Assembly (NCBI GenBank): GCA_965276885.1
Contig: OZ255702.1
Coordinates: 1,137,286 to 1,201,285, forward strand
Reading direction: 5' to 3'
DNA length: 64,000 bases
Source: Granulicella sp.
Lineage (GTDB): Bacteria > Acidobacteriota > Terriglobia > Terriglobales > Acidobacteriaceae
Made by a program: the position numbers and the translations under genes. Positions 1 through 64,000 of this stretch are shown here, in pieces (the stretch's first letter is position 1; every line of letters starts with the position of its first letter). The notes under the pieces are model-generated. The model searched no databases, had not been told where the DNA came from, and saw only the letters and a list, made by a program, of their open reading frames with translations.

Positions 1-125
1 TCAACAACGTCAACCTCAACAATCCCAACCTCACTCTCACCCAGATTCAGAACACAAGCATCCCGCAAATCACAGGGTCCGCCCCGGCCCGGACGCTGCA
101 GTTTGCAGCCAAGCTCACCTTCTAA
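1..125 (+). CDS. C-terminal end of a TonB-dependent receptor (partial, begins before window)
   Basis: Frame from base 3 reads NNVNLNNPNLTL...APARTLQFAAKLTF*. The ending resembles that of the receptor at 14039-17584 (APREIQAAAKLVF*), with a terminal Phe. Confidence 0.75.
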   Translation, partial: NNVNLNNPNLTLTQIQNTSIPQITGSAPARTLQFAAKLTF

Positions 126-406
126 CCTGTCGCAAAAGAGTCTTTTGCTCTTCGGCAATTACCGAGTCTGCCGGAGCGCTAGAGAATAGCCTTTACTGTT
201 GTTCTCGGAGTCCTTGCCATCGCCTGACTCCAGTCATGGACTCTAAGTGCGAAAGATTTCGGACGCTACCGGGTAAGATTTATAAGCAGATCGAAGCGTG
301 GCGCTACAGCCTCTGGGAAACTTTCCGTATGTCTCCCTTTTCCCGCGACCAAAGCCCCTGACAGCGGCGCGATTGCGCTCTATAGCAGGGGGAACAAGGA
401 GAAATC

Positions 407-1951
407 ATGAATCGGCGCAAATTCGTCTCGGCATTGTCTTCGGGAGTCGCGGCACTCGGTTTCAACTCGAGGGTTGCCTCCGCGGCGCCGGCGCCGGAGC
501 GTGAACCGGTCGCCCCCAAGGCGCGCCGGCTAGTCCGCAAGCCCAACGTCATCCTGATGATCTGCGACGATCTCGGCTATGGCGACCTGGGCTGTTACGG
601 GTCCAAGCTGCCCACCCCCAACCTCGACGCCATGGCCGCCGGCGGCATGCAGTTCACCCGTTGGAACTCCGCGCATCCCATCTGCTCGGCCTCCCGGGCC
701 GCGCTGCTGACCGGGCGCTACGGTTTGCGCATGCACACCAACGGGGCGTTCGGTTCGACGTCCCCAAACGGCACCTCGCTGGATGAGACCCTGATGTCCA
801 ATCTCTTCCACGACAAGGGCTACGCCACCAAGGCGATCGGCAAATGGCATCTGGGATTCCCGCCGCCCTACCTGCCCACCAGCCGCGGATTCGACTCCTA
901 TCTGGGGGTGCCCTGGAGCGTCGACATGGCGCCTCTTCCCCTGGTTCGCGATACGCAGACTCTTCAGGAAAACGCAGACCGCGATACGCTTACCCCGCTT
1001 TACACCGAAGAGGCGGTGCACTTTCTGGAGGATCCGCAAAGACACAAGCAGCCCTTCTTCCTGTATATGGCCTTTTCGTACCCTCACGATCCACCGCGGG
1101 CCTCGGCGCGCTTTGCCGATAAGACAGGCTTCGGACATCAGGGGGACTCGATCGCCGAGATCGACTGGAGCGTGGGCGAGGTCATGCGGGCGGTGCAGAA
1201 GCAGGGGCTTGCCGAGGACACCCTGATCCTGTTCACCGTCGATCACGGCCCCTGGTACCAAGGCTCGCCCGGCGCGCTGCGCGGCCGCAAAGCCTCTACC
1301 TTCGAAGGCGGCTTCCGTGTGCCGATGCTCGCGAAATGGCCCGGACAAATAGCGCGAGGGCGCAAGGTGGACGCCTGGTGCTCGCACCTGGACGTGCTGC
1401 CTACCTTGGCCACGATATGCGGCCTATCTCTCCCGGAAAAACCGCTGGACGGAGTGGAGATCTCGAAGGTATTTCTCGACGGTCAGGAAAAGATCGAACG
1501 CAAGCCCCTGCTCTACTTTTCTCCCTTGGGCAATGGCGGCCTGGATCTGCATTGCATCCGCCGCGACCAATGGAAGCTGCGCGTGGCGCAGGCCATCAAA
1601 GGCGAGATCTACATCAACGACCGCACCACGGGAGCAAAGGGCAGTTCCTGGCTGGCCCGGCCCGAGTTGTACAACCTGGAGCAGGATCCGCTGGAGAGCT
1701 ACGACATCGCGCATCTTCACCCCGATATCGTCGCTGAGTTGATGAAGAACCTGGAAGAGCAGATGCCGAGCTTTCCTTCGAACGTGACGACTGCGTACGC
1801 GGCCCTTAAGAACAACAAGGGAGATATTTCAACCCCGCCCGGCGCATCGCCGAGACCGTATGACCCCACATTGCCGGCCGACCGGCCCTATTCATGGGAG
1901 CCGCCGGACCGGAGATCCGGTTCGCTTGAGAAGAATGAATCGCAAACCTGA
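407..1951 (+). CDS. Tat-exported arylsulfatase-family sulfatase
   Basis: MNRRKF twin-arginine signal; DDLGYGDLG; CSASRAALLTGRY active-site motif; GKWHLG; DHGP. Confidence 0.92.
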   Translation: MNRRKFVSALSSGVAALGFNSRVASAAPAPEREPVAPKARRLVRKPNVILMICDDLGYGDLGCYGSKLPTPNLDAMAAGGMQFTRWNSAHPICSASRAALLTGRYGLRMHTNGAFGSTSPNGTSLDETLMSNLFHDKGYATKAIGKWHLGFPPPYLPTSRGFDSYLGVPWSVDMAPLPLVRDTQTLQENADRDTLTPLYTEEAVHFLEDPQRHKQPFFLYMAFSYPHDPPRASARFADKTGFGHQGDSIAEIDWSVGEVMRAVQKQGLAEDTLILFTVDHGPWYQGSPGALRGRKASTFEGGFRVPMLAKWPGQIARGRKVDAWCSHLDVLPTLATICGLSLPEKPLDGVEISKVFLDGQEKIERKPLLYFSPLGNGGLDLHCIRRDQWKLRVAQAIKGEIYINDRTTGAKGSSWLARPELYNLEQDPLESYDIAHLHPDIVAELMKNLEEQMPSFPSNVTTAYAALKNNKGDISTPPGASPRPYDPTLPADRPYSWEPPDRRSGSLEKNESQT

Positions 1952-2175
1952 AGGCAACTCATCGGGCACACGACGATGCCCGTCCTTACGATGGCGATTC
2001 AGAGCGTCTTGACCCCTCTCCTTCTTTGCCGGAGTAAGCGCATCCGGCGGCCTATCAGGCTCAAGCGCCAGGCAGCGCAACGCCTCACGCCGAGGCGCGC
2101 GAAGTAGTCCCGGATGAAGTAGTTCCAGCTATCGTTGCTCAGTCATCGTTGCTCAGGCTGAGATCAGGAGGTCCC

Positions 2176-3465
2176 ATGGTTCCCATACCGCGCGGCGCGG
2201 CACTGGCCGCCACGCTGGCTTTTTTCAGGTGTGCCGGGAGCGCGCATTCGCAGCAGCACTTACCGGAAACAGCGCGGCAGCACTTAGCAGAAGCATCCCG
2301 GCAACCCTGGGTAGGTACCTGGGCCGCCGCGCCCGTGGCCGCGCCCAACACCGCCGCCGACTTCGTCCAGGACCGCACCCTGCGCGAGATCGTCCACGTC
2401 TCCATAGGCGGCCCGGCGCTGCGCCTCGTTCTCAGCAATGAGTTCGGCACGGGCCCGCTCACCATCGGCGCTGTCCAGGCCGCGTCCAGCACTGGCAACG
2501 GCAGCGGCCAGCCCGGCAGCGGCATCCCCGTCAGCTTCAGCGGCCATCCCGGCATCGTCATCCCCGCCGGCGCGCTGGCCGTCAGCGACCCCGTCGTTCT
2601 CAAGCTGCCCGCGCTCTCCGATCTCGCCGTCAGTATTTTCGTGCCCGCGCAGAAGATAGAAATCCTCACCCACCACAAGTTTGCCGACGCTGCCAACTAC
2701 GAGGCCGACGGCAACCAGATCGCCGCGCCCAGGCTGACCCAGCCGCACGTAGTCTCAGATTGGCTCTTCCTCAAGGGCGTGGACGTCGAGGCCCCATCGG
2801 CCAAATCCGGCCGCCACGCCAAGAACCCGCCCGCCGCCATCGTCACTTTGGGCGCCAGCATCACCGACGGCGCGCACAGCTCGCGTGACGCCAACCATCG
2901 CTGGCCGGACGTGCTCGCCCAGCGTCTCCAGGCCAACAAGTCCACGGCCAATCTCGGCGTCCTCAATGAGGGCATCGGCGGCAACCGCCTCCTGCACGAC
3001 GGCGCCAGCCCCAACGCCCTCGCCCGCTTCGACCGCGACGTGCTCGCCCAGGCCGGCGTCAAGTACCTCATCGTGGCCGATGATGCCCTCAACGACATCG
3101 GCGCCGCGCAGAACCCAAGGCAGCCTCATGACGTCGTCACCGCGGACGACCTCATCGCCGCACTCGCGCAGATCGCCGTGCGCGCCCACATGCACGGCAT
3201 CAAGATCTACGGCGCTACGCTGACGCCCTACGTCGGGGCCGGATACGAGTCGCCTGCCGGCGAGCTGATGCGCCAGGCTGTCAACCAGTGGATTCGGTCT
3301 ACCCCCGGGTTCGACGGCGTCATCGACTTCGATAAAGCCACCCGCGACCCCGCCCATCCCGGAGCCTTTCTGGCCGCCTACGACAGCGGAGACCACCTGC
3401 ATCCCAACGACGCCGGCTACAAAGCCATGGGCGACGCCATCGACCTCAGTGTCTTCAGCGAATAA
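2176..3465 (+). CDS. Secreted SGNH/GDSL hydrolase
   Basis: AGGAG RBS before ATG 2176; blocks GASITDG, GIGGN, NDIG, DHLHPND. Confidence 0.88.
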   Translation: MVPIPRGAALAATLAFFRCAGSAHSQQHLPETARQHLAEASRQPWVGTWAAAPVAAPNTAADFVQDRTLREIVHVSIGGPALRLVLSNEFGTGPLTIGAVQAASSTGNGSGQPGSGIPVSFSGHPGIVIPAGALAVSDPVVLKLPALSDLAVSIFVPAQKIEILTHHKFADAANYEADGNQIAAPRLTQPHVVSDWLFLKGVDVEAPSAKSGRHAKNPPAAIVTLGASITDGAHSSRDANHRWPDVLAQRLQANKSTANLGVLNEGIGGNRLLHDGASPNALARFDRDVLAQAGVKYLIVADDALNDIGAAQNPRQPHDVVTADDLIAALAQIAVRAHMHGIKIYGATLTPYVGAGYESPAGELMRQAVNQWIRSTPGFDGVIDFDKATRDPAHPGAFLAAYDSGDHLHPNDAGYKAMGDAIDLSVFSE

Positions 3466-3502
3466 AAGCAGGGCCGTTCATAGGCTTTTCGTTCTTTGTT
3501 AG

Positions 3503-3578
3503 AAGCTGTTTCATAGCCCCGCTTTGAAAGGGCACGGCTTCAGCCGCGCCGCCAAAAAAGGTGCGTAAATCTTGGGTT
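3503..3578. repeat. Partial hairpin repeat (GGC-TTCA-GCC type)
   Basis: Follows TTAG; contains GAAAGGGCACGGCTTCAGCCGCGCCG, like the core of the family A elements. Confidence 0.45.
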
Positions 3579-3582
3579 TTAG

Positions 3583-3797
3583 AGCAAATTCCCCACAGGT
3601 GTACAGTGTCATCTCGACTGGAGCGGGACAGTTTTATCGTCCCGCGTAACGGAGAGACCCCTGTATTTCGCCCGGGGCGTCGAAACATCTGTGTAGCCAC
3701 AAATGAATACAGGGTCTTTCCACTCCGCCCATTCGACTCGCTTTGCTCGCTCAGGGCTCCGGTCGAGATGACACTGCATAGGGAGAGGTAAACCGTT
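3583..3797. repeat. Family E miniature element (about 215 bp) with internal inverted GTCATCTCGA-type repeats
   Basis: Bounded by TTAG and CTAA; internal inverted pair at 3608-3624 and 3756-3772; parts recur at 18585-18737 and 41700-41787. Confidence 0.75.
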
Positions 3798-3890
3798 CTA
3801 ATGCGGGCCGATGGAGACACTTTCCTCTACGTCAAGGCGAAAAAAAGTTCCTCCCCAACTGGCGGCCCAAAGACTCGCGGAGACGGGAAT

Positions 3891-4991
3891 CTACCCTCCG
3901 GTAAATTCAACGGATGAATCAGCCGGGAGAGCGTGAGAACCGCCTTCCCCTTCGGATTTCACCCGGATCACGCGCTCCGGCCCACTGCAGCCGCAGGAAT
4001 TGCGGATAATCAGATCCACAGGCAGGACGATATGCTGGTCGCCCGAACCTGCCGGATCCGGATTCGCAAGGCGCTCAAAAAGCAGCTCGGCTGCGCGTTT
4101 GCCCAATTGGCCAGAGGATTGGCGCACGGCGGTGACAGGGCAGGCAAACAGCTTCCAGTACTCCAGGTCATCGAACCCGATCACCGCGTAATCCTGGGGG
4201 ACGTTGACCGCGAGCTGCTTGAATGCGAGGTGAAGGTTCATCGTAGCCACGTTGTTCAGTGTGAAAATTGCCGTAGGCCCACCTTGCGTCAGACGCCATG
4301 AGCGGATCAGCTCGATGGTTCGCTCCAGTGAGTCAACAGAGGTAAAGACGTGCTCCGGAAGCTTTGCGCTACGCATCGCCATGCGATACCCGGTGATGCG
4401 GTCCTGCACGGCGCCGGTAGCTTCGTCGTAGCCGACGCAGGCGATGCGAGTGTGACCGTGCTCCAGCAGATGTAGCGTTGCCTGGTAGGCGCCTTCAATG
4501 TTGTCTACAAGCACATCGTCGCAAGGAAATTCGAGAAACTGACGGCCAAATGCGACGATGGGTAGGCCACGAGCGTAGAACTGAAGCAGTGGCGGCAGCC
4601 GCCGGCGTGTGGGCACAATCAGGAGGCCTGACATATTCCGCTCGCACAGCAGCTCAATCTCGTCGGCTTCGTGAGCCTCATCGCGCTCGGAGCTGGTGAT
4701 CAGCGAAAGATAGCCATGCGCTGCCGCGACCTTCTGCGCCTCGTTTGCGCACATTGCAAAGAAGTTATCGCCTAGGTCGGGAACAATGATCCCGATCGTG
4801 TTGGAGCGTCCGCCCTTAAGGGAGCGCGCGATTTCATTCGGACGGAATCCAAGTTTCGCGATGGCCCGGAGAACGCGCTGTTCCGTTTCTTTCCCCACGT
4901 AGCCGCTCTTATTGATGACCCGCGACACGGTCATTTTCCCTACGCCTGCAAGCTGCGCAACATCGGACATGGTAGCGGGTGCTACCCGCAT
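3891..4991 (-). CDS. LacI-family transcriptional regulator
   Basis: HTH TMSDVAQLAGVGKMTVSRVIN, hinge PNEIARSL, periplasmic-binding-like domain ending IIRNSCGC. Start is ATG 4991 or 4970 rather than the ORF-track start. Confidence 0.93.
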   Translation of the reverse strand: MRVAPATMSDVAQLAGVGKMTVSRVINKSGYVGKETEQRVLRAIAKLGFRPNEIARSLKGGRSNTIGIIVPDLGDNFFAMCANEAQKVAAAHGYLSLITSSERDEAHEADEIELLCERNMSGLLIVPTRRRLPPLLQFYARGLPIVAFGRQFLEFPCDDVLVDNIEGAYQATLHLLEHGHTRIACVGYDEATGAVQDRITGYRMAMRSAKLPEHVFTSVDSLERTIELIRSWRLTQGGPTAIFTLNNVATMNLHLAFKQLAVNVPQDYAVIGFDDLEYWKLFACPVTAVRQSSGQLGKRAAELLFERLANPDPAGSGDQHIVLPVDLIIRNSCGCSGPERVIRVKSEGEGGSHALPADSSVEFTGG

Positions 4992-5124
4992 CACCTGCTT
5001 CGCCAAGATCTGACTAACCTCGCCTGAGTCGTTCTCATAATAACGCACGCTTACGCGGGTGTTTTCGCGAAGTACAAACGCTGGCCCGCGAGACTTGGCG
5101 TAAACTCGCCGCATTCGAGAGGGG

Positions 5125-5138
5125 TGATAGCGATATCA
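5125..5138. promoter_or_regulatory. Candidate LacI-family operator
   Basis: TGATAGCGATATCA fits TGnnAnCGnTnnCA and lies between the divergent lacI and sulfatase genes. Confidence 0.6.
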
Positions 5139-5232
5139 TTCACACGCGATGTTTGGTAAAATCCGGTGTTGTTCTTGGATAGCGGCACAAGTGATTTCTA
5201 TGGAGACGATACCGATGAGCGGATTCGCAGGC

Positions 5233-6753
5233 ATGAAGATGGGCCGCAGGGAATTTGTGAAGGCTGGCGTTGCGGCCGGGCTGGGAGCTGCGGTGCGGCC
5301 GAAGTCGCAGGCGAAGAGACCCAACGTGCTGTATGTGTTCAGCGACCAGCACCGCGCTGCGTCGCTGCCGGGCATGCCTTGCAACGAAGCCGCAGCGCCG
5401 AACATTGCCGCGTTCCGCAGCGCAAATTTTTCCATGGACATGTGCGTGTCTAACTACCCGCTGTGCACGCCGTATCGCGGCATGCTGATGACGGGCAAGT
5501 ATCCACACCAGTCAGGACTGGTGGCGGGCGGCGTTAAGATGAACCCTGACGAGTTCACGCTGACCAAGGCGTTCAAGGCGGCCGGCTACCACACCAGCTA
5601 CATAGGCAAGTGGCACCTGGGCCGCGATTCGCAGTTCGTGCCGCCGGGGCCGCTGCGGTTCGGCATCGACGACTACCTTATCTGGTCGAAAACGGACAGG
5701 CACTACAGTTCCTATACCTTTGATCCTGTGACCGGGCAGAAGCTGACGCCGCCCGGTTGGAACGCTACGGCGATGACTGACCAGGCCATCGCGCTGCTCA
5801 AGGCCAAGCCTGCGGGGCCGGATTCGCAGCCGTGGTTCATGGAGGTCTCGTGGAATCCGCCGCATCCGCCATTCGACCCGCCGGCCGCCGACCAGGCGCC
5901 CTACGCTGGGACGCTGCAGAGGAGGCCGAATGTGAAGATCGGCCGGGGCCCGAAGCCGGTGCAGTCGGACGAGAACTTTCATGCGGCTGCACAGGGCTAC
6001 TTCGGCGGAATCACGGGCGTGGACCTGGAGTTCGCGCGGCTGCTCAAGACGCTCGATGAGATCGGCGCGGCCGGCGACACGATCGTCATCTACACCTCCG
6101 ATCACGGCGAGATGATGGGTTCGCAAGGGCTCATGGGCAAGCGGGTGCCGTTCGAGGAGTCGATCCATGTGCCGTTCCTGGTGCGCTACCCGGGCGTGAC
6201 GGGCAAAGGCGGCAGATCGAAGGCGCTCTTTGCGGCCATCGACATTTATCCCACGGTTTGCGGGCTGGCGGGGCTTCAGGTGCCGAAGCACTGCCAAGGC
6301 CGCGATCTCTCCGGCATCATGCGGGGCGAGGCGGCCGAGGCGGCGAAGATTGTTTTCCTGATGAATACCCACGACACAGCGAACAACCCCTACAACGGAG
6401 ACAAGAACACCACCTACGAGATTCCGAACACCCAGCATACAGAGAAGAACATCCACGCCACAGCCAATGAAACAGACGATGCCGGCGAAGAGGGGAACGC
6501 CGAAGGGAAGGCCGGGGGGAAGACCGGGCCGCCCCAGGGGCCGATTTTCCGCGGCGCACGTACAGATCAATACACCTATGCTGTAAACGAAAATGGCCGG
6601 TGGGTGCTGTATGACAATCTTGCCGATCCGTATCAGCTAAAAAATCTGGTGGAGGATGCCCGCCATAAAGAACGGATGGACGGCTTCGACGCGCAGATCA
6701 AGGCATGGATGCAACACACTGGCGACCCGTTCAGCTACCCGGCGATAGCTTGA
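5233..6753 (+). CDS. Tat-exported sulfatase
   Basis: GRREFVK twin-arginine signal; SDQHR; CTPYRGMLMTG; GKWHLG; SDHGEM. Confidence 0.92.
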   Translation: MKMGRREFVKAGVAAGLGAAVRPKSQAKRPNVLYVFSDQHRAASLPGMPCNEAAAPNIAAFRSANFSMDMCVSNYPLCTPYRGMLMTGKYPHQSGLVAGGVKMNPDEFTLTKAFKAAGYHTSYIGKWHLGRDSQFVPPGPLRFGIDDYLIWSKTDRHYSSYTFDPVTGQKLTPPGWNATAMTDQAIALLKAKPAGPDSQPWFMEVSWNPPHPPFDPPAADQAPYAGTLQRRPNVKIGRGPKPVQSDENFHAAAQGYFGGITGVDLEFARLLKTLDEIGAAGDTIVIYTSDHGEMMGSQGLMGKRVPFEESIHVPFLVRYPGVTGKGGRSKALFAAIDIYPTVCGLAGLQVPKHCQGRDLSGIMRGEAAEAAKIVFLMNTHDTANNPYNGDKNTTYEIPNTQHTEKNIHATANETDDAGEEGNAEGKAGGKTGPPQGPIFRGARTDQYTYAVNENGRWVLYDNLADPYQLKNLVEDARHKERMDGFDAQIKAWMQHTGDPFSYPAIA

Positions 6754-7030
6754 TTTTGCGAGGAGTGTCCAAGCGAATTTAGCGAAGTTGGTTCGTCCAG
6801 GCCACGGCTTCCCAAGCCGTGACCTGGTGAGTTCTGCACCGGAAAGCTGTCCGTGTAAAGTGCGGGGACGGAACTGCGATCGACCCGCGAACGTGATTCT
6901 GCTGCTTGGTTCCGCTGGCTTGAGATCGCGAAGCCCAGCTCGCTGGTGCGCTTCGCCACCCACCTGGCACGCGCTGGCAATGCAATACTCTCCGCCCTCA
7001 CGCTGCCTTCGAGCAGCGAACCGGATCTAA

Positions 7031-7889
7031 GAGCCTGTTCACGATCTAGTTACTAGCGGGCTGGGCATTTTGCCTTGACACTTTCCTTATGCGGGAGAAG
7101 GTGTACGGAAGCGATGTGAGCCGGGAGCGGTTTGAGTTGATTCGTCCGTTGTTGGAGGGGGTTCGCAAGCGGACCAAGCCGCGCACGGTGGATCTGTACG
7201 AGGTGTTCTGCGGGGTGTTGTACCTGCTCAAGACGGGTTGCCAGTGGCGCCTGCTGCCGGACGGATTTCCCAAATGGCGCACCGTGCATTCGTACTTCGC
7301 CAAGTGGAGTGAGCCTGGTCCGGACGGCAGCAGCGTTCTGGAGCAGGCCTTAAAAAAAATCGGTTGGCGAGGCCCGCGTCAGACAGGGGCGCAGCGCCAC
7401 GACCAGCTTTCTGATCGTGGACGCGCAGAGCGTGAAGAACACAGACACGGCCACCCAGAAGGGCTATGACGCGGGCAAAAAGGTCTCCGGCATCAAGCGC
7501 CATATCGCGGTCGATACGCAGGGCCTGCCGCACGCTGTGGCCATTACGACGGCCGAGGTGACCGACCGCCAGGGCGCTCTGGCGGCCTTGGATCGTTGCG
7601 CCGGAAACCTGCGGCAAGTCGCCAGCGTGCTGGTGGACGGCGGCTACTCCGGCAAACCGTTCGCCGATGCGGTTGAGCAAAAGCTCGGCGCCACCGTGCA
7701 GGTCGCCAAGCGCAGCGAGTTGCACACCTTCGCCGTCATGCCACGGCGCTGGGTCGTCGAGCGCTCCTTCGCCTGGCTCGAAAAGTGCCGGAGACTCTGG
7801 AAAAACTGCGAACGAAAACTCAACTCCAGCCTGCAAATGGTCCACCTCGCTTTCCTTGTCTTGTTACTCAGAAGATCGTGAACAGGCTC
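7031..7889 (+). mobile_element. IS5-family insertion sequence (two-ORF, IS427-like), 859 bp
   Basis: Perfect 17-bp terminal IRs GAGCCTGTTCACGATCT / AGATCGTGAACAGGCTC; TAA duplicated at 7028-7030 and 7890-7892. Confidence 0.93.
7089..7881 (+). CDS. IS5-family transposase split across two frames at an A8 run
   Basis: orfA has TGCQWRLLP; orfB has DAQSVK, GIKRH, VDGGY, RWVVERSFAW. Losing one A at 7352-7359 joins the frames. Confidence 0.88.
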
Positions 7890-8363
7890 TAACGACAGGT
7901 CCAACCGGATTAAATATCTTAGAGCGGCCTGAGCGGTTTATCCCAGCCACGCCTTCTTGTTCCTTATGGTATCGATCATCTTTCGAGCCGGTGTAATGAG
8001 CCGGGCGCGGTCTGACCGGCAGCAAACCGGCAAATTTGCCCTGTTCTTTTGAAAAAAGATGATCCCAGAACATGGGTACATTCCCGTGTATGCGTGTCGC
8101 CCGGACCCGAAAGGTATCGGAAACATATTTTGACATTGTGTGGTGCGGCGTACTATAAATGTCGCCGAACAAAAAAGACTGCTGGGCGTCGGTACGGAAG
8201 ACGCGTTCGCTCTCGACCCGGCTCCTGGTGTGTGGTATCGAGAACCACGTTCCCAAAACACGATGTAGCAGGAAAGTCATGGAAACACGCTCGTTTCTGA
8301 CGGTACGCAGTCATAGCCAATGGACCACAACAAGAGCAGCAGGAATTGCCAAAGGGAGGCAAA

Positions 8364-9938
8364 ATGACAAACAAAGTTGCTGACGAGATCTGTAATGCTA
8401 GGCGCGAATCACATCTTAGTAACCCAGCAGCGGCTTTTTTCCTGACGATCGTGGCGGCAGCAGGCTTAACCCTAAGTTCCTCGACGGCTCTTGCGCAGAG
8501 CGCTCTCATCCCGACGGTCCTGTCGACTCAAGCGATGGGTCCCATAACCCAGAATCCACTCATCGTTGGCCGGGACGGAACCTGGAGCGCGGTGATCGAT
8601 GGAGTATCCATGTGGACGTTCAGCGATACCAAGGTAGTCGCTAATAACGCCAAGGGAGATTCGCTGATCAGCAACAGCCGGTCCTGGACGACTAATTTCG
8701 ATGCTTCCAATGGCATCGATCTCACGGGTAATGTTTTGGACTCAAGCGGCGAGCCGACCGAATCTTTCCCTTTCACCTCGGACGAGACCGCTTTCAACGC
8801 TGCGCATGCCGCAATCAAAACCGGCTGCACGACAGCGACGGACCCGCTCTGCGGCCAGCAATACGCGATCTGGTCCGCGCCTATTGTTGCAGCTCCGAAT
8901 TCAAGTCCGTATGAGGGGTACTTTTTTTACAAGCTTCTTATGCGCGGCGGGACTATACCGACGCGGGATGTAGTTGGGGTCGGGATTGCCTATCTGCAAA
9001 ACGGCGTGATGACGCGTCCGATTCTTTCGCCGGGGACGGCACATCCGACGCTGATGTGGCAAGAGACCAGCCCGGGGGCGGGCGCCTCTTCCTATGTCGC
9101 CTATTACGCCGGCGGCATCGTGCTGGGGAATGTCCTCTATATGACCAGCTGCGACGTGATCGTCAGCGCTACTCATCAATGTTCTCTTGCACAAGTCCCG
9201 CTAGCGAACATCCTTACCCTGAGCGATTGGACGTATTACAACGCCACGAACGGTTGGCAATCGGACCCGAAGCAGGCAAGTATTCTGTATCCGGGAAGCG
9301 CCAACGGCAGCACGATCATTTACATCGCTCCCCTCAGCGAATATATGACCATGTATACGTCGAAGACCGGTAACAACGTCGTGTTCCGGGTCGCTTCGCA
9401 GCTCACGGGACCATGGTCTGCCGAGCAGGCTCTGTTTGTAGGCCAGCCGCCCATTAACGACGTCTCGACCGATTATGACTATGACACATTTCCGCACCCT
9501 GAGTTTCAGCAGCAAAACGGGCTCGTGCAATACGTGACCTATGTTCAGCATGACGGCGATTTAGGCCAAGGAGGCGAGCAAGTTCAGCTTGTAAAAGTTA
9601 CGTTCGCAGCGGATAACGCGGCGCCGGGCACCGTGGATCTCCAAACCTCGATCACCGGGCTGACCGCGACGAAAACAGGCTACTCGGAGACGCTGACCGT
9701 GACCAACGCGGGCTCCGGCGTGGCGCCAAGCGCCACCGTTCACTCGGCCACTCTCGGTTCGTCCGCGAGCGCTAGCCTTCCCGCCATCTTCGGAGATCTG
9801 CAGCCGGGCAAGTCCGCCTCCGTCACCCTCACCTTCCCCTCCTCCGCGGGCGCGCCCAACACCCCGGCTTTGGAGCGCGTCACCGGCACCTATAACGGCG
9901 GCACGTTCGGCGGTACAACACGCACCACCCTGCCATAA
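8364..9938 (+). CDS. Secreted protein: DUF4185-like N-terminal region plus Ig/CARDB-like C-terminal domain
   Basis: GGGAGG RBS before ATG 8364; signal peptide ending ALA-Q; GRDGTWS...WTFSDT motif; TLTVTNAGSG...GDLQPGKSASVTLTF. Domain names are from recall and not searched. Confidence 0.65.
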   Translation: MTNKVADEICNARRESHLSNPAAAFFLTIVAAAGLTLSSSTALAQSALIPTVLSTQAMGPITQNPLIVGRDGTWSAVIDGVSMWTFSDTKVVANNAKGDSLISNSRSWTTNFDASNGIDLTGNVLDSSGEPTESFPFTSDETAFNAAHAAIKTGCTTATDPLCGQQYAIWSAPIVAAPNSSPYEGYFFYKLLMRGGTIPTRDVVGVGIAYLQNGVMTRPILSPGTAHPTLMWQETSPGAGASSYVAYYAGGIVLGNVLYMTSCDVIVSATHQCSLAQVPLANILTLSDWTYYNATNGWQSDPKQASILYPGSANGSTIIYIAPLSEYMTMYTSKTGNNVVFRVASQLTGPWSAEQALFVGQPPINDVSTDYDYDTFPHPEFQQQNGLVQYVTYVQHDGDLGQGGEQVQLVKVTFAADNAAPGTVDLQTSITGLTATKTGYSETLTVTNAGSGVAPSATVHSATLGSSASASLPAIFGDLQPGKSASVTLTFPSSAGAPNTPALERVTGTYNGGTFGGTTRTTLP

Positions 9939-10038
9939 CGCACTCTCAACCCTCCGGCCCCGAAAGATGGGCTCGCCCAGGTTCCGGGGCCGGTCAACCT
10001 GTCCTGCTGCACCCACTAGCCCATGTCGAGGCAATCCC

Positions 10039-10578
10039 ATGAAGAAACTTTCTCTTGCCATTCTCGCCGCCGCCGCCGCTCTTGTTTCCGCTGCTCCCGC
10101 TCTGGCTGACACCGTGAACTATAGCCTCACCACCGTCGACCCCACCGTCGCTGCCGGCGGATCCTTCACCTTTTACGGCTCCATCGTGGCACCGTCCGGC
10201 AACACCGGCAGCATCTCGATCCTTTCGGACGCGTTCTCATGCGCAGCCGGCTGCACGATCGACGACACGGGTTTTAGCAACACACCATTCACACTCGCTC
10301 CGGACCAGAGCTACATGGGGCCGCTGTTCACGGTGTCGACCCAAAGCAGGGATGCCGCAGGCAATTACGGGGGCCTCTTCGACATCACCTTTGCCGATTC
10401 CCTGGGCAACACCTTTACCGACAGCGACCCGTTCTCCGTCACCGTGGGCTCGACCGCGTCCGTCACGCCGGAACCCGCCTCGTGGCTGCTGCTGGGTACC
10501 GGCCTGCCCGCGGCGTGGCTGCTGCGCCGCCGCCTTCTCACCCGCGCCGCGAGTGGCCTAGCAGTAAGAATGCCCTAA
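10039..10578 (+). CDS. PEP-CTERM sorting-domain protein
   Basis: Signal peptide MKKLSLA...ALA-D; C-terminal VTPEPASWLLLGTGL...RRR. Confidence 0.9.
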   Translation: MKKLSLAILAAAAALVSAAPALADTVNYSLTTVDPTVAAGGSFTFYGSIVAPSGNTGSISILSDAFSCAAGCTIDDTGFSNTPFTLAPDQSYMGPLFTVSTQSRDAAGNYGGLFDITFADSLGNTFTDSDPFSVTVGSTASVTPEPASWLLLGTGLPAAWLLRRRLLTRAASGLAVRMP

Positions 10579-10708
10579 GGAGGCTCTGATTAAATCCTGC
10601 TACCGGGAAGGGCATGGCTTCAGCCATGCCGTAAGTGCCCTGCTTGCAACGCGCCTTTAGGCGCTGAGGTCAGCTCGATGCTGCTCTGGGTATTTGATCA
10701 GACCTTCC
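10579..10708. repeat. Family A miniature element, copy A1
   Basis: Ends GGAGGCTCTGATTAA and TTGATCAGACCTTCC; two hairpins with TTCA/TTTA loops; flanked by CTAA on both sides. Confidence 0.8.
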
Positions 10709-10712
10709 CTAA

Positions 10713-10832
10713 GGAATCTCTGAATAAGTGTCTGTCTGGAAGGGCGGGAACTTTATAGCGGTTCGCCGTAAATCCAGTAACAGCAACGCGACTTTAGCCG
10801 CTGAGATACGTTCGCTGACGATCAGACCTTCC
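10713..10832. repeat. Family A miniature element, copy A2 (tandem with A1)
   Basis: GGAATCTCTGAATAAG...GATCAGACCTTCC followed by CTAG; close to copies at 43308 and 45584. Confidence 0.8.
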
Positions 10833-10898
10833 CTAGATTCTTCTCCCACCCGCGCTTGTCACGGGCCTGCGTGCCGGGAATCATGAAAGGAAAACAGT

Positions 10899-11924
10899 AT
10901 GGTTCCTAAATGCATCGGTTTCATGGCCCTGACGGCGGTGGCGGTCGGTTTGGCACTGGTTACCACCATGGTCGCCCCGGCTCAAACACCTACGTCGCAG
11001 CAGAGCCGGAGCGCCAGCGACAACCGGGCCGACGGCATGTCCCAGAACTTGATCTGGGTGCGTATCCTCCCGTTTGAAATGCGTGATCAGGGCTGGCAGG
11101 TGAGCAATGAAAATGGCCAAGATATTCTCAACATGATTGAAGAGCTCAAGCCTGACGTTCTGGATCGCTTCATCACCGGCAAACCCGGCCTGAGTATCGA
11201 AGTCCCGATGGGCCCCGGCGCCGCGCCGTTGAAGTTTGTGGACTATCTCGACGCCGCGATGAAAGCGGGGGCGCCAGGATGCTTTTTGACGCCTAAAGAT
11301 CATCTCAATGACATTTGGTCGGATGACTACCGGATGGAAGCGGCACAGGCGTTATATGACCTGCCGGTGACTCCGCGCCTCAAGGCAATGGATCTGGACG
11401 AATTCTTCACCCATGGCACCCCGGAAGAACATCAGCAAACGCTGGAAAAGTTCAAGGCCATGGGCTGGAAATACTTGGGATACAATTTCGCGGGCGGCCC
11501 CAAGCCAGCCTACGGACTTATCAGTTATGCCGAGGCGGGGGTCAACAAAACTACTTGGGAAGTAAACCTGAACGCCCTTGCGGCCATGAAGGATGAAGGG
11601 ATTAAAACCCGTTTGGCGCACATAGATTATCCCGGGGCAATCGTTGAATTCGGAAAGCTTTCACCTGACCGCCAGGCGGACATCATCCAGAAGATAAGCC
11701 GGGAGCAGCATCAGTATGGTTTTACCTTTATCTATCCAATTTTATATCAACGTAAGGGTTATGACGCCACCAAGGAAGTCACCCGGAGCGAGGGCCCCTA
11801 TCATGGGGCGACGGTGTTTCAGATCATCAAGGAAGATATTCGATGTGATCGCCAGTATCCCAAGCCATGCATCCCTCAATTTGCTCGACAAGCTGCTGCT
11901 GGCGGTGGAGGTGCGCCCAGGTAA
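10899..11924 (+). CDS. Secreted protein of unknown function
   Basis: 341-aa ORF; AGGA upstream; hydrophobic N-terminal signal; globular composition; no motif recognised. Confidence 0.7.
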   Translation: MVPKCIGFMALTAVAVGLALVTTMVAPAQTPTSQQSRSASDNRADGMSQNLIWVRILPFEMRDQGWQVSNENGQDILNMIEELKPDVLDRFITGKPGLSIEVPMGPGAAPLKFVDYLDAAMKAGAPGCFLTPKDHLNDIWSDDYRMEAAQALYDLPVTPRLKAMDLDEFFTHGTPEEHQQTLEKFKAMGWKYLGYNFAGGPKPAYGLISYAEAGVNKTTWEVNLNALAAMKDEGIKTRLAHIDYPGAIVEFGKLSPDRQADIIQKISREQHQYGFTFIYPILYQRKGYDATKEVTRSEGPYHGATVFQIIKEDIRCDRQYPKPCIPQFARQAAAGGGGAPR

Positions 11925-12146
11925 GCGCGGGAGGAGTCGAGGCGGCTCCGGCGCAAGCGCGATACTCACTGCGGCCAGATGGTAGAAATGCTAAAACTTC
12001 AAGAGATGAATCAGTACTCTGGCACTTATCATTTTGCAAGCTCTGATATGAATCCCATTTAGCTACGGAGTAAATGGGTACTGGCACGCAGTAAGTCCTC
12101 CGGGTGCCATCGTGTAAACCTATGTTTGGTTGAGGGAAAGGTCAAG

Positions 12147-13760
12147 ATGACACGCACGCTCCTCTTCGCTCTCGCGCTGTTCACGGCCGCTCCCGTCACC
12201 GCCGTTCCCTTCGCCGCTTACGCTTCCCATCCACTCGTTGTGAAAACCGGGAAAGGCAAGATCCGCGGCGCCCTCACAATGGACGGGCAGGTTCGTGCGT
12301 TTAAGGGGATTCCGTTTGCCGCGCCGCCGGTGGGCGACCTGCGCTGGCAGCCGCCGCAGCCGGCGTCGAGCTGGAAGGGCGTCCACGGCGCCACGCAGTT
12401 CGGCGATCACTGCCTGCAATCCGGCACGGCTCGGGACAGGGTGTTCGATGACCCTGGGGAGAGCGAAGACTGCCTGACACTCAACGTGTGGACTCCGGCG
12501 AACGCGAAAAAGGGAAGCCTGCCCGTGATGGTGTGGATTTACGGTGGAGGATTTCGCGGGGGCGGCAGCTCGGAGACGCGGCAGCATGGCGAATCCTTGG
12601 CGCACCGCAACGTCGTGATTGTCTCCATGAATTATCGGCTCGGAATCTTTGGGTTCTTTGTCCATCCGGAACTCGCGGCGGAGTCGCCGCACCACGCCGC
12701 CGGCAACTATGGATTGCTGGACCAGAACGCCGCGCTGGATTGGGTCCAAAAGAACATTGCGAACTTCGGCGGAGACCCGCACAACGTGACGATCTTCGGC
12801 CAGTCGGCGGGGTCCTTGTCCGTGAGCGCGCTGATGGCGTCGCCGCTTGCCCAGGGCAAGTTTGCGAAGGCCATAGGCGAGAGCGGCGCTGAGTTCGGCA
12901 CCTTTCAGACCAAGCCGCTCGAACCGCTGGAGCAGGAGGACGTGAAGTTCGCCCAGGGGGCATTCGGTACATCCAAACTGGCCGATTTGCGGAAGATTTC
13001 CGCGGACGAGCTGCTGAAGAAAACCCTGGCCCATAACCGCCAAACGCATGTTTCCATTTCCTTTTGGCCGGACGTAGATGGGTGGTTCCTGCCCGAGCCT
13101 GTGGCGCAAATTTATGCGGAGGGAAAGCATGCCCATGTTCCTCTGCTGGCCGGCTGGAACGCCGATGAAGCGCGGGGTTCCGTGATCCTGGCGAAGCCTC
13201 AGCCGACGGCGGAAAGCTTCAAGACGAAGGCCCAGGCGGAGTTCGGACCGGATACGGCGGAGTTTCTGAAACTCTATCCGGCCAACACGGACGCGGAAGC
13301 GGTGCGCTCCGCGGGCGACCTGGCCGGGGACCGCTTTATCGAATACTCCACCTGGCGCTGGCTGGAGACGCAGGTCGAGACCGGAGATGCGCCGGTGTAC
13401 CGCTATCGCTTCGAGCTCGGTTCGCCTGGAGACAACATTCACCCGGCGGTGCTCGGGGCTCCTCACTCCGACGAAATCGAGTATGTCTTCGGAACGCTCG
13501 ACTCGCGTCCGGGGGCGAAGTGGCGTCCCGAAGACCGCAAGCTTTCCGACGAGATGGGCCGGTACTGGACCAACTTCGCGCGCACGGGAAACCCGAACGG
13601 CGATAGCCTGCCCAACTGGCCCACCTACAATGCCGCCGGTAACTGGCAGGTTATGCACTTGAACGCGACCTCCGAGGCTAAACCGGACACCCAGCGGGCG
13701 CGCTATCTCTTTCTGGACAAGGAATGGGGGCGGGCCACGGCTCAGGAGCCGGAAAACTGA
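12147..13760 (+). CDS. Type B carboxylesterase (pNB-esterase-like), secreted
   Basis: EDCLTLNVWTP; WIYGGGF; FGGDPHNVTIFGQSAG nucleophile elbow; HSDEIEYVFG. Confidence 0.93.
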   Translation: MTRTLLFALALFTAAPVTAVPFAAYASHPLVVKTGKGKIRGALTMDGQVRAFKGIPFAAPPVGDLRWQPPQPASSWKGVHGATQFGDHCLQSGTARDRVFDDPGESEDCLTLNVWTPANAKKGSLPVMVWIYGGGFRGGGSSETRQHGESLAHRNVVIVSMNYRLGIFGFFVHPELAAESPHHAAGNYGLLDQNAALDWVQKNIANFGGDPHNVTIFGQSAGSLSVSALMASPLAQGKFAKAIGESGAEFGTFQTKPLEPLEQEDVKFAQGAFGTSKLADLRKISADELLKKTLAHNRQTHVSISFWPDVDGWFLPEPVAQIYAEGKHAHVPLLAGWNADEARGSVILAKPQPTAESFKTKAQAEFGPDTAEFLKLYPANTDAEAVRSAGDLAGDRFIEYSTWRWLETQVETGDAPVYRYRFELGSPGDNIHPAVLGAPHSDEIEYVFGTLDSRPGAKWRPEDRKLSDEMGRYWTNFARTGNPNGDSLPNWPTYNAAGNWQVMHLNATSEAKPDTQRARYLFLDKEWGRATAQEPEN

Positions 13761-14038
13761 CTTCCTTCCTTCGGGTATTTCATTAGTTCAAAGACATTCT
13801 GCCCGGATAATGGCCTAAACATTTGCAATCAAGAAGAGGCGGAGCGCTTCCTCAATCTTCTATGCTGTTCTGTTCCTCATTCCGAAGCACACACGCGTCG
13901 GAGGGATGAGCACCGCGGGCCCGATATCGACGCGCAACACAGAGTATCCTCCAGCATACGAGCGGCAACTAGCTTGAGGGCTTTCTTTAGTTGAGGCTCA
14001 CAACATAACTTTTCACAGCCACTCGTGGAGACAAGTTC

Positions 14039-17000
14039 ATGTGTATCCAACTCTGGAAGAGGGTATTCAACCAGTTGCAACAATGGCCCACTCGAGAGCG
14101 GGCTGCGATCTCCGTAATCCAAATTCTTCTGCTCGCGCTGTCGTGCGCGGGCGTGGGTCTTGCGCAGATCGTAACGGCCGCGGTGCAGGGCACGGCAACC
14201 GACCCCTCAGGCGCATCGGTTCCGAGCGCTGCGGTGACGGCTACCGATACATCGACAGGCGTGTCCACGAAGACGAAGGCCGATGCGACTGGACGCTTCG
14301 TCTTTCCACAGCTTGCCCCGGGTGGCCCATATACAGTGACCGTCTCGGCGCCGGGATTCAAAACCGAAGTTCATGCCGGCATCATGCTGGACGTGAACCA
14401 GAGCGTTACCTTGCCGGTTTCGCTGCAGCTTGGTGCGAGCGATGAGAAAGTCGAAGTCTACGCGGATGTTTCGCAGATCGACACGACCAGCGCCGCGATC
14501 GGCGAAGTCATCGAGAACCGAAGCATCGACGATCTTCCGCTCAATCAACGCAATGTGTATTCCTTGGTCTTCTTAGCGCCCGGCGTTACCGGATCGGTGA
14601 CGGCACAATACAACAGCCTGAACATCTCGATCGATGGCGGCCGCCCCGGCGCGACCGACGTGCTGCTCGATGCCATCCCGGCCTCTCCTCCGCTGATCAA
14701 TCCGATCGGCGGCCTCGCGGCGTTTCCGTCCGTGGACGCCGTGCAGGAGTTCAAGGTAATGAATAACCAGTACTCCGCGGAGTTCGGACGGAGCCAGAGC
14801 GGCATCATCAACATTATCCTCAAGTCCGGCAATAATAAGTTTCACGGAAGTGTGTATGACTTCGTGCGCAACTCCGGCATGGACGCGAACCTGTTCTTCA
14901 ACAGGCTAAATGATACCCCGCTGCCGCCGTTCAGCCGCAACCAATTTGGAGGCAGCCTTTCAGGTCCGATTTGGCTGCCTAAGATATACAACGGCCATGA
15001 CAAGACATTTTTCCTGTTCTCGTATGAAGGGCTGCGCCAGGGCACCGGCTCGTCCATGTACTTCAGCGTTCCGACCGCGCTCGAACGCGCAGGTGATTTC
15101 TCGCAGAGTTATACGACGGCCGGCACGAAGGTTCACATTTACGATCCGGCTACGACGGTCAACAGTGGCGGTACCTATACGCGCAAGGAATTTGTCAACA
15201 ACGGCGTTGTCGACCAGATTCCGGCCAACCGGCTCGATCCGGTTGCGGCGAAGGTGCTCTCCTATTACCCGCTGCCCAATGTCGCGACGCCCTCCAACGC
15301 CAGTGTCAACAACTACTTCGCAACCGCCACGCAGAGCGTCACGATCGACACAATCGACTCGCGTGTCGATGAAGTGATCAACGACCGCAACCGCTTCTTC
15401 GTTCGCTACTCGCGGCGCGGCCTCGATACTCTGCCCTACCGCTACTGGCCGAACCCGTTCCAGGTCGCCGAGGGCGGCCAGGATCAGCCGCAGGTTTCCA
15501 ACAGCGCGGCGGCGGACTACACGCGCACGCAGTCGCCGAAATTCCTCATCGATGTCCGCTTCGGCTTCTCACGTACGGCAATCAACTTCACGCCGATCAG
15601 CGCCGGCTTCAATCCTTCTACTCAGCTTGGATTTCCGGGCTACATCGCAGCCAATGCCGACCACCTGCTCTTTCCCGGCATCGCACCGGCAAGCTATCAG
15701 ACACTCGGCGACGGCGGTCCGGGGCAGGCGCGTCACGGTGGGTTCGATGTCTATCTCATCGGAATCGATACTACAAAGATCATCGGTCACCACGTCATTC
15801 ACTTCGGCTTCGACGGACGCCTGCTGCGCGCCGACGACCTCGAATCCGGTGCGTCGACCGGCACATTCAGCTTCAGCCCCGTGGCCACGCAGCAGAACAA
15901 TACCTCCTCCGCCACTTCGGGAAACTCCATCGCTTCGCTGGCGCTTGGCCTGGGCACAACGGGCACGATGACAATCAACTCCAAAAACGCGGCTACGGAG
16001 AGCAAGTATTACGGCCTGTTTGTTCAGGACGACTGGCAGTTGCTGACCAAGCTCGCGGTGAACCTTGGTCTGCGCTACGACCTGGACATCCCCCGCACGG
16101 AGCGTTTCAACCGCATGGAAGTTTTCAATCCCTCGGTTGCGTCTCCACTCGCGTCGGCAGTCCCAGGGCTCACCGGCGGTGTACAGTACGTCGATGCCGG
16201 TGGCACGAGCCGGAGGCAGTTCAGTCCGCGATATCTGGACTTCGGTCCACGCGTCGGCATGTCCTATGCGCTCGAAAACAACACGACGGTTCGCGCGGGC
16301 TACGGCGTTTACTTCGGACCTTCGATGCGCTCAGCCGCTGCAACGATTGGCCAGGAGGGCTTCAGCAGCACCACCAGCTACGCCGGCCTTGCCTCCAATC
16401 TGCCAAGCACGTATCTAAGCAATCCGTTCCCCACGGGGCTGAACTTCCCCGTGAGCTCGTCCCAGGGACTGTTGACGGGCATCGGTTCCACCTTTGAAAG
16501 TCCGCTGGTCAATGACAACAAGGTAGGCTACGTGCAGACGTGGGACCTGGACATCCAGCGTCAACTTCCTGGAAAGATCCTGCTGGACGTGGCTTATGTT
16601 GGAACGCACGGCGTGCACCTGAACAAAGGCGGCGAAACGGATTACAACGCAAACCAGCTCACGCCGGCGACTATCGCGAACGCGGGCTCGACTCTTACGG
16701 GTACATCGACAAATCCGTTCTACGGCTCCATCAAGACTGGTCCTGAAGCGGGTAAGACGATCCCCAACTACTATCTCGCACAGCCGTTCCCGGAGTTTCT
16801 GGCCATTGACTATACCCTTCCGGTTGGCGGCTGGGAGCATTACAACTCGTTTCAAGCCAAAGCGGTGGAGCATCTTTCGCATGGGCTGACGATGCTCGTG
16901 TCCTACACCGATCAGAAGCAGATCGACGACTACTCAGGTATCCAGAACGTAGGCAACATCACCGGCGGTATTCAGAATATTTACAACGACGCGGGGGAGC

Positions 17001-17584
17001 GCGCGGTTTCGTCGAACAACATCGGAAGAATGTTGACCGTCAGCGCTGTCTACGCGCTTCCTCTCGGACGCCGACAGCAGTTCGGAGCGCAATGGAATCG
17101 CGGTGTCGATGCGCTGTTCGGAGGCTGGCAGATCAATGGGATTGTGACCGAACAGAACGGTTTCCCACTCTCGCCCACTGCGACCAACTCACTGGTGAGT
17201 GGCAATGCGGGCAACAACGTTCTTCGTCCGAACGTTGTCGCCGGCGTCAGCCCGAAGGTTTCGGGACCGAACTACGTCAAGCGCACCAACTGGGTAAACG
17301 CGGCTGCGTTCTCCACTCCCGCGGCTTACACATTCGGCAACGCACCTCGTACGCTGCCGGAGGCGCGGCAGGATGGAACCCATAACATCGATGCCTCGAT
17401 CTTTAAGAGCTTTCGTTTCGGAGACCGCTACGATTTTGAAGTCCGCGGCGAGTTCTTCAATGTTCTGAACCAGACGGTCTTCGGAACTCCGACAATGAAT
17501 ATCAATTCGTCTGCATTCGGCACCGTGACCAGCCAGGCAAACGCGCCGCGCGAAATTCAGGCAGCGGCAAAATTGGTCTTTTAG
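14039..17584 (+). CDS. TonB-dependent receptor with N-terminal carboxypeptidase-regulatory-like domain (Oar-like)
   Basis: GTATDPSGASVP N-domain; DAVQEFKV...YSAEFG; NQFGGSLSGP; FVQDDWQ; C-terminal AKLVF. Exact start uncertain. Confidence 0.93.
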   Translation: MCIQLWKRVFNQLQQWPTRERAAISVIQILLLALSCAGVGLAQIVTAAVQGTATDPSGASVPSAAVTATDTSTGVSTKTKADATGRFVFPQLAPGGPYTVTVSAPGFKTEVHAGIMLDVNQSVTLPVSLQLGASDEKVEVYADVSQIDTTSAAIGEVIENRSIDDLPLNQRNVYSLVFLAPGVTGSVTAQYNSLNISIDGGRPGATDVLLDAIPASPPLINPIGGLAAFPSVDAVQEFKVMNNQYSAEFGRSQSGIINIILKSGNNKFHGSVYDFVRNSGMDANLFFNRLNDTPLPPFSRNQFGGSLSGPIWLPKIYNGHDKTFFLFSYEGLRQGTGSSMYFSVPTALERAGDFSQSYTTAGTKVHIYDPATTVNSGGTYTRKEFVNNGVVDQIPANRLDPVAAKVLSYYPLPNVATPSNASVNNYFATATQSVTIDTIDSRVDEVINDRNRFFVRYSRRGLDTLPYRYWPNPFQVAEGGQDQPQVSNSAAADYTRTQSPKFLIDVRFGFSRTAINFTPISAGFNPSTQLGFPGYIAANADHLLFPGIAPASYQTLGDGGPGQARHGGFDVYLIGIDTTKIIGHHVIHFGFDGRLLRADDLESGASTGTFSFSPVATQQNNTSSATSGNSIASLALGLGTTGTMTINSKNAATESKYYGLFVQDDWQLLTKLAVNLGLRYDLDIPRTERFNRMEVFNPSVASPLASAVPGLTGGVQYVDAGGTSRRQFSPRYLDFGPRVGMSYALENNTTVRAGYGVYFGPSMRSAAATIGQEGFSSTTSYAGLASNLPSTYLSNPFPTGLNFPVSSSQGLLTGIGSTFESPLVNDNKVGYVQTWDLDIQRQLPGKILLDVAYVGTHGVHLNKGGETDYNANQLTPATIANAGSTLTGTSTNPFYGSIKTGPEAGKTIPNYYLAQPFPEFLAIDYTLPVGGWEHYNSFQAKAVEHLSHGLTMLVSYTDQKQIDDYSGIQNVGNITGGIQNIYNDAGERAVSSNNIGRMLTVSAVYALPLGRRQQFGAQWNRGVDALFGGWQINGIVTEQNGFPLSPTATNSLVSGNAGNNVLRPNVVAGVSPKVSGPNYVKRTNWVNAAAFSTPAAYTFGNAPRTLPEARQDGTHNIDASIFKSFRFGDRYDFEVRGEFFNVLNQTVFGTPTMNINSSAFGTVTSQANAPREIQAAAKLVF

Positions 17585-18176
17585 GAGCTTGTTGAATAAC
17601 GTATAAGGCACGCGAGATTGCTGGGATGTTGTGGGGCAGCAGCGGTGATTGTTGTTTGAACCGAGCCGCAGGCCTGCATATACGAGTTTTGCTAGGCCGT
17701 TGAAAAGGCCGTTACCGGCCTTTCAGTGTCTTTCAGGCACACTGCTCCCCGAGCACTTCCGCGCTTTGTTGCGCGATCAGCCGGGTGCAGGATTGTGCGC
17801 GGCGCAGCTGAAGACGAGCATCCAGTCCACCTTGTGCCGCCCGCGCAGCTTCACCTGGCGCAGCGGCCGGTCTGCTTGAGCCACCCAAAGCTCTTTTCGA
17901 CCAGCCAGCGGCAGCTCAGGCTGATCGCGTAGCCGGGGTGCCGGGTGGTCCTGGCATTCATGTTGGAGCGCCGTCCGTTGTCGTTCTTGGTGATGTGCGG
18001 CGTGAAATTCAACTTGCGCGCGGCGGCGGCGAAGTCCTCGCTGTCTAGGCCTTATCGGCGCCCACGGTGATGCGCCGCGAGCGGCCCTTCCGCTTTTCTC
18101 CGGGCATCAGCAGCGCGGCTTCGCGCTCGGCAAAGCCGTCGACCTGGGTGGCCATCGCGGCCGCAATCAGGCCATT

Positions 18177-18211
18177 CACCCCAGCGCACAAGTGCGCCGG
18201 GGACCCCGGTT
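18177..18211. repeat. Family C short palindromic repeat inserted in the IS5 pseudogene
   Basis: CACCCCAGCGCACAAGTGCGCCGGGGACCCC is absent at the matching position of the intact paralog (about 44020). Confidence 0.75.
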
Positions 18212-18399
18212 GCGATTCTCCACCAGCACATGGCCCAGATACGCCAGGTATGACTCCTTGCCGTAGCTCTTCCTGTACAGCCGCGCGTCCGGATCGGTTC
18301 GATTCATGCGTCTCGTTGGAACGCTTGCCGCCATGGAAGTTGGTGCCGTCGTCATCCGAGCCGTCCTTGCGCCGGAAGCTCTTCTGCGACGCCCAGGCT

Positions 18400-18441
18400 T
18401 CTCACCCCACGGACGAAGACCTGTCCGTGGGGACCCCAATC
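18400..18441. repeat. Family C short palindromic repeat (42 nt) inserted in the IS5 pseudogene
   Basis: CACCCCACGGACGAAGACCTGTCCGTGGGGACCCC is absent at the matching position of the intact paralog (about 44208). Confidence 0.78.
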
Positions 18442-18584
18442 TGAATCAGTGTGCCGTCCACGGTGAAGTGCTCGTCCGACATCGATCACCACCCGGTCCG
18501 ACAACGTGAGATGACAATAACCTGCAGCCATAAGCAACAATCCCTTCTGCGGAAGTGTTGCACATGGACCCCTGAATCCGCCCA

Positions 18585-18737
18585 CCCCTGTATTTCGCTC
18601 GGGGCGTCAAAACATCTGTGTAGCCACAAACGAATACGGGGGTCTCTCCACTCCGGCTTCCACCCCAGCGAACAAGTTCGCTGGGGGCTCGGCTGCGCCT
18701 CCAGTCGAGAGGACACGGCATAGGAAGAGGTAAACCG
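18585..18737. repeat. Family E element, right-hand part, containing a family C palindrome at 18661-18688
   Basis: Shares CCCCTGTATTTCG, CATCTGTGTAGCCACAAA and GGTAAACCG with 3658-3795. Confidence 0.7.
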
Positions 18738-18758
18738 CATTCGCCCCGTTGTTCGTCA

Positions 18759-19091
18759 TCAGGCAATGGCGTCCAGAATGCGCCGCACCTGCTCGGGTTT
18801 CAGGTCTCCGACGCGGCAGCTGGCCAGGGCGCGTAGCTCCCGCAACTGCCGCTCGCGGCTTTTCAGCGTGTCCATCTCCGCATGCAGCAGCTGGCTGATG
18901 CTGGGCGCATACGACGGCTCCACGAAACTGGTGGGCGAAATCACGATATAGCCAGATTCTTCCGCAAGATCCCTGAGCATCTGCTGCGCTCCGGGGTTTG
19001 CGCGCAGAAAGGCGGTCGTATCCGGCGGCTCTGGTTCGACCATCGTACCGACGCATGTAGGGGTGCGCTCTGCGGTGAGCTGCTGGGGCAT
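18759..19091 (-). CDS. Hypothetical protein, 110 aa
   Basis: AAGGAG RBS before ATG; helical C-terminus; no motif recognised. Confidence 0.6.
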   Translation of the reverse strand: MPQQLTAERTPTCVGTMVEPEPPDTTAFLRANPGAQQMLRDLAEESGYIVISPTSFVEPSYAPSISQLLHAEMDTLKSRERQLRELRALASCRVGDLKPEQVRRILDAIA

Positions 19092-19276
19092 GTAGGTCTC
19101 CTTGTGTACCGTGCGGAAAGCCTACTACGACTCTAGTGTCATTTCGTGAAACTATTTGTGGAACTTTAGTAACCAAGCTACTTGGCTGAAACGATTGGCA
19201 CGACCTGCAGTCTCCAAATCGGACGCGAGAGTCGCAGGGTAGGCCGTGTCCCAGCATGTCCCTAGATAGCGGGTCG

Positions 19277-19324
19277 ACGGCGGAATGCACGGCGGAATGA
19301 ACGGCGGAGCGCATGGCGGAATGC
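19277..19324. repeat. Tandem repeat, 4 x 12 bp (ACGGCGGAATGC-like)
   Basis: ACGGCGGAATGC ACGGCGGAATGA ACGGCGGAGCGC ATGGCGGAATGC. Confidence 0.85.
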
Positions 19325-19364
19325 ATATTTGTCGATCTCGCCGGGCTCACTCTCACTCGGGGGT

Positions 19365-19661
19365 TCAGCGTTCTCCCGACTCGTACCCCAGCGCTCGTTT
19401 GAGCTCGTCGACGTCACTGCGCAGACGAATCGCCGACGTCTGGACGTTGGTCAGTGCGTCCTGCCAGTTCTCGGCGTTGAACTGCCCAACGCGCATCTCC
19501 AGGCCATTCACCGCTTGATCGAGTTCCGCCACGGCTTCACGGACGCCCTCGTTGTGCAGGAGCGTGGCCTCGCGTGAGGGCTTCGGCTCATGCTCAGAGT
19601 GGCAGCCGGACAAAAGTGTTGCAGAAGACAGGGCAGCAAGCGTGAATTGGCGTCGATCCAT
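19365..19661 (-). CDS. Small putative Tat-exported lipoprotein
   Basis: DRRQF twin-arginine motif; LSGC lipobox; heptad-like helical remainder. Confidence 0.7.
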   Translation of the reverse strand: MDRRQFTLAALSSATLLSGCHSEHEPKPSREATLLHNEGVREAVAELDQAVNGLEMRVGQFNAENWQDALTNVQTSAIRLRSDVDELKRALGYESGER

Positions 19662-19717
19662 GCGCCATACTCGCAGGTCAGAATGTCATTCCGCAACGGT
19701 TTCATAGCTCCGGGAAG

Positions 19718-22426
19718 CTATTTAGGCGCGGGCCCACGCACCACCTGCACCAGATTCCCCGTGCTCAGCTGTCGCGCAAACGCGGCCTTTACATCCGCCG
19801 CGTTCAGCTGGATGTACTTTTTCGCCGCGACCAGCGGTTCATCCAGCGGCAGACCGAGTTCGGCGCGCGCGAGCATGCCCCCGGCGACGGCCTCCTCGCT
19901 GGATTCGCCCAGCGGAATCTGCCGCAGCAGCAGCGCCTTGGCCTGGTGCAGTTCCGCGGGCGAGACCTCTTCGGTGCGCATCTGGTTCAGATCGCGCTCA
20001 ATGAGTGCCCGTGCCTTTGCAACATTTGCCGGATCGCAGCCGTAGTCGACCGAATAGGTGGCCCGTGTCTTCGAGGCGCTGAGGCCGACATCCACCGTGT
20101 ACACCAGGCCGGCGACCTGACGCAGATCGTGGTACAGCCGCGTGGCGTAGAAGCCCCCGCCAAGCACATGCGTGCCCAGCTGCAGCGGGTAGTAATCCGG
20201 GCTGAAGCGGTTGATGGGCAGCTCCTCGGCGAGCATCACGGTGTCCTGCACCTGCTCGGCATCCGCCACGGACTGCGCTGTCGCCTTGTTCACAGGAACA
20301 GCCGGCAGCGTGGTCTCAGGCTTCGGTCCTGTCGCCTTCCAGTCCCCGAACCACCTGCCGATCACGGCCTTTGCCTCCTCCGGCGTCACATCGCCGATCA
20401 CGACGATGGTGGTCAGGTCGGGCCGGATCGTCATATTGTGATAACGCATCACATCCGCGAGCGTGACCTTGCTTACAGTCGCGGGCGTGGCTTCGCGCAG
20501 CACGGGATCGTTTGCCGGCAGCAGCCCCAGATCCAAAGCGCGCGTGGTGCGATATCCAGGGCTCTGCAGGTTGCCAGCGGTGAACTGCGCGGTCTGTTGT
20601 TGCGTGATCTCGAAGGCCTGCGGCGGCAGCGCTGGATGCAGCTCGTTGTCGGCCAGCAGCTGGACGCCGCGCGAAAAGTTCTCCTTGAGCACGGTCAGGC
20701 TGAAGCGATCCCCGGCACTCTCATTCGCGGCGATGTCGTCGAGCGCCTTTTGAAACTGCAGCCGGTCCATGGATTGGGTGCCATAGGAGTAAAGCCCGTC
20801 CAGCAGATCGGAGACGCCCTCCATGCCCGGCGGCGTCTGCAGATCCGCATTGTGCTTCACCGCGCCGGCCACCGTGATCGTCGGGCTCGTTTTATCGGTG
20901 CGCACGATCAGGCGAATGCCGTTCGGCAGCGTCGTATCGCTGGGCGTGATGTACTCGGTCGGCGGTTTTAGCTGCTCAAGTTGTGCCGCTGCCCAGGTCG
21001 GCAGCACAACGGGCTTGGTCGGCGCCGAAGTCACCTTCTCCGCGCCGCCAAAGCCGCTTTGGGCTACGGGTTTGTCGCTCGGCACGGCCTTCAGCGTGGC
21101 CGTGATGCTGCTCGCGTCAAGCAGGTACTGCTTGGCCACGCGATTCACATCCGCCGTGGTGACCTTGCGGATCGCCTCAATATCCTCTTCGGGAGAGTTG
21201 CGCCCCTCCGCCGCCAGCGCACTCGACCACTCCGAAGCGAGCCCTGGAATGGAGTTGCGCTGGAACTCGGCTTGTGCGATCTCGGCGCGCTTCGACGCAT
21301 CCACAAGCTCCTGCGGAACACCGGTCTGCGCGTAGTTCGCCAGGATTCCACGCATCGTGGCGATCGCGCCGGTCACATCCTGACCGGCCGGCTGCGCTAC
21401 GAGACCGAAGCCGACGCTGGCCTTGGGATAGCTCTCCGCAAACTGAAACTGCGCGGCCAAGGCCTTGCCGGCCGGCACCATTGCATACAGATCGCCGCGC
21501 TGTGACCCCAGCACATCCGCCAGGATCTGCGCGGCCGCATAGTCAGGCGAATCCGTGCCCGGCAGACGGTAGGCGATAAAGCCGAGGACATACGGCAGGT
21601 TGCTGTCGAGGGTGAAGGTCTCCGACTTCACCGGCTGCAGCTGCACCGCCGGATGCTGCGGCAGTGGATGGCTCGGGATCGACTCAAACAGCTGTTTGAT
21701 CTGCGCCAGCGTGGCGTTTGGCTGAACATCGCCGGCGATCACCAGAATCGCATTCGCCGGGGTGTACCACTGCTTGTAGAAGTCGCTCAGCATCCCCGCC
21801 GTCGTGGTATCGAACGAGGCTTTGGTCCCGAGCGGATCATGCGCATACGGTGTACCGGCAAACATGTCCTGATTCAGGCGGTCGAGAAACTTGTAGGTTG
21901 GGTTGGAAAGATCGCGCGCCACCTCCTGCTCAATGGCTCCGCGCTCCTGATCCCACTCCGCCTGCGTGTTATCGGCGCCGCGCAGGCAGGCCGCCTGCGC
22001 CTGTAGGGCAACGCTCATATCGGCCGCCGGAACGGTGGCATAAAACTGCGTGATGTTCTGCTGCGTATCGGCGTTGTTGTCGCCGCCCAGCTGCGCGTAG
22101 ATCGCGGCGGTCTGGTCGGCGGTCATGCCGGTGCAGCCGCGAAAGGCCATGTGCTCTTCCGCGTGGGCCATGCCCGGGTAGCCCTGCGGGGTCTCGTCCC
22201 CACCCACCATGAAGTTGGTTTCCACCGTGACCACCGGCGCCAAGGCATCGCGAATGATGACCACGCGCATGCCGTTGCCCAGCGTGGCGCGCGTGACGTT
22301 GGCGTCGGTGACGGCGGAAGTGACTGGAGCCTGCGCGGAAGCCGCGGTGAGGCACAAAAGCGACAGGGGCAAAAGCGACCGGAGATAACGACGGGGAAAA
22401 CTCACGAGCAAGCAACCTCCGCGCAA
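19718..22426 (-). CDS. M16-family (insulinase/pitrilysin) zinc metallopeptidase, secreted
   Basis: HAEEH fits the inverted zinc motif HxxEH; EQEVARD; duplicated M16 halves. Start uncertain by a few codons. Confidence 0.92.
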   Translation of the reverse strand: MRGGCLLVSFPRRYLRSLLPLSLLCLTAASAQAPVTSAVTDANVTRATLGNGMRVVIIRDALAPVVTVETNFMVGGDETPQGYPGMAHAEEHMAFRGCTGMTADQTAAIYAQLGGDNNADTQQNITQFYATVPAADMSVALQAQAACLRGADNTQAEWDQERGAIEQEVARDLSNPTYKFLDRLNQDMFAGTPYAHDPLGTKASFDTTTAGMLSDFYKQWYTPANAILVIAGDVQPNATLAQIKQLFESIPSHPLPQHPAVQLQPVKSETFTLDSNLPYVLGFIAYRLPGTDSPDYAAAQILADVLGSQRGDLYAMVPAGKALAAQFQFAESYPKASVGFGLVAQPAGQDVTGAIATMRGILANYAQTGVPQELVDASKRAEIAQAEFQRNSIPGLASEWSSALAAEGRNSPEEDIEAIRKVTTADVNRVAKQYLLDASSITATLKAVPSDKPVAQSGFGGAEKVTSAPTKPVVLPTWAAAQLEQLKPPTEYITPSDTTLPNGIRLIVRTDKTSPTITVAGAVKHNADLQTPPGMEGVSDLLDGLYSYGTQSMDRLQFQKALDDIAANESAGDRFSLTVLKENFSRGVQLLADNELHPALPPQAFEITQQQTAQFTAGNLQSPGYRTTRALDLGLLPANDPVLREATPATVSKVTLADVMRYHNMTIRPDLTTIVVIGDVTPEEAKAVIGRWFGDWKATGPKPETTLPAVPVNKATAQSVADAEQVQDTVMLAEELPINRFSPDYYPLQLGTHVLGGGFYATRLYHDLRQVAGLVYTVDVGLSASKTRATYSVDYGCDPANVAKARALIERDLNQMRTEEVSPAELHQAKALLLRQIPLGESSEEAVAGGMLARAELGLPLDEPLVAAKKYIQLNAADVKAAFARQLSTGNLVQVVRGPAPK

Positions 22427-22431
22427 ATGCG

Positions 22432-22821
22432 CTACAGGGCAAGGATATTCACATTGTAAAGACGAAGCTTCGGGTCTTCCGTGACTAGCCGGAGGTCTTC
22501 GGCAATGGCTTGCGCTGCGATCAGGCGATCGAACGGGTCGCCGTGGTGGAAGGGCAAGACAGCGGAAGCACGGAGATGATCTAAGTCAATGGGCAACAAG
22601 GAGATTCGCGTTTGCCGTAACAGAGTTAAAAGCGAATCAATATTCTCTCCGGGCAGGATAAGCCGGCCTTGAGCCAGCTTAATACTGATCTCCCATAGGG
22701 AGGCGTAGCTGAAATAAATTTCGTTTGCCGGGTCAACGATGATGGCGCCCAGGACAGGCTTTAGCCGTGCATCATGATTCACGGACCATAGGACCACGTG
22801 AGTATCCAGCAGCAATCTCAC
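22432..22821 (-). CDS. vapC: VapC-type PIN-domain toxin
   Basis: LLLDTHV; SLWEISIK; HHGDPFDRLIAAQA; LVTED. Confidence 0.9.
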   Translation of the reverse strand: MRLLLDTHVVLWSVNHDARLKPVLGAIIVDPANEIYFSYASLWEISIKLAQGRLILPGENIDSLLTLLRQTRISLLPIDLDHLRASAVLPFHHGDPFDRLIAAQAIAEDLRLVTEDPKLRLYNVNILAL

Positions 22822-23084
22822 GATTCAGGAGGAAAGAGTTCGCTTTCGTTGAAGAGCTTTGCGATCTCTGCATTCGTCTCTGGCGAATCCCAATCATCGG
22901 CCATCCACATCTTGCCCTTCATCGCTCCAAACAGGCCACTACGATCCGTCGCGATAGCCTCGGGTTTGGAAACGAGCGTTACCGCGAAACCATCTTCGCG
23001 GGTGATCTCGACCTGTTCTCCATGTTCGGTCGCGGCCAGGAGTTCCTGAAGGTGAGTCTGCGCGTAGTCGGCGGTAACGGTCAT
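22818..23084 (-). CDS. Phd/YefM-like antitoxin of the PIN toxin
   Basis: AQTHLQELL...GEQVEITR; G.MKGKMWMADDWD tail; 4-bp overlap with the toxin start. Confidence 0.85.
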   Translation of the reverse strand: MTVTADYAQTHLQELLAATEHGEQVEITREDGFAVTLVSKPEAIATDRSGLFGAMKGKMWMADDWDSPETNAEIAKLFNESELFPPES

Positions 23085-23329
23085 GGATGTAGGGTATGTT
23101 GCGGCTTAGCCAGGGTCAAGCCGGGTTTTCGCTTCGCGCAGGATGATGGCATCTGGCTGGCACTCTCACATCTGCCCCTTCATCGCAAAAGCCCCGATGA
23201 ATGGAACGCCTACGGCCATGAAGGCCCAATCGGTATCACACGTTCTGTCCAGAGACATCGCGAGGACCGGGCCATAGACTGCAGAAGCGCTTTCACCGGG
23301 GCTTCATAGATGCGCGATTGGTCATGCAG

Positions 23330-23390
23330 GGGAGAACACCGGAGTTGCCAAAAGCAACACGGCCCTGCGGGAACAGGGCCGTCATCTCCC
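23330..23390 (+). ncRNA. Structured leader (three-way junction) upstream of a small ORF
   Basis: GGGAGA/TCTCCC closing stem; hairpins GTTGC/GCAAC and ACGGCCCTG/CAGGGCCGT. Function inferred only. Confidence 0.45.
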
Positions 23391-23410
23391 AATGAAAGGA
23401 GGATGGAGCT

Positions 23411-23494
23411 ATGTTGCGTTTGCAATTGCGCTTCAGCCTTGCAATCCGTATACCCTTGCGGTGGATTGCAGCTCTGGTCTACCTACTGAAATAG
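23411..23494 (+). CDS. 27-aa hydrophobic, cationic peptide, type I toxin-like (not in ORF track)
   Basis: AAAGGAGG 8 nt before ATG; MLRLQLRFSLAIRIPLRWIAALVYLLK*. Confidence 0.6.
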   Translation: MLRLQLRFSLAIRIPLRWIAALVYLLK

Positions 23495-23502
23495 ACCAGA
23501 AC

Positions 23503-23536
23503 GGGCTTCCGGTGTATGAAAGCCACCGGAAGTCCC
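23503..23536. terminator. Strong hairpin between the small ORF and the convergent uvrC
   Basis: GGGCTTCCGGTG / CACCGGAAGTCCC: 12-bp stem with one bulge; no clear U tail. Confidence 0.45.
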
Positions 23537-23591
23537 ACCCAGAATAAGCCTTCTCCCTGCGATGTTCAACCAAACTTTCGTAACTCTTCAT

Positions 23592-25682
23592 TCAACTCTG
23601 GAACACCCGCAACACCGGCTGAGATTCGATGGTTGCCGTATCGGGCTGCCGAAAATGCTCCTGAATCTGTCGGGCGACCGAAGCGCTTACCACCGCCGTA
23701 AGCGCGTCGGGGTTGCTCTCCGCCGCCGCCTTCAGAGCGCGCACACTGCCGAAGTGCTCCAGCAGGCGCTGCCGGGTGCGCGGGCCCACGCCGGGTATCT
23801 CGTCAATCTCACTCACGCGATCGCGCATCTCGCGGCGCTTGCGGTGATAGCCGACGGCGAAGCGATGGCTCTCATCGCGAATCTTCTGGATGACATGCAG
23901 CACGGGCGAGCGGCGATCCAGCACCACGGGATCGTCCTCCTGCCCGTAAATGTAGATCACCTCCTCGCGTTTCGCGATCGAGGCCAGGGGTTGCGTGGTG
24001 ATCCCCAGCCCCTCCAGCGCCGCCGCCGCCGCGTGCAGCTGCCCAAGGCCGCCGTCGATCAGCACCAGCGACGGCATCGGCTTTTCATGCTCCTGAAGGC
24101 TCTTGTAGCGCCGGGTGACGATCTCCGCCATCGAGGCAAAATCATCCACGCCGGTAACGGTCTTTACCTGAAACTTGCGGTAATCCGCCTTCTTCATCGC
24201 GCCCTTTTCCCATACCACCATGGACGCCACCGTCTCCGCGCCCTGAATGTGCGAGATATCGAAGCACTCGATGCGCTCCGGCGGCTCGGGCAGGTTCAGG
24301 GCATCGCCGAGCGCCTCGGCCATGGCCTTTGCGCTCGGCTGCAGCACACGAAACCGCTGGTCGTAGCTCTGCTTGGCGTTGGTGCAGACTAAGTCGACAA
24401 GCGACCGCTTATCCCCCCGCTGCGGTGCGGCGATCTCGATCCTGTGACCGCTGCGCTCACGCAGCAGATCGGCAAGAATCGCACGATCCGGAAAATCCAC
24501 CGGCACATAGATGTGCTTGGGCACATAGTTCTGGTCGAGATAAAGCTGCTTCAGCAACGCCGAAAAAAAGGCTGCCGGCGAGAAGCAGGGTTTCACTTCA
24601 GCCGTCGCGGATGCGTCTCCTGCGCAATCCGCCTCAACCCCCAGCTCCGGATCGCCCACTTCAAACGGTGAGGTCAATACGGAGTGCTGTTCGGTTTGCT
24701 CTGTATCCGCGATAATGCCCGGTGCCGAGACGACCGGATTCGGCTCCAGCCGTGGCTCGGCCTCCAAATCCGACGCATCGTCGTCGGCCTCAATCGCAGC
24801 CGTCAATGCATCTGCAAAGTCCGGCAGATCCTCCCAGAAAAGATCGCGCCGGTCGACAATTTTTCCGCCGCGCATATGAAAAAGGTTCACGGCCAGCATG
24901 TCGTTTTCGAAGTGGAAGCCGAACACATCCGCGTCATCGGTTTCGGTTGTGTCGATGCGCTGCCGTTCTCCGGCCTGGTGCACAGTGCTGAGCTGATCGC
25001 GCAGCCGCGCGGCGAGCTCGAACTGCATGTTTTCCGCTGCCGCTCCCATGCGCTCGGTCAGCCGGCCTTCCAACTCTGCGGTCTTGCCGTCGAGGAATAA
25101 CTGCACATCGCGGATCACGGCGCGGTAGTCGTCAACCGCGACCAGACCCTCTACACACGGCCCCAGGCAGCGCTTGATGTAGTACTGCAGGCAGGGACGC
25201 GGATGGTAGCGGCTTAAATCCACTTTGCAACTGGGAATCAGAAAGCTCTTGCGCACTACATCGGCCAGACGGTGGGCCAGATTGCCCGGAAAATAAGGGC
25301 CAAAGTACGCTCCACCATCCTTGCGCAGCCGCCGTGTGACGAAGACTTTGGGATGCTTGTCGCCCAGCGTCAGCTTGACGTACGGGTAAGTCTTGTCATC
25401 GCGCAGAAGGATGTTGAAGCGCGGCTTGCGCTGCTTGATCAGGTTGTTCTCAAGCGCCAGAGCCTCATGCTCATTGGCGACGGTGATGTACTCCAGGTCC
25501 ACAGCCTCGCGCATCAGCGAGCCGGTCTTTGCATTTGCCTGCGAGGCCGCCAGGAAGTACGAACGCACCCGCGAGCGCAGGTTCTTCGCCTTGCCGACGT
25601 AGATGACCTCGCCCTCGGCGTTCTTGTACAGATAGCAGCCGGGGCCCGTGGGCAGCGTGCGGATTTTTTGAAGCAGGTCCAT
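23592..25682 (-). CDS. uvrC: Excinuclease ABC subunit C
   Basis: GIY-YIG start PGCYLYK...YVGKAKNLRSRV; RIECFDISH; DGGLGQ; RDESHRFA; HhH IPGVGP. Start ATG 25682. Confidence 0.96.
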   Translation of the reverse strand: MDLLQKIRTLPTGPGCYLYKNAEGEVIYVGKAKNLRSRVRSYFLAASQANAKTGSLMREAVDLEYITVANEHEALALENNLIKQRKPRFNILLRDDKTYPYVKLTLGDKHPKVFVTRRLRKDGGAYFGPYFPGNLAHRLADVVRKSFLIPSCKVDLSRYHPRPCLQYYIKRCLGPCVEGLVAVDDYRAVIRDVQLFLDGKTAELEGRLTERMGAAAENMQFELAARLRDQLSTVHQAGERQRIDTTETDDADVFGFHFENDMLAVNLFHMRGGKIVDRRDLFWEDLPDFADALTAAIEADDDASDLEAEPRLEPNPVVSAPGIIADTEQTEQHSVLTSPFEVGDPELGVEADCAGDASATAEVKPCFSPAAFFSALLKQLYLDQNYVPKHIYVPVDFPDRAILADLLRERSGHRIEIAAPQRGDKRSLVDLVCTNAKQSYDQRFRVLQPSAKAMAEALGDALNLPEPPERIECFDISHIQGAETVASMVVWEKGAMKKADYRKFQVKTVTGVDDFASMAEIVTRRYKSLQEHEKPMPSLVLIDGGLGQLHAAAAALEGLGITTQPLASIAKREEVIYIYGQEDDPVVLDRRSPVLHVIQKIRDESHRFAVGYHRKRREMRDRVSEIDEIPGVGPRTRQRLLEHFGSVRALKAAAESNPDALTAVVSASVARQIQEHFRQPDTATIESQPVLRVFQS

Positions 25683-25751
25683 GCGGGAAGACGTGTCGCA
25701 AGGGATTAGACGTTTGAGCGCGGGCCGCGATGCATGGGTCTGGTGGGTGGA

Positions 25752-25920
25752 AAAGCGAACGCAAAGGGCGCAAAGGGAAAACGCAGAGGTGCGCAAAGGG
25801 AAACTCCGTGCGCTTTGCATACTCCTCCGTGCGCTTTGCATACTCCTCTGCGTTCTTCGCGTTCATCTTCTGCGCCCTTTGCGTTCGCCTTTGCTGCCCT
25901 TTGCGTTCGCCTTTGCTGCT
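25752..25920. repeat. Palindromic CGCAAAGG/CCTTTGCG repeat tract with internal tandem duplications
   Basis: AACGCAAAGGGCGCAAAGG versus CCCTTTGCGTT; CTCCGTGCGCTTTGCATACTC x2; CCCTTTGCGTTCGCCTTTGCTG x2. Confidence 0.8.
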
Positions 25921-25948
25921 CCTTAAGAACGCGCGATAGCATCGAGCC

Positions 25949-26785
25949 ATGGCCGAACAATACGCAGGAATTGTCCATCAAAAGCAGAGTAGGGCCGCTG
26001 AGGCCGTTGCGGAGGCCGCGGCCATCATGGCGCGGCTGCGCGGTCCCGGTGGCTGTCCGTGGGATCGCGAGCAGACCTTCGACACCATCAAGCGGCACAC
26101 GCTGGAGGAAACCTACGAGGTCTTCGACGCGATCGAACGCCGCGCCTGGCCCGACCTCCGCGACGAACTCGGCGATCTGCTGCTGCAGATCCTCTTCTAC
26201 GCGCAGATGGCCGAAGAGGCCGGACACTTCAGCCTGCGCGACGTCGCTGAGGCGCTCAGCGCCAAGCTGATTCGCCGTCACCCCCACATCTTCGCGGATG
26301 CCGTCGCTCACGACGCCGGCGCGGTGCTGCGCCACTGGGAGCAGATCAAGCGTGAAGAAAAACGTGCGGCAGCCTCGGTGATCGAAGATCAGTCTGCGCT
26401 CGACAGCATCCCGCGCTCGATGCCCGCGATGCTGGAAGCCGCGAAGCTGGGCTCCAAAGCCGCGAAGGCCGGTTTTGATTGGCCGGATGCCGGCGGTCTC
26501 TTCGCAAAACTCGAAGAGGAGACGCAGGAGTTGAAAGCTGAACTCAACGCGGGCGCTCATGACGCCGCGGAAGCCGAGTTCGGCGATCTGCTGTTTACCG
26601 CAATGAATCTTGCCCGTCATCTCGGCATCGACCCGGAATCCGCTTTACGCCGCACAAACGCGAAATTCCGCAGCCGCTACACGATGATGGAGCAGCTGGC
26701 CGGCGGGACAGACGCTTTCGAAGCCGTCCCTTTGGCCGAAAAAGAAGAATTCTGGACGCAAGCGAAGGCTCGGGTGATCCCGTAA
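25949..26785 (+). CDS. mazG: Nucleoside triphosphate pyrophosphohydrolase MazG
   Basis: LRGPGGCPWDREQT; EETYEV; ELGDLLLQ; KLIRRHPHIF; EFGDLLF. Confidence 0.95.
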   Translation: MAEQYAGIVHQKQSRAAEAVAEAAAIMARLRGPGGCPWDREQTFDTIKRHTLEETYEVFDAIERRAWPDLRDELGDLLLQILFYAQMAEEAGHFSLRDVAEALSAKLIRRHPHIFADAVAHDAGAVLRHWEQIKREEKRAAASVIEDQSALDSIPRSMPAMLEAAKLGSKAAKAGFDWPDAGGLFAKLEEETQELKAELNAGAHDAAEAEFGDLLFTAMNLARHLGIDPESALRRTNAKFRSRYTMMEQLAGGTDAFEAVPLAEKEEFWTQAKARVIP

Positions 26786-26834
26786 GGACGATCCCATGCC
26801 CGTTAGAAATTTTCTGCATTGATTATGTTCTTTC

Positions 26835-26874
26835 TGTCATTCGCCCTGAGCATGGCCGAACGAGAGGGAATCTG
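26835..26874. repeat. Family B REP-like unit (GTCATTCGCCCTGAGC...GAGGGAAT)
   Basis: Near-identical inverted copy at 49926-49966. Confidence 0.65.
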
Positions 26875-26942
26875 TTGTTGCGCACCAGGGGAATCTCTGC
26901 ACAAGTCCTGTCATCGTCTTTGGGAGGGAGCGTAGGGCTTCA

Positions 26943-27100
26943 CAGGCTGCGGAAAAACTCTTCAGGAATCCAAAATTCGTAAAATTTGGAGGTCTGGCGA
27001 CATGGCAAAGTATCACCAAATTCGCATCGGTTATTTGTAGGGCATCCTCGCACGATGAGATTTTCGGGTCGTTCCTACAAAAGAGTTTTTCCGCAGCCTG
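26943..27100. mobile_element. 158-bp MITE with 18-bp terminal IRs, inserted in a TTCA hairpin loop
   Basis: CAGGCTGCGGAAAAACTC / GAGTTTTTCCGCAGCCTG; TTCA duplicated at 26939-26942 and 27101-27104. Confidence 0.85.
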
Positions 27101-27149
27101 TTCAGCCCTTGTATCTTGCATTGTGAGGCGTGACGATAGGTTACGTTTT

Positions 27150-27282
27150 GGCGGTGAGGCCGTTCAGCCCTGAGGCCGGTGAGAGCCGAGCCTGCCTGTA
27201 GATCGGCCCCCGTCCCTCTCTTTTTGACGCCGTGGAGAATCGGAGGCCTTGTGAGCCTGCATGTTCAAGGTTGGCGGAAAGA
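27150..27282 (+). ncRNA. Predicted bridge RNA with target-binding and donor-binding loops
   Basis: Two stem / internal loop / hairpin modules carrying TTCAGCCCT plus GTAG (target) and GGAGAATC plus CAAG (donor). Boundaries approximate. Confidence 0.75.
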
Positions 27283-27345
27283 GCAAGTCCGTGCGGAGCG
27301 GACGCGGGACGGTGCCGAAGCTCAGGGTAAATCCGGAGGAGAGCG

Positions 27346-28356
27346 ATGGGCAAGGCAGCAGTTTCCAGTCAGGCGTTTTGCGGAATCGATGTCAGTGCGG
27401 CGACGCTTGCCGCGGCGGTTCAGCGTGGGGACCGGGAGGGGTTCGAGCAGCGCGAGTTCGCCAACTCTGCGGCCGGTCACCGCCAGCGGGTCGAGTGGCT
27501 GGGCAAGCGCGGTGCAATGGTCCGGGTGTCGCTTGAAGCCACCGGCATCTACTCGCTGGACGTGGCCCTGGCGCTCGATCGGGCCGGCGGCCTCGAGGTC
27601 GCGGTGCTCAACCCCAAGACGGTCAACCGGTTCGCCCAGACGCTACGGCGGTCCAAGACGGACGCGGTGGCGCTGGCCGAGTACAGCCTGCGGATGCCGT
27701 TCGTTCCTTGGCAGCGGCCCAGTCCGGTGGCGCTGGCGCCGCGGGCGATCAGCCGGCATAGCGCCGCGCTCACCCGGGATCCTACCCGGGCGAGCAACCG
27801 GTTGCACGCCGCCGAGGGCTCGGCCACGACCCCCCGCTGTGTGCGGGAGGATCTCAAACGTTCGATGGCTGGGTTCGGCAAGCGCATCGCGCGGCTGCGC
27901 AAGCAAGCGCTGGCGATGGTTCGCCAGGACGCCGTGTTGCAGCGGAAGTTCGAGCAGCTGGTGGCCATGCCGGGCATCGCCGAGACCAGCGCGGTGCAGC
28001 TGCTCAAGCGAACTGGCGGGACTGGACCCGAAGATGACGGTGCGTCAGTGGGTGGCCCACAGTGGGCTCGACCCGGCGCACCGGCAATCCGGCACGTCGA
28101 TCCATCTTCCGTCGCGCATCAGCCGCCACGGCAACAGCCATCTCCGGCGCGCGCTCTACATGCCGGCGCTCGTGGCCTCGCGGCGCGACTCCCATCCGAG
28201 GGCTTTTTCTCAGGCCCTGCTGGGCAGGCAAAAAACCAAGCTCCAGGCCATCATGGCCGTAGCCCGGAAACTGCTTCACGCCATCTTCGGTCTCTTCAAA
28301 ACAGGAACAGCCTACGATGGAGCAAACTCTTTCCCCAACTCGTACCCACTTCCTAG
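27346..28356 (+). pseudogene. IS110 recombinase with two compensating frameshifts
   Basis: GIDVS, LEATG, QSGTS, ISRHGN, ARKLLH; extra A near 28006 and missing A near 28325; KTDxxDA shortened to KTDA. Confidence 0.85.
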
Positions 28357-28440
28357 AAAATCTTTTGCTCTTACCCCAGCAAATCCCTTGCAATCCAAAG
28401 AGAGAATCTACGGCAAAACGGCCAAATACAAGGGGCTTCA

Positions 28441-28573
28441 GTGTGTGCGTGAGAACTCAATGACGATTGCCCAAAACCGTGTAAAACAGACTAAATTTGT
28501 ATAGAAAACGAGCGCCACGGGTCGTAGCAAATCATATAAATGCGCACGTCCGGATGAGTTCTCACGCAGACAC
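28441..28573. mobile_element. 133-bp MITE with 19-bp terminal IRs, inserted in a TTCA hairpin loop
   Basis: GTGTGTGCGTGAGAACTCA / TGAGTTCTCACGCAGACAC (1 mismatch); TTCA duplicated at 28437-28440 and 28574-28577. Confidence 0.85.
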
Positions 28574-28634
28574 TTCAGCCCGGGCATTTTGCCCGGGCCC
28601 ACTCCATCGACTTGATCAGACCTTCCCAAGAAGC

Positions 28635-29591
28635 TCAGCGGGTAGGCACAGGCATGGCCAGCAGCTCACGAATCGCCTCCTGATACGAGACCGGCGCCGG
28701 CAGCACCTGCGGATTCCAGGCGCTGCTGTGCGATTGCTCATTGACCGTGTGCACCAGCATCTCGCGCAGCGTGACCTGCTCGCTCAGCCGCGAATAAAAC
28801 CAGCGGCGCTCCGCGGCCTGCCGCTGCTCCAGCTCCACCGTGCCACCCTCGCTTACGCGCGCCAGCACCCCGCCCCAGCCGAAGTCCACCGGGTGCAGAA
28901 TGCGGGCCTGGATGCGCGTAACGCAGCGAGTCTGCCCATCGATCCACACGCGTCCCGCGATGGCCGTAAGCCCCCCGGTGATCAGGCTCGGCGGCTTGAA
29001 GTTTGGGTCCGGCGTGAAGTCAAGCACGATCTGCGCTCCCGAAAGATCCGGCAGCTGCGGCTGTCCGGGCGCATAGCTCCAGAGCATCGCCCGGGGCAGC
29101 GCATGCACCAGCTCCAGGGCATAGTCGCGGCCTGCGTGATCATGCCGGTGCCGCCGCACAAAGGCGTCCGGCGAACGCAGCAGATCGTTCAGCCGGTCCC
29201 GTTCCGCATTGTTCTCCTCCGCGGTGAGCGGTTTGCCGTCTCGCTGCACGATGCGAGCGACCGTCCCGTCGCGGCTTTCGATGAGGATGCGGGTTGTGTC
29301 GCCCCTCGCGTTCACCTTGCGCTCGGTGAAGCGCAGCGGAATGTCGGTGCCGGCGTTGAGAATGCGCTCCTGGCTCGCTGCCCCCGCCTCGGCCCAGGCA
29401 AGGGGCGGCCGCTTGAGGAGATCCGCTGCCGTTGCGGCGGCCTGCGGCGCAGCTCCTGCTGCCGTCGCCTGACCTCCAAGCTGCGCTGGCAGACCGCTTG
29501 CAAACGCCGGAAGCAGCGCTGCCGCACGGAGGCCGCGAGCTAGGCTCTTCCTCGTCGCTCGGCTTAAAAAGACAGGGCTGGCTCTCCGCAT
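28635..29591 (-). CDS. Exported protein of unknown function
   Basis: Long ORF with signal-like N-terminus from ATG 29591; beta-strand-rich body (IVLDFTPDPNF, GRVWID). Confidence 0.75.
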   Translation of the reverse strand: MRRASPVFLSRATRKSLARGLRAAALLPAFASGLPAQLGGQATAAGAAPQAAATAADLLKRPPLAWAEAGAASQERILNAGTDIPLRFTERKVNARGDTTRILIESRDGTVARIVQRDGKPLTAEENNAERDRLNDLLRSPDAFVRRHRHDHAGRDYALELVHALPRAMLWSYAPGQPQLPDLSGAQIVLDFTPDPNFKPPSLITGGLTAIAGRVWIDGQTRCVTRIQARILHPVDFGWGGVLARVSEGGTVELEQRQAAERRWFYSRLSEQVTLREMLVHTVNEQSHSSAWNPQVLPAPVSYQEAIRELLAMPVPTR

Positions 29592-29784
29592 GGACAATCT
29601 ATAGACGTCGGAAAGCCGGCAAAGGCCCCCTTTGTTCCCTGCCCCGGTCGCCTCCCGGGGTGACAACACCCCCCGCCGATGCACAGCATTCATGCGTGTC
29701 GTCTAAGGTAACCTCAGACGATCGTTGCAGGGGCGGCTGTCCGTAAAGGGGCGGGAGTTGCTAGGCTACTTTGGAGACCATCCC

Positions 29785-30435
29785 ATGATGAATTTCTTCA
29801 AACGCCGCGGCGGTGCGGGTGAGGGCAATGTACCGGAGCGCACGCGACAGTCGCGCGGCTGGGCCGAGGTGCTGAAATTCATGCGGAGCGAGCCGGCGCG
29901 ATCGTTGCGCGTGCTGGACTTCGGAACCACCTCGCCCACCAACATCAATCTGCTTACCTCGCTTGGCCACAGCGTGTACATGGCCAATATTGTGGGCGAG
30001 GCAACCAAGCCGGAGTGGCTGAAGGCCCCCGCGGCAGGAGCCCGTCCCAACGCGGCGCCGGAGTACGACGCGGAGCGGTTCGCGGCAGCCAACCTGGACT
30101 TCTCCGGCCGCGACTTCGACGTCATCCTGCTATGGGATACGGTGGATTACCTGCCGCCTGCGCTGGTGCCGGCGCTCTTTGACAGGCTGCGAACGGTCAC
30201 TCGCCCGGAGGGCCGCCTGCTGGGCTTCTTTCACGGCAAGGCGGATGGGCCAAATACAGGCTATGCGCGCTATCAGGTTACCGATTCCGATCAGTTGCGG
30301 CTTTTGGGAAGCGATCCTTTGCCCATCCGGCAGATTATCCAGAACCGCCAGGTTGAGCGCTATCTTGAAGGCTTCACCACGATCCGGTTCTTTCAGGGTG
30401 TCGATAACGTCCGCGAGGTCATCGCGGTTCGCTAG
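29785..30435 (+). CDS. Class I SAM-dependent methyltransferase-like protein
   Basis: RVLDFG motif I; FDVILLWD motif; GGAG before ATG 29785. Confidence 0.7.
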   Translation: MMNFFKRRGGAGEGNVPERTRQSRGWAEVLKFMRSEPARSLRVLDFGTTSPTNINLLTSLGHSVYMANIVGEATKPEWLKAPAAGARPNAAPEYDAERFAAANLDFSGRDFDVILLWDTVDYLPPALVPALFDRLRTVTRPEGRLLGFFHGKADGPNTGYARYQVTDSDQLRLLGSDPLPIRQIIQNRQVERYLEGFTTIRFFQGVDNVREVIAVR

Positions 30436-30499
30436 TGTGATGTCCCGCAAGTTCGCTGCACAATTTGAGTTGTCATCCTTCTATGAAAAAGGCGCACCT

Positions 30500-30640
30500 G
30501 TCCAGGGGGTGATTGCGAATAGATTGCGTACAGTCTTCTATTCGTGCTCTGGGCACACAAGGGGGTTCGATTCCCGGCCGCTCCATCTGAGGATGACCTC
30601 AAGGGTCAAAGGATGAGCGAGCTGACCGGGCTACCTTGCA
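30500..30640 (-). ncRNA. Predicted guide (seek/bridge) RNA in the IS right end
   Basis: In element orientation: CGCTCA then GTCATCCT (target matches), then ATAGAAGA then ATCT (donor matches); closing stem CCCGGTCAGCTC / GAGCGGCCGGG. Boundaries approximate. Confidence 0.6.
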
Positions 30641-30703
30641 ACCGTCGCAAACACCGTTGAACTTCTTTTTCTTTTCCAGGCAGCTTTTGTTGTTGCCTAT
30701 TCT

Positions 30704-31723
30704 TCAACCCTGCCGCGCGAAGCTCTCTTCGTCGAAGCAGATTCCGTGGCGCAAAAGCGCCCAAACGGCGGTAAGCAGCTTGCGCGCCAGGGCGATCAGG
30801 GCCACCTGTGCGGGTTTTCGCTGCCTCAGCTTCCGGTACCAGGCTCCCGCCGCGGGCGAGTGCCTGGCTGCGACTTGCGCCACCTGCAGCAGGATCCAGC
30901 GCAGTGTGCCTGATCCATGATGGCCGATGCCGCCGCGTTTGCGCTTGCCCGCCGACTCGCGCACCGACGGCGTCAGCCCGGCATAGCTGGCCAGCGCCCT
31001 TTTGCTCGGGAAGCGCTCGATCTCGCCGACCTCGGCCAGGATCACCATCGCTGAATAGGCCCCGATCCCGGGCACGGTCCGCAGCCAGCGGGCGCGCGCA
31101 TCGTCCTTGGCCATCCGCTCCAGCTCGCGGGTCTGGGTGGCGATGGCCTCGTCCATCTGGTCGATCACCTTTAGCCACACCTCGACCACCACGCGGGCCG
31201 CCGGACTCAACGCCAACCCCGCCAGCCACGCCCGGCCCTTCTTGCCGAACACATCGGCAACCGGCTTCAGAAAGCCTTCCTGATGCAGCACCGCCTGCAG
31301 CTGGTTCTTCGCCTTGGCCCGTTGCTGGCCCAGCGTAATCCGCAAGCGCGTCAGCAGGCGCGTCTGCTGCGTCCGTTGGTTCGCCATCCACGCCTCGGGC
31401 AGCAGGTCCGCCCGCGACAGCTGCGCCAGCGTCTCGGAATCCACCTTGTCATTCTTCAGCCGCGCCGACGCGATCGCCTTCATCCGTTGCGGATGCACCA
31501 TCACCAGACGCTCCGCCTCCGGCTGCACCGCCCGCGCGAACGCCGGCCAAAAGCCACTCGCCTCCATCACCACCTGGCGCGGTCCCGGAACCTGCCCCAG
31601 CCACTGCCGCAATGCCGCTCCTTGGTTGACCACCTGGCCCTGCTTCAACTTTTTGCCGCTTGCATCGACGGCGGTTAAATAGCAGAATCGCTGGTGTAGA
31701 TCTACTCCTACGTGGGTCTGCAT
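30704..31723 (-). CDS. IS110-family recombinase, apparently intact (339 aa)
   Basis: GVDLH, MEASG, KNDKVDS (DEDD); VPGIG; ESAGKR serine motif; ALARKLL. Confidence 0.93.
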   Translation of the reverse strand: MQTHVGVDLHQRFCYLTAVDASGKKLKQGQVVNQGAALRQWLGQVPGPRQVVMEASGFWPAFARAVQPEAERLVMVHPQRMKAIASARLKNDKVDSETLAQLSRADLLPEAWMANQRTQQTRLLTRLRITLGQQRAKAKNQLQAVLHQEGFLKPVADVFGKKGRAWLAGLALSPAARVVVEVWLKVIDQMDEAIATQTRELERMAKDDARARWLRTVPGIGAYSAMVILAEVGEIERFPSKRALASYAGLTPSVRESAGKRKRGGIGHHGSGTLRWILLQVAQVAARHSPAAGAWYRKLRQRKPAQVALIALARKLLTAVWALLRHGICFDEESFARQG

Positions 31724-31911
31724 GGCGTACCTCTCTCTGGATGAAATGTGTGCTTCGAGCACGTACCAGGAAGGTACGCCTCTCTTCATCCCATCTGAGC
31801 GGAGTTTGGCGCGTTTCTGCGCCAAACGGAGTCGAAGGATCTGCTTTCGTTCCGGTCGCTACACCGTTCCGATACCGGCCAATGTGCCGAAGTTCCGGGA
31901 CACCAGACTAG

Positions 31912-32077
31912 TGTGGTGAATCGGTAGTTCACTTCAAAAACTTGTCATCCTGAGCGCTGCCGGGGTCCCCAGCGAGCGTTGTTTGCTCGTTGGGGTGCAA
32001 GCGAAGGACCTGCTTTTCCATAGCTTACAAGCAGTACAAACGTCCGAATACCGCAACGAACTTTAGAACTCACCACA
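31912..32077. repeat. Family D-related element D2 containing a GTCATCCTGAGCG unit and a family C palindrome (31962-31997)
   Basis: Ends TGTGGTGA / TCACCACA, between CTAG and CTAA. Confidence 0.7.
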
Positions 32078-32081
32078 CTAA

Positions 32082-32239
32082 TGTGGTGTCCCAGAACTTC
32101 GATCCATATGTCGCGCCCTGAACCGTGTAGCCGACCGAAGCGAAAAGCAGGTCCTTCGACTGCGTTTTGCGCAAAAAGCGCGCCAAACTCCGCTCAGGAT
32201 GACAATTCAATTTATGCGACAAACTTGCGGGACACCACA
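32082..32239. repeat. Family D element D3 (158 bp), inverted near-identical copy of 43128-43285
   Basis: TGTGGTGTCCC / GGGACACCACA ends, flanked by CTAA and CTAG. Confidence 0.88.
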
Positions 32240-32306
32240 CTAGCGGGATTACAAAAAGAAAAAGGAGAGCATCGCCCTCCCTTTTTTCTATCCCCAAAAA
32301 ACCGTC

Positions 32307-32579
32307 CTATTTTTCGGAGTCCTTGGAGGTCTTGCGGCGGTCTGCCCACCGGCGCTGCATCGCTTCCTGAATCCGCTTGCGTCCTTCAGGGCTAAGATTG
32401 CGCTTCCGCTTGCGTGGCACAGCCTCAGCCGGGGCAGCATTTTTCACACCCTTGGGCCGGCCGCGGCGAGGCTGCGTCGGAACCGGGCTCGCGCCATCCA
32501 GCACCGCGACTGCCTCCCGTGCCTTTTGCAAACGTGCGATCTCCGCATCAATGGCGGAGAGAATCTGAGTTACGTCCAT
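32307..32579 (-). CDS. Small basic protein with coiled-coil N-terminus and RGRP motif (possible nucleoid-associated protein)
   Basis: ILSAIDAEIARLQKAR; PRRGRPK; LSPEGRKRIQEAMQRRWA; purine-rich RBS before ATG 32579. Confidence 0.75.
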   Translation of the reverse strand: MDVTQILSAIDAEIARLQKAREAVAVLDGASPVPTQPRRGRPKGVKNAAPAEAVPRKRKRNLSPEGRKRIQEAMQRRWADRRKTSKDSEK

Positions 32580-32763
32580 GTAACTTCCTCTCTTCTCGTG
32601 CTCCAACGGCTATTCACGAGTTCATGCTTATAGTTAGCAAGATTACTGTTGAACCGAAATGGTTGCAAGGCGAGCCATCCATTTCTATGTTTCGCGGCTG
32701 CTTCGATGTTTCGCAGCTGCTGCCGCACAAGAGCATCGCCATGCGAATGCTAGACTCGTCCCG

Positions 32764-34410
32764 ATGCGATCGGTCCCACTCCGGCTTTATGGTCTTGCCC
32801 TGTTATCCGCGGTTTTGCAGCTGCTGCCATTTCCCCTGGCTGGTCCGGTGCCTTCCCTGCGCCGCCTCATCTGCTGGTTCTGCCTGGCGCCGCTGCTGGC
32901 CGCCCTCAGCGGGGACAACAGCAAGGGGGAGCCGGTAACTCGCCTCCAGTCAACGCTGCTCGCCTATCTTTGCGGCGTGGTTTGGTTCTGCGGCAACTGT
33001 TACTGGATCTATCAGACCATGTTCCTCTACGGCGGTCTGCCCGCCCCGGTCGCGCTTGGCATACTTATCCTGTTTTCACTTTATCTGGGGCTGTACTTCG
33101 CTCTGTTCGGCCTGCTGTTTGCGCTTCTGCGCGCCTGGCAGGGGCGGGGCGTGGCTGTTTTTCTTTCTCCGTTCCTTTGGGTTGCCGTGGAACTGGCCCG
33201 CGCGCGCATCACCGGCTTTCCCTGGGATCTGCTCGGCTACACACAGATTGATAACGTCTTCTTGACAGCGCTTGCGCCCTGGACCGGCGTCATGGGCCTG
33301 TCTCTGGTGGTCGCGGCGGGGAACGCCCTGTGGCTTTGGCAGCCTTCGTTTTCAGCCAAGCGGTTCCCGTGGGCTGGTGCTGTGCTCGCTGCCGCGCTGG
33401 CCATGCTGAGTTACATCGGTTCGGGCCTGCGGCCGCCCCCGCAGCCGGCCAATCGCGCGGCCATTCTGGTGCAGGACAACCTGACCGTAGGCGCGGCGGC
33501 ACACGGCCCCCATGAGAGTCAGCCCGAGTTACTGGAAAGTTTGTTTGCACGCACGCTGCATCCGGCCATTTCTCCGGCGGCCGCCAACTTACCTCTGCGG
33601 ACGCTCGGTGCCCGTGGCCCCCTGCAGCCGGAGATCGTTCTTTGGCCGGAGGCGCCCACCGCGTTCAACGATGCCGACCCGCAGTTTCGCGCGGTGATGG
33701 GACGAGTGGCCATCGCCACCGACGCCCCCGTGGTGGTGGACGCGCTAGGACTCGGCGACCGGCCCAATCGCTCCGGACGCTACGACGAGTTCGTCTCGGC
33801 GAGCTTCTTTCTCCCCGATGGAACCTATGCCGGCCGCTACGACAAGATGCACCTCGTGCCCTTCGGTGAGTACACGCCGTACAAGCAGCTCTTTTTCTTT
33901 GCCGGCCATCTGCTCGACGGATTGAACTTCGTTCCAGGCAACCAGCGGCGTGTCTTCAGCACGGGCGGCCATCGCTTCGGCATCTTTATCTGCTACGAAT
34001 CCATCTTCGGAGACGAGATTCGCGAGTTTGCATTAAAGGGCGCGCAGGTGCTCGTCAATCTCTCCGATGATGGCTGGTACGGCGACACCAGCGCTCCCTG
34101 GGAGCACCTGGATATGGCTCGGATGCGCGCCATTGAAAACAATCGCTGGCTGCTGCGGGACACCAACACGGGCCTGACCTCGTCGATCGATCCCAACGGC
34201 CGCATCGTGGCGCGGATGCCGCGTCACATCCGCGGCGCGGTGGAGGTGCCCTTCGCCTTCCGCAACGGACTCACGTTTTACACGCGCCATGGAGACTGGA
34301 TCGGCTGGCTTTGCGCTATCCTCGTCACCTCGGTGCTGGTCGGCAGTTATCTGCAGCGACGTTATCCCCGCACATCGCCGGCGCAGCTGCATCCGCGGCA
34401 AACCTTGTAA
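32764..34410 (+). CDS. lnt: Apolipoprotein N-acyltransferase
   Basis: GFPWDLLGY; WPEA; YDKMHLVPFGEY; ICYESIF; NLSDDGWYG; RAIEN. Confidence 0.96.
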   Translation: MRSVPLRLYGLALLSAVLQLLPFPLAGPVPSLRRLICWFCLAPLLAALSGDNSKGEPVTRLQSTLLAYLCGVVWFCGNCYWIYQTMFLYGGLPAPVALGILILFSLYLGLYFALFGLLFALLRAWQGRGVAVFLSPFLWVAVELARARITGFPWDLLGYTQIDNVFLTALAPWTGVMGLSLVVAAGNALWLWQPSFSAKRFPWAGAVLAAALAMLSYIGSGLRPPPQPANRAAILVQDNLTVGAAAHGPHESQPELLESLFARTLHPAISPAAANLPLRTLGARGPLQPEIVLWPEAPTAFNDADPQFRAVMGRVAIATDAPVVVDALGLGDRPNRSGRYDEFVSASFFLPDGTYAGRYDKMHLVPFGEYTPYKQLFFFAGHLLDGLNFVPGNQRRVFSTGGHRFGIFICYESIFGDEIREFALKGAQVLVNLSDDGWYGDTSAPWEHLDMARMRAIENNRWLLRDTNTGLTSSIDPNGRIVARMPRHIRGAVEVPFAFRNGLTFYTRHGDWIGWLCAILVTSVLVGSYLQRRYPRTSPAQLHPRQTL

Positions 34411-34419
34411 ACTAAAGCC

Positions 34420-35551
34420 ATGTTGGATGATATGGAGTTTGCTTACTCCCCGGTTCGCACGAAGGTTGGCGAGCTGCGGGAGTATCTTTGACGCGGCCCG
34501 CCTGAAAACCGAACTCGCAGGCATAGAGGCCAAGATCGCCGATCCCGCCGTCTGGGCCGATGCCGCAAGATCACAACCCCTGATGCGCGAACGCAAACGG
34601 ATCGAGGAACAGCTGGGCTACGATGCCGAGTTGGCCCATCGCATGGGCGATATTGACTCCTATTTCGAACTCATGCGCGAGGGGGAGACGTCCATCGAAG
34701 ACGATCTTCGCCGCGAGATCGAGAAGCTGAGCACCTACACCGAGCAACTCGAGTCGCGCACCATGCTCTCCGAAGAGCACGATGCGCTGAACGCCATTGT
34801 TACGGTGCATCCGGGCGCGGGCGGTACCGAATCGCAGGACTGGGCCGAGATGCTGATGCGCATGTATCTGCGCTGGGCGGAGCGCGAAGGCTTCAAGACC
34901 GAGATCAACGAGATCCAGGACGGCGACGAGGCCGGTATTAAATCCGCCACCTTCACCATTACCGGCGAATCCGCCTTCGGCCTGCTGCAGGGCGAGACCG
35001 GCGTGCATCGCCTGGTGCGCATCTCGCCCTTCGATCAGGCGAAGCGCCGCCACACCAGCTTTGCCTCGGCCTATGTTTCGCCGGAGATCGATGACTCGAT
35101 CGTCATCGACATCAAGCCCGATGAGCTGCGCATCGACACCTACCGTTCCGGCGGCAAGGGCGGCCAGCACGTCAATACCACCGACTCCGCCGTGCGCATC
35201 ACGCATCTGCCCACCGGCATCGTCGCCGGCTGCCAGAACGAGCGCTCGCAGCATAAGAATAAGGAGCGGGCGATGAAGATGCTGCGCTCGCGCCTGTACG
35301 AGCATGAGCTCGAAAAGAAGCGCGCCGTCAGCAGAAAGCTCGAAGACTCCAAGCTGGAGATCAACTTCGGCTCGCAGATCCGCAGCTATGTGCTGCAGCC
35401 GTATCGCATGGCCAAGGACCTGCGCACGCGCGTGGAGGTCGGCGATGTGGACCGCGTGCTCGACGGCGATCTGGAGCCGTTCATTCGCGGATATCTGAAG
35501 ATGCGTCGCGAAGGCGGCGTGCCGGTGGCCGCGGGCGATGTGGAGGAGTAA
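34420..35551 (+). CDS. prfB: Peptide chain release factor 2, with programmed +1 frameshift
   Basis: ATG 34420 opens 23 codons ending CTT TGA C, joining the long frame that carries SPF and GGQ. Confidence 0.96.
34478..34492 (+). promoter_or_regulatory. RF2 autoregulatory frameshift site
   Basis: GGGAG-TAT-CTT-TGA-C: internal SD-like sequence plus slippery CTT TGA. Confidence 0.93.
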
Positions 35552-35652
35552 ATCCAATCGCATAAGCAGGAATCGTCGAAGAAACGCGCGAACTGACGGA
35601 GCGCACGAATTTCAGAGAAACACATGAATTGAGGATAGAAAACGGGAGGGAG

Positions 35653-35706
35653 CAGCGGCCTTCAGGCCGCTGAATTCCGTGGCCGGAGAGAAGGGGCTTT
35701 AGCCTC
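35653..35706. repeat. Free-standing hairpin doublet with TTCA/TTTA loops
   Basis: CAGCGGCC-TTCA-GGCCGCTG and GGGGC-TTTA-GCCTC. Confidence 0.65.
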
Positions 35707-35800
35707 GGGCCGTTTGGCGGCCTCAAAACCCGGCCCTGAAGAGCTTTGAAGGGGACTTCCGTTTACGCAGGCTAAAGCAAATAACATACCCCTAGACAGC

Positions 35801-35936
35801 GTCATCTCGACCGGAGCGCAGCGTAGTGGAGAGACCTGCAGTTTGTTGCGGTTGCAGGAGACTTGTAGCCGCGCGGAAGAACTACAGGTCTCTCCACTCC
35901 GCAAACGATGAAGCTGTTCGCTCCGGTCGAGATGAC
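35801..35936. repeat. Inverted pair of family B REP-like units
   Basis: GTCATCTCGACCGGAGC...GGAGAGACCTG versus CAGGTCTCTCC...GCTCCGGTCGAGATGAC. Confidence 0.8.
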
Positions 35937-35998
35937 ACTTTTTTATCTGTGCATATTTCGCTAAAGCCTGCGCCTCCCTCCATGTCCTTGGGCAAGCC

Positions 35999-36688
35999 TC
36001 AATCGTTCTTGCCTTCCAGCCAGCGGTGCAGCGCGCTGATGTGCAGGTTCAAGGCAAGCGAAGTGTAGCTCAGCATCTCGTGGCCGATGCGCTGCACTTT
36101 GTCGAGGTCATCGATGTGCCCCAGCAGCGCTCGCGGCGACGTGTACACCGTCAACCCGGCACGGCGGCACAGCAGCTGAATGCGAAACAGATGGGTGCCA
36201 TCGCTGACCACATCCAGGGTGCGGAGGTTGTGCTCGTCGGCGATCTCGGCCAGCCGCTCTACCTGCTGTTCTGTATCCACGGAGGTCGTCTCCGCGATGA
36301 TGCGATCCAGCGGAACGCCATTGGCCAGCAGATAATCGCGCCCGGCCGCGCCTTCCGTATTTCCCTCATCCTTGGCTGACCCGCCGCCCAGCGTAATGAT
36401 CGTCGGCGCCAGGTCGCGTTGGTACAGCAGCAGCGCCTTATCCAGGCGCGCGTGCAGCACGGGGGAGGGATGACCACCGTACTCCGCGGCTCCAAACACC
36501 GCGATGGCGTCGGCGGTCTGGGCGTTATCCACGCCGGCGGTGTAGCTGATCTCGTGATAAAGCCACGCGAACCAGGCGACTGCCCCCAGCAGCACGATCG
36601 CCAGCACGGTCGCGAACATATGCCTGGAGAAGCGTTCCAGCGTGCCTTCCACTCCGGCCGTCTCAGTCGTCTCAGGGGTCTGGCTCAT
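35999..36688 (-). CDS. YdcF/DUF218-family membrane-anchored protein
   Basis: N-terminal TM; DAIAVFGAA; RLDKAL; ITLGG; VVSDGTHLFR. Confidence 0.85.
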   Translation of the reverse strand: MSQTPETTETAGVEGTLERFSRHMFATVLAIVLLGAVAWFAWLYHEISYTAGVDNAQTADAIAVFGAAEYGGHPSPVLHARLDKALLLYQRDLAPTIITLGGGSAKDEGNTEGAAGRDYLLANGVPLDRIIAETTSVDTEQQVERLAEIADEHNLRTLDVVSDGTHLFRIQLLCRRAGLTVYTSPRALLGHIDDLDKVQRIGHEMLSYTSLALNLHISALHRWLEGKND

Positions 36689-36787
36689 CGGCGGTGTGTA
36701 TCAGTATGCCGTGGGGCGAGGCACTTGCGCGACCTCGCCTCCACACAACCCTGGACAGGGGTGCTCTGATGATTCGCGCCGGTGTAG

Positions 36788-36842
36788 GTGCGGGCTTCAG
36801 CCCGCACACTAAAACGCCGAACCATCAGGGCTTTTAGCCCTG
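36788..36842. repeat. Free-standing hairpin doublet with TTCA-type loops
   Basis: GTGCGGGC-TTCA-GCCCGCAC and CAGGGC-TTTTA-GCCCTG. Confidence 0.65.
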
Positions 36843-36876
36843 GTACTCACAGGAGGGCGAATCAATCAGGTCCACT

Positions 36877-37521
36877 TCAGCGCTGCAAGGCGAGCGCGAT
36901 CTCATGCGTGGGGATCGCGCCTTCGCGCAGAATCATCCACGAGTTTTCTCCGCCGCTCAAATCGATGATCGTGGTAGCCACGGTCCGCGCGGTTGGTCCG
37001 CCATCGACGATCAAGGGAATCTTATCGCCGAACTGCTCGCGCACGCAGCCTGCCCAGGTACACTCCGGCAGATTGCGCAGGTTGGCGCTGGTCGCGGTGA
37101 TCGGCAGCCCAAGCCTGCTCACCACGGCGCGGCAGATTGGGGCCTCCGGCACACGCAGCGCGACGTTGCCGGTGTTGGCCGTCACGCGCAGCGGCAGCTT
37201 GCTGCCGGCGCGCACGATGATGGTCAGCGGCCCCGGCCAGAAGCGTTCCGCCAGCCGGTCGAAGCCGGCGTCGATGCCGCGGGCAAGATCGTACGCCTGG
37301 GCCACATCGGCGATCAGCAGCGACAACGGTTTATGCCGCGCCCGCGTCTTCAGGTCGTAGATCCGGTCCACCGCGCGCAGGTTCACGGGATCGACCGCCA
37401 GGCCGTAGAAGGTATCGGTGGGCAGGGCGACTACATCGCCCGCATCGAGCGCCTGCGCCACCCGGGCAATGTGTTCCGGCTCCGGCTCATCCGGATGTAT
37501 GCGTAGAACCTCAGCGTCCAA
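36877..37521 (-). CDS. tsaC: L-threonylcarbamoyladenylate synthase (TsaC/Sua5 domain)
   Basis: ALPTDTFYGL; KPLSLLI; FWPGPLT; ATSAN. Probable TTG start at 37521. Confidence 0.92.
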   Translation of the reverse strand: MDAEVLRIHPDEPEPEHIARVAQALDAGDVVALPTDTFYGLAVDPVNLRAVDRIYDLKTRARHKPLSLLIADVAQAYDLARGIDAGFDRLAERFWPGPLTIIVRAGSKLPLRVTANTGNVALRVPEAPICRAVVSRLGLPITATSANLRNLPECTWAGCVREQFGDKIPLIVDGGPTARTVATTIIDLSGGENSWMILREGAIPTHEIALALQR

Positions 37522-37618
37522 CGTGTCCCCTTGCGCTTCTCCAAGAACTTTATCGCATAGCGGGCTGCGCGGCGCGAGCCACCTGTCGTGGCGTGATCCC
37601 AACGCGTAAACTGGGCCC

Positions 37619-38578
37619 ATGCCGCCGCTGCCGCCTCCCATCACAAGCCGCTCCAACGCGCGGGTGAAGGCGCTGCGGGCTGCGTTGAGCGGTGAAGCTT
37701 CCAAGCCCGGCGATCTGCTCGGCATCGAAGGCCTGCAGCTCATCGGCGAACTGCACAACTCAGGGCACAACTTTGACACGGTCTATCTGCGCGAGGGCAG
37801 TGAATACGTCCTGGAGCAGGGTTGGCCCGCAAAGCTGCGAACCGAACATCGGGCGGTGCTCAGCCGCGAGGTCTTCGACACTGCTGTAAGCACCCAGACG
37901 CCGCAGGGAATCGCCGCTACCTGGATCATCCGCAACCCGGCGCCCCGCCATACTGGTGTCGGAAACGCTCTGATTCTGGAAAACATCCAAGACCCCGGCA
38001 ATCTCGGAACGCTGATTCGCTCGGCCGCGGCGTTTGGCACGGAACGCGTGATGATCACCCCGGAGTCGGCCAATCACTGGAGCCCGAAGGTGGTGCGGGC
38101 CGCGGCCGGCGCTGTCTTTCATACCTCGGTCACTCGTCTCTCGATCGAGGGGGCCGTGGCGCAGCTGCGCTCGGAAAAGGTGCGCATCTTCGCCGCGGTG
38201 AGCGGCTTTCACAACGGGCCCGAGTACGGCGGCGTCGCCCGGCTCGCGGCCCGGCACGGCGTGCTCACCGGACGGGTCGAGGACCGGGATGCCCCCCCGG
38301 AGCTCCGCTACAACGATCTATCGCCGGCAGAGGGCGAAGCAAGCTACGCCGCGTCTTTGTCGTATGACACCGACTTCCTGGAACCCTGCGCCATTCTCAT
38401 CGGCAACGAGGGGGCCGGGCTCACCCAACGCGCGCGCGGGCTGGCGGACGAGCAGGTACAGATCCCCGTCACGGTAGAGTCGCTGAACGCGGCGGTTGCC
38501 GGCGCGGTGCTGATGTATGAGGCGATGCGGCAAAGAACGCTGCGCGCCTGGGCCCGCCGGCAGGGACTACGCCCATGA
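37619..38578 (+). CDS. TrmH/SpoU-family RNA 2'-O-methyltransferase
   Basis: ITSRSN; IQDPGNLGTLIRSA; GNEGAGL; ESLNAAVA. Confidence 0.92.
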   Translation: MPPLPPPITSRSNARVKALRAALSGEASKPGDLLGIEGLQLIGELHNSGHNFDTVYLREGSEYVLEQGWPAKLRTEHRAVLSREVFDTAVSTQTPQGIAATWIIRNPAPRHTGVGNALILENIQDPGNLGTLIRSAAAFGTERVMITPESANHWSPKVVRAAAGAVFHTSVTRLSIEGAVAQLRSEKVRIFAAVSGFHNGPEYGGVARLAARHGVLTGRVEDRDAPPELRYNDLSPAEGEASYAASLSYDTDFLEPCAILIGNEGAGLTQRARGLADEQVQIPVTVESLNAAVAGAVLMYEAMRQRTLRAWARRQGLRP

Positions 38579-39984
38579 GCCTGTTTGATGCCTCCCCGCT
38601 GCGTGGGGAAGAGCCGCGCGACGCGTCCACGGCAGCGCCTCTGGCCGAGCGCATGAGGCCGCGCTCCCTTGATGAGTTCTTCGGCCAGGAGCATCTGCTC
38701 GGCCCGGGCAAGCCGCTGCGTCTGCAGATCGAGCGCGACGCACAACCGGATGGCGGTGCACCCCGCGGCCGCAACGAGCAACCCGGCCGCGGCGCCTCCG
38801 CTTCGCTCATCTTCTGGGGACCCCCGGGCGTCGGCAAAACCACGCTGGCCAAGATCATCGCGCGTTCCACGGAGGCCAGCTTCATCGAGTTCTCCGCTGT
38901 ACTCTCCGGCATCAAGGAGATCAAGGCCGTCATGGTCGAGGCCGAAAAGGCCGTCCGCTTCGGCTCGCGTACCGTGCTGTTCGTCGATGAGATCCACCGC
39001 TTCAACAAGGCGCAGCAGGATGCCTTTCTGCCCTACGTCGAGCTCGGTTCGATCCGCCTCATCGGCGCCACCACTGAAAACCCCTCCTTCGAGATCAACG
39101 CCGCGCTGCTCAGCCGCTGCCGCGTGTACACCCTGCGCGCCTTAGAGCAGGCGGACATTCTCCAGCTGCTCGAGCGGGCTTTGGGGGAGGAGGAGCGCGG
39201 CCTCGGCGCGCTGCACCTGAACGCCGACGAAGCTGCACTCGAGGCCATCGCCAGTTATGCCAGCGGGGACGCACGCTCTTCCTTGAATGCACTCGAAGTC
39301 GCCGCGCAACTCGCCGGCAATCGCGGTGAACAGACCATCACCCGTGAAATCGCCGCCGAAGCGCTGCAAGGGCGCGTCCTGCTCTACGATAAAAAGGGAG
39401 AGCAGCACTACGATCTCATCTCCGCGCTGCACAAAAGCGTGCGCAACTCCGACGCCGACGCCTCGCTGTACTGGCTGGGCCGCATGCTGCGCGCCGGCGA
39501 AGACCCGATGTATGTCGCCCGCCGTGTGGTGCGGATGGCGGTCGAAGACATCGGCCTGGCCGCGCCCGAGGCGCTGAACCTGTGCCTCTCCGCGCGCGAT
39601 GCCCTGCACTTCCTCGGCTCCCCAGAAGGCGACCTCGCGCTTGCGCAGGCGGTGGTTTACCTAGCCCTCGCGCCCAAATCCAACGCCGTCTACACCGCCT
39701 ACGCCGAGGTGCTCGCCGATATCGAGCAGCGTCCCGCGGAGCCGGTCCCGTTGCACCTGCGCAACGCGCCCACCAAGCTGATGAAAGAGCTCGACTACGG
39801 CAGAGACTACCAGTACGCGCACGACGTCGAGGGCAAGGTCGCTGCCATGGACTGCCTTCCGCCCTCGCTCGCCGGTCGGCGCTACTATCACCCTACTGGC
39901 GAAGGCCGGGAGCGGCTTCTGGCCCAGCGCATGGACGAAATTGTTTCGGTGAAACGAAACGCGCGCGAGAAGCTGGAAAACTGA
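38575..39984 (+). CDS. rarA: Replication-associated recombination protein A (AAA+)
   Basis: PLAERMRP; GPPGVGKTT; DEIHRFNKAQQD; HKSVRNSD; EDIGLA; ATGA overlap with the upstream gene. Confidence 0.95.
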   Translation: MSLFDASPLRGEEPRDASTAAPLAERMRPRSLDEFFGQEHLLGPGKPLRLQIERDAQPDGGAPRGRNEQPGRGASASLIFWGPPGVGKTTLAKIIARSTEASFIEFSAVLSGIKEIKAVMVEAEKAVRFGSRTVLFVDEIHRFNKAQQDAFLPYVELGSIRLIGATTENPSFEINAALLSRCRVYTLRALEQADILQLLERALGEEERGLGALHLNADEAALEAIASYASGDARSSLNALEVAAQLAGNRGEQTITREIAAEALQGRVLLYDKKGEQHYDLISALHKSVRNSDADASLYWLGRMLRAGEDPMYVARRVVRMAVEDIGLAAPEALNLCLSARDALHFLGSPEGDLALAQAVVYLALAPKSNAVYTAYAEVLADIEQRPAEPVPLHLRNAPTKLMKELDYGRDYQYAHDVEGKVAAMDCLPPSLAGRRYYHPTGEGRERLLAQRMDEIVSVKRNAREKLEN

Positions 39985-40039
39985 TCCTCCGGAATTCGGC
40001 GAAAGCATTTTTCGCATAGCTATTTCGCATAGCTATACA

Positions 40040-40096
40040 GTCATCTCGACCGGAGCAGACAGTTTCATCGTCTGTCGAGTTGAGAGACCCGCAGTT
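40040..40096. repeat. Family B REP-like unit
   Basis: GTCATCTCGACCGGAGC...GAGAGACCCGCAGTT. Confidence 0.7.
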
Positions 40097-40400
40097 CTGC
40101 TCGGACCACCTGCACACCTTCCGGAATTCGACTAAGTAGATCAATTGCAAGTAGATGCGGACCGGCCGATCCGGCATTGAGAGGCAAGTGAACGGCCGTA
40201 AGCCCTCCCGCTCCCCCTCTCTTTCCCATAAAAAGCTTGTGACCCTGTAGCGTAAAACCGATTTCACGGAAGTTGCATCGTCGAACGACCTTTCGGGGCC
40301 CTCAGGCAACCTTTTTTTCCCTATACTCGATTCATAGCCCCACAGCTTTCCCCTGTGTGCTGGATGTGTCGCTCTCCGCCAGCCTCTCTCACAGGTTGTT

Positions 40401-40451
40401 TCAATGTCGCTTAGCTGACCAGCATTCGTCAGAGATGTAGTTCAGCGGCAT
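40401..40451 (-). CDS. Possible 16-aa small ORF
   Basis: TAAGGAGGT 4 nt before ATG; MPLNYISDECWSAKRH*. Supported only by the SD match. Confidence 0.3.
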   Translation of the reverse strand: MPLNYISDECWSAKRH

Positions 40452-40483
40452 ACCTACCTCCTTAGAAAAGGTTGAAAAACCGA

Positions 40484-41560
40484 ATGCGAATCGCCTCTGT
40501 AGCTACCGCCTATCCACCCTATCGCTATCCCCAAGCCGTTCTTTCCGAGGCCCTTAAGCGGGTCTACAAGGACAAAATGGATGGAACCCGCATCATTGAC
40601 CGTCTTCACGGCAACTGCGGTGTTGAGTTCCGCCACGTCATGTTCCCAATCGACAGTTTGGGAACCTATTCCGGCTTCGGCCAAAGTAATGATGCGTGGA
40701 TCGAGGGAGCCCTCAAGATCGGCCAGCAGGCCATCGAGACAGCTCTCGACCGCGCCGGGCTGGAACCTTCTGAAATTTCGGCCATTTTTGTCGCCTCCAC
40801 CACCGGTCTGGCGACCCCCAGCCTCGATGCGCGCCTGATCAACCGCATGGGCTTCAAGAACAACACCAAACGTACGCCCATCTTCGGGCTCGGCTGCGCG
40901 GCGGGCGCTGTCGGCATCTCCCGCGCGGCGGATTATGTCCGCGCCTACCCCAAGCAATACGCCGTCTTCCTTTCTGTCGAACTGTGCTCTCTGAACTGGC
41001 AGGAAGCCGATCAATCCATCGGCAATATCGTCGCCTGCGGCCTGTTCGGCGATGGCGCCGGGGCCGTCGTGGTGGCGGGTGAAGAAACCTACCATGCCCA
41101 AAGGCCAACCAGCCTGGGCCAGCCCTGCCCCCGCGTCATGGACACCCGCTCGACGATGTACCCCAACACGGAGCACATCGTCGGCCTGCAGTTCAAGGAC
41201 AGCGGGTTCAACGTGGTTCTTTCCCCTGAGATCCCCGGCCTGATCGCAAAGCACATGCGCGGCGATGTCGATAGCTTTCTGGCCGACAACAACCTCGATC
41301 TGAAGGACATCTACAGCTTCATCGTCCATAACGGCGGCCCCAAAGTGCTGAAGGCAATGGAAAAGGCCTGGGATCTGCCGTTGGGCGCGCTGGACTCCTC
41401 CTGGGAGCGTCTGCGCGAGGTGGGCAATGTCTCCTCCGTCTCCGTGCTCTCCGTCATGGAAGAGGACTTCCTCAACCGTCCCGGAGATCCCGGGGCCCAC
41501 ACCGTCATGGCCTCCATGGGGCCGGCCTTCTGCTCGGAGCTCATCCTGCTGGAGTGGTAA
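40484..41560 (+). CDS. Type III polyketide synthase (chalcone-synthase-like)
   Basis: Cys-His-Asn triad in LGCAAG, VHNGGPK and GNVSS; SVELCS; LFGDGA; MGPAF. Confidence 0.93.
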   Translation: MRIASVATAYPPYRYPQAVLSEALKRVYKDKMDGTRIIDRLHGNCGVEFRHVMFPIDSLGTYSGFGQSNDAWIEGALKIGQQAIETALDRAGLEPSEISAIFVASTTGLATPSLDARLINRMGFKNNTKRTPIFGLGCAAGAVGISRAADYVRAYPKQYAVFLSVELCSLNWQEADQSIGNIVACGLFGDGAGAVVVAGEETYHAQRPTSLGQPCPRVMDTRSTMYPNTEHIVGLQFKDSGFNVVLSPEIPGLIAKHMRGDVDSFLADNNLDLKDIYSFIVHNGGPKVLKAMEKAWDLPLGALDSSWERLREVGNVSSVSVLSVMEEDFLNRPGDPGAHTVMASMGPAFCSELILLEW

Positions 41561-41586
41561 GCGTGATTGCTTGAAGCGAAATAAGA

Positions 41587-41617
41587 AACGGAGGCCGCGC
41601 AGGCCTCCGTTCTTTTT
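41587..41617 (+). terminator. Rho-independent terminator
   Basis: ACGGAGGCC / GGCCTCCGT stem followed by TCTTTTT. Confidence 0.75.
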
Positions 41618-41699
41618 GGTTCGTCATCCCGCGGCGCAGCCGGGGTCTCCAGCCAGGCCCAACGCGCAGCGCGCAGCTGAAAGCAGCTGAACCAATTAG

Positions 41700-41787
41700 A
41701 GCAAATTCCCATAGCTATGCAGTGTCATCTCGACTGGAGCGGGACGGTTTATCGTCCCGCGTAATGGAGCGACCCCTGTATTTCATT
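41700..41787. repeat. Family E element, left part
   Basis: After TTAG: AGCAAATTCCC...GTCATCTCGACTGGAGCGGGAC...CCCCTGTATTTC, matching 3583-3670. Confidence 0.75.
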
Positions 41788-41870
41788 TGGAAACCGACCA
41801 CAGGCGCGTTTCCGGGGAATTATTGCGTGAGAGTCGACCCAGGATGCCGTAAGCTGGAGCAAGACCCCCA

Positions 41871-43022
41871 ATGTCTGCGCTCACTGATTTTTCAGCACTC
41901 GTGGAAACCCTCTATGAAGCAGCTTCTGATCCTGAACAATGGGAACGCTTTCTTGGTGACTTCTATCGAGCCATGGACGGCACGCGTGGAGCTCTGACCG
42001 CGGTTGCCGCGAAGCCCGAGTTCACAAAAATCGTGCTGCAAGGCTACACCGACTCCGAAGTACGCGCCTATTCCGACTACTACTCGCAGCACGATGTAGT
42101 CGTCGGCGCGGGGCTTCAAAGAGTGGAGCAGCAGAGCCAGTGGATTGGTCCTCTCGAAGAGATTCTTCCCTATCGCGAACTGGAGGCCAGCGAGATCTAC
42201 AACGACCATTACCGGGTAATGGACATGTACTACGCGTCCTGTGTGATGGTGGGCGCGACAGGACCGTACTCCGCGCTCGGTTTAGCTGCGTGGCGTCCTA
42301 AATCGGGCGGCCCATTCCGCCCAGACCAGCTTCACCTCGTCGAAATCCTCGCGCCTCACCTGAAACAGGCCTTTCGGCTTCATGCCAGCCTGACTGCGCT
42401 GCGTGGGGAGAGCGAGGCCTTCCAATACGCGCTTGAGACGACCGCCGTCGCCGTCGTCGCGCTCCGGGCCGACGGGCGCATCCTTGCCGCCTCCTCGCCT
42501 GCCGAAGCGATGCTCAATCGCAAGCAGGTTCTGCTCCGTCGCGAGGGTAAGCTGCGCGCCGCAAATCCCGAGCGCGATCGCACCCTGCAGCACCTCATCG
42601 CTTGTGCTGCTCGCACCGGTGGTATGGACCTTGGCGACTCCTGCGGCACGCTCGTGCGCCCTGGCGGCTCGCTTCTATTGCCGGTGGCCGGCAAACCGCT
42701 CGCGCTGCAGGTGCAGGTTTTGCCTGCTCGTTCCAGCGGTGAATTGACGGGCGAGAATCCCGCCGTGCTGGTGTTTATCGCAGATCCTGCGGCCGCTCCT
42801 CCCAACCGCGCCTGCATCGCGCGGGAGTTGTACAACCTCACGCCCGTGGAAACAAGGCTTGCACATCTCTTCCTGCAGGGTAAAGAACTGAAGGAGGCGG
42901 CTGAAGAACTTAAGCTGAGCTACGCGGGCACCCGGTTTCACCTCAAGCAGATCTTCCGCAAGACCAACACAAGCCGCCAAACCGAGCTGCTTCGCCTGCT
43001 GCTTGCCATTCCGGCACCCTAA
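41871..43022 (+). CDS. LuxR-type HTH regulator with N-terminal sensor (GAF/PAS-like) domains
   Basis: LTPVETRLA...GKELKEAA...TRFHLKQIFRKT.TSRQTEL; LAPHLKQA linker. Confidence 0.88.
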   Translation: MSALTDFSALVETLYEAASDPEQWERFLGDFYRAMDGTRGALTAVAAKPEFTKIVLQGYTDSEVRAYSDYYSQHDVVVGAGLQRVEQQSQWIGPLEEILPYRELEASEIYNDHYRVMDMYYASCVMVGATGPYSALGLAAWRPKSGGPFRPDQLHLVEILAPHLKQAFRLHASLTALRGESEAFQYALETTAVAVVALRADGRILAASSPAEAMLNRKQVLLRREGKLRAANPERDRTLQHLIACAARTGGMDLGDSCGTLVRPGGSLLLPVAGKPLALQVQVLPARSSGELTGENPAVLVFIADPAAAPPNRACIARELYNLTPVETRLAHLFLQGKELKEAAEELKLSYAGTRFHLKQIFRKTNTSRQTELLRLLLAIPAP

Positions 43023-43058
43023 AGCACGACGACGCGGACAGGGCGGGGTCCAGCCAGT

Positions 43059-43094
43059 TCCATACAGCCCCGGCCAAGGCCGGGGCTGTATGGA
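43059..43094. terminator. Perfect 17-bp inverted repeat after the regulator
   Basis: TCCATACAGCCCCGGCC-AA-GGCCGGGGCTGTATGGA; no U tail. Confidence 0.5.
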
Positions 43095-43127
43095 GTCCTA
43101 TGGATCTAGAATTCGATCAGAACCTAA

Positions 43128-43285
43128 TGTGGTGTCCCGCAAGTTTGTCGCATAAATTGAATTGTCATCCTGAGCGGAGTTTGGCGCGCTTTTTGCGCCA
43201 AACGCAGTCGAAGGACCTGCTTTTCGCTTCGGTCGGCTACACGGTTCAGGGTGCGACATATGTATCGAAGTTCTGGGACACCACA
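43128..43285. repeat. Family D element D4 (158 bp, intact)
   Basis: TGTGGTGTCCC / GGGACACCACA ends, flanked by CTAA and CTAG. Confidence 0.88.
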
Positions 43286-43307
43286 CTAGAGTTTGACCAG
43301 AATCCAA

Positions 43308-43436
43308 GGAATCTCTGAATAAGTGTCCGTCTTGAAGGGGCGGGACTTTAGTCCCGCCGTAAATCCAGTAACAGCAACGCGGCTTTTAGCCGCTGAGGTA
43401 CGCTTTCGCTCGTTCCCGGACTTGATCAGACCTTTC
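43308..43436. repeat. Family A element, copy A4
   Basis: GGAATCTCTGAATAAG...TTGATCAGACCTTTC followed by CTAG. Confidence 0.82.
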
Positions 43437-43440
43437 CTAG

Positions 43441-44716
43441 GAGCTTGTTGAAATAACTGCTGATCGATGCGGTTCTGCTGAAGATTTGCTCCTGGGGAGC
43501 TTTTGTTGATGGATAGCTTGGTTTGTATTGGAGGCTGGCGAGTGTTTTTGAACACTCAACCTGTTTTCAGGCGCACTGCTGCTCGGGGCCCTGCGCGGCT
43601 TGTTGCGCGATGAGCCTGGGGAGGCGCAGGAGGTTGTGCGCGGCGCAGCTAAAGACGAAGGTCCAATCCACCTTGGCCAGACCGCGCACCTTCACCTGGC
43701 GCACCGGCCCGGTCTGCTTCAGCCAGCCGAAGCTCTTTTCGACCAGCCAGCGGCAGCTCAGGCTGATCGCATAGCCGGGGTGCCGGGTGGTCCTCCCGTC
43801 CATGTTGGAGCGGCGGCCCTTGTTGTTCTTCGTGATGTGCGGCGTGACATGCAGGCTCCGCGCGGCGACGACGAAATCCTCCGCGTCGTAGGCCTTGTCC
43901 GCGCCCACGGTGATGCGTCGCGTGCGGCCCTGCTGCTTGTCGGCCAGCATCAGCAGCGCGGCGTCGCGCTCGGCAAAGCCATCGGCCTGGGTGGCCATCG
44001 CGGCGGCGATCAGACCGTTCCGGTTCTCCACCAGCACATGGCCCAGGTAGGCCAGCTTCGACTCCGTGCCGTAGCTCTTCTTGTACAGCCGGGCCTCCGG
44101 ATCGGTGGTCGATTCATGGGTCTTGTTCGACCGCTTCTCCCCGTGGAAGTTGGTGCCGTCGTCGTCCGAGCCGTCCTTTATGCGAAAGCTCTTGTGCGAC
44201 GCCCACGCTTGAATCAAGGTGCCGTCGACAGTGAAGTGCTCATCGCTCATAAAACCCTTCGCCTGCTGAACCACCGCGGCGAAAAACTGTTGCGCCACGT
44301 CCGAGGTCAGCAAACGGTCGCGGTTTTTCGAAAACACCGCGTGGTTCCAAACCGCATCGTCCATGCCCAGGCCCACAAACCAGCGGAACAGCAGGTTGTA
44401 GTCCAGCTGCTCGACCAGCTGCCGTTCCGAACGCACTGAATAGAACGCCTGCAAGAGCAGCGCCCGCAGCACATACTCGGGCGCGATCGAAGGCCGCCCC
44501 GAAGCCGAATACAGGCTGTCAAACTCTTCGCTCAACGAGCGCAAAACAACGTCCGTCAGCCGACGAATCTCCCGCAGCGGATGATCCTGAGGCACACGCT
44601 GCTCCAACGTCACATAGCTGAACATCCCACCCTGCAACCGCTCGTCTCCACGCATACTCCATAGACGAAATAACCCTCAAATCCGCCGAAATACTGGAAC
44701 CTTTTTCAACAAGCTC
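43441..44716 (-). mobile_element. IS5-family insertion sequence, 1276 bp
   Basis: IRs GAGCTTGTTGAAA / TTTCAACAAGCTC, flanked by CTAG and CTAA. Confidence 0.92.
43567..44655 (-). CDS. IS5-family DDE transposase
   Basis: RVPQDHPLR; SERQLVEQL; VDGTLI; TTDPEARL; GADKAYD; RWLVEKSFGW. Confidence 0.93.
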   Translation of the reverse strand: MRGDERLQGGMFSYVTLEQRVPQDHPLREIRRLTDVVLRSLSEEFDSLYSASGRPSIAPEYVLRALLLQAFYSVRSERQLVEQLDYNLLFRWFVGLGMDDAVWNHAVFSKNRDRLLTSDVAQQFFAAVVQQAKGFMSDEHFTVDGTLIQAWASHKSFRIKDGSDDDGTNFHGEKRSNKTHESTTDPEARLYKKSYGTESKLAYLGHVLVENRNGLIAAAMATQADGFAERDAALLMLADKQQGRTRRITVGADKAYDAEDFVVAARSLHVTPHITKNNKGRRSNMDGRTTRHPGYAISLSCRWLVEKSFGWLKQTGPVRQVKVRGLAKVDWTFVFSCAAHNLLRLPRLIAQQAAQGPEQQCA

Positions 44717-45280
44717 CTAAGCGTAATGCCTCCGCATCACGCCCGCAATGCCCAGAAGGCCTGTGCCGAGCAGAAGGATGCTGGAGGGCTCAGGTGTGAC
44801 GGAGGAGGTTGTCGCGGCTGGGGTGTAGTTATAGGTCAGTGTTCCCACGACCGGAAGTACTGTGACTTTCCCGTCGACAGCGTCGAAATTAAGAAGCAGC
44901 TGTTGGGTTCCCGTTCCCTCGAAGTCGGAATTGTAGTAGGGGTCCGTTCCGTTCGCCGCGATCGAAAAGAGGAAGTTATCCTCATAGTAACCGGACCCAA
45001 AGAGCAGCACGGCACTGAGATCATTGACCGGCGTGATGTCCAAAAAGTTAGCAGCCAGAAAACCACTGTATTCCGCAAATCCAGAGAGAGAGATGGAGAT
45101 ACTGTTCAGCGTTCCGAGCGACGGATTGAACTCTGAGAAGGAAGTGGAAGCGACGCCGACACCGTCGGCATTTCCGGTAGCTATACCGTTCACCGAAAAA
45201 ATCTGCTTTATGGTTGAGCCATGGGCGGCAAGGCTGACCGACAGCACTGCTGCGAAAGCCACGAAAAGACGTATACGCAT
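44717..45280 (-). CDS. PEP-CTERM sorting-domain protein
   Basis: Signal MRIRLFVAFAAVLSVSLAAHG; VTPEPSSILLLGTGLLG...RR; AGGAG RBS. Confidence 0.9.
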   Translation of the reverse strand: MRIRLFVAFAAVLSVSLAAHGSTIKQIFSVNGIATGNADGVGVASTSFSEFNPSLGTLNSISISLSGFAEYSGFLAANFLDITPVNDLSAVLLFGSGYYEDNFLFSIAANGTDPYYNSDFEGTGTQQLLLNFDAVDGKVTVLPVVGTLTYNYTPAATTSSVTPEPSSILLLGTGLLGIAGVMRRHYA

Positions 45281-45363
45281 GTAGGGCTCCTTTGGATACG
45301 AATCGAGCCTACTCGTCTACCCGTCGCGCAATAGCTCCCAACTGGGAGTCTTGTGCCGCCTAA

Positions 45364-45496
45364 GAAATCTCTGAGTAAGTCTTGTCGTCGTCTTTGGGAG
45401 AGCGTGGGGCTTCACCCCACGGTAAAACGGCCAAATATTGGGGCTTCAGCCCCGGGCAGATGTTGGGCCCCATCCATTGACTTGATCAGAGTTTCC
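45364..45496. repeat. Family A element, copy A5 (intact reference for A3)
   Basis: GAAATCTCTGAGTAAG...TTGATCAGAGTTTCC, between CTAA and CTAA. Confidence 0.82.
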
Positions 45497-45500
45497 CTAA

Positions 45501-45554
45501 AAGCCTATGAAGGTGGGGTTGCAGCCGTTCCACCCCAAAAGTTGTCATAGGCTT
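45501..45554. repeat. 54-bp palindromic mini-element
   Basis: AAGCCTATGA / TCATAGGCTT ends with an internal GGGGT.G...CCACCCC stem. Confidence 0.55.
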
Positions 45555-45583
45555 CTCCAAGAGAGCTTCCGCGGAATACCTAA

Positions 45584-45743
45584 GGAATCTCTGAATAAGT
45601 GTCTGTCTGGAAGGGGCGGGACTTTAGTCTGAAATGGCAGGACTTTAGTCTGAAGGGGCGGGACTTTAGTCCCGCCGTAAATCCAGTAACAGCAACGCGG
45701 CTTTAGCCGCTGAGGCACGTTCGCTGACTTGATCAGACCTTCC
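45584..45743. repeat. Family A element, copy A6, with an internal 3 x 21 bp expansion
   Basis: Flanked by CTAA; GAAGGGGCGGGACTTTAGTCT-like unit repeated three times at 45610-45672. Confidence 0.82.
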
Positions 45744-46112
45744 CTAAGGAAAGCCCGGGCGCCGAACCCTTCAGAAGGTAAATCGCATGAACGGTTGCAA
45801 GTGATAGCCATCTACATGGCCTCCGAACCCGTCGCAACAGTCCGGGAGAGGGCCCTTGCACAGGATGACCCAGGAATCCGCTATCCTGAAATCACCCGAA
45901 TTCCGACCGCGCGGACCCAGCTCCGGGCGGTTCCCGCGACCTCGCGCTAAGTTGTTTAAAACAGATACTTTGCACGCAAATCTTTTGTTTTGAATACTTT
46001 GCCGGTTCTACCTCCTTGCATCTTTAACAAAACAAAGACTTTGCGTCCGCGGTACCCCCGGGGAGGGGCGGGGGACCGGGCAGGGAGTCTGCTGCAGGCA
46101 GTCCACCGGCCT

Positions 46113-46838
46113 TCAGACCAGCAGGCCGCCGCCATCGACGGGCAGAATCTGTCCCGTCGCATAGCTGTTGAGCATGAGGTAAACATAGGCTTGCGCGGCT
46201 TCCGCCGGCGTCGCGGCGCGGGCAATGGGCAAGGGCGCTACCACTGACTGCAGCATCGCCTCCGGCATTCGCTTCAATTGTTCGGTAAGGACGTAGCCCG
46301 GATTCACGGCATTGACCCGCACCGGGGCGAGATCCATGGCCAAGCCTGCGGTCAGGTGTTCTACCGCTCCCCCCACTGCGGCCATCATGGGAGTGCCCTT
46401 TCTCGGCCGATGCCCGATCATGCCACTTGTCAGTGTGATCGAGCCATCCTTGGTGATCGTGTGGCAGCAGTGCTTCACCGCCGCAAGTGCGCCCCAGAAA
46501 CGTACCGCTAAGAGCTCTTGCGCTTCGGTGAGGTTGATGTCCTGAATGGAAACAAACATCGGTCCGCCCCAGTCGCCTGCCGTGATTGCCAGATGATCAA
46601 ACGCGCCAACCTGTTTGAAGAAATCTTTGACGCTGCCTTCGTCGCGTAGATCGACGGGGTAGCCCGTCGCACCGTCGAGGCGCTTCGCGGCCGCATCGAC
46701 GTTCGCCTTTTTACTCGATCCAAGAACCACGGAGGCACCCTGCTCGTGAGCCAGTTCGGCTATGGCGAAGCCAATGCCGGTCGCACCCCCAATGACCACA
46801 ACCCGTTTTCCTTTCAGCGACATCGCTGTTCCACTCAT
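46113..46838 (-). CDS. Short-chain dehydrogenase/reductase
   Basis: VIGGATGIG; ITLTSG; VRVNAVNPG; GQILPVDGG. Confidence 0.9.
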   Translation of the reverse strand: MSGTAMSLKGKRVVVIGGATGIGFAIAELAHEQGASVVLGSSKKANVDAAAKRLDGATGYPVDLRDEGSVKDFFKQVGAFDHLAITAGDWGGPMFVSIQDINLTEAQELLAVRFWGALAAVKHCCHTITKDGSITLTSGMIGHRPRKGTPMMAAVGGAVEHLTAGLAMDLAPVRVNAVNPGYVLTEQLKRMPEAMLQSVVAPLPIARAATPAEAAQAYVYLMLNSYATGQILPVDGGGLLV

Positions 46839-46858
46839 TTCGCTTCTCCTTCTGGAAG

Positions 46859-47677
46859 TTAGGCCCGAGCTCCCGCAGTGGAGGGCTTGGCTGCTGTAGT
46901 CGAGGACTTGGGTCCAAACGCCGGCGTCATCTTCGCAAACTGTTTGAGCGCAAAGCCCGGAGCGACGCGGCTCAGGATGTTCAACATAGTTGCAAGGCCT
47001 GGGCGCACCTCTGACTTGCCTGCTTCAATACCCGCAATAGCTTTCTTTGCGAATACCTTCACGTCCATGCCTTTCGGCACTTTCATCTCTCGTTCGAACG
47101 CCTCGTTTCTGAACAGCGGCGTTTCGACGCCCGGGGGAATCACCTCGACGACCGTCACACCGGCATGTTGCATTTGCACGCGCAAGGATGCAGTGAAGGA
47201 GTGAAGAGCGGCCTTTGCCGCGCTGTACACCGGTGATATAGGGAAAGGAATGAGCGCGGCTCCCGACGACACATTGACAAGAAGGGCGTCCTTGCGAGTC
47301 TTGAGATGCGGCAAAAATTGCTTCGTCATCCGAATCGGTCCGCTCAAGCAGACCTCAATCTCACGCGTGATGTCGTCCAGGCCCTGGTCTACGTTGAACT
47401 TTTGAATACGCATGATCCCGGCATTGTTGATCAAGGTATCGAGTTCCGGGAATCTTGAGATGACATTCTCGTAGAGCGCAGCGATCGCGGCGGGATCGCC
47501 AACATCGCTCTTAACAGTCTGGACGCCGCCAAGCTCGCGTTTCGCTTCGTCCAGCTTCTCCTGGCTTCTGCCCGTGACGATCACAACGTTCCCACGCTCT
47601 AAAAGCTGCCTTGCCAATGCGAGACCCATTCCGCTGGTCCCTCCGGTGATCAAGATCGTCCTATTCTGAAGTTTCAT
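46859..47677 (-). CDS. Short-chain dehydrogenase/reductase (DltE-like)
   Basis: ITGGTSGMG; LINNAG; NVSSG; YSAAK; GAGGAG RBS before ATG 47677. Confidence 0.92.
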   Translation of the reverse strand: MKLQNRTILITGGTSGMGLALARQLLERGNVVIVTGRSQEKLDEAKRELGGVQTVKSDVGDPAAIAALYENVISRFPELDTLINNAGIMRIQKFNVDQGLDDITREIEVCLSGPIRMTKQFLPHLKTRKDALLVNVSSGAALIPFPISPVYSAAKAALHSFTASLRVQMQHAGVTVVEVIPPGVETPLFRNEAFEREMKVPKGMDVKVFAKKAIAGIEAGKSEVRPGLATMLNILSRVAPGFALKQFAKMTPAFGPKSSTTAAKPSTAGARA

Positions 47678-47826
47678 GTGTGACTCCTCTCGTTTCCCTG
47701 AATCAAGCCTGAGTTCATGAGGTGGTATAGCAGTTCGCGACCCCATGACTTCCAAGATATGCGGTCAGCGCGATACAATCTATACGTTGGAGTCCACATT
47801 ACCTTTGCAATCGTCCAGGAGATGCC

Positions 47827-48801
47827 ATGGACCCGCTCTCAGATGTGCTGTCATTGTTGAAACCGCGTAGCTATAGTTCGGGAGGCTTTGACGCTGGCGG
47901 AGATTGGTCCATCCAGTATCCCCAGCATGAAGGCTTGAAGTGTTTTGCCGTCGTTTCAGGCGAGTGCTGGCTAGCGGTCGATGGTGTTCCCGAGGCGATA
48001 CACATACAGGCAGGAGATTGTTTCCTGCTGCCGAGCGGTCGATCGTTCCGTGCTGCCAGCAACCTCAACCTGCCGCCGACGGACGTAAGCGAACTTTATT
48101 CGGGGGGACATTCCAGTGAGGTGGTCTCGTGGAACGGCGGAGGGGACTTTTTTCTGATCGGCGGGCACTTCACCGTGGCAAGCAGCCACCTCAGCATCTT
48201 GTTGGAGGTGTTGCCGCCCATTGTGCATCTGCAAAAAGAGGGTGACAAAGCTGCCCTACGCTGGTGTCTGGAGCGAATGGCGCAGGAACTGCGAGACCCG
48301 CAGCCCGGCGGATACCTCGTCGCACAAGACCTTGCCCACATGATGCTGGTTCAAGCTCTGCGGCTGCACCTTGCGCAGGGGACTAACGGCAATGTTGGAT
48401 GGCTCTTCGCCTTGGCAGATAAACAAATTAGCGCAGCCATTTATGGCATCCATGACCATCCAGCGCACCACTGGACGATTCAGAAACTGGCGGAGCGCGC
48501 CGGCATGTCGAGATCAGCCTTCGCAATGAAATTCAGAGAGAAAGTCGGCGCGTCACCGATGGAGTACCTGACGCGCTGGCGAATGTTGCTGGCTGGAGCC
48601 CGACTAAGGGATTCCAGCGATCCTGTATCCGTCATTTCACATTCGCTCGGCTATATCTCTGAAGCCGCTTTCAGCACAGCATTCAAGAGGGTCATGGGCT
48701 GTTCGCCACGGCAATATGGCCGGCGTCCTCCTTCCGCTATGTTGTCAGAGGAGCAGATGAGAGAGGCTCATGCGAACCAGTTAGAACTCGTACATGGTTA
48801 A
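47827..48801 (+). CDS. AraC-family regulator with cupin domain
   Basis: MDPLSDVL; WTIQKLAERAGMSRSAF; LGYISEAAFSTAFKRVMGCSP. Confidence 0.93.
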   Translation: MDPLSDVLSLLKPRSYSSGGFDAGGDWSIQYPQHEGLKCFAVVSGECWLAVDGVPEAIHIQAGDCFLLPSGRSFRAASNLNLPPTDVSELYSGGHSSEVVSWNGGGDFFLIGGHFTVASSHLSILLEVLPPIVHLQKEGDKAALRWCLERMAQELRDPQPGGYLVAQDLAHMMLVQALRLHLAQGTNGNVGWLFALADKQISAAIYGIHDHPAHHWTIQKLAERAGMSRSAFAMKFREKVGASPMEYLTRWRMLLAGARLRDSSDPVSVISHSLGYISEAAFSTAFKRVMGCSPRQYGRRPPSAMLSEEQMREAHANQLELVHG

Positions 48802-48887
48802 AGTTTTGCTAATGAGCAGTGAGAACACATTGAGTGAGCATGAAGGCGCGACCGAAGCCCGAAACGGCACAAGACCTTATTGGCCAT

Positions 48888-48980
48888 GAGCTTTTGAGGC
48901 ACGCCAACAGTCGGATCACGCTGGACGTTTACACCCAGGCAGTGATTTCGAACAAGCGCGCCGCACAGAGTAAGGTTGTT
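48888..48980 (+). pseudogene. Tyrosine integrase C-terminal remnant
   Basis: ELLRHANSRITLDVYTQA contains the His...Tyr catalytic segment and ends about 110 bp from the tRNA 3' end. Confidence 0.75.
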
Positions 48981-49092
48981 GACTCTGGAGTTGTCGCGGT
49001 TAACACACGACAGGCGCTTATTGTGCCCATATCGTGCCCAGATTTGATTGTCACTTGGTCTCCAAACATCCCATAAGTTCCTTTGGAATGTA

Positions 49093-49170
<78 letters not shown>

Positions 49171-49303
49171 GAGTGGAACTAATCGAACTCTGGTGCGCTT
49201 GCAGGGAAGTAAACATCACGGCTGCAAGCAACTCTCCGAGTCTATCGGCTACGGCGGCCGGGGTCAATCCGTGCAAAGCTATCGATCTCAGTTTGCGGCA
49301 AAC

Positions 49304-49879
49304 TTACCAGGCGCGCGACCAGTTTGGGCCGTCCTTCGTCTCGTCGCGCAGGCGAGCGTCGATACCGGCGCGGTGCTCTATAAGCCGGCCGAAGAGCCAG
49401 AGCAGATCGGAGAGCCGATTGAGATAGGAGAGGGCGGAGGGTGGCACCGTCTCGCCGGATTCGTGGAGCCGTACGGCACAGCGCTCGGCGCGGCGGCAGA
49501 CGGTGCGGGCGACCTCAAACGCCGCGGACTCGCGATGCGCTCCGGGCAGGGACCAGTCGGACAGAATGCCCTCAATGGACTCGATGGCGTGCACCTGAGT
49601 CGTAAGCCATTCGACATCATCTTCAGCGAGATCGGTGGTCGTTCTGGGGTCTCCTGGGGGACGAGAGAGCGCGGCCCCCACACGAAATAAGGTGCGCTGG
49701 ATCTCTTCCGTTGCGTTGCGGATCCCGGCATCGCTGCACAGGCTGCGCGCTACACCCATTGTGGCGTTGAGCTCGTCGACGGTGCCGTAGGCTTCTACGC
49801 GCAGATCGGCTTTCGAGATGCGCGTGCCTCCGGTAAGTGCGGTGCTTCCATCGTCGCCTGTTTGGGTTGCGATGCTCAT
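49304..49879 (-). CDS. ATP:cob(I)alamin adenosyltransferase, PduO type
   Basis: TQTGDDGST; EAYGTVDELN; RTVCRRAER; YLNRLSDLLW. Confidence 0.93.
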   Translation of the reverse strand: MSIATQTGDDGSTALTGGTRISKADLRVEAYGTVDELNATMGVARSLCSDAGIRNATEEIQRTLFRVGAALSRPPGDPRTTTDLAEDDVEWLTTQVHAIESIEGILSDWSLPGAHRESAAFEVARTVCRRAERCAVRLHESGETVPPSALSYLNRLSDLLWLFGRLIEHRAGIDARLRDETKDGPNWSRAW

Positions 49880-49925
49880 GGTGCGGGTATTCCTCCCGCT
49901 CCAGCTTACTTCGCAGAGCAGAAAA

Positions 49926-49966
49926 GCAAATTCCCTCCCGTTCGCCTGCGCTCAGGGCGAATGACA
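49926..49966. repeat. Family B REP-like unit, inverted relative to 26835-26874
   Basis: Reverse complement reads TGTCATTCGCCCTGAGCGCAGGCGAACGGGAGGGAATTTGC. Confidence 0.65.
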
Positions 49967-50060
49967 GAAAAGGTAAAGCTGCGCGAGGGCGCCAGATTCC
50001 CTTCGGGAATGCCACAAAGAGAGAAAGCCCTCTACCATCAACAATCAACAGCTACGTGTT

Positions 50061-52802
50061 TTAATGCGGCAGCTGCTGCGTTCCCGTAATCGTGAAGCCC
50101 GCAGTCTGAGCCGGCTCAGGAGCACGTGGATCCCTGGGCTGTGCGCCGCCGACGGAGATCGTATAGCTGCCCGGCTGTACGGCGCGGACACCCTGCGCAT
50201 CCACCTCGGAGAGCTGCCGGGCATCCAGCGTGAAGGTGAGGTGCTTGGTCTCACCCGGTGTGAGCTTTACGCGTTGAAAGCCTTCCAGCTGTACCTGCGG
50301 GGAGAGCCCTCCGTTGCTGCCCGTCGGGGGCGTCAGGTAAAGCTGTGCGACCTCGCCGCCGGTCTTGGCGCCCGTGTTTTTCACGTCGGCCTCGACGGTG
50401 AGGGTGTCGCCCGCATTGACCTGATGCTTGGAGAGCTTGATGCCGGAGTAGGCGAACTTCGTGTAGCTGAGACCGTAGCCGAAGCTGTACAGCGGCTTAC
50501 CTTTGAAATGACGGTAGGTGCGGTTTTTCATCGAGTAATCGGTGAAGGCCGGCAGATCGCTTTCGGAGGAGTAGAAGGTGAGCGGCAGCCGGCCGCTGGG
50601 ATTGTTGCCACCCATCAGCGTGTCGGAGAGCTCTTTTCCACCCGCCTCACCGGGATACCAGGCTTCGAGGATCGCGTTGGCATGCCCATCGGCGAAGTTG
50701 ACCGCCAGCGCGGAGCCGTTCAGCAGCACAACCACCACGGGCTTGCCGGTGGCGGCGAGCTGCTCGAGCAGCTGTTCCTGCGAGGCGGGCAGGTTGATGT
50801 CGGTACGATCGCCGCCGATGAAGCCCGGCAGCTTCACGGGCATCTCTTCACCCTCAAGATTTGGAGAAAGCCCGAGCATGGCGACGACCAGATCGGAGCG
50901 CTTCGCCGCTTCGAGCGCAGCGGGCATCAGCGCTCCGGCGGGCGGCGTCCACTCGAGCGTCAGGCCTGAACCCTGCGTCGCGGAGTCGCGCATGAAGTCG
51001 ATCTCAATCTTATGCTGCTGCTTTTCCGCGAAGTTCACGCTGAACTGCACGGGACCCTTGTGATGCATCTCCACAGGCAGACCGGTGGTTCCGTCGATCT
51101 GCATCGCGGGCTTCTGACCGGCTGCTGCAGGCACCGCGGAGGCGGCGACCTGCTGACCGTCGATTAAGACCTTGTAGTGCTGGCTGGTAGCGCATCCGCG
51201 GCAGCGTTCCACGCGCAAGGTGAACTCATAGCTGCCGGCCCTGGGAGCGGAGAGGGAGCCTGTCCAACGCACGCTGAACGGGGTGGCGGGTGCGTTGCGC
51301 AGCGGGCTGACCCCGCTCCAGTCGAAGTTGATCTCGTGGTCTACGCGCGTCTGCGCCGGCGCTCCGGTGAGGTCGGCGGAGGAGAAATACTCCGCCTTCA
51401 AGCCTTCGTCTCTCGAGTATTCCGCAGGGTGCAGCATGGTGCGGGAGACCGGCATGGCGAAGCCGTCAACATATGGTGCGCCGGGCTGGTACACCACCTG
51501 CGAGCCGGGCAGCGCCGCCCGTAAAGCATCGACCGGCATCAGCGGATCATGCGCCACGCCGTTGTAGTTGCCCTCCAGCGAGGCCAGCGAAGCGGCGTTC
51601 GGTCCAATCACCGCGACGGTCTTGTATTTGCCGCGCTGCAGAGGAAGGATGCCGTCGTTCTTCAGCAGCACCATGGACTCTTCCGCGGCATGCCGGGCGA
51701 CCGTGGCGTGTGCGGGCGAGTTCACCTCACTGAAGGGAATCTGCGCATAGGGCACGTCGGACGTGGGATCGAAGAGGCCCAGCTTGATGCGCGCCAGAAA
51801 GAGCCGTTCGAGGCTGGTGTCGATCTCTGATTCCTTGATCAGTCCCTGTTTCACGGCCGAATCCAGTTTGTTGTAGGTGGAGCCGCAGTTGGTGTCGGTG
51901 CCTGCGAGCAGCGCGGCTTTGTCCGCGTGCTCCGCGTCCGGCTCGGTCATGTGGGTGTTGGGCTTGAAGAAGTCGTCGATCGCGCCGCAGTCGGAGGTGA
52001 CAAAGCCCTTGAACTTCCAGTCGTCACACAGAATGTCGACGAGCAGCAGTTTGCTGCCGCAGGCTGGCTGGCCATCGATGGCGTTATAGGCGCACATGAT
52101 GGAACCGGCCCTGGCATCCACGATCGCCGCGCGGAACTGCGGAAGATAGGTGTCCCAGAGGTCATGCCGGCTGGGGTCGACGTTGAACTTGTGGCGCATA
52201 TTCTCCGGGCCGGAGTGCACGGCGAAGTGCTTGGGCGTGGCGATGACCTTGTAGTACTTCGGATCCGTACCCTGGAGACCTTCAATAAAATTCACGCCGA
52301 GTTGCGCGGTGAGAAACGGATCTTCGCCGTAGGTCTCCTGGCCGCGGCCCCAGCGGGGATCGCGGAAGATGTTGATGTTCGGCGACCAGAAGGTGAGGCC
52401 GTAGTAGATGGCGTGGTTGTCGTGCCGCAGCGCCTCGTTGTTCTTGGCGCGTGCCTCGGTGGAGATCACATCGCCGACCGAGTGCAGCAGCGGCGCATCC
52501 CAGGTTGCGGCCATGCCGATAGCCTGCGGAAACATGGTCGCGTAGCCGGAGCGCGCGACGCCGTGGAGCCCCTCGTTCCAATAGTCGTACGCGGGTACGC
52601 CGAGCCTTGGAATCGCGGCCGCGCTGTTCACCATCTGCCCAACCTTTTCTTCGAGCGTCAACCGGGAGACAAGATCGTGGGCGCGCTGTTCGGCGGCGAG
52701 CGACGGGTTCTGGAAAGGGAAGTTCGTGCTCTCACTGCCGCTCTGGGCGAAGGCGAGCGGCGAGAGACCGCTGAGAAGAATGGCAGTGGCAACTAACCGC
52801 AT
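50061..52802 (-). CDS. GH3 beta-glucosidase/beta-xylosidase with PA14 insertion and Fn3-like domain
   Basis: WNEGLHGV; WSPNINIFRDPRWGRGQETYGEDP; KHFAVH; VTSDCGAI; FGYGLSYT. Confidence 0.95.
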   Translation of the reverse strand: MRLVATAILLSGLSPLAFAQSGSESTNFPFQNPSLAAEQRAHDLVSRLTLEEKVGQMVNSAAAIPRLGVPAYDYWNEGLHGVARSGYATMFPQAIGMAATWDAPLLHSVGDVISTEARAKNNEALRHDNHAIYYGLTFWSPNINIFRDPRWGRGQETYGEDPFLTAQLGVNFIEGLQGTDPKYYKVIATPKHFAVHSGPENMRHKFNVDPSRHDLWDTYLPQFRAAIVDARAGSIMCAYNAIDGQPACGSKLLLVDILCDDWKFKGFVTSDCGAIDDFFKPNTHMTEPDAEHADKAALLAGTDTNCGSTYNKLDSAVKQGLIKESEIDTSLERLFLARIKLGLFDPTSDVPYAQIPFSEVNSPAHATVARHAAEESMVLLKNDGILPLQRGKYKTVAVIGPNAASLASLEGNYNGVAHDPLMPVDALRAALPGSQVVYQPGAPYVDGFAMPVSRTMLHPAEYSRDEGLKAEYFSSADLTGAPAQTRVDHEINFDWSGVSPLRNAPATPFSVRWTGSLSAPRAGSYEFTLRVERCRGCATSQHYKVLIDGQQVAASAVPAAAGQKPAMQIDGTTGLPVEMHHKGPVQFSVNFAEKQQHKIEIDFMRDSATQGSGLTLEWTPPAGALMPAALEAAKRSDLVVAMLGLSPNLEGEEMPVKLPGFIGGDRTDINLPASQEQLLEQLAATGKPVVVVLLNGSALAVNFADGHANAILEAWYPGEAGGKELSDTLMGGNNPSGRLPLTFYSSESDLPAFTDYSMKNRTYRHFKGKPLYSFGYGLSYTKFAYSGIKLSKHQVNAGDTLTVEADVKNTGAKTGGEVAQLYLTPPTGSNGGLSPQVQLEGFQRVKLTPGETKHLTFTLDARQLSEVDAQGVRAVQPGSYTISVGGAQPRDPRAPEPAQTAGFTITGTQQLPH

Positions 52803-52957
52803 GCGAAAACTCCGAAAAATTCGAGAAGCGGGGAGCGTACGGGACGCTCGCCGCCGGGCGAGCCAATCTTACAGACCGCTGGCTGTTATTTACTTTGGGA
52901 ACTGTAATGATTCGACGCAAGCGATGTTAAGGACAGTGAAGGGGGCCGAAATGTCCG

Positions 52958-53101
52958 CTACTGATTGACCGCGCTCGCCAGAAATCCTCCGTCGACGGCG
53001 ATGATCTGGCCGGTAGTGAAGGAGGTTGCGTCCGAAGCGAAATAGAGTGCCGTCGATACGAGTTCCTCGGCGCGGCCGAAGCGGCGCATCGGGGTGCGCA
53101 G
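52958..53101 (-). pseudogene. C-terminal remnant of an SDR oxidoreductase
   Basis: RTPMRRFGRAEELV...FASDATSFTTGQIIAVDGGFLASAVNQ* with no matching N-terminus. Confidence 0.75.
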
Positions 53102-53182
53102 GTTCAGCTCCGCCGGGCCGCATAGTATTACCACATCCGCGCGGCTCGACCCCCAGGCCCACGCCGGAGAGGAGCTCGCCCC

Positions 53183-53701
53183 ATGGAACTGCGATCCTAC
53201 CAGCCAGGCGATCTCGCCGCGATGCATGCCCTGGATATCGTCTGCTTCCCGCCGCCGTTTCGCTTTTCGCGAGGGGCGATGCGACGCTTTGCCGAGGCCG
53301 AAAACGCGCTCGTTCGGCTCGCGTTTCACCCAGTCGACGAAGCTGCACTGCAAGGATTGGTGGCCTTCGGCATCGTGCATGTCGAACAAGTGCGGGGTGA
53401 GCTGTTCGGCTATGTAGTCACCCTCGATGTCGCCCCCGCGGCGCATGGAAAGGGCATCGCCGGGGCTCTGATGGGCAGTCTGGAGTATGCGGCAGCGCAG
53501 GCCGGGGCGCAAACGATGTCGCTGCACGTGTTCAAGGCGAATGGGGCCGCCATCCGCTTGTATGAACGGCTCGGATACGCGTTTGTGCGCACCGAAAGGA
53601 GCTTCTACGGCCCCGGTCTCCATGCCCGGATTTATTCAAAGCCGCTCCGTTCGCCAATGGGGTCGCCGGTCGCTGACCCAGCTGTGCACAAGAACGGCTG
53701 A
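53183..53701 (+). CDS. GNAT (RimI-like) N-acetyltransferase
   Basis: VTLDVAPAAHGKGIA motif A; LHVFKANGAAIRLYERLGY. Confidence 0.9.
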   Translation: MELRSYQPGDLAAMHALDIVCFPPPFRFSRGAMRRFAEAENALVRLAFHPVDEAALQGLVAFGIVHVEQVRGELFGYVVTLDVAPAAHGKGIAGALMGSLEYAAAQAGAQTMSLHVFKANGAAIRLYERLGYAFVRTERSFYGPGLHARIYSKPLRSPMGSPVADPAVHKNG

Positions 53702-55356
53702 GCGGCGTTGGAGGGCGGAACGAGCAGTGCGTCCAGTCGCGCGTCGTAGCTGCGATTGAAGCGCAGAACCGCGGCCCACTCGCCATTGCGGTTGTCCTCC
53801 CAGGCAACGCGGCCGCCGAGCATCGCCGCGATCTCCCCGGGAGAAAGATCATGCTGCTCGGCATACTTTCGGCCGCGCCTGGACTCCGGGTGGTTGCGGA
53901 GATACTGCGCCAAAGCGGGCGCTGTGTAATGCGTGGTGAAGACCAGCGCCACGTCATATCGGCCCGGCTGTTCAGCGGCTTTCTCGATCTCCGGCAGGGT
54001 GAAGTTCTCGATAGAGAAGACAGCGAAGTGGTGATCGGTGTAGCCCAGTTCCGGTCGCAGGAGCTCCGCGGCGGCGGGCCAGGCGGTGAGTACGGTGGCA
54101 TGGGGATCGTGCTTCTCCAGGTAGGCGATCGCCTCCTGATGCACAACAATCATGTCGCGATAGGTGAGGTTGTCTTCGGGAGCGAAGTAGGTGGGCGGAT
54201 TCAGCCAGAGCGCGCTGAGGAAGGCTGCGCCTGTGAGCACGGCGAGCCATGGCCAGTGCGCCGTACGGCTCTGCCAGACCGAGACGCAGACGAGCAGCGT
54301 CAGTGGATATATAGGCAGCAGGTAGCGCGTGAGCAGAGCCCCGCCGAGTACCGAAAATGCCAGCCAGTTGGCAAGGATCAGCAAGGCGATTGCATACAGG
54401 ACGCGGCGTGGCAGGATAGTTGCGGAAGGCTCGCTTCGGCGCGGCAGAAGAAAACAGGCCCCCGCCATCAGAACGGGCAGCCAGATGTTTCGCTGCCAGA
54501 ACAGGTGCAGGCAGCGATACCAGAGCGAGAGGGCGATGTGCGCCGCGGTGAGGTTTCCCGTCGCGTTGTAGCGCAGAAATGCCGGGTTTCCGAAGGTGAA
54601 GCCGGTCTTCCAACGGTGGTAGCCGAACCACAGCGCAAGCACCGGAACCGGGATGGAAAGGGCCCCGAGCCAGCGCAGATGTGCGCGGCGGCTGGCCCCA
54701 TCCTTTGCCTTGAAAGCCGCGCAGAGCTCAAGCCCGGCCAGCGCGGCCGGTTGCAGCACAGCGGTCTCCTTCGACAGGACGGCAAGGCAGAAGAGCACTG
54801 CGGCGGCGCGCAGCCGGCGAGTCCCGGAGACGTCCGCGCCGCCTGCGCCCGGCGCAACCTGTTCAGGCGCCGTGAGGTAAGCCGCGAGGCCCCCCAGCGT
54901 AAACGCGGCGGCGAAGATGTCAGCGTGGGCCAGACTGCTTTGAGCAAACCAGATGGGGTACGCCCCGGTGAGCGCCGTTACCGTGAGCGCCACGCGCGCA
55001 TTCAACAGTCGCCGCGAGAACTCAAACGCAGCCACCAGCCCGCATGCCGCAAAGGCGCAGGCGGTAAGCCGCGTAACGAGAATGCCGAAGCCGAAGACGT
55101 GCCAAAGCAGCCCGAGGACGACGTTCGGCAGCGGCGGATGCGCGTTCGTGAACTGCGGGATCAGCGTCCAGTGGTGGTAAAAATCCAGCGCCGCCGGGAC
55201 GTAGTAGCCGCCTTCATCCCAGAAGTACGGCAGCCGCAGCAACGTGAGGTGCGCTACAGCCACTGCCGCAAAGATGAGGAGAAAACGAGCCAGAATCGGC
55301 CACGCGGCAAAGCGATCGGGCCAACTGCCAGAGGACTCCACCCCATCGTGCGACAC
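53632..55356 (-). CDS. Multi-pass membrane glycosyltransferase (GT-C, ArnT/PMT-like)
   Basis: PYFWDEGGYY; HPPL; LSKET; RYLLP; many TM segments. Overlaps the GNAT gene tail to tail. Confidence 0.82.
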   Translation of the reverse strand: MSHDGVESSGSWPDRFAAWPILARFLLIFAAVAVAHLTLLRLPYFWDEGGYYVPAALDFYHHWTLIPQFTNAHPPLPNVVLGLLWHVFGFGILVTRLTACAFAACGLVAAFEFSRRLLNARVALTVTALTGAYPIWFAQSSLAHADIFAAAFTLGGLAAYLTAPEQVAPGAGGADVSGTRRLRAAAVLFCLAVLSKETAVLQPAALAGLELCAAFKAKDGASRRAHLRWLGALSIPVPVLALWFGYHRWKTGFTFGNPAFLRYNATGNLTAAHIALSLWYRCLHLFWQRNIWLPVLMAGACFLLPRRSEPSATILPRRVLYAIALLILANWLAFSVLGGALLTRYLLPIYPLTLLVCVSVWQSRTAHWPWLAVLTGAAFLSALWLNPPTYFAPEDNLTYRDMIVVHQEAIAYLEKHDPHATVLTAWPAAAELLRPELGYTDHHFAVFSIENFTLPEIEKAAEQPGRYDVALVFTTHYTAPALAQYLRNHPESRRGRKYAEQHDLSPGEIAAMLGGRVAWEDNRNGEWAAVLRFNRSYDARLDALLVPPSNAAQPFLCTAGSATGDPIGERSGFE

Positions 55357-55359
55357 GGG

Positions 55360-55701
55360 CTAGTTCGCGGGGCCCTGGCCACCGGCAAAGCGGGGCTGAC
55401 CTGCCGCCTGGGGCGGGTCCAGGGAGATGGTACCGAAGGCGGCCTCATACTGGGCCAGATTCTGCGACAGGATCGAGTGGAGGGCCTTGGCCTGTTGCGG
55501 GCTGATGTAAATGCCCTGAAAGTTGCTGACATCCACTGCATCCGGGGCGGTCTGCTGCAGCGTCCCAAAGACTAGCAGGAAGTCCCACACCGAAAGCCGT
55601 ACCTGCACGCTGTTGGCGTAGGAGTCGCGGTAGTCGGGGGTTTTGGTAAGGGTGACGCGGGTGTTGTCGGGCTGCGTAAAGGTCTGGCTGTTATCGCTCA
55701 T
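55360..55701 (-). CDS. DUF3467-like small protein
   Basis: YANSVQV...DFLLVFG...ISPQQAKAL...NLAQYEAAFG. Confidence 0.8.
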   Translation of the reverse strand: MSDNSQTFTQPDNTRVTLTKTPDYRDSYANSVQVRLSVWDFLLVFGTLQQTAPDAVDVSNFQGIYISPQQAKALHSILSQNLAQYEAAFGTISLDPPQAAGQPRFAGGQGPAN

Positions 55702-55762
55702 GTTGTGCTGGGGCTCATTTCTGGTGTGGAAAAAGGTCGATGAGGTGTGCGGTTCGGCAATC

Positions 55763-55846
55763 TGGTGCGGAAGAAGGGACTCGAACCCTCACGCCGTAAG
55801 GCACAGGCTTCTAAGACCTGCGTGTCTGCCATTTCACCACTTCCGC
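55763..55846 (-). tRNA. tRNA-Leu (UAG)
   Basis: GCGGAAG/CTTCCGC acceptor stem; CAGGT-CTTAGAA-GCCTG anticodon arm; long variable arm; encoded CCA. Confidence 0.96.
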
Positions 55847-56107
55847 GCCCTGTTCAGCGTAGCCCGAATGGGCGGGTGAGGCAATGCGCTGAGACCGGAT
55901 GACCGAGCCCGTTTCCCAAAACGGTCCAGCTTTGCCGACCGGCGGCAAATTACTTCGGCGTCATGCAAGAAGAGACTGTGGAGAACGTGAACTCTGCCGA
56001 TAACGTCTCAAGGAGATGAGAGACACGGGCCCGGAACAGCCTCCGGCTGCGACCAGCGGAGACTTCACTGCATCAGATGCATGTAAGTTGATAGAAAGGC
56101 GCTCAAC

Positions 56108-58561
56108 ATGCCGAACGAGTTTGTAAGTGTCATCCGCCCGTCGCAGGGCAAAATTCTCGCTGGAGACGGTCGCGGTCACTCGTATCCCGTTCTGCCAGTG
56201 CGAGATACCGTGTTGTTCCCGCATCAGGTCCTGCCGCTAACCGTGGGTCGTGAGAGTTCCATTCAGCTGATCCAGGCGCTGGGTGAGGACAAGACCATTC
56301 TGGTTGTTGCGCAGAAGGATGCGCGTCAGGATTCGCCGGAGGGTGGGGACCTTCATGAGGTGGGTACCCGCGCGACGGTGCATAAAGTCGTCAAGATGCC
56401 GAACCAGAGCCTCTTTGTGTTCACCGAGGGCACGGAGCGCGTGCGCCTGGGCAGCTTCACGCAGACGCAGCCGTACCTTACCGCTGAGGCCGAGCCGATG
56501 GAGGAGATCTCGTCCGAGCCTTCGCCGGAGCTGGAGGCGCTGCAGCGCAACGTGCTGGCCCAGTTTCAGGAGGTTGTGAGCTCCTCGTCCACGCTATCCG
56601 ATGATCTGCAAACCATTGCGATCAACATCGACGAGCCGTCGCGGCTGACAGACTTTATTGCGTCCAATTTGCCGTTTTTGACCACGGTCGAGAAGCAGGA
56701 ACTGCTCGAAATGACCGATCTTAAGGCGCGGCTGGATCGGTTGAACTCTCAGCTTGCAAAGGAGCTCGAGGTCCAGCAGCTGCGCAACAAGATTCAGAGC
56801 GAAGTGCAGGATTCGGTACAGCAATCGCAGCGGGATTACTACCTCCGCGAGCAGATGAAGGCCATTCAAAAAGAGTTGGGCGACCAGGACGACACCCAGA
56901 AGGATATCGCCGAGCTGAAGGAAAAGATCGAGAACGCGGGCATGTCCGAGGCGGTCAAAAAGGATGCGCTGAAGGAGCTCGGGCGCCTGAGCCGCATGAA
57001 TCCGGCGGCGGCGGACTATTCGTTGACGCGCAATTACGTCGAGTGGCTGGCCGTGCTGCCATGGGCGAAGAGCTCCGCCGGCGCCGTGGACATCGCCAAG
57101 GCCAAGGACGTGCTGGATGCGGACCATTATGGGCTAAGGAAGGTCAAGGATCGCATTCTCGACTACCTGAGCGTGCGGCGTTTGAAGCCGGACATGAAGG
57201 GTCCGATCCTGTGCTTTGTTGGGCCTCCGGGCGTGGGCAAAACCTCGCTGGGCCGGTCGATTGCCAAGGCCCTGGACCGCAAGTTCTCGCGCATCTCGCT
57301 GGGCGGTATGCACGACGAGGCGGAGATCCGCGGGCATCGCCGGACGTACATTGGGGCGCTTCCGGGACAGATCATTCAGCACCTGAAGCGTGTCGAGGTA
57401 AACGACCCGGTCTTCATGCTGGACGAGATCGACAAGCTGGGCCGCGACTTTCGTGGCGACCCCGCGTCGGCGCTGCTCGAAACGCTGGACCCCGAGCAGA
57501 ACAACACCTTCCGCGACAACTATCTTGATCAACCGTTCGATTTGAGCAAGGTGCTTTTTATCTGCACAGCCAACCAGCTGGACACGATTCCCGCACCCTT
57601 GCTTGATCGCATGGAGATCATTGAACTCACCGGGTATACCGAAGAGGAGAAGGTTGCCATTGCGGAAAAATATCTGATTCCTCGGCAGATCAAGGAGAAC
57701 GGGCTCGATCCGAACGTGATTGAGTTCCCCACCGAGACCGTGGGCTTGATTGCGCGGCACTACACGCGGGAGGCCGGTGTGCGCAAGCTCGAACAGCTGA
57801 TCGGCACGGCCGCGCGCAAAACAGCGCGGCGCGTGGCTGAAGGCAGCCTGCATCCGGAGAACGGCGAGAAGCTCGTCGTTACGCCGGAGGTGGTGCACGA
57901 GTTCCTCGGCGGCATCAAGGTGCGCGTGGATACGGAGATCGCCGAGCGCACCAAGCGTGCCGGCGTGGCCGTGGGGCTTGCGTGGACGCCGGTGGGCGGC
58001 GATGTGCTGTTCATCGAAGCCAACCGGATGAAGGGCAAGGGCGGCTTCTCCATCACCGGGCAAATCGGCGATGTGATGAAGGAGTCCATGCAGGCGGCGC
58101 TGACGTGGGTGCGTTCCAACGCGCTCGACCTTGGGCTGGATGAGGATGTGCTGAAGGATATCGATCTGCACATCCATGTGCCGGCGGGAGGAATTCCAAA
58201 GGATGGGCCCAGTGCCGGCGTGACCATGGCTACGGCCATCGTCAGCCTGCTGACCGACACGCCCGTCCATCCGCTGCTGGCGATGACCGGGGAGATCACG
58301 CTGAGCGGCAATGTGCTGCCGGTCGGCGGCATCAAGGAAAAGTTCCTCGCGGCCAAGCGGGCGGGCGTCCGTGATGTGATTCTGCCGATCGATGTGAAGG
58401 CGAACGTGGAAGAGGACCTTACGCCGGACCAGGTTGCCGGCGTGACGATCCACTACGCCTCGCGCATCGAGGATGTACTGAATGTAGCGCTGCCCAAGAC
58501 GCCGCGCGAGGCCGTGCAGGACGAGGAGGTACGTGAAGAGGTGCTGGCCGAGGTGGCGTAA
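56108..58561 (+). CDS. lon: ATP-dependent Lon protease
   Basis: GPPGVGKTS; DEIDK; HIHVP; KDGPSAG; GGIKEK. Confidence 0.97.
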   Translation: MPNEFVSVIRPSQGKILAGDGRGHSYPVLPVRDTVLFPHQVLPLTVGRESSIQLIQALGEDKTILVVAQKDARQDSPEGGDLHEVGTRATVHKVVKMPNQSLFVFTEGTERVRLGSFTQTQPYLTAEAEPMEEISSEPSPELEALQRNVLAQFQEVVSSSSTLSDDLQTIAINIDEPSRLTDFIASNLPFLTTVEKQELLEMTDLKARLDRLNSQLAKELEVQQLRNKIQSEVQDSVQQSQRDYYLREQMKAIQKELGDQDDTQKDIAELKEKIENAGMSEAVKKDALKELGRLSRMNPAAADYSLTRNYVEWLAVLPWAKSSAGAVDIAKAKDVLDADHYGLRKVKDRILDYLSVRRLKPDMKGPILCFVGPPGVGKTSLGRSIAKALDRKFSRISLGGMHDEAEIRGHRRTYIGALPGQIIQHLKRVEVNDPVFMLDEIDKLGRDFRGDPASALLETLDPEQNNTFRDNYLDQPFDLSKVLFICTANQLDTIPAPLLDRMEIIELTGYTEEEKVAIAEKYLIPRQIKENGLDPNVIEFPTETVGLIARHYTREAGVRKLEQLIGTAARKTARRVAEGSLHPENGEKLVVTPEVVHEFLGGIKVRVDTEIAERTKRAGVAVGLAWTPVGGDVLFIEANRMKGKGGFSITGQIGDVMKESMQAALTWVRSNALDLGLDEDVLKDIDLHIHVPAGGIPKDGPSAGVTMATAIVSLLTDTPVHPLLAMTGEITLSGNVLPVGGIKEKFLAAKRAGVRDVILPIDVKANVEEDLTPDQVAGVTIHYASRIEDVLNVALPKTPREAVQDEEVREEVLAEVA

Positions 58562-58657
58562 AGCGGCGCGCGTGAGTTGAATCTACGACATGAACAAACC
58601 GGGGCGAGATGCAGGTGCCCTTTGTTCTGACGCGTCAGTAAACACAAGCCGACTTAG

Positions 58658-58746
58658 GGAAGGTCTGATCAAGTCAACGGATAGTAGCCAATAAAATGCC
58701 CGGGGCTGAAGCCCCATGTATTTCGGCGTTTTATCGTAGGGCTGAA
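58658..58746. repeat. Family A element, copy A7 (reverse orientation, truncated)
   Basis: After TTAG: GGAAGGTCTGATCAAG...GGGGCTGAAGCCCC...GTAGGGCTGAA, broken at the hairpin loop. Confidence 0.78.
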
Positions 58747-58754
58747 CAGGCTGC

Positions 58755-59294
58755 AAGGCCAGGCTGTTCGGCATCAGTAAGCGCGGCAACGTCTACCTGC
58801 GCAAGATGCTGATCCATGGCGCACGGGGCGCCGTGCTCCGCACCAAACGGGACAGTTCGCCTTTCGGTGCCTGTCTGGATCGACTGGACGCCAGGGCTCA
58901 CACGAACGTCGTCGTGGTGGCCATGGCCAACAAGCTCGCCCGCATCGCCTGGGCGGTTCTGTCGAGCGGCAACAACTATCGATCGGCAGCCGCGCCAGCC
59001 TAACCAGCGCGGAAAAGAACGCCTGCGGCGCTCCCACTTTCCCGCACTTCGACAACGAATAAGCTCTCCACCGAGGTCTGCACAGGGCAACAAGGACGAA
59101 AGAACAGTCACAACGGCGTGTCTGCAGCCTGGTACCGACAATGGTCTTAAACGACCGTGCGACTTATAAGGACCGATACGCGCGCATCTCATCCTGGCCA
59201 GGAGAACTAGTCTCCACTCAAAGGCCGAATACATTTGCGCAGACTTGTCTTCTCGACCAAACTTCCCCCTTGCAGTCGCGCGGCGGACCATACA
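58755..59294 (+). mobile_element. IS1111-type IS110 fragment: transposase C-terminus (58755-59003) plus long right end
   Basis: GISKRGNVYLRKMLIHGAR...AMANKLARIAWAVL; right end finishes TTGCAG...GGCGGACCATAC. Confidence 0.82.
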
Positions 59295-59398
59295 CTCTTA
59301 GGACTTGCCATGCCACTCACCAAGCGCCGGATTGGGCTTGAAGTTAAGGCCGTGACTACATTTTGAGTCGAAGGCGTGGAAGGGACGCTCGAATATCT

Positions 59399-60301
59399 GT
59401 GAGCAAGCAGACCTCCTCATCTTTGCAGATCGCTGTTATCGGAGTTGGAGGCATTGGAAGCACCTTCGCCTTCCAACTGGCCAACACCGGTCAAAATCGT
59501 GTAACCGTTGTTGCGCGTTCCGGATCACTCCGGTTGGAACAGTTGCAACGCGATCAGGGCATCGTCAACCTTAAAGGTGAACGTGCAGATGTACTTGTCA
59601 CCGATCGCCTTGATGAGCAGACGCCCTACGATCTCGTGCTCGTCACACTGCAGGCGCAACAGGTCGAGGCCGTGCTGCCCGCCCTTCAGCGCAGCGTGGC
59701 CCACCGGATCCTGTTTATGTTCAATAACTTTGAACCAGAGCGTTTGAGGGACGCTGCCGGCGCAGAGCGCTCCTCGTTTGGAATGCCCTTCGTGCAGGCG
59801 ACTGTCAACTCTGACGGAAAGTTGAACGCAAGGATCGGTGCTCAAGGCCAAAAGAGCAAAATTGACCAACAGGATTGTGTGGATCTCTTCAATGCTGCCG
59901 GCCTTCCCGCTGTTCTTGAGCACGAGATGCTGCTCTGGCTCCGATGCCACGTTCCCTTGTGTGTCGCTTTTGAAAGCATATGCGTGGCCGGGGTTCGTCG
60001 TGGTGGTGGTGCGTCGTGGGGCGAGTCGATGACGATCGCACGGGGTATGCAGGAAAGCTACACGCTTATCCAGCGGCTCGGCTATCGTTTGTATCCATCA
60101 GGCAAGGCGAGACTTCACGCAAGTCCGGCATGGATGGTCGCAGGCATGCTCTGGGGTATGTCCCGCGTGATTTCGTTTCGCAATCTGCTTGCCACCGGCG
60201 TTAACGAGTGCCGGGCGCTGGGAGAGGTTTTGGTCACAGCGGCGCATCGAGCGGATCCCCCTGTTTCGGTGGAGTTGATCGCGGCGATGAAACCATCCTG
60301 A
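59399..60301 (+). CDS. Ketopantoate-reductase-family oxidoreductase
   Basis: IAVIGVGGIG; YDLVLVT; ILFMFN; WLRCH. Lower GC than flanks; probable GTG start. Confidence 0.8.
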   Translation: MSKQTSSSLQIAVIGVGGIGSTFAFQLANTGQNRVTVVARSGSLRLEQLQRDQGIVNLKGERADVLVTDRLDEQTPYDLVLVTLQAQQVEAVLPALQRSVAHRILFMFNNFEPERLRDAAGAERSSFGMPFVQATVNSDGKLNARIGAQGQKSKIDQQDCVDLFNAAGLPAVLEHEMLLWLRCHVPLCVAFESICVAGVRRGGGASWGESMTIARGMQESYTLIQRLGYRLYPSGKARLHASPAWMVAGMLWGMSRVISFRNLLATGVNECRALGEVLVTAAHRADPPVSVELIAAMKPS

Positions 60302-60363
60302 CCATCCCAAGGCTTGGCAGGAGCCGACACAAAATTTAAGAAGACGGAAATCCTGCATTATTT

Positions 60364-60820
60364 GTGAAGCAGCTATTGGCCTACACGGCCAACCTGCAGA
60401 CCTCGCTGATTGGGCTTGAAGCTTGTGCCGGAGCTCACTTCCTGGGCCGGGCTTTGCGCAAGCAGGGCCACGATGTTCGGCTGATTCCAGGACAGTTCGT
60501 AAAGCCGTTCGTGAAGTCCAACAAGAACGACTTCGTAGACGCTGAGGCCATTGCCGAGGCCGTCGAGCGCAAGAACATGCGCTTTGTCCCGATCAAGACC
60601 GACGACCAGCTGGACCTGCAAGCGATCCACCGAGTGCGGGACAGGCTGGTCTCACGACGCACCGCCGTGATCACCAGATCCGTGCCTTTCTGCTGGAACG
60701 CGGCCTGGTGTTCGCAAAGAGGCCGGCCCAACTCAAGGCTGCCATGGCAGACATCCTGGAGAACGCAGAGGCTGACTTCACCCCGATGATGCGCAACCTG
60801 ATCAACACGCTATGGAGCGG
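60364..60820 (+). pseudogene. Internal fragment of an IS110 (IS1111-type) transposase
   Basis: GLEACAGAH; KNDFVDAEAIAEA; frameshift near 60672; both ends missing. Confidence 0.82.
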
Positions 60821-61028
60821 CAGACGGTCTGCCTCTCCGCATTCTGCACGCGAATCTCCTGATTCACTCTCCACCCAAAGCGAGGAACTGCAGCGCAATC
60901 ACCGGCGGGGCAAGTCTGTAAAGCGTTTCTGGTGTCATGGGTGTGCCGTGTACGACCGCTGAAAGTGATGAAGCGTCTGAGGAGCCGCGCCTGGTATACC
61001 CGCTGCGTGGCTCCGTTTGTGATGAAGA

Positions 61029-62072
61029 TCAGGCCGCGGACGCTTTGAATCCGGTCACTGCCTCTATCGCGCGGTGTAGTATGACCGGATCAGAGATACC
61101 CTGATTATCCGGACGGGGCGTGTAAGGCGACTCGAGTCTTGTAACTTCTTCGTCCGTCAAGGTGACAGCGAGTGCCGCAATCGCATCGTCGATGTGCCTG
61201 GTCTTGAGAGCGCCCACGATGGGCGCGGCAACAACGGGTTTGCCCCGGAGCCAGGCTAGTGCGATGTTTGCCTGGCTGACGCCACGTTCCTTAGCCACTG
61301 CCGCCACCGCCTCAACGATCTTTTGATTACTCTCCGCGTTTGCCTCGTCTTTGTAGCCCGCAGCCGCCTCTGTTTCTGATCGCGCCGTAGTTTCTCCCCA
61401 TGGACGCGCAAGCACTCCACGCGCAAGCGGGCTATAGACAACCGTTTGAACGCCTTCATCAGCGCAGAGCGGCAGCACCTCGCGCTCCTCCTCGCGCGTG
61501 AGCAGATTGTAGGTGTCCTGCAAGGACACGAAGCGTGCCCAGCCATTCGCTTTTTGCAGGTGAAGCGCTTTGCTGAACTCCCATGCCTTCATGGAGGACG
61601 CGCCGAGATAGCGCACCTTGCCCATTTTCACCAGGTCGTGAAGCGCCTCCAGTGTCTCTTCCCATGGAGTCAGCTGGTCGCGACGATGGATCTGGTACAG
61701 ATCGACATAATCGGTGCCAAGCCGCCTCAGGCTATGATCGATCTCCGTCATGATCGCCTTGCGGGACAACCCGATGGCGTTGGGTCCGTTATGTGTGGCG
61801 GAGGCGACCTTCGTCGCGATGACGACACTGTCGCGGTGGGTGAAGTCCTTCAGCGCCCGGCCTACAATCTCTTCGCTTCCCCCGTTTGAATACATGTTGG
61901 CTGTGTCAAAGAAGTTGATCCCCGCCTCGACCGCGTGGCGGATCAGTGAGCGGCTGGCCTCCTCATCAAGCGACCAACTGGGATAGGCGCGCGAAGGTTC
62001 ACCAAAGCCCATACACCCAATACAAATGGGAGAGATGTCAAGACCTGTGCGCCCGAGCTTTTTGTATTGCAT
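61029..62072 (-). CDS. Aldo/keto reductase
   Basis: GINFFDTANMYS; IATK; DYVDLYQIH; GKVRYLGAS; YSPLARG. Confidence 0.95.
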   Translation of the reverse strand: MQYKKLGRTGLDISPICIGCMGFGEPSRAYPSWSLDEEASRSLIRHAVEAGINFFDTANMYSNGGSEEIVGRALKDFTHRDSVVIATKVASATHNGPNAIGLSRKAIMTEIDHSLRRLGTDYVDLYQIHRRDQLTPWEETLEALHDLVKMGKVRYLGASSMKAWEFSKALHLQKANGWARFVSLQDTYNLLTREEEREVLPLCADEGVQTVVYSPLARGVLARPWGETTARSETEAAAGYKDEANAESNQKIVEAVAAVAKERGVSQANIALAWLRGKPVVAAPIVGALKTRHIDDAIAALAVTLTDEEVTRLESPYTPRPDNQGISDPVILHRAIEAVTGFKASAA

Positions 62073-62159
62073 AGACCCTCCGAACCGGGGTACAAATGGA
62101 TAACTCTCCGGTTACAGGGAGAGCCTAGCGGAGAGTTCTCCGCTTTGTCAAGGGAGGTT

Positions 62160-62717
62160 ATGGTTAACGACGCGAGATTGCGTGCGGATGCGCGAGCCAA
62201 CCGGGACCGCATTCTGGATGTGGCGCGCGATGCCCTATCTGCTGATTCCGCGGCATCCCTGAACTCGATCGCGAAGGCGGCTAACGTCGGCGCCGGCACG
62301 CTGTATCGTCATTTTCCGAGCCGTGAATCTTTGGTGCTTGGGGTGTATCGCAAGGAGATCGACACCTTAGTAGCGCTTGCGCCCATACTGCTGGCCAAGC
62401 ACCCGCCGCTCCAGGCCTTGCGTGCCTGGTGCGACCGGCTGGCGAAATTCGGGAGAATGAAGTACGGGGTTGCTGATATCGTCCATGCGGCTACGTCGGA
62501 TCAGGATGTTGAAGAGATCTACACGCCGATGCTGGGTGCGGTTCGCCAGCTCATTTCTGCCTGCGAGAGGTCCGGCGATATCCGTCCCAAAGCCGATCCC
62601 GAGGATTTCCTGGTGTTTGTGGGCCTGTTATGGCGCATCCCCCCAGACTCAACCGGAGAAGCGCGTGTGAAAAGACTTCTCGCGCTTGCTTTCCGTGGCC
62701 TGGGCGCAAAGGATTAG
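62160..62717 (+). CDS. TetR-family regulator
   Basis: LRADARANRDRIL; IAKAANVGAGTLYRHFP; GGGAGG RBS before ATG 62160; divergent from the AKR gene. Confidence 0.93.
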   Translation: MVNDARLRADARANRDRILDVARDALSADSAASLNSIAKAANVGAGTLYRHFPSRESLVLGVYRKEIDTLVALAPILLAKHPPLQALRAWCDRLAKFGRMKYGVADIVHAATSDQDVEEIYTPMLGAVRQLISACERSGDIRPKADPEDFLVFVGLLWRIPPDSTGEARVKRLLALAFRGLGAKD

Positions 62718-62899
62718 TCCCCGGAAACGCGCATCTCGTCAGTCAACCCGCTCAGCCCGCGTTCCTCCATCCTATGCGACTTCGCGTTACCTATGATCCG
62801 GCATGGCTTTGGAAGAGGCTGAACGAACCGGTTTTCATCGGCACAACGGCATTGTTGCAGATGCAACAATTGACATCTGTACTCAGCGTTCCTAGTCTG

Positions 62900-63187
62900 A
62901 TGACTATGGATGTTCAGCTTACCGCCGACCAGAAAGCCTTTGCGCGCCATGCCATTGAGACGGGCAGAATCCACCATGAGAATGATGTGGTGCAGGAGGC
63001 GCTTGCGCTTTGGGAAGATCGTGAGCGCGCCCGATTGCAAATTCTTGCCACGCTCGATATTGCGGAAGCTTCGCTTGCACGAGGCAAGGGCCGCGTGATT
63101 ACCGAGCAATCCATGATGGACCTTGCCATTGAAGTAAAACAACGCGGACGGGCGCGGTTTGTCGCAAAACAAACTTCACGTAGCTGA
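62900..63187 (+). CDS. ParD-like antitoxin
   Basis: VQLTADQKAFAR.AIETGR...DVVQEAL.LWE; TGATG coupling to the next gene. Confidence 0.8.
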   Translation: MTMDVQLTADQKAFARHAIETGRIHHENDVVQEALALWEDRERARLQILATLDIAEASLARGKGRVITEQSMMDLAIEVKQRGRARFVAKQTSRS

Positions 63188-63485
63188 TGTCCCACCGCGT
63201 TTCACCTGAAGCCGAGGCAGAGCTGGATGGCATCTGGTACTACATCGCCAAGGAAAGCGGCAGCATGGACGTAGCGGCCGTTTTGTGGACTCCCTGACCG
63301 ATAGGTTTTACCTGCTTGCCATGAACCCGCATATCGGCCGCCGCCGCGACGGAGATTTGCGTCCCGGCATGCGTAGCTTTCCCGTCGGTGAATATCTCAT
63401 CCTGTACCGCGTAGACGAGTCAGACGTGCTGATTTTGCATGTAGTCAGAGGCAGCAGGAACATAGAAGCACTTTTTGGGCTTTAG
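63187..63485 (+). pseudogene. ParE/RelE-family toxin with a 1-nt frameshift near 63277
   Basis: SPEAEAELDGIWYYIA in one frame; PHIGRRR..LRPGMRSFPVGEYLILYR...LHVVRGSRN in the next. Confidence 0.8.
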
Positions 63486-63616
63486 ACTACTGCGCGGCGT
63501 ACAGCTTCATTGCCAAGACGGTTCGGCTAGACGCTCCTTCATTTAGCCGGAGGGCACAGAAGACATGTGCTCGTCCTGGAGTCGAACTGAACAGGGGCAA
63601 GACAGTTCCGACATGT

Positions 63617-64000
63617 CTAATCGTAGGCGGTGTGCTGGGGAAAGCCGTCGTACACGACCCTGTGCTGGCCGGCCTGTGGTTGCTTCGTCATAATGTCGAT
63701 CGCTTCAAGACCGCACGCATTGCAGAGGACGTGAAGCGGACCACCCTCCGGCCAACTGAGCTTCACCTTGGAAGCCAGGGTAGCCACCAGTACCGCTGAC
63801 TTCCTGATGTCCTCCTCGTTGATGACGTGCTGGATGTTCCTGCCAGTCGGGATGACTACCACGTAGAACACGTCATTACTCAAAGCAGCGCTTCGGGATC
63901 GACGGACCAGAACAGCCGATGAGGAGCTATCCGGAGCACGCACTTGATCAATGATTGTGTTCGTCATCGGAGCAGGGCGCGAGCAACTGGCCACGACGCA
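63617..64000 (-). CDS. Probable exported protein or lipoprotein (partial, start beyond window)
   Basis: Frame is open from 64000 (CVVASCSRP...); beta-rich AVLVRR...FYVVVIP. Confidence 0.5.
   Translation of the reverse strand, partial: CVVASCSRPAPMTNTIIDQVRAPDSSSSAVLVRRSRSAALSNDVFYVVVIPTGRNIQHVINEEDIRKSAVLVATLASKVKLSWPEGGPLHVLCNACGLEAIDIMTKQPQAGQHRVVYDGFPQHTAYD

What the first reader, a model, noticed from the sequence alone, without database searches (positions are those of the whole stretch)
30432..31911. Intact IS1111-type IS110 inserted in a second repeat family, with matching guides in its right end
Seen: in element orientation the target is CCGCTC-AG-GATGAC and the junction is CATAGA-AG-ATGGG. 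Downstream of the stop, the transcript reads CGCTCA (30619-30614, left target), then GTCATCCT (30597-30590, 8/8 complement of core plus right target), then ATAGAAGA (30541-30534, 8/8 donor) and ATCT (30524-30521). Three unoccupied GTCATCCTGAGCG sites lie at 31944, 32191 (reverse) and 43164. The DEDD residues and serine motif are intact. Established: IS1111-group elements encode guide RNAs in the right end. Inference: a potentially active RNA-guided element aimed at the abundant GTCATCCTGAGCG repeat. Caveat: the donor matches can also pair with each other as a stem, so their guide role is less certain.
Basis: partly seen in the sequence, partly recalled or inferred. Interest (0 to 1): 0.82.

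Follow-up and report, generated by a model that had tools for sequence, protein, structure and literature searches.

The report
IS1111-type insertion sequence with bridge RNA

Summary
A 1317-bp IS110-family element lies on the minus strand at 30478-31794. It splits a roughly 175-bp MITE-like host repeat at CCGCTC-AG-GATGAC. It has an intact 339-aa DEDD/Ser transposase, subterminal inverted repeats and a 226-nt non-coding region 3' of the gene, which is the IS1111-group layout.

Thirty-six related copies from soil metagenomes and Terriglobales genomes, plus about five copies in this genome, all sit at CTCAG|RATGA(C). The 3' region folds into a conserved multiloop RNA with compensatory changes.

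The guide assignment needs revision:
- **Right-target guide:** UCAUYCU (30616-30610), on the 5' strand of the internal loop.
- **Left-target guide:** CUCAG (30591-30587), on the 3' strand. This order is the published IS1111 order.
its first two bases belong to a hairpin stem and read ACAT or similar in 35 of 36 relatives.
a chance-level match that does not track target changes.
part of the closing stem.
supported as the donor (right-end) guide.

Verdict: a new member of a known kind, of modest interest.

The parts
30478..31794 (-). The insertion sequence, 1317 bp, counting one copy of the AG core at its right end.
   Evidence: blastn alignments to about 25 relatives end exactly at element positions 1 and 1317. 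An empty-site form, GTCATCCT|GAGCGGAGTTTG, is seen in the same organism's DNA runs.
30704..31723 (-). Transposase gene, 339 aa, with D8, E54, D92, D95 and S257.
   Evidence: Pfam DEDD_Tnp_IS110 (1.2e-17) and Transposase_20 (1.1e-24). The serine aligns with the ES-G motif of IS621.
31772..31789 (-). Left subterminal inverted repeat ATGAAGAGAGGCGTACCT, 5 nt in from the left terminus ATGGG.
   Evidence: Local alignment of the left end with the reverse complement of the right end. Both arms change together in relatives.
30483..30499 (-). Right subterminal inverted repeat AGGTGCGCCTTTTTCAT, followed by the terminal AGA plus the AG core.
30513..30651 (-). Predicted bridge/seek RNA core, a multiloop closed by stem P1. 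The P1 5' strand is 30651-30638 and the 3' strand is 30527-30513.
   Evidence: RNAalifold on 27 sequences. 98.7% of cells are paired and 5 pairs show compensatory changes, against 0 of 500 shuffles and 0 in slid controls. The change from AUCU to AUCG in L062, L064 and L067 is matched by G to A in the 5' strand.
30573..30630 (-). Target-binding stem-loop. The outer stem is CCCGGUC-A-GCUC paired with GAGC-GGCCGGG, enclosing an internal loop and an inner hairpin (30607-30595).
   Evidence: Three of the 5 inner-hairpin pairs show compensatory changes.
30610..30616 (-). Right-target guide UCAUCCU on the 5' strand of the loop. It is complementary to top-strand AG-GATGA (core plus right target).
   Evidence: Conserved as UCAUYCU in 36 of 36 copies. 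Y tracks the first base of the right flank: with U the flanks are A 8, G 1; with C they are G 17, A 8 (Fisher p = 0.0056). IS5075 has AAAACGGAA, the reverse complement of TT+CCGTTTT, at the same place.
30587..30591 (-). Left-target guide CUCAG on the 3' strand of the loop, identical to the top-strand left target plus core. It is followed by AUGG (30586-30583), identical to the first 4 nt of the left end.
   Evidence: L060 reads CGCCAG and its left flank is GCGCCAG, two changes on both partners. L119 and L120 have the flank TCCTCAG, which matches UCCUCAG 7 of 7.
30590..30597 (-). CAUCCU is in the loop, but GU is the 3' strand of the inner hairpin, paired with AC of UGACC.
   Evidence: Only this copy reads GGTCAT. 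The 34 other copies in which this segment was extracted read G[GTAC]ACA[TC] (L119 was not extracted), and L119/L120 read GUACAUU. The difference is a U-A to A-U flip of one stem pair (columns 47 and 74).
30534..30541 (-). Donor (right-end) guide AUAGAAG(A) in the multiloop junction, identical to the right-end terminus plus core.
   Evidence: AUAGAAG is invariant across relatives, as is the right-end terminus CATAGAAG. IS5075 has AUAGAUU against its own right end CATAGATT. Family B has AUGGAUGAC against its right end CATGGATGAC.
30543..30559 (-). Small hairpin UGUGUGCC-N-GAGCACG just 5' of the donor guide.
   Evidence: helix 5. The loop varies in sequence and length.
30499..30504 (-). TGGACA, a possible -35 box of a junction promoter (TGGACA, 17 nt, GAAG|AT) that forms only in the circular form.
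   Evidence: Script scan of the joined ends: 5/6 plus 3/6 matches. TGGACA is nearly invariant in relatives. This is weak and inferred.
30432..30477 (-). Right half of the interrupted MITE-like host repeat, from GATGAC to the terminal inverted repeat.
   Evidence: 83-86% identical to the copies at 32196-32245 and 43124-43171.
31795..31919 (-). Left half of the interrupted host repeat, ending in CCGCTCAG.
   Evidence: 81-82% identical to 32070-32197 and 43170-43292.
31944..31956 (+). Empty target site GTCATCCTGAGCG.
32191..32203 (-). Empty target site GTCATCCTGAGCG.
43164..43176 (+). Empty target site GTCATCCTGAGCG.

Best explanation
This is a potentially active IS1111-group member of the IS110 family. 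The proposed cycle is as follows.
- A DEDD/Ser recombinase excises the element as a circle that joins CATAGA-AG-ATGGG.
- A structured RNA of about 140 nt, encoded between the stop codon and the right end, binds the recombinase.
- One internal loop of the RNA reads the target on both strands. UCAUCCU (30616-30610) pairs with top-strand AG-GATGA. CUCAG (30591-30587) pairs with bottom-strand CTGAG. The next bases, AUGG, match the incoming left end.
- A multiloop segment, AUAGAAG (30541-30535), pairs with the bottom strand of the right-end terminus plus core.
- Recombination at the shared AG core inserts the element into CTCAG|GATGA inside an abundant host repeat.

Shown here: element anatomy, strict target specificity, conserved RNA structure, and guide-target co-variation. 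Inferred from the published family mechanism: RNA expression, RNA-protein binding, circle formation and strand-exchange chemistry.
For: - Pfam domains and catalytic residues are present.
- The element has subterminal inverted repeats, a 71-nt left and a 226-nt right non-coding end.
- All 31 left and 31 right flanks of relatives give (C)GCTCAG|RATGAC, and conservation collapses beyond -7 and +6.
- In DNA runs of the same organism the element's depth is 4.4-5.1 times that of the unique flank. Every branch shares CTGAGCG on one side and TTGAGTTGTCATC on the other.
- The RNA structure has 98.7% of cells paired and 5 compensatory pairs, against 0 of 500 shuffles.
- The Y of UCAUYCU tracks the target R (p = 0.0056).
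- L060 carries a double compensatory change in CUCAG and its left flank.
- IS5075, a bona fide IS1111 member, and a family at 40% amino-acid identity show the same layout.
- The guide order agrees with PMC11187229. The multiloop donor site agrees with PMC11208160.
Against: - No RNA-seq run was found, so the transcript and its ends are unobserved.
- No circle junction appeared in the contig-level DNA data.
- No guide for the left end (right donor) could be identified.
- Eight of 25 A/G right flanks of C-variant copies carry an A at +1, a C-A mismatch, so that position is tolerant and the association is statistical. It may also be inflated by shared ancestry or host repeat composition.
- Support for the left-target guide rests mainly on one variant lineage (L060).
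- The junction promoter is weak (3/6 in the -10 box).
- The serine motif reads S-A-G rather than the usual S/T-G.
Confidence: 0.8

Rival explanations
1. The left-target guide is CGCUCA (30619-30614) on the 5' side and the right-target guide is GUCAUCCU (30597-30590) on the 3' side, as in IS621-type bridge RNAs. AUCU (30524-30521) is the right-donor guide.
For: The matches are exact in this copy, and the 8-mer is seen in only 3.7% of shuffles. CAUCCU on the 3' strand is conserved in most relatives. C-to-U changes in CGYUCA would still wobble-pair with the bottom-strand G.
Against: - GU of GUCAUCCU is in a hairpin stem and differs in 35 of 36 relatives with the same target.
- L125-L127 read CACCCU, although A at +2 is invariant in targets.
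- CGYUCA does not follow the left-target variants in L060 or in L119/L120, whereas the 3' segment does.
- AUCU pairs within P1, and its change to AUCG is compensated inside P1 rather than in the left end.
- The order is opposite to that reported for IS1111 seekRNAs and to IS5075.
Confidence: 0.12
2. Target choice is made by the protein, or by similarity between the element ends and the target. The left end contains GGATGA, like the target. On this view the conserved 3' RNA-like region serves another role, such as an end-binding site or a regulator.
For: The left end ATGGGATGAAG and the target AGGATGAC share GGATGA. The non-coding region also holds the right inverted repeat, which must be conserved as DNA.
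Against: - Compensatory base-pair changes point to selection on an RNA fold.
- Loop bases co-vary with flanks (L060).
- seekRNA and bridge RNA dependence has been shown experimentally for IS1111 and IS110 members (PMC11187229, PMC11208160).
Confidence: 0.04
3. The copy is an inactive relic that only looks intact.
For: No circle junction or excision joint was seen in the contig data. The serine motif is SAG rather than SG. The junction promoter is weak.
Against: The reading frame and catalytic residues are intact. About five near-identical copies with only a few variant positions exist in the genome. The inverted repeats and RNA fold are intact. Contigs drop rare forms, so absence of circles means little.
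Confidence: 0.1

Closest known systems
IS1111-group insertion sequences with a seekRNA (ISEc11, ISPa11, ISKpn4, ISPst6; Siddiquee et al. 2024, PMC11187229)
   Same: The transposase is 339 aa, the same length as TnpEc11. The element has subterminal inverted repeats with short terminal extensions and a long non-coding region downstream of tnp. The segment complementary to the top strand lies 5' of the one complementary to the bottom strand, and the two overlap at the insertion point. Insertion is strictly site-specific into a repeated sequence.
   Different: A different target (CTCAG|RATGA in acidobacterial repeats) and host phylum. The motif after GL-P---- reads S-A-G instead of S/T-G. No experimental data exist. 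The transposase is only about 25% identical to IS5075/IS4321.
IS4321/IS5075 (IS1111 family, target the Tn21 terminal repeats)
   Same: The transposase aligns over its full length (aa 5-323). The RNA layout is the same: 5' loop strand = reverse complement of core plus right target, then an inner hairpin, then 3' loop strand = left target. An AUAGAnn segment equals the right-end terminus CATAGAnn, and its last two bases follow each element's own core (UU versus AG). A UUUGCG/CGCAAA-like closing stem is shared.
   Different: 25% protein identity, a different core (TT versus AG) and target. In IS5075 the bases after the left-target guide do not match its left end.
IS621/ISCro4 bridge recombinases (IS110 group; PMC11208160, PMC11208158)
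   Same: DEDD RuvC-like domain plus a Tnp domain with a catalytic serine. An RNA with an internal loop reads both strands of the target around a 2-nt core. The extra bases beside the left-target guide here look like the handshake guides of those systems.
   Different: In those elements the RNA is in the left end and the guide order is left then right. Their donor loop is a simple internal loop, whereas here the donor-matching bases sit in a multiloop. Only the C-terminal 124 residues align by phmmer.
ISPpu9/ISPpu10 and IS621: IS110-family elements that insert into REP sequences
   Same: They use an abundant short extragenic repeat as a safe landing site.
   Different: Here the motif lies inside a roughly 175-bp MITE-like unit with its own terminal inverted repeats, and in other repeat contexts in relatives.

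Membership tests
IS110 family (DEDD transposases) | N-terminal RuvC-like DEDD domain and C-terminal Tnp domain | tested here: met
   PF01548 at 1.2e-17 (aa 5-148) and PF02371 at 1.1e-24 (aa 212-296).
IS110 family (DEDD transposases) | Catalytic D, E, D, D and the conserved serine | tested here: met
   D8, E54, D92, D95 and S257 are present. S257, in RESAG, aligns with the ES-G of IS621 and ISCro4.
IS1111 group | Subterminal inverted repeats of 7-17 bp or more, set in from the termini | tested here: met
   ATGAAGAGAGGCGTACCT against ATGAA-AAAGGCGCACCT, starting 5 nt from each terminus. Relatives keep the repeat through paired changes.
IS1111 group | The long non-coding region lies downstream of tnp | tested here: met
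   71 nt upstream against 226 nt downstream.
IS1111 group | Transposase related over its full length to IS1111-type transposases, 330-350 aa | tested here: met
   339 aa. It aligns over aa 5-323 with IS5075/IS4321 and over 1-337 with IS1328-like genes, but only over 209-332 with IS621 and ISCro4. No phylogenetic tree was built.
IS1111 group | GL-P----S(t)G motif | tested here: inconclusive
   The sequence is GLTPSVRESAG. G, L, P and S are in register, but the next residue is A and the G comes one position later. The paper notes that TA occurs occasionally.
Bridge RNA / seekRNA systems | A conserved structured RNA in the long non-coding end | tested here: met
   Consensus fold across 27 sequences: 98.7% paired, 5 compensatory pairs, 0 of 500 shuffles reach this, and slid controls give 0. 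No Rfam family matches.
Bridge RNA / seekRNA systems | Two loop segments that match opposite strands of the target and overlap at the core, in IS1111 order | tested here: met
   UCAUCCU (complementary to the top strand) lies 5' of CUCAG (identical to the top strand). The order is as stated.
Bridge RNA / seekRNA systems | Guides co-vary with targets | tested here: met
   Y against R gives p = 0.0056. L060 shows a double change. The evidence is modest because the family uses essentially one target.
Bridge RNA / seekRNA systems | Donor-binding segments for both element ends | tested here: inconclusive
   The right-end match AUAGAAG was found and is conserved. No convincing segment complementary to the left end was found.
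Bridge RNA / seekRNA systems | The RNA is expressed, binds the recombinase and is required for transposition | not testable with these tools
   No RNA runs exist for this organism.

The most novel reading that the evidence does not exclude
The target loop carries the right-target complement twice: UCAUYCU on the 5' strand and CAUCCU on the 3' strand, directly abutting CUCAG-AUGG, which equals the left insertion junction. The loop strands would then be read in two registers, one before and one after strand exchange. That would be an extended 4-nt 'handshake' mechanism specific to IS1111-type RNAs, and in this copy a stem-pair flip has lengthened one register to 8 nt.
Probability: 0.12. Interest if true: 0.5.

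Novelty: new member of a known kind. Interest (0 to 1): 0.3.

Why it matters
The finding adds a well-documented natural example of an IS1111-type RNA-guided recombinase from Acidobacteriota, a phylum that did not come up in the few papers consulted here (no check against ISfinder or the published orthologue lists was possible). It comes with a clear 10-bp target, about 36 natural relatives and a conserved RNA fold. That makes it a reasonable candidate orthologue for bridge/seek recombinase screening. It is also a useful case for working out the IS1111 guide layout, which is less understood than that of IS621, particularly the missing left-end guide. It changes no concept: RNA-guided targeting of repeats by this family has been established since 2024.

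Tried and rejected
- **Rfam:** gathering and E-value searches gave no family for the RNA.
- **Exact protein look-up:** nothing on record.
- **Scan of representative genomes:** only four close loci, because draft assemblies break at the element.
- **RNA runs:** none found. The four runs of the organism behave as DNA, with flat depth and long contigs.
- **Circle junction or excision joint:** none in the contig data.
- **Internal sigma-70-type promoter:** none found. The junction promoter candidate is weak.
- **Guide complementary to the left end (reverse complement of AGATGGGATG):**
  - CAUCCU on the 3' loop strand could pair with GGGATG through a wobble. It does not change in copies with left end ATGGTATG (L050) and does change in L125-L127 without a change in the left end, so I rejected it as unsupported.
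  - CCCCCU in the multiloop was also unconvincing.
- **Family B (40% amino-acid identity):** used to test the layout. It works for L074, L075, L107, L116, L085 and L090. It fails for the L079-type flanks, where the element sits 11 bp from the end of a larger conserved segment, so this is supporting evidence only.
not kept in L062, L064, L067 or L060. The consensus fold pairs UCUAUUCGC with the 5' P1 strand instead.
Full report
**1. What is in the sequence**

Read on the minus strand, the region shows a host repeat ending in ...CCGCTCAG. Next comes ATGGGATGAAG... and a 339-codon reading frame (31723-30704). A 226-nt non-coding stretch ending in ...TTCATAGAAG follows, and then GATGACAAC... continues the host repeat.

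The element proper is 30478-31794, 1317 bp with one copy of the AG core. blastn alignments to about 25 related elements stop exactly at these two positions.

GTCATCCTGAGCG occurs three more times in the window, at 31944(+), 32191(-) and 43164(+). The expected number is 0.18, and none of 100 shuffles reached 3. These sites lie in copies of a roughly 175-bp MITE-like unit with terminal inverted repeats (CTAGTGTGGTGTCCC). Three such units are packed together at 31795-32245.

**2. The protein**

The protein carries Pfam DEDD_Tnp_IS110 and Transposase_20 domains. D8, E54, D92 and D95 are present. S257 (RESAG) aligns with the ES-G serine motif of IS621 and ISCro4.

It aligns over nearly its whole length, at about 25% identity, with IS5075/IS4321, and at about 37% with IS1328-like genes. 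With IS621 and ISCro4, only residues 209-332 align.

The element also has three other IS1111-group features as defined in PMC11187229 and PMC11208160:
- subterminal inverted repeats that start 5 nt inside each terminus;
- a short left and a long right non-coding end;
- a length of 339 aa.

One small deviation is S-A-G where the family motif has S/T-G.

**3. Target specificity**

I collected 36 related copies (76-85% nucleotide identity). They come from soil and peat metagenomes and from Terriglobales, Granulicella and Edaphobacter assemblies.

The 31 left and 31 right flanks give (C)GCTCAG | RATGAC. Positions -5 to -1 and +2 to +5 are nearly invariant, and conservation falls off beyond -7 and +6.

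In four DNA runs of the window's own organism, the element's word depth is 4.4-5.1 times that of the unique flanks. Every assembly branch leaving the element shares CTGAGCG on one side and TTGAGTTGTCATC on the other. The repeat itself is about 17-26 times deeper than unique sequence.

The genome therefore holds about five copies, all at the same motif in an abundant repeat.

**4. The RNA**

The last 175 nt or so of the non-coding region are as conserved as the coding region (mean column identity 85%). They fold into a common structure with these parts:
- a closing stem P1, UUUGCG-A-CGGUUGC (30651-30638) paired with GCAAUCU-AUU-CGCAAA (30527-30513);
- a long stem-loop (30630-30573) with an internal loop and an inner hairpin;
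- a small hairpin (30559-30543);
- a single-stranded multiloop segment, AAUAGAAGACUGUAC.

On the alignment, 98.7% of cells pair and 5 pairs show changes on both sides. None of 500 shuffles reaches that, and slid controls give none. Rfam has no matching family.

**5. Where the guides are**

The chance test shows that an 8-mer match to the target occurs in 3.7% of shuffles and an 8-mer match to the donor in 6.4%. Both together occur in 0.18%. On a rough count, about one 6-mer of the CGCTCA kind is expected by chance in 226 nt on two strands. A 4-mer such as ATCT is uninformative.

The comparative data then relocate the guides.

(a) *Right-target guide.* The 5' strand of the internal loop reads UCAUYCU in all 36 copies (window 30616-30610). 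It is complementary to top-strand AG-RATGA. U-variants sit at A 8 times, G once and T once. C-variants sit at G 17 times, A 8 times and T once. Fisher's test on A against G gives p = 0.0056. The association is real but loose, because C-A is tolerated. It could also be inflated by shared ancestry.

(b) *Left-target guide.* The 3' strand reads CUCAG-AUGG (30591-30583), identical to the left target, the core and the first four bases of the left end.
- In L060 it reads CGCCAG-AUGG and the left flank is GCGCCAG, so two positions change on both partners.
- In L119 and L120 the flank TCCTCAG matches UCCUCAG at 7 of 7 positions.

The 34 other copies in which this segment could be extracted read G[GUAC]ACA[UC], and L119/L120 read GUACAUU. 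The GU is the 3' strand of the inner hairpin. The window copy has flipped one stem pair from U-A to A-U, which lengthens the complementarity by accident or by selection. L125-L127 read CACCCU although A at +2 is invariant in targets.

(d) *ATCT.* This lies in the 3' strand of P1. Its change to AUCG in three relatives is matched by G to A in the 5' strand of P1, not by any change in the left end.

(e) *AUAGAAG.* This is invariant, as is the right-end terminus CATAGAAG.

**6. Outside checks of the layout**

PMC11187229 states that in IS1111 seekRNAs the segment complementary to the top strand lies 5' of the one complementary to the bottom strand, the reverse of IS110.

PMC11208160 notes that many IS1111 bridge RNAs carry their donor-binding bases in a multiloop, as AUAGAAG does here.

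I read IS5075 in a Tn21-type repeat on an E. coli plasmid. It shows the following:
- its RNA reads AAAACGGAA (the reverse complement of TT+CCGTTTT), then a hairpin, then UAUUUU (the left target);
- AUAGAUU equals its right end CATAGATT, so the last two bases follow each element's own core (UU there, AG here);
- it has a UUUUGC/GCAAAA closing stem.

A second family (40% amino-acid identity, 1.41 kb, 17-bp inverted repeats) has the same plan. Its 5' strand is the reverse complement of the right flank followed by GUC(A)U, the reverse complement of its right end. Its 3' strand is 2-3 nt of the left flank followed by CUUGAU, its left-end start. AUGGAUGAC equals its right end. This holds for L074, L075, L107, L116, L085 and L090, but not for the L079-type flanks.

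**7. Mechanism and confidence**

The best explanation is the published IS1111/IS110 mechanism with the guide map above.

*Shown here:* anatomy, specificity, RNA fold and guide-target co-variation.

*Inferred:*
- transcription of the RNA, since no RNA data exist;
- circle formation, since none is seen in contig data, which drop rare forms;
- a possible junction promoter, TGGACA-17-GAAG|AT, which is weak, and there is no internal promoter-like site.

*Open:* the guide for the left end was not found.

**8. Novelty and verdict**

This is an unnamed but ordinary member of the IS1111 group from Acidobacteriota. It has many close relatives: 2520 proteins at E <= 1e-30, and the top 120 are at least 77% identical.

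Interest is modest. The element is a good natural data set for the IS1111 guide layout and a candidate orthologue for bridge-recombinase screening.

Noticed in passing
window 27346-28320 (+): A second IS110-family transposase gene about 2 kb away is frameshifted. The N-terminal DEDD part is in ORF 27346-28356, and the C-terminal part (HRQSGTS...RHGN) is in the frame of ORF 27179-28504. tblastn with diverse IS110 proteins hits 27995-28318.
   Followed up: partly
window 43567-44655 (-) and 17731-18400: An IS5-like DDE transposase (DUF772 plus DDE_Tnp_1) lies next to the third empty repeat copy. A degraded copy at about 85% identity, with no long ORF, lies at 17.7-18.4 kb.
   Followed up: partly
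window 3587-3634, 35780-35827, 41703-41750: Another short repeat family has a core GTGTCATCTCGACYGGAGCG, which resembles the IS target motif but is distinct from it. It may be the landing site of the other IS110 element.
   Followed up: no
window 10605-10795, 43306-43386, 45582-45704: A repeat family built around the hairpin GGGGCGGGACTTTAGTCCCGCC, with nearby GACTTGATCAGACCTT repeats (28595, 43405, 45465, 45712).
   Followed up: no
window 31795-32245: Three MITE-like units (terminal repeats CTAGTGTGGTGTCCC) are packed against each other in alternating orientation. The IS occupies the outermost unit and the other two keep empty target sites.
   Followed up: partly
window 30678-30698 (-): A conserved hairpin (AGGCA...UGCCU) followed by an A-rich run lies just after the transposase stop codon, upstream of the RNA core. 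It could be a processing or attenuation site.
   Followed up: no
L004/L079, L071, L073, L078, L095, L007 (family B): In these loci the 40%-identity relative sits 11 bp from the end of a conserved segment of more than 1 kb, and its RNA loops do not match those flanks. L070 combines the left flank of one site type with the right flank of another, which suggests recombination between copies.
   Followed up: partly
L120:2500-2800: A decayed family-A copy has the right end TTTCAGGAAG, an insertion in the outer stem (GAGCCATTGCCGGG) and AAAGATAGAAG. It sits at the same TCCTCAG|GATGAC kind of site as its intact twin L119.
   Followed up: no
L125, L126, L127: One element variant at three different sites, all AATGAC, carries the C form of the guide (UCAUCCU) and CACCCU on the 3' strand. 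Position +1 is therefore mismatch-tolerant.
   Followed up: yes
window 29725-30435 (+): The gene that abuts the interrupted repeat encodes a class I methyltransferase-like protein (Methyltransf_23). Its stop codon lies at the edge of the repeat.
   Followed up: no
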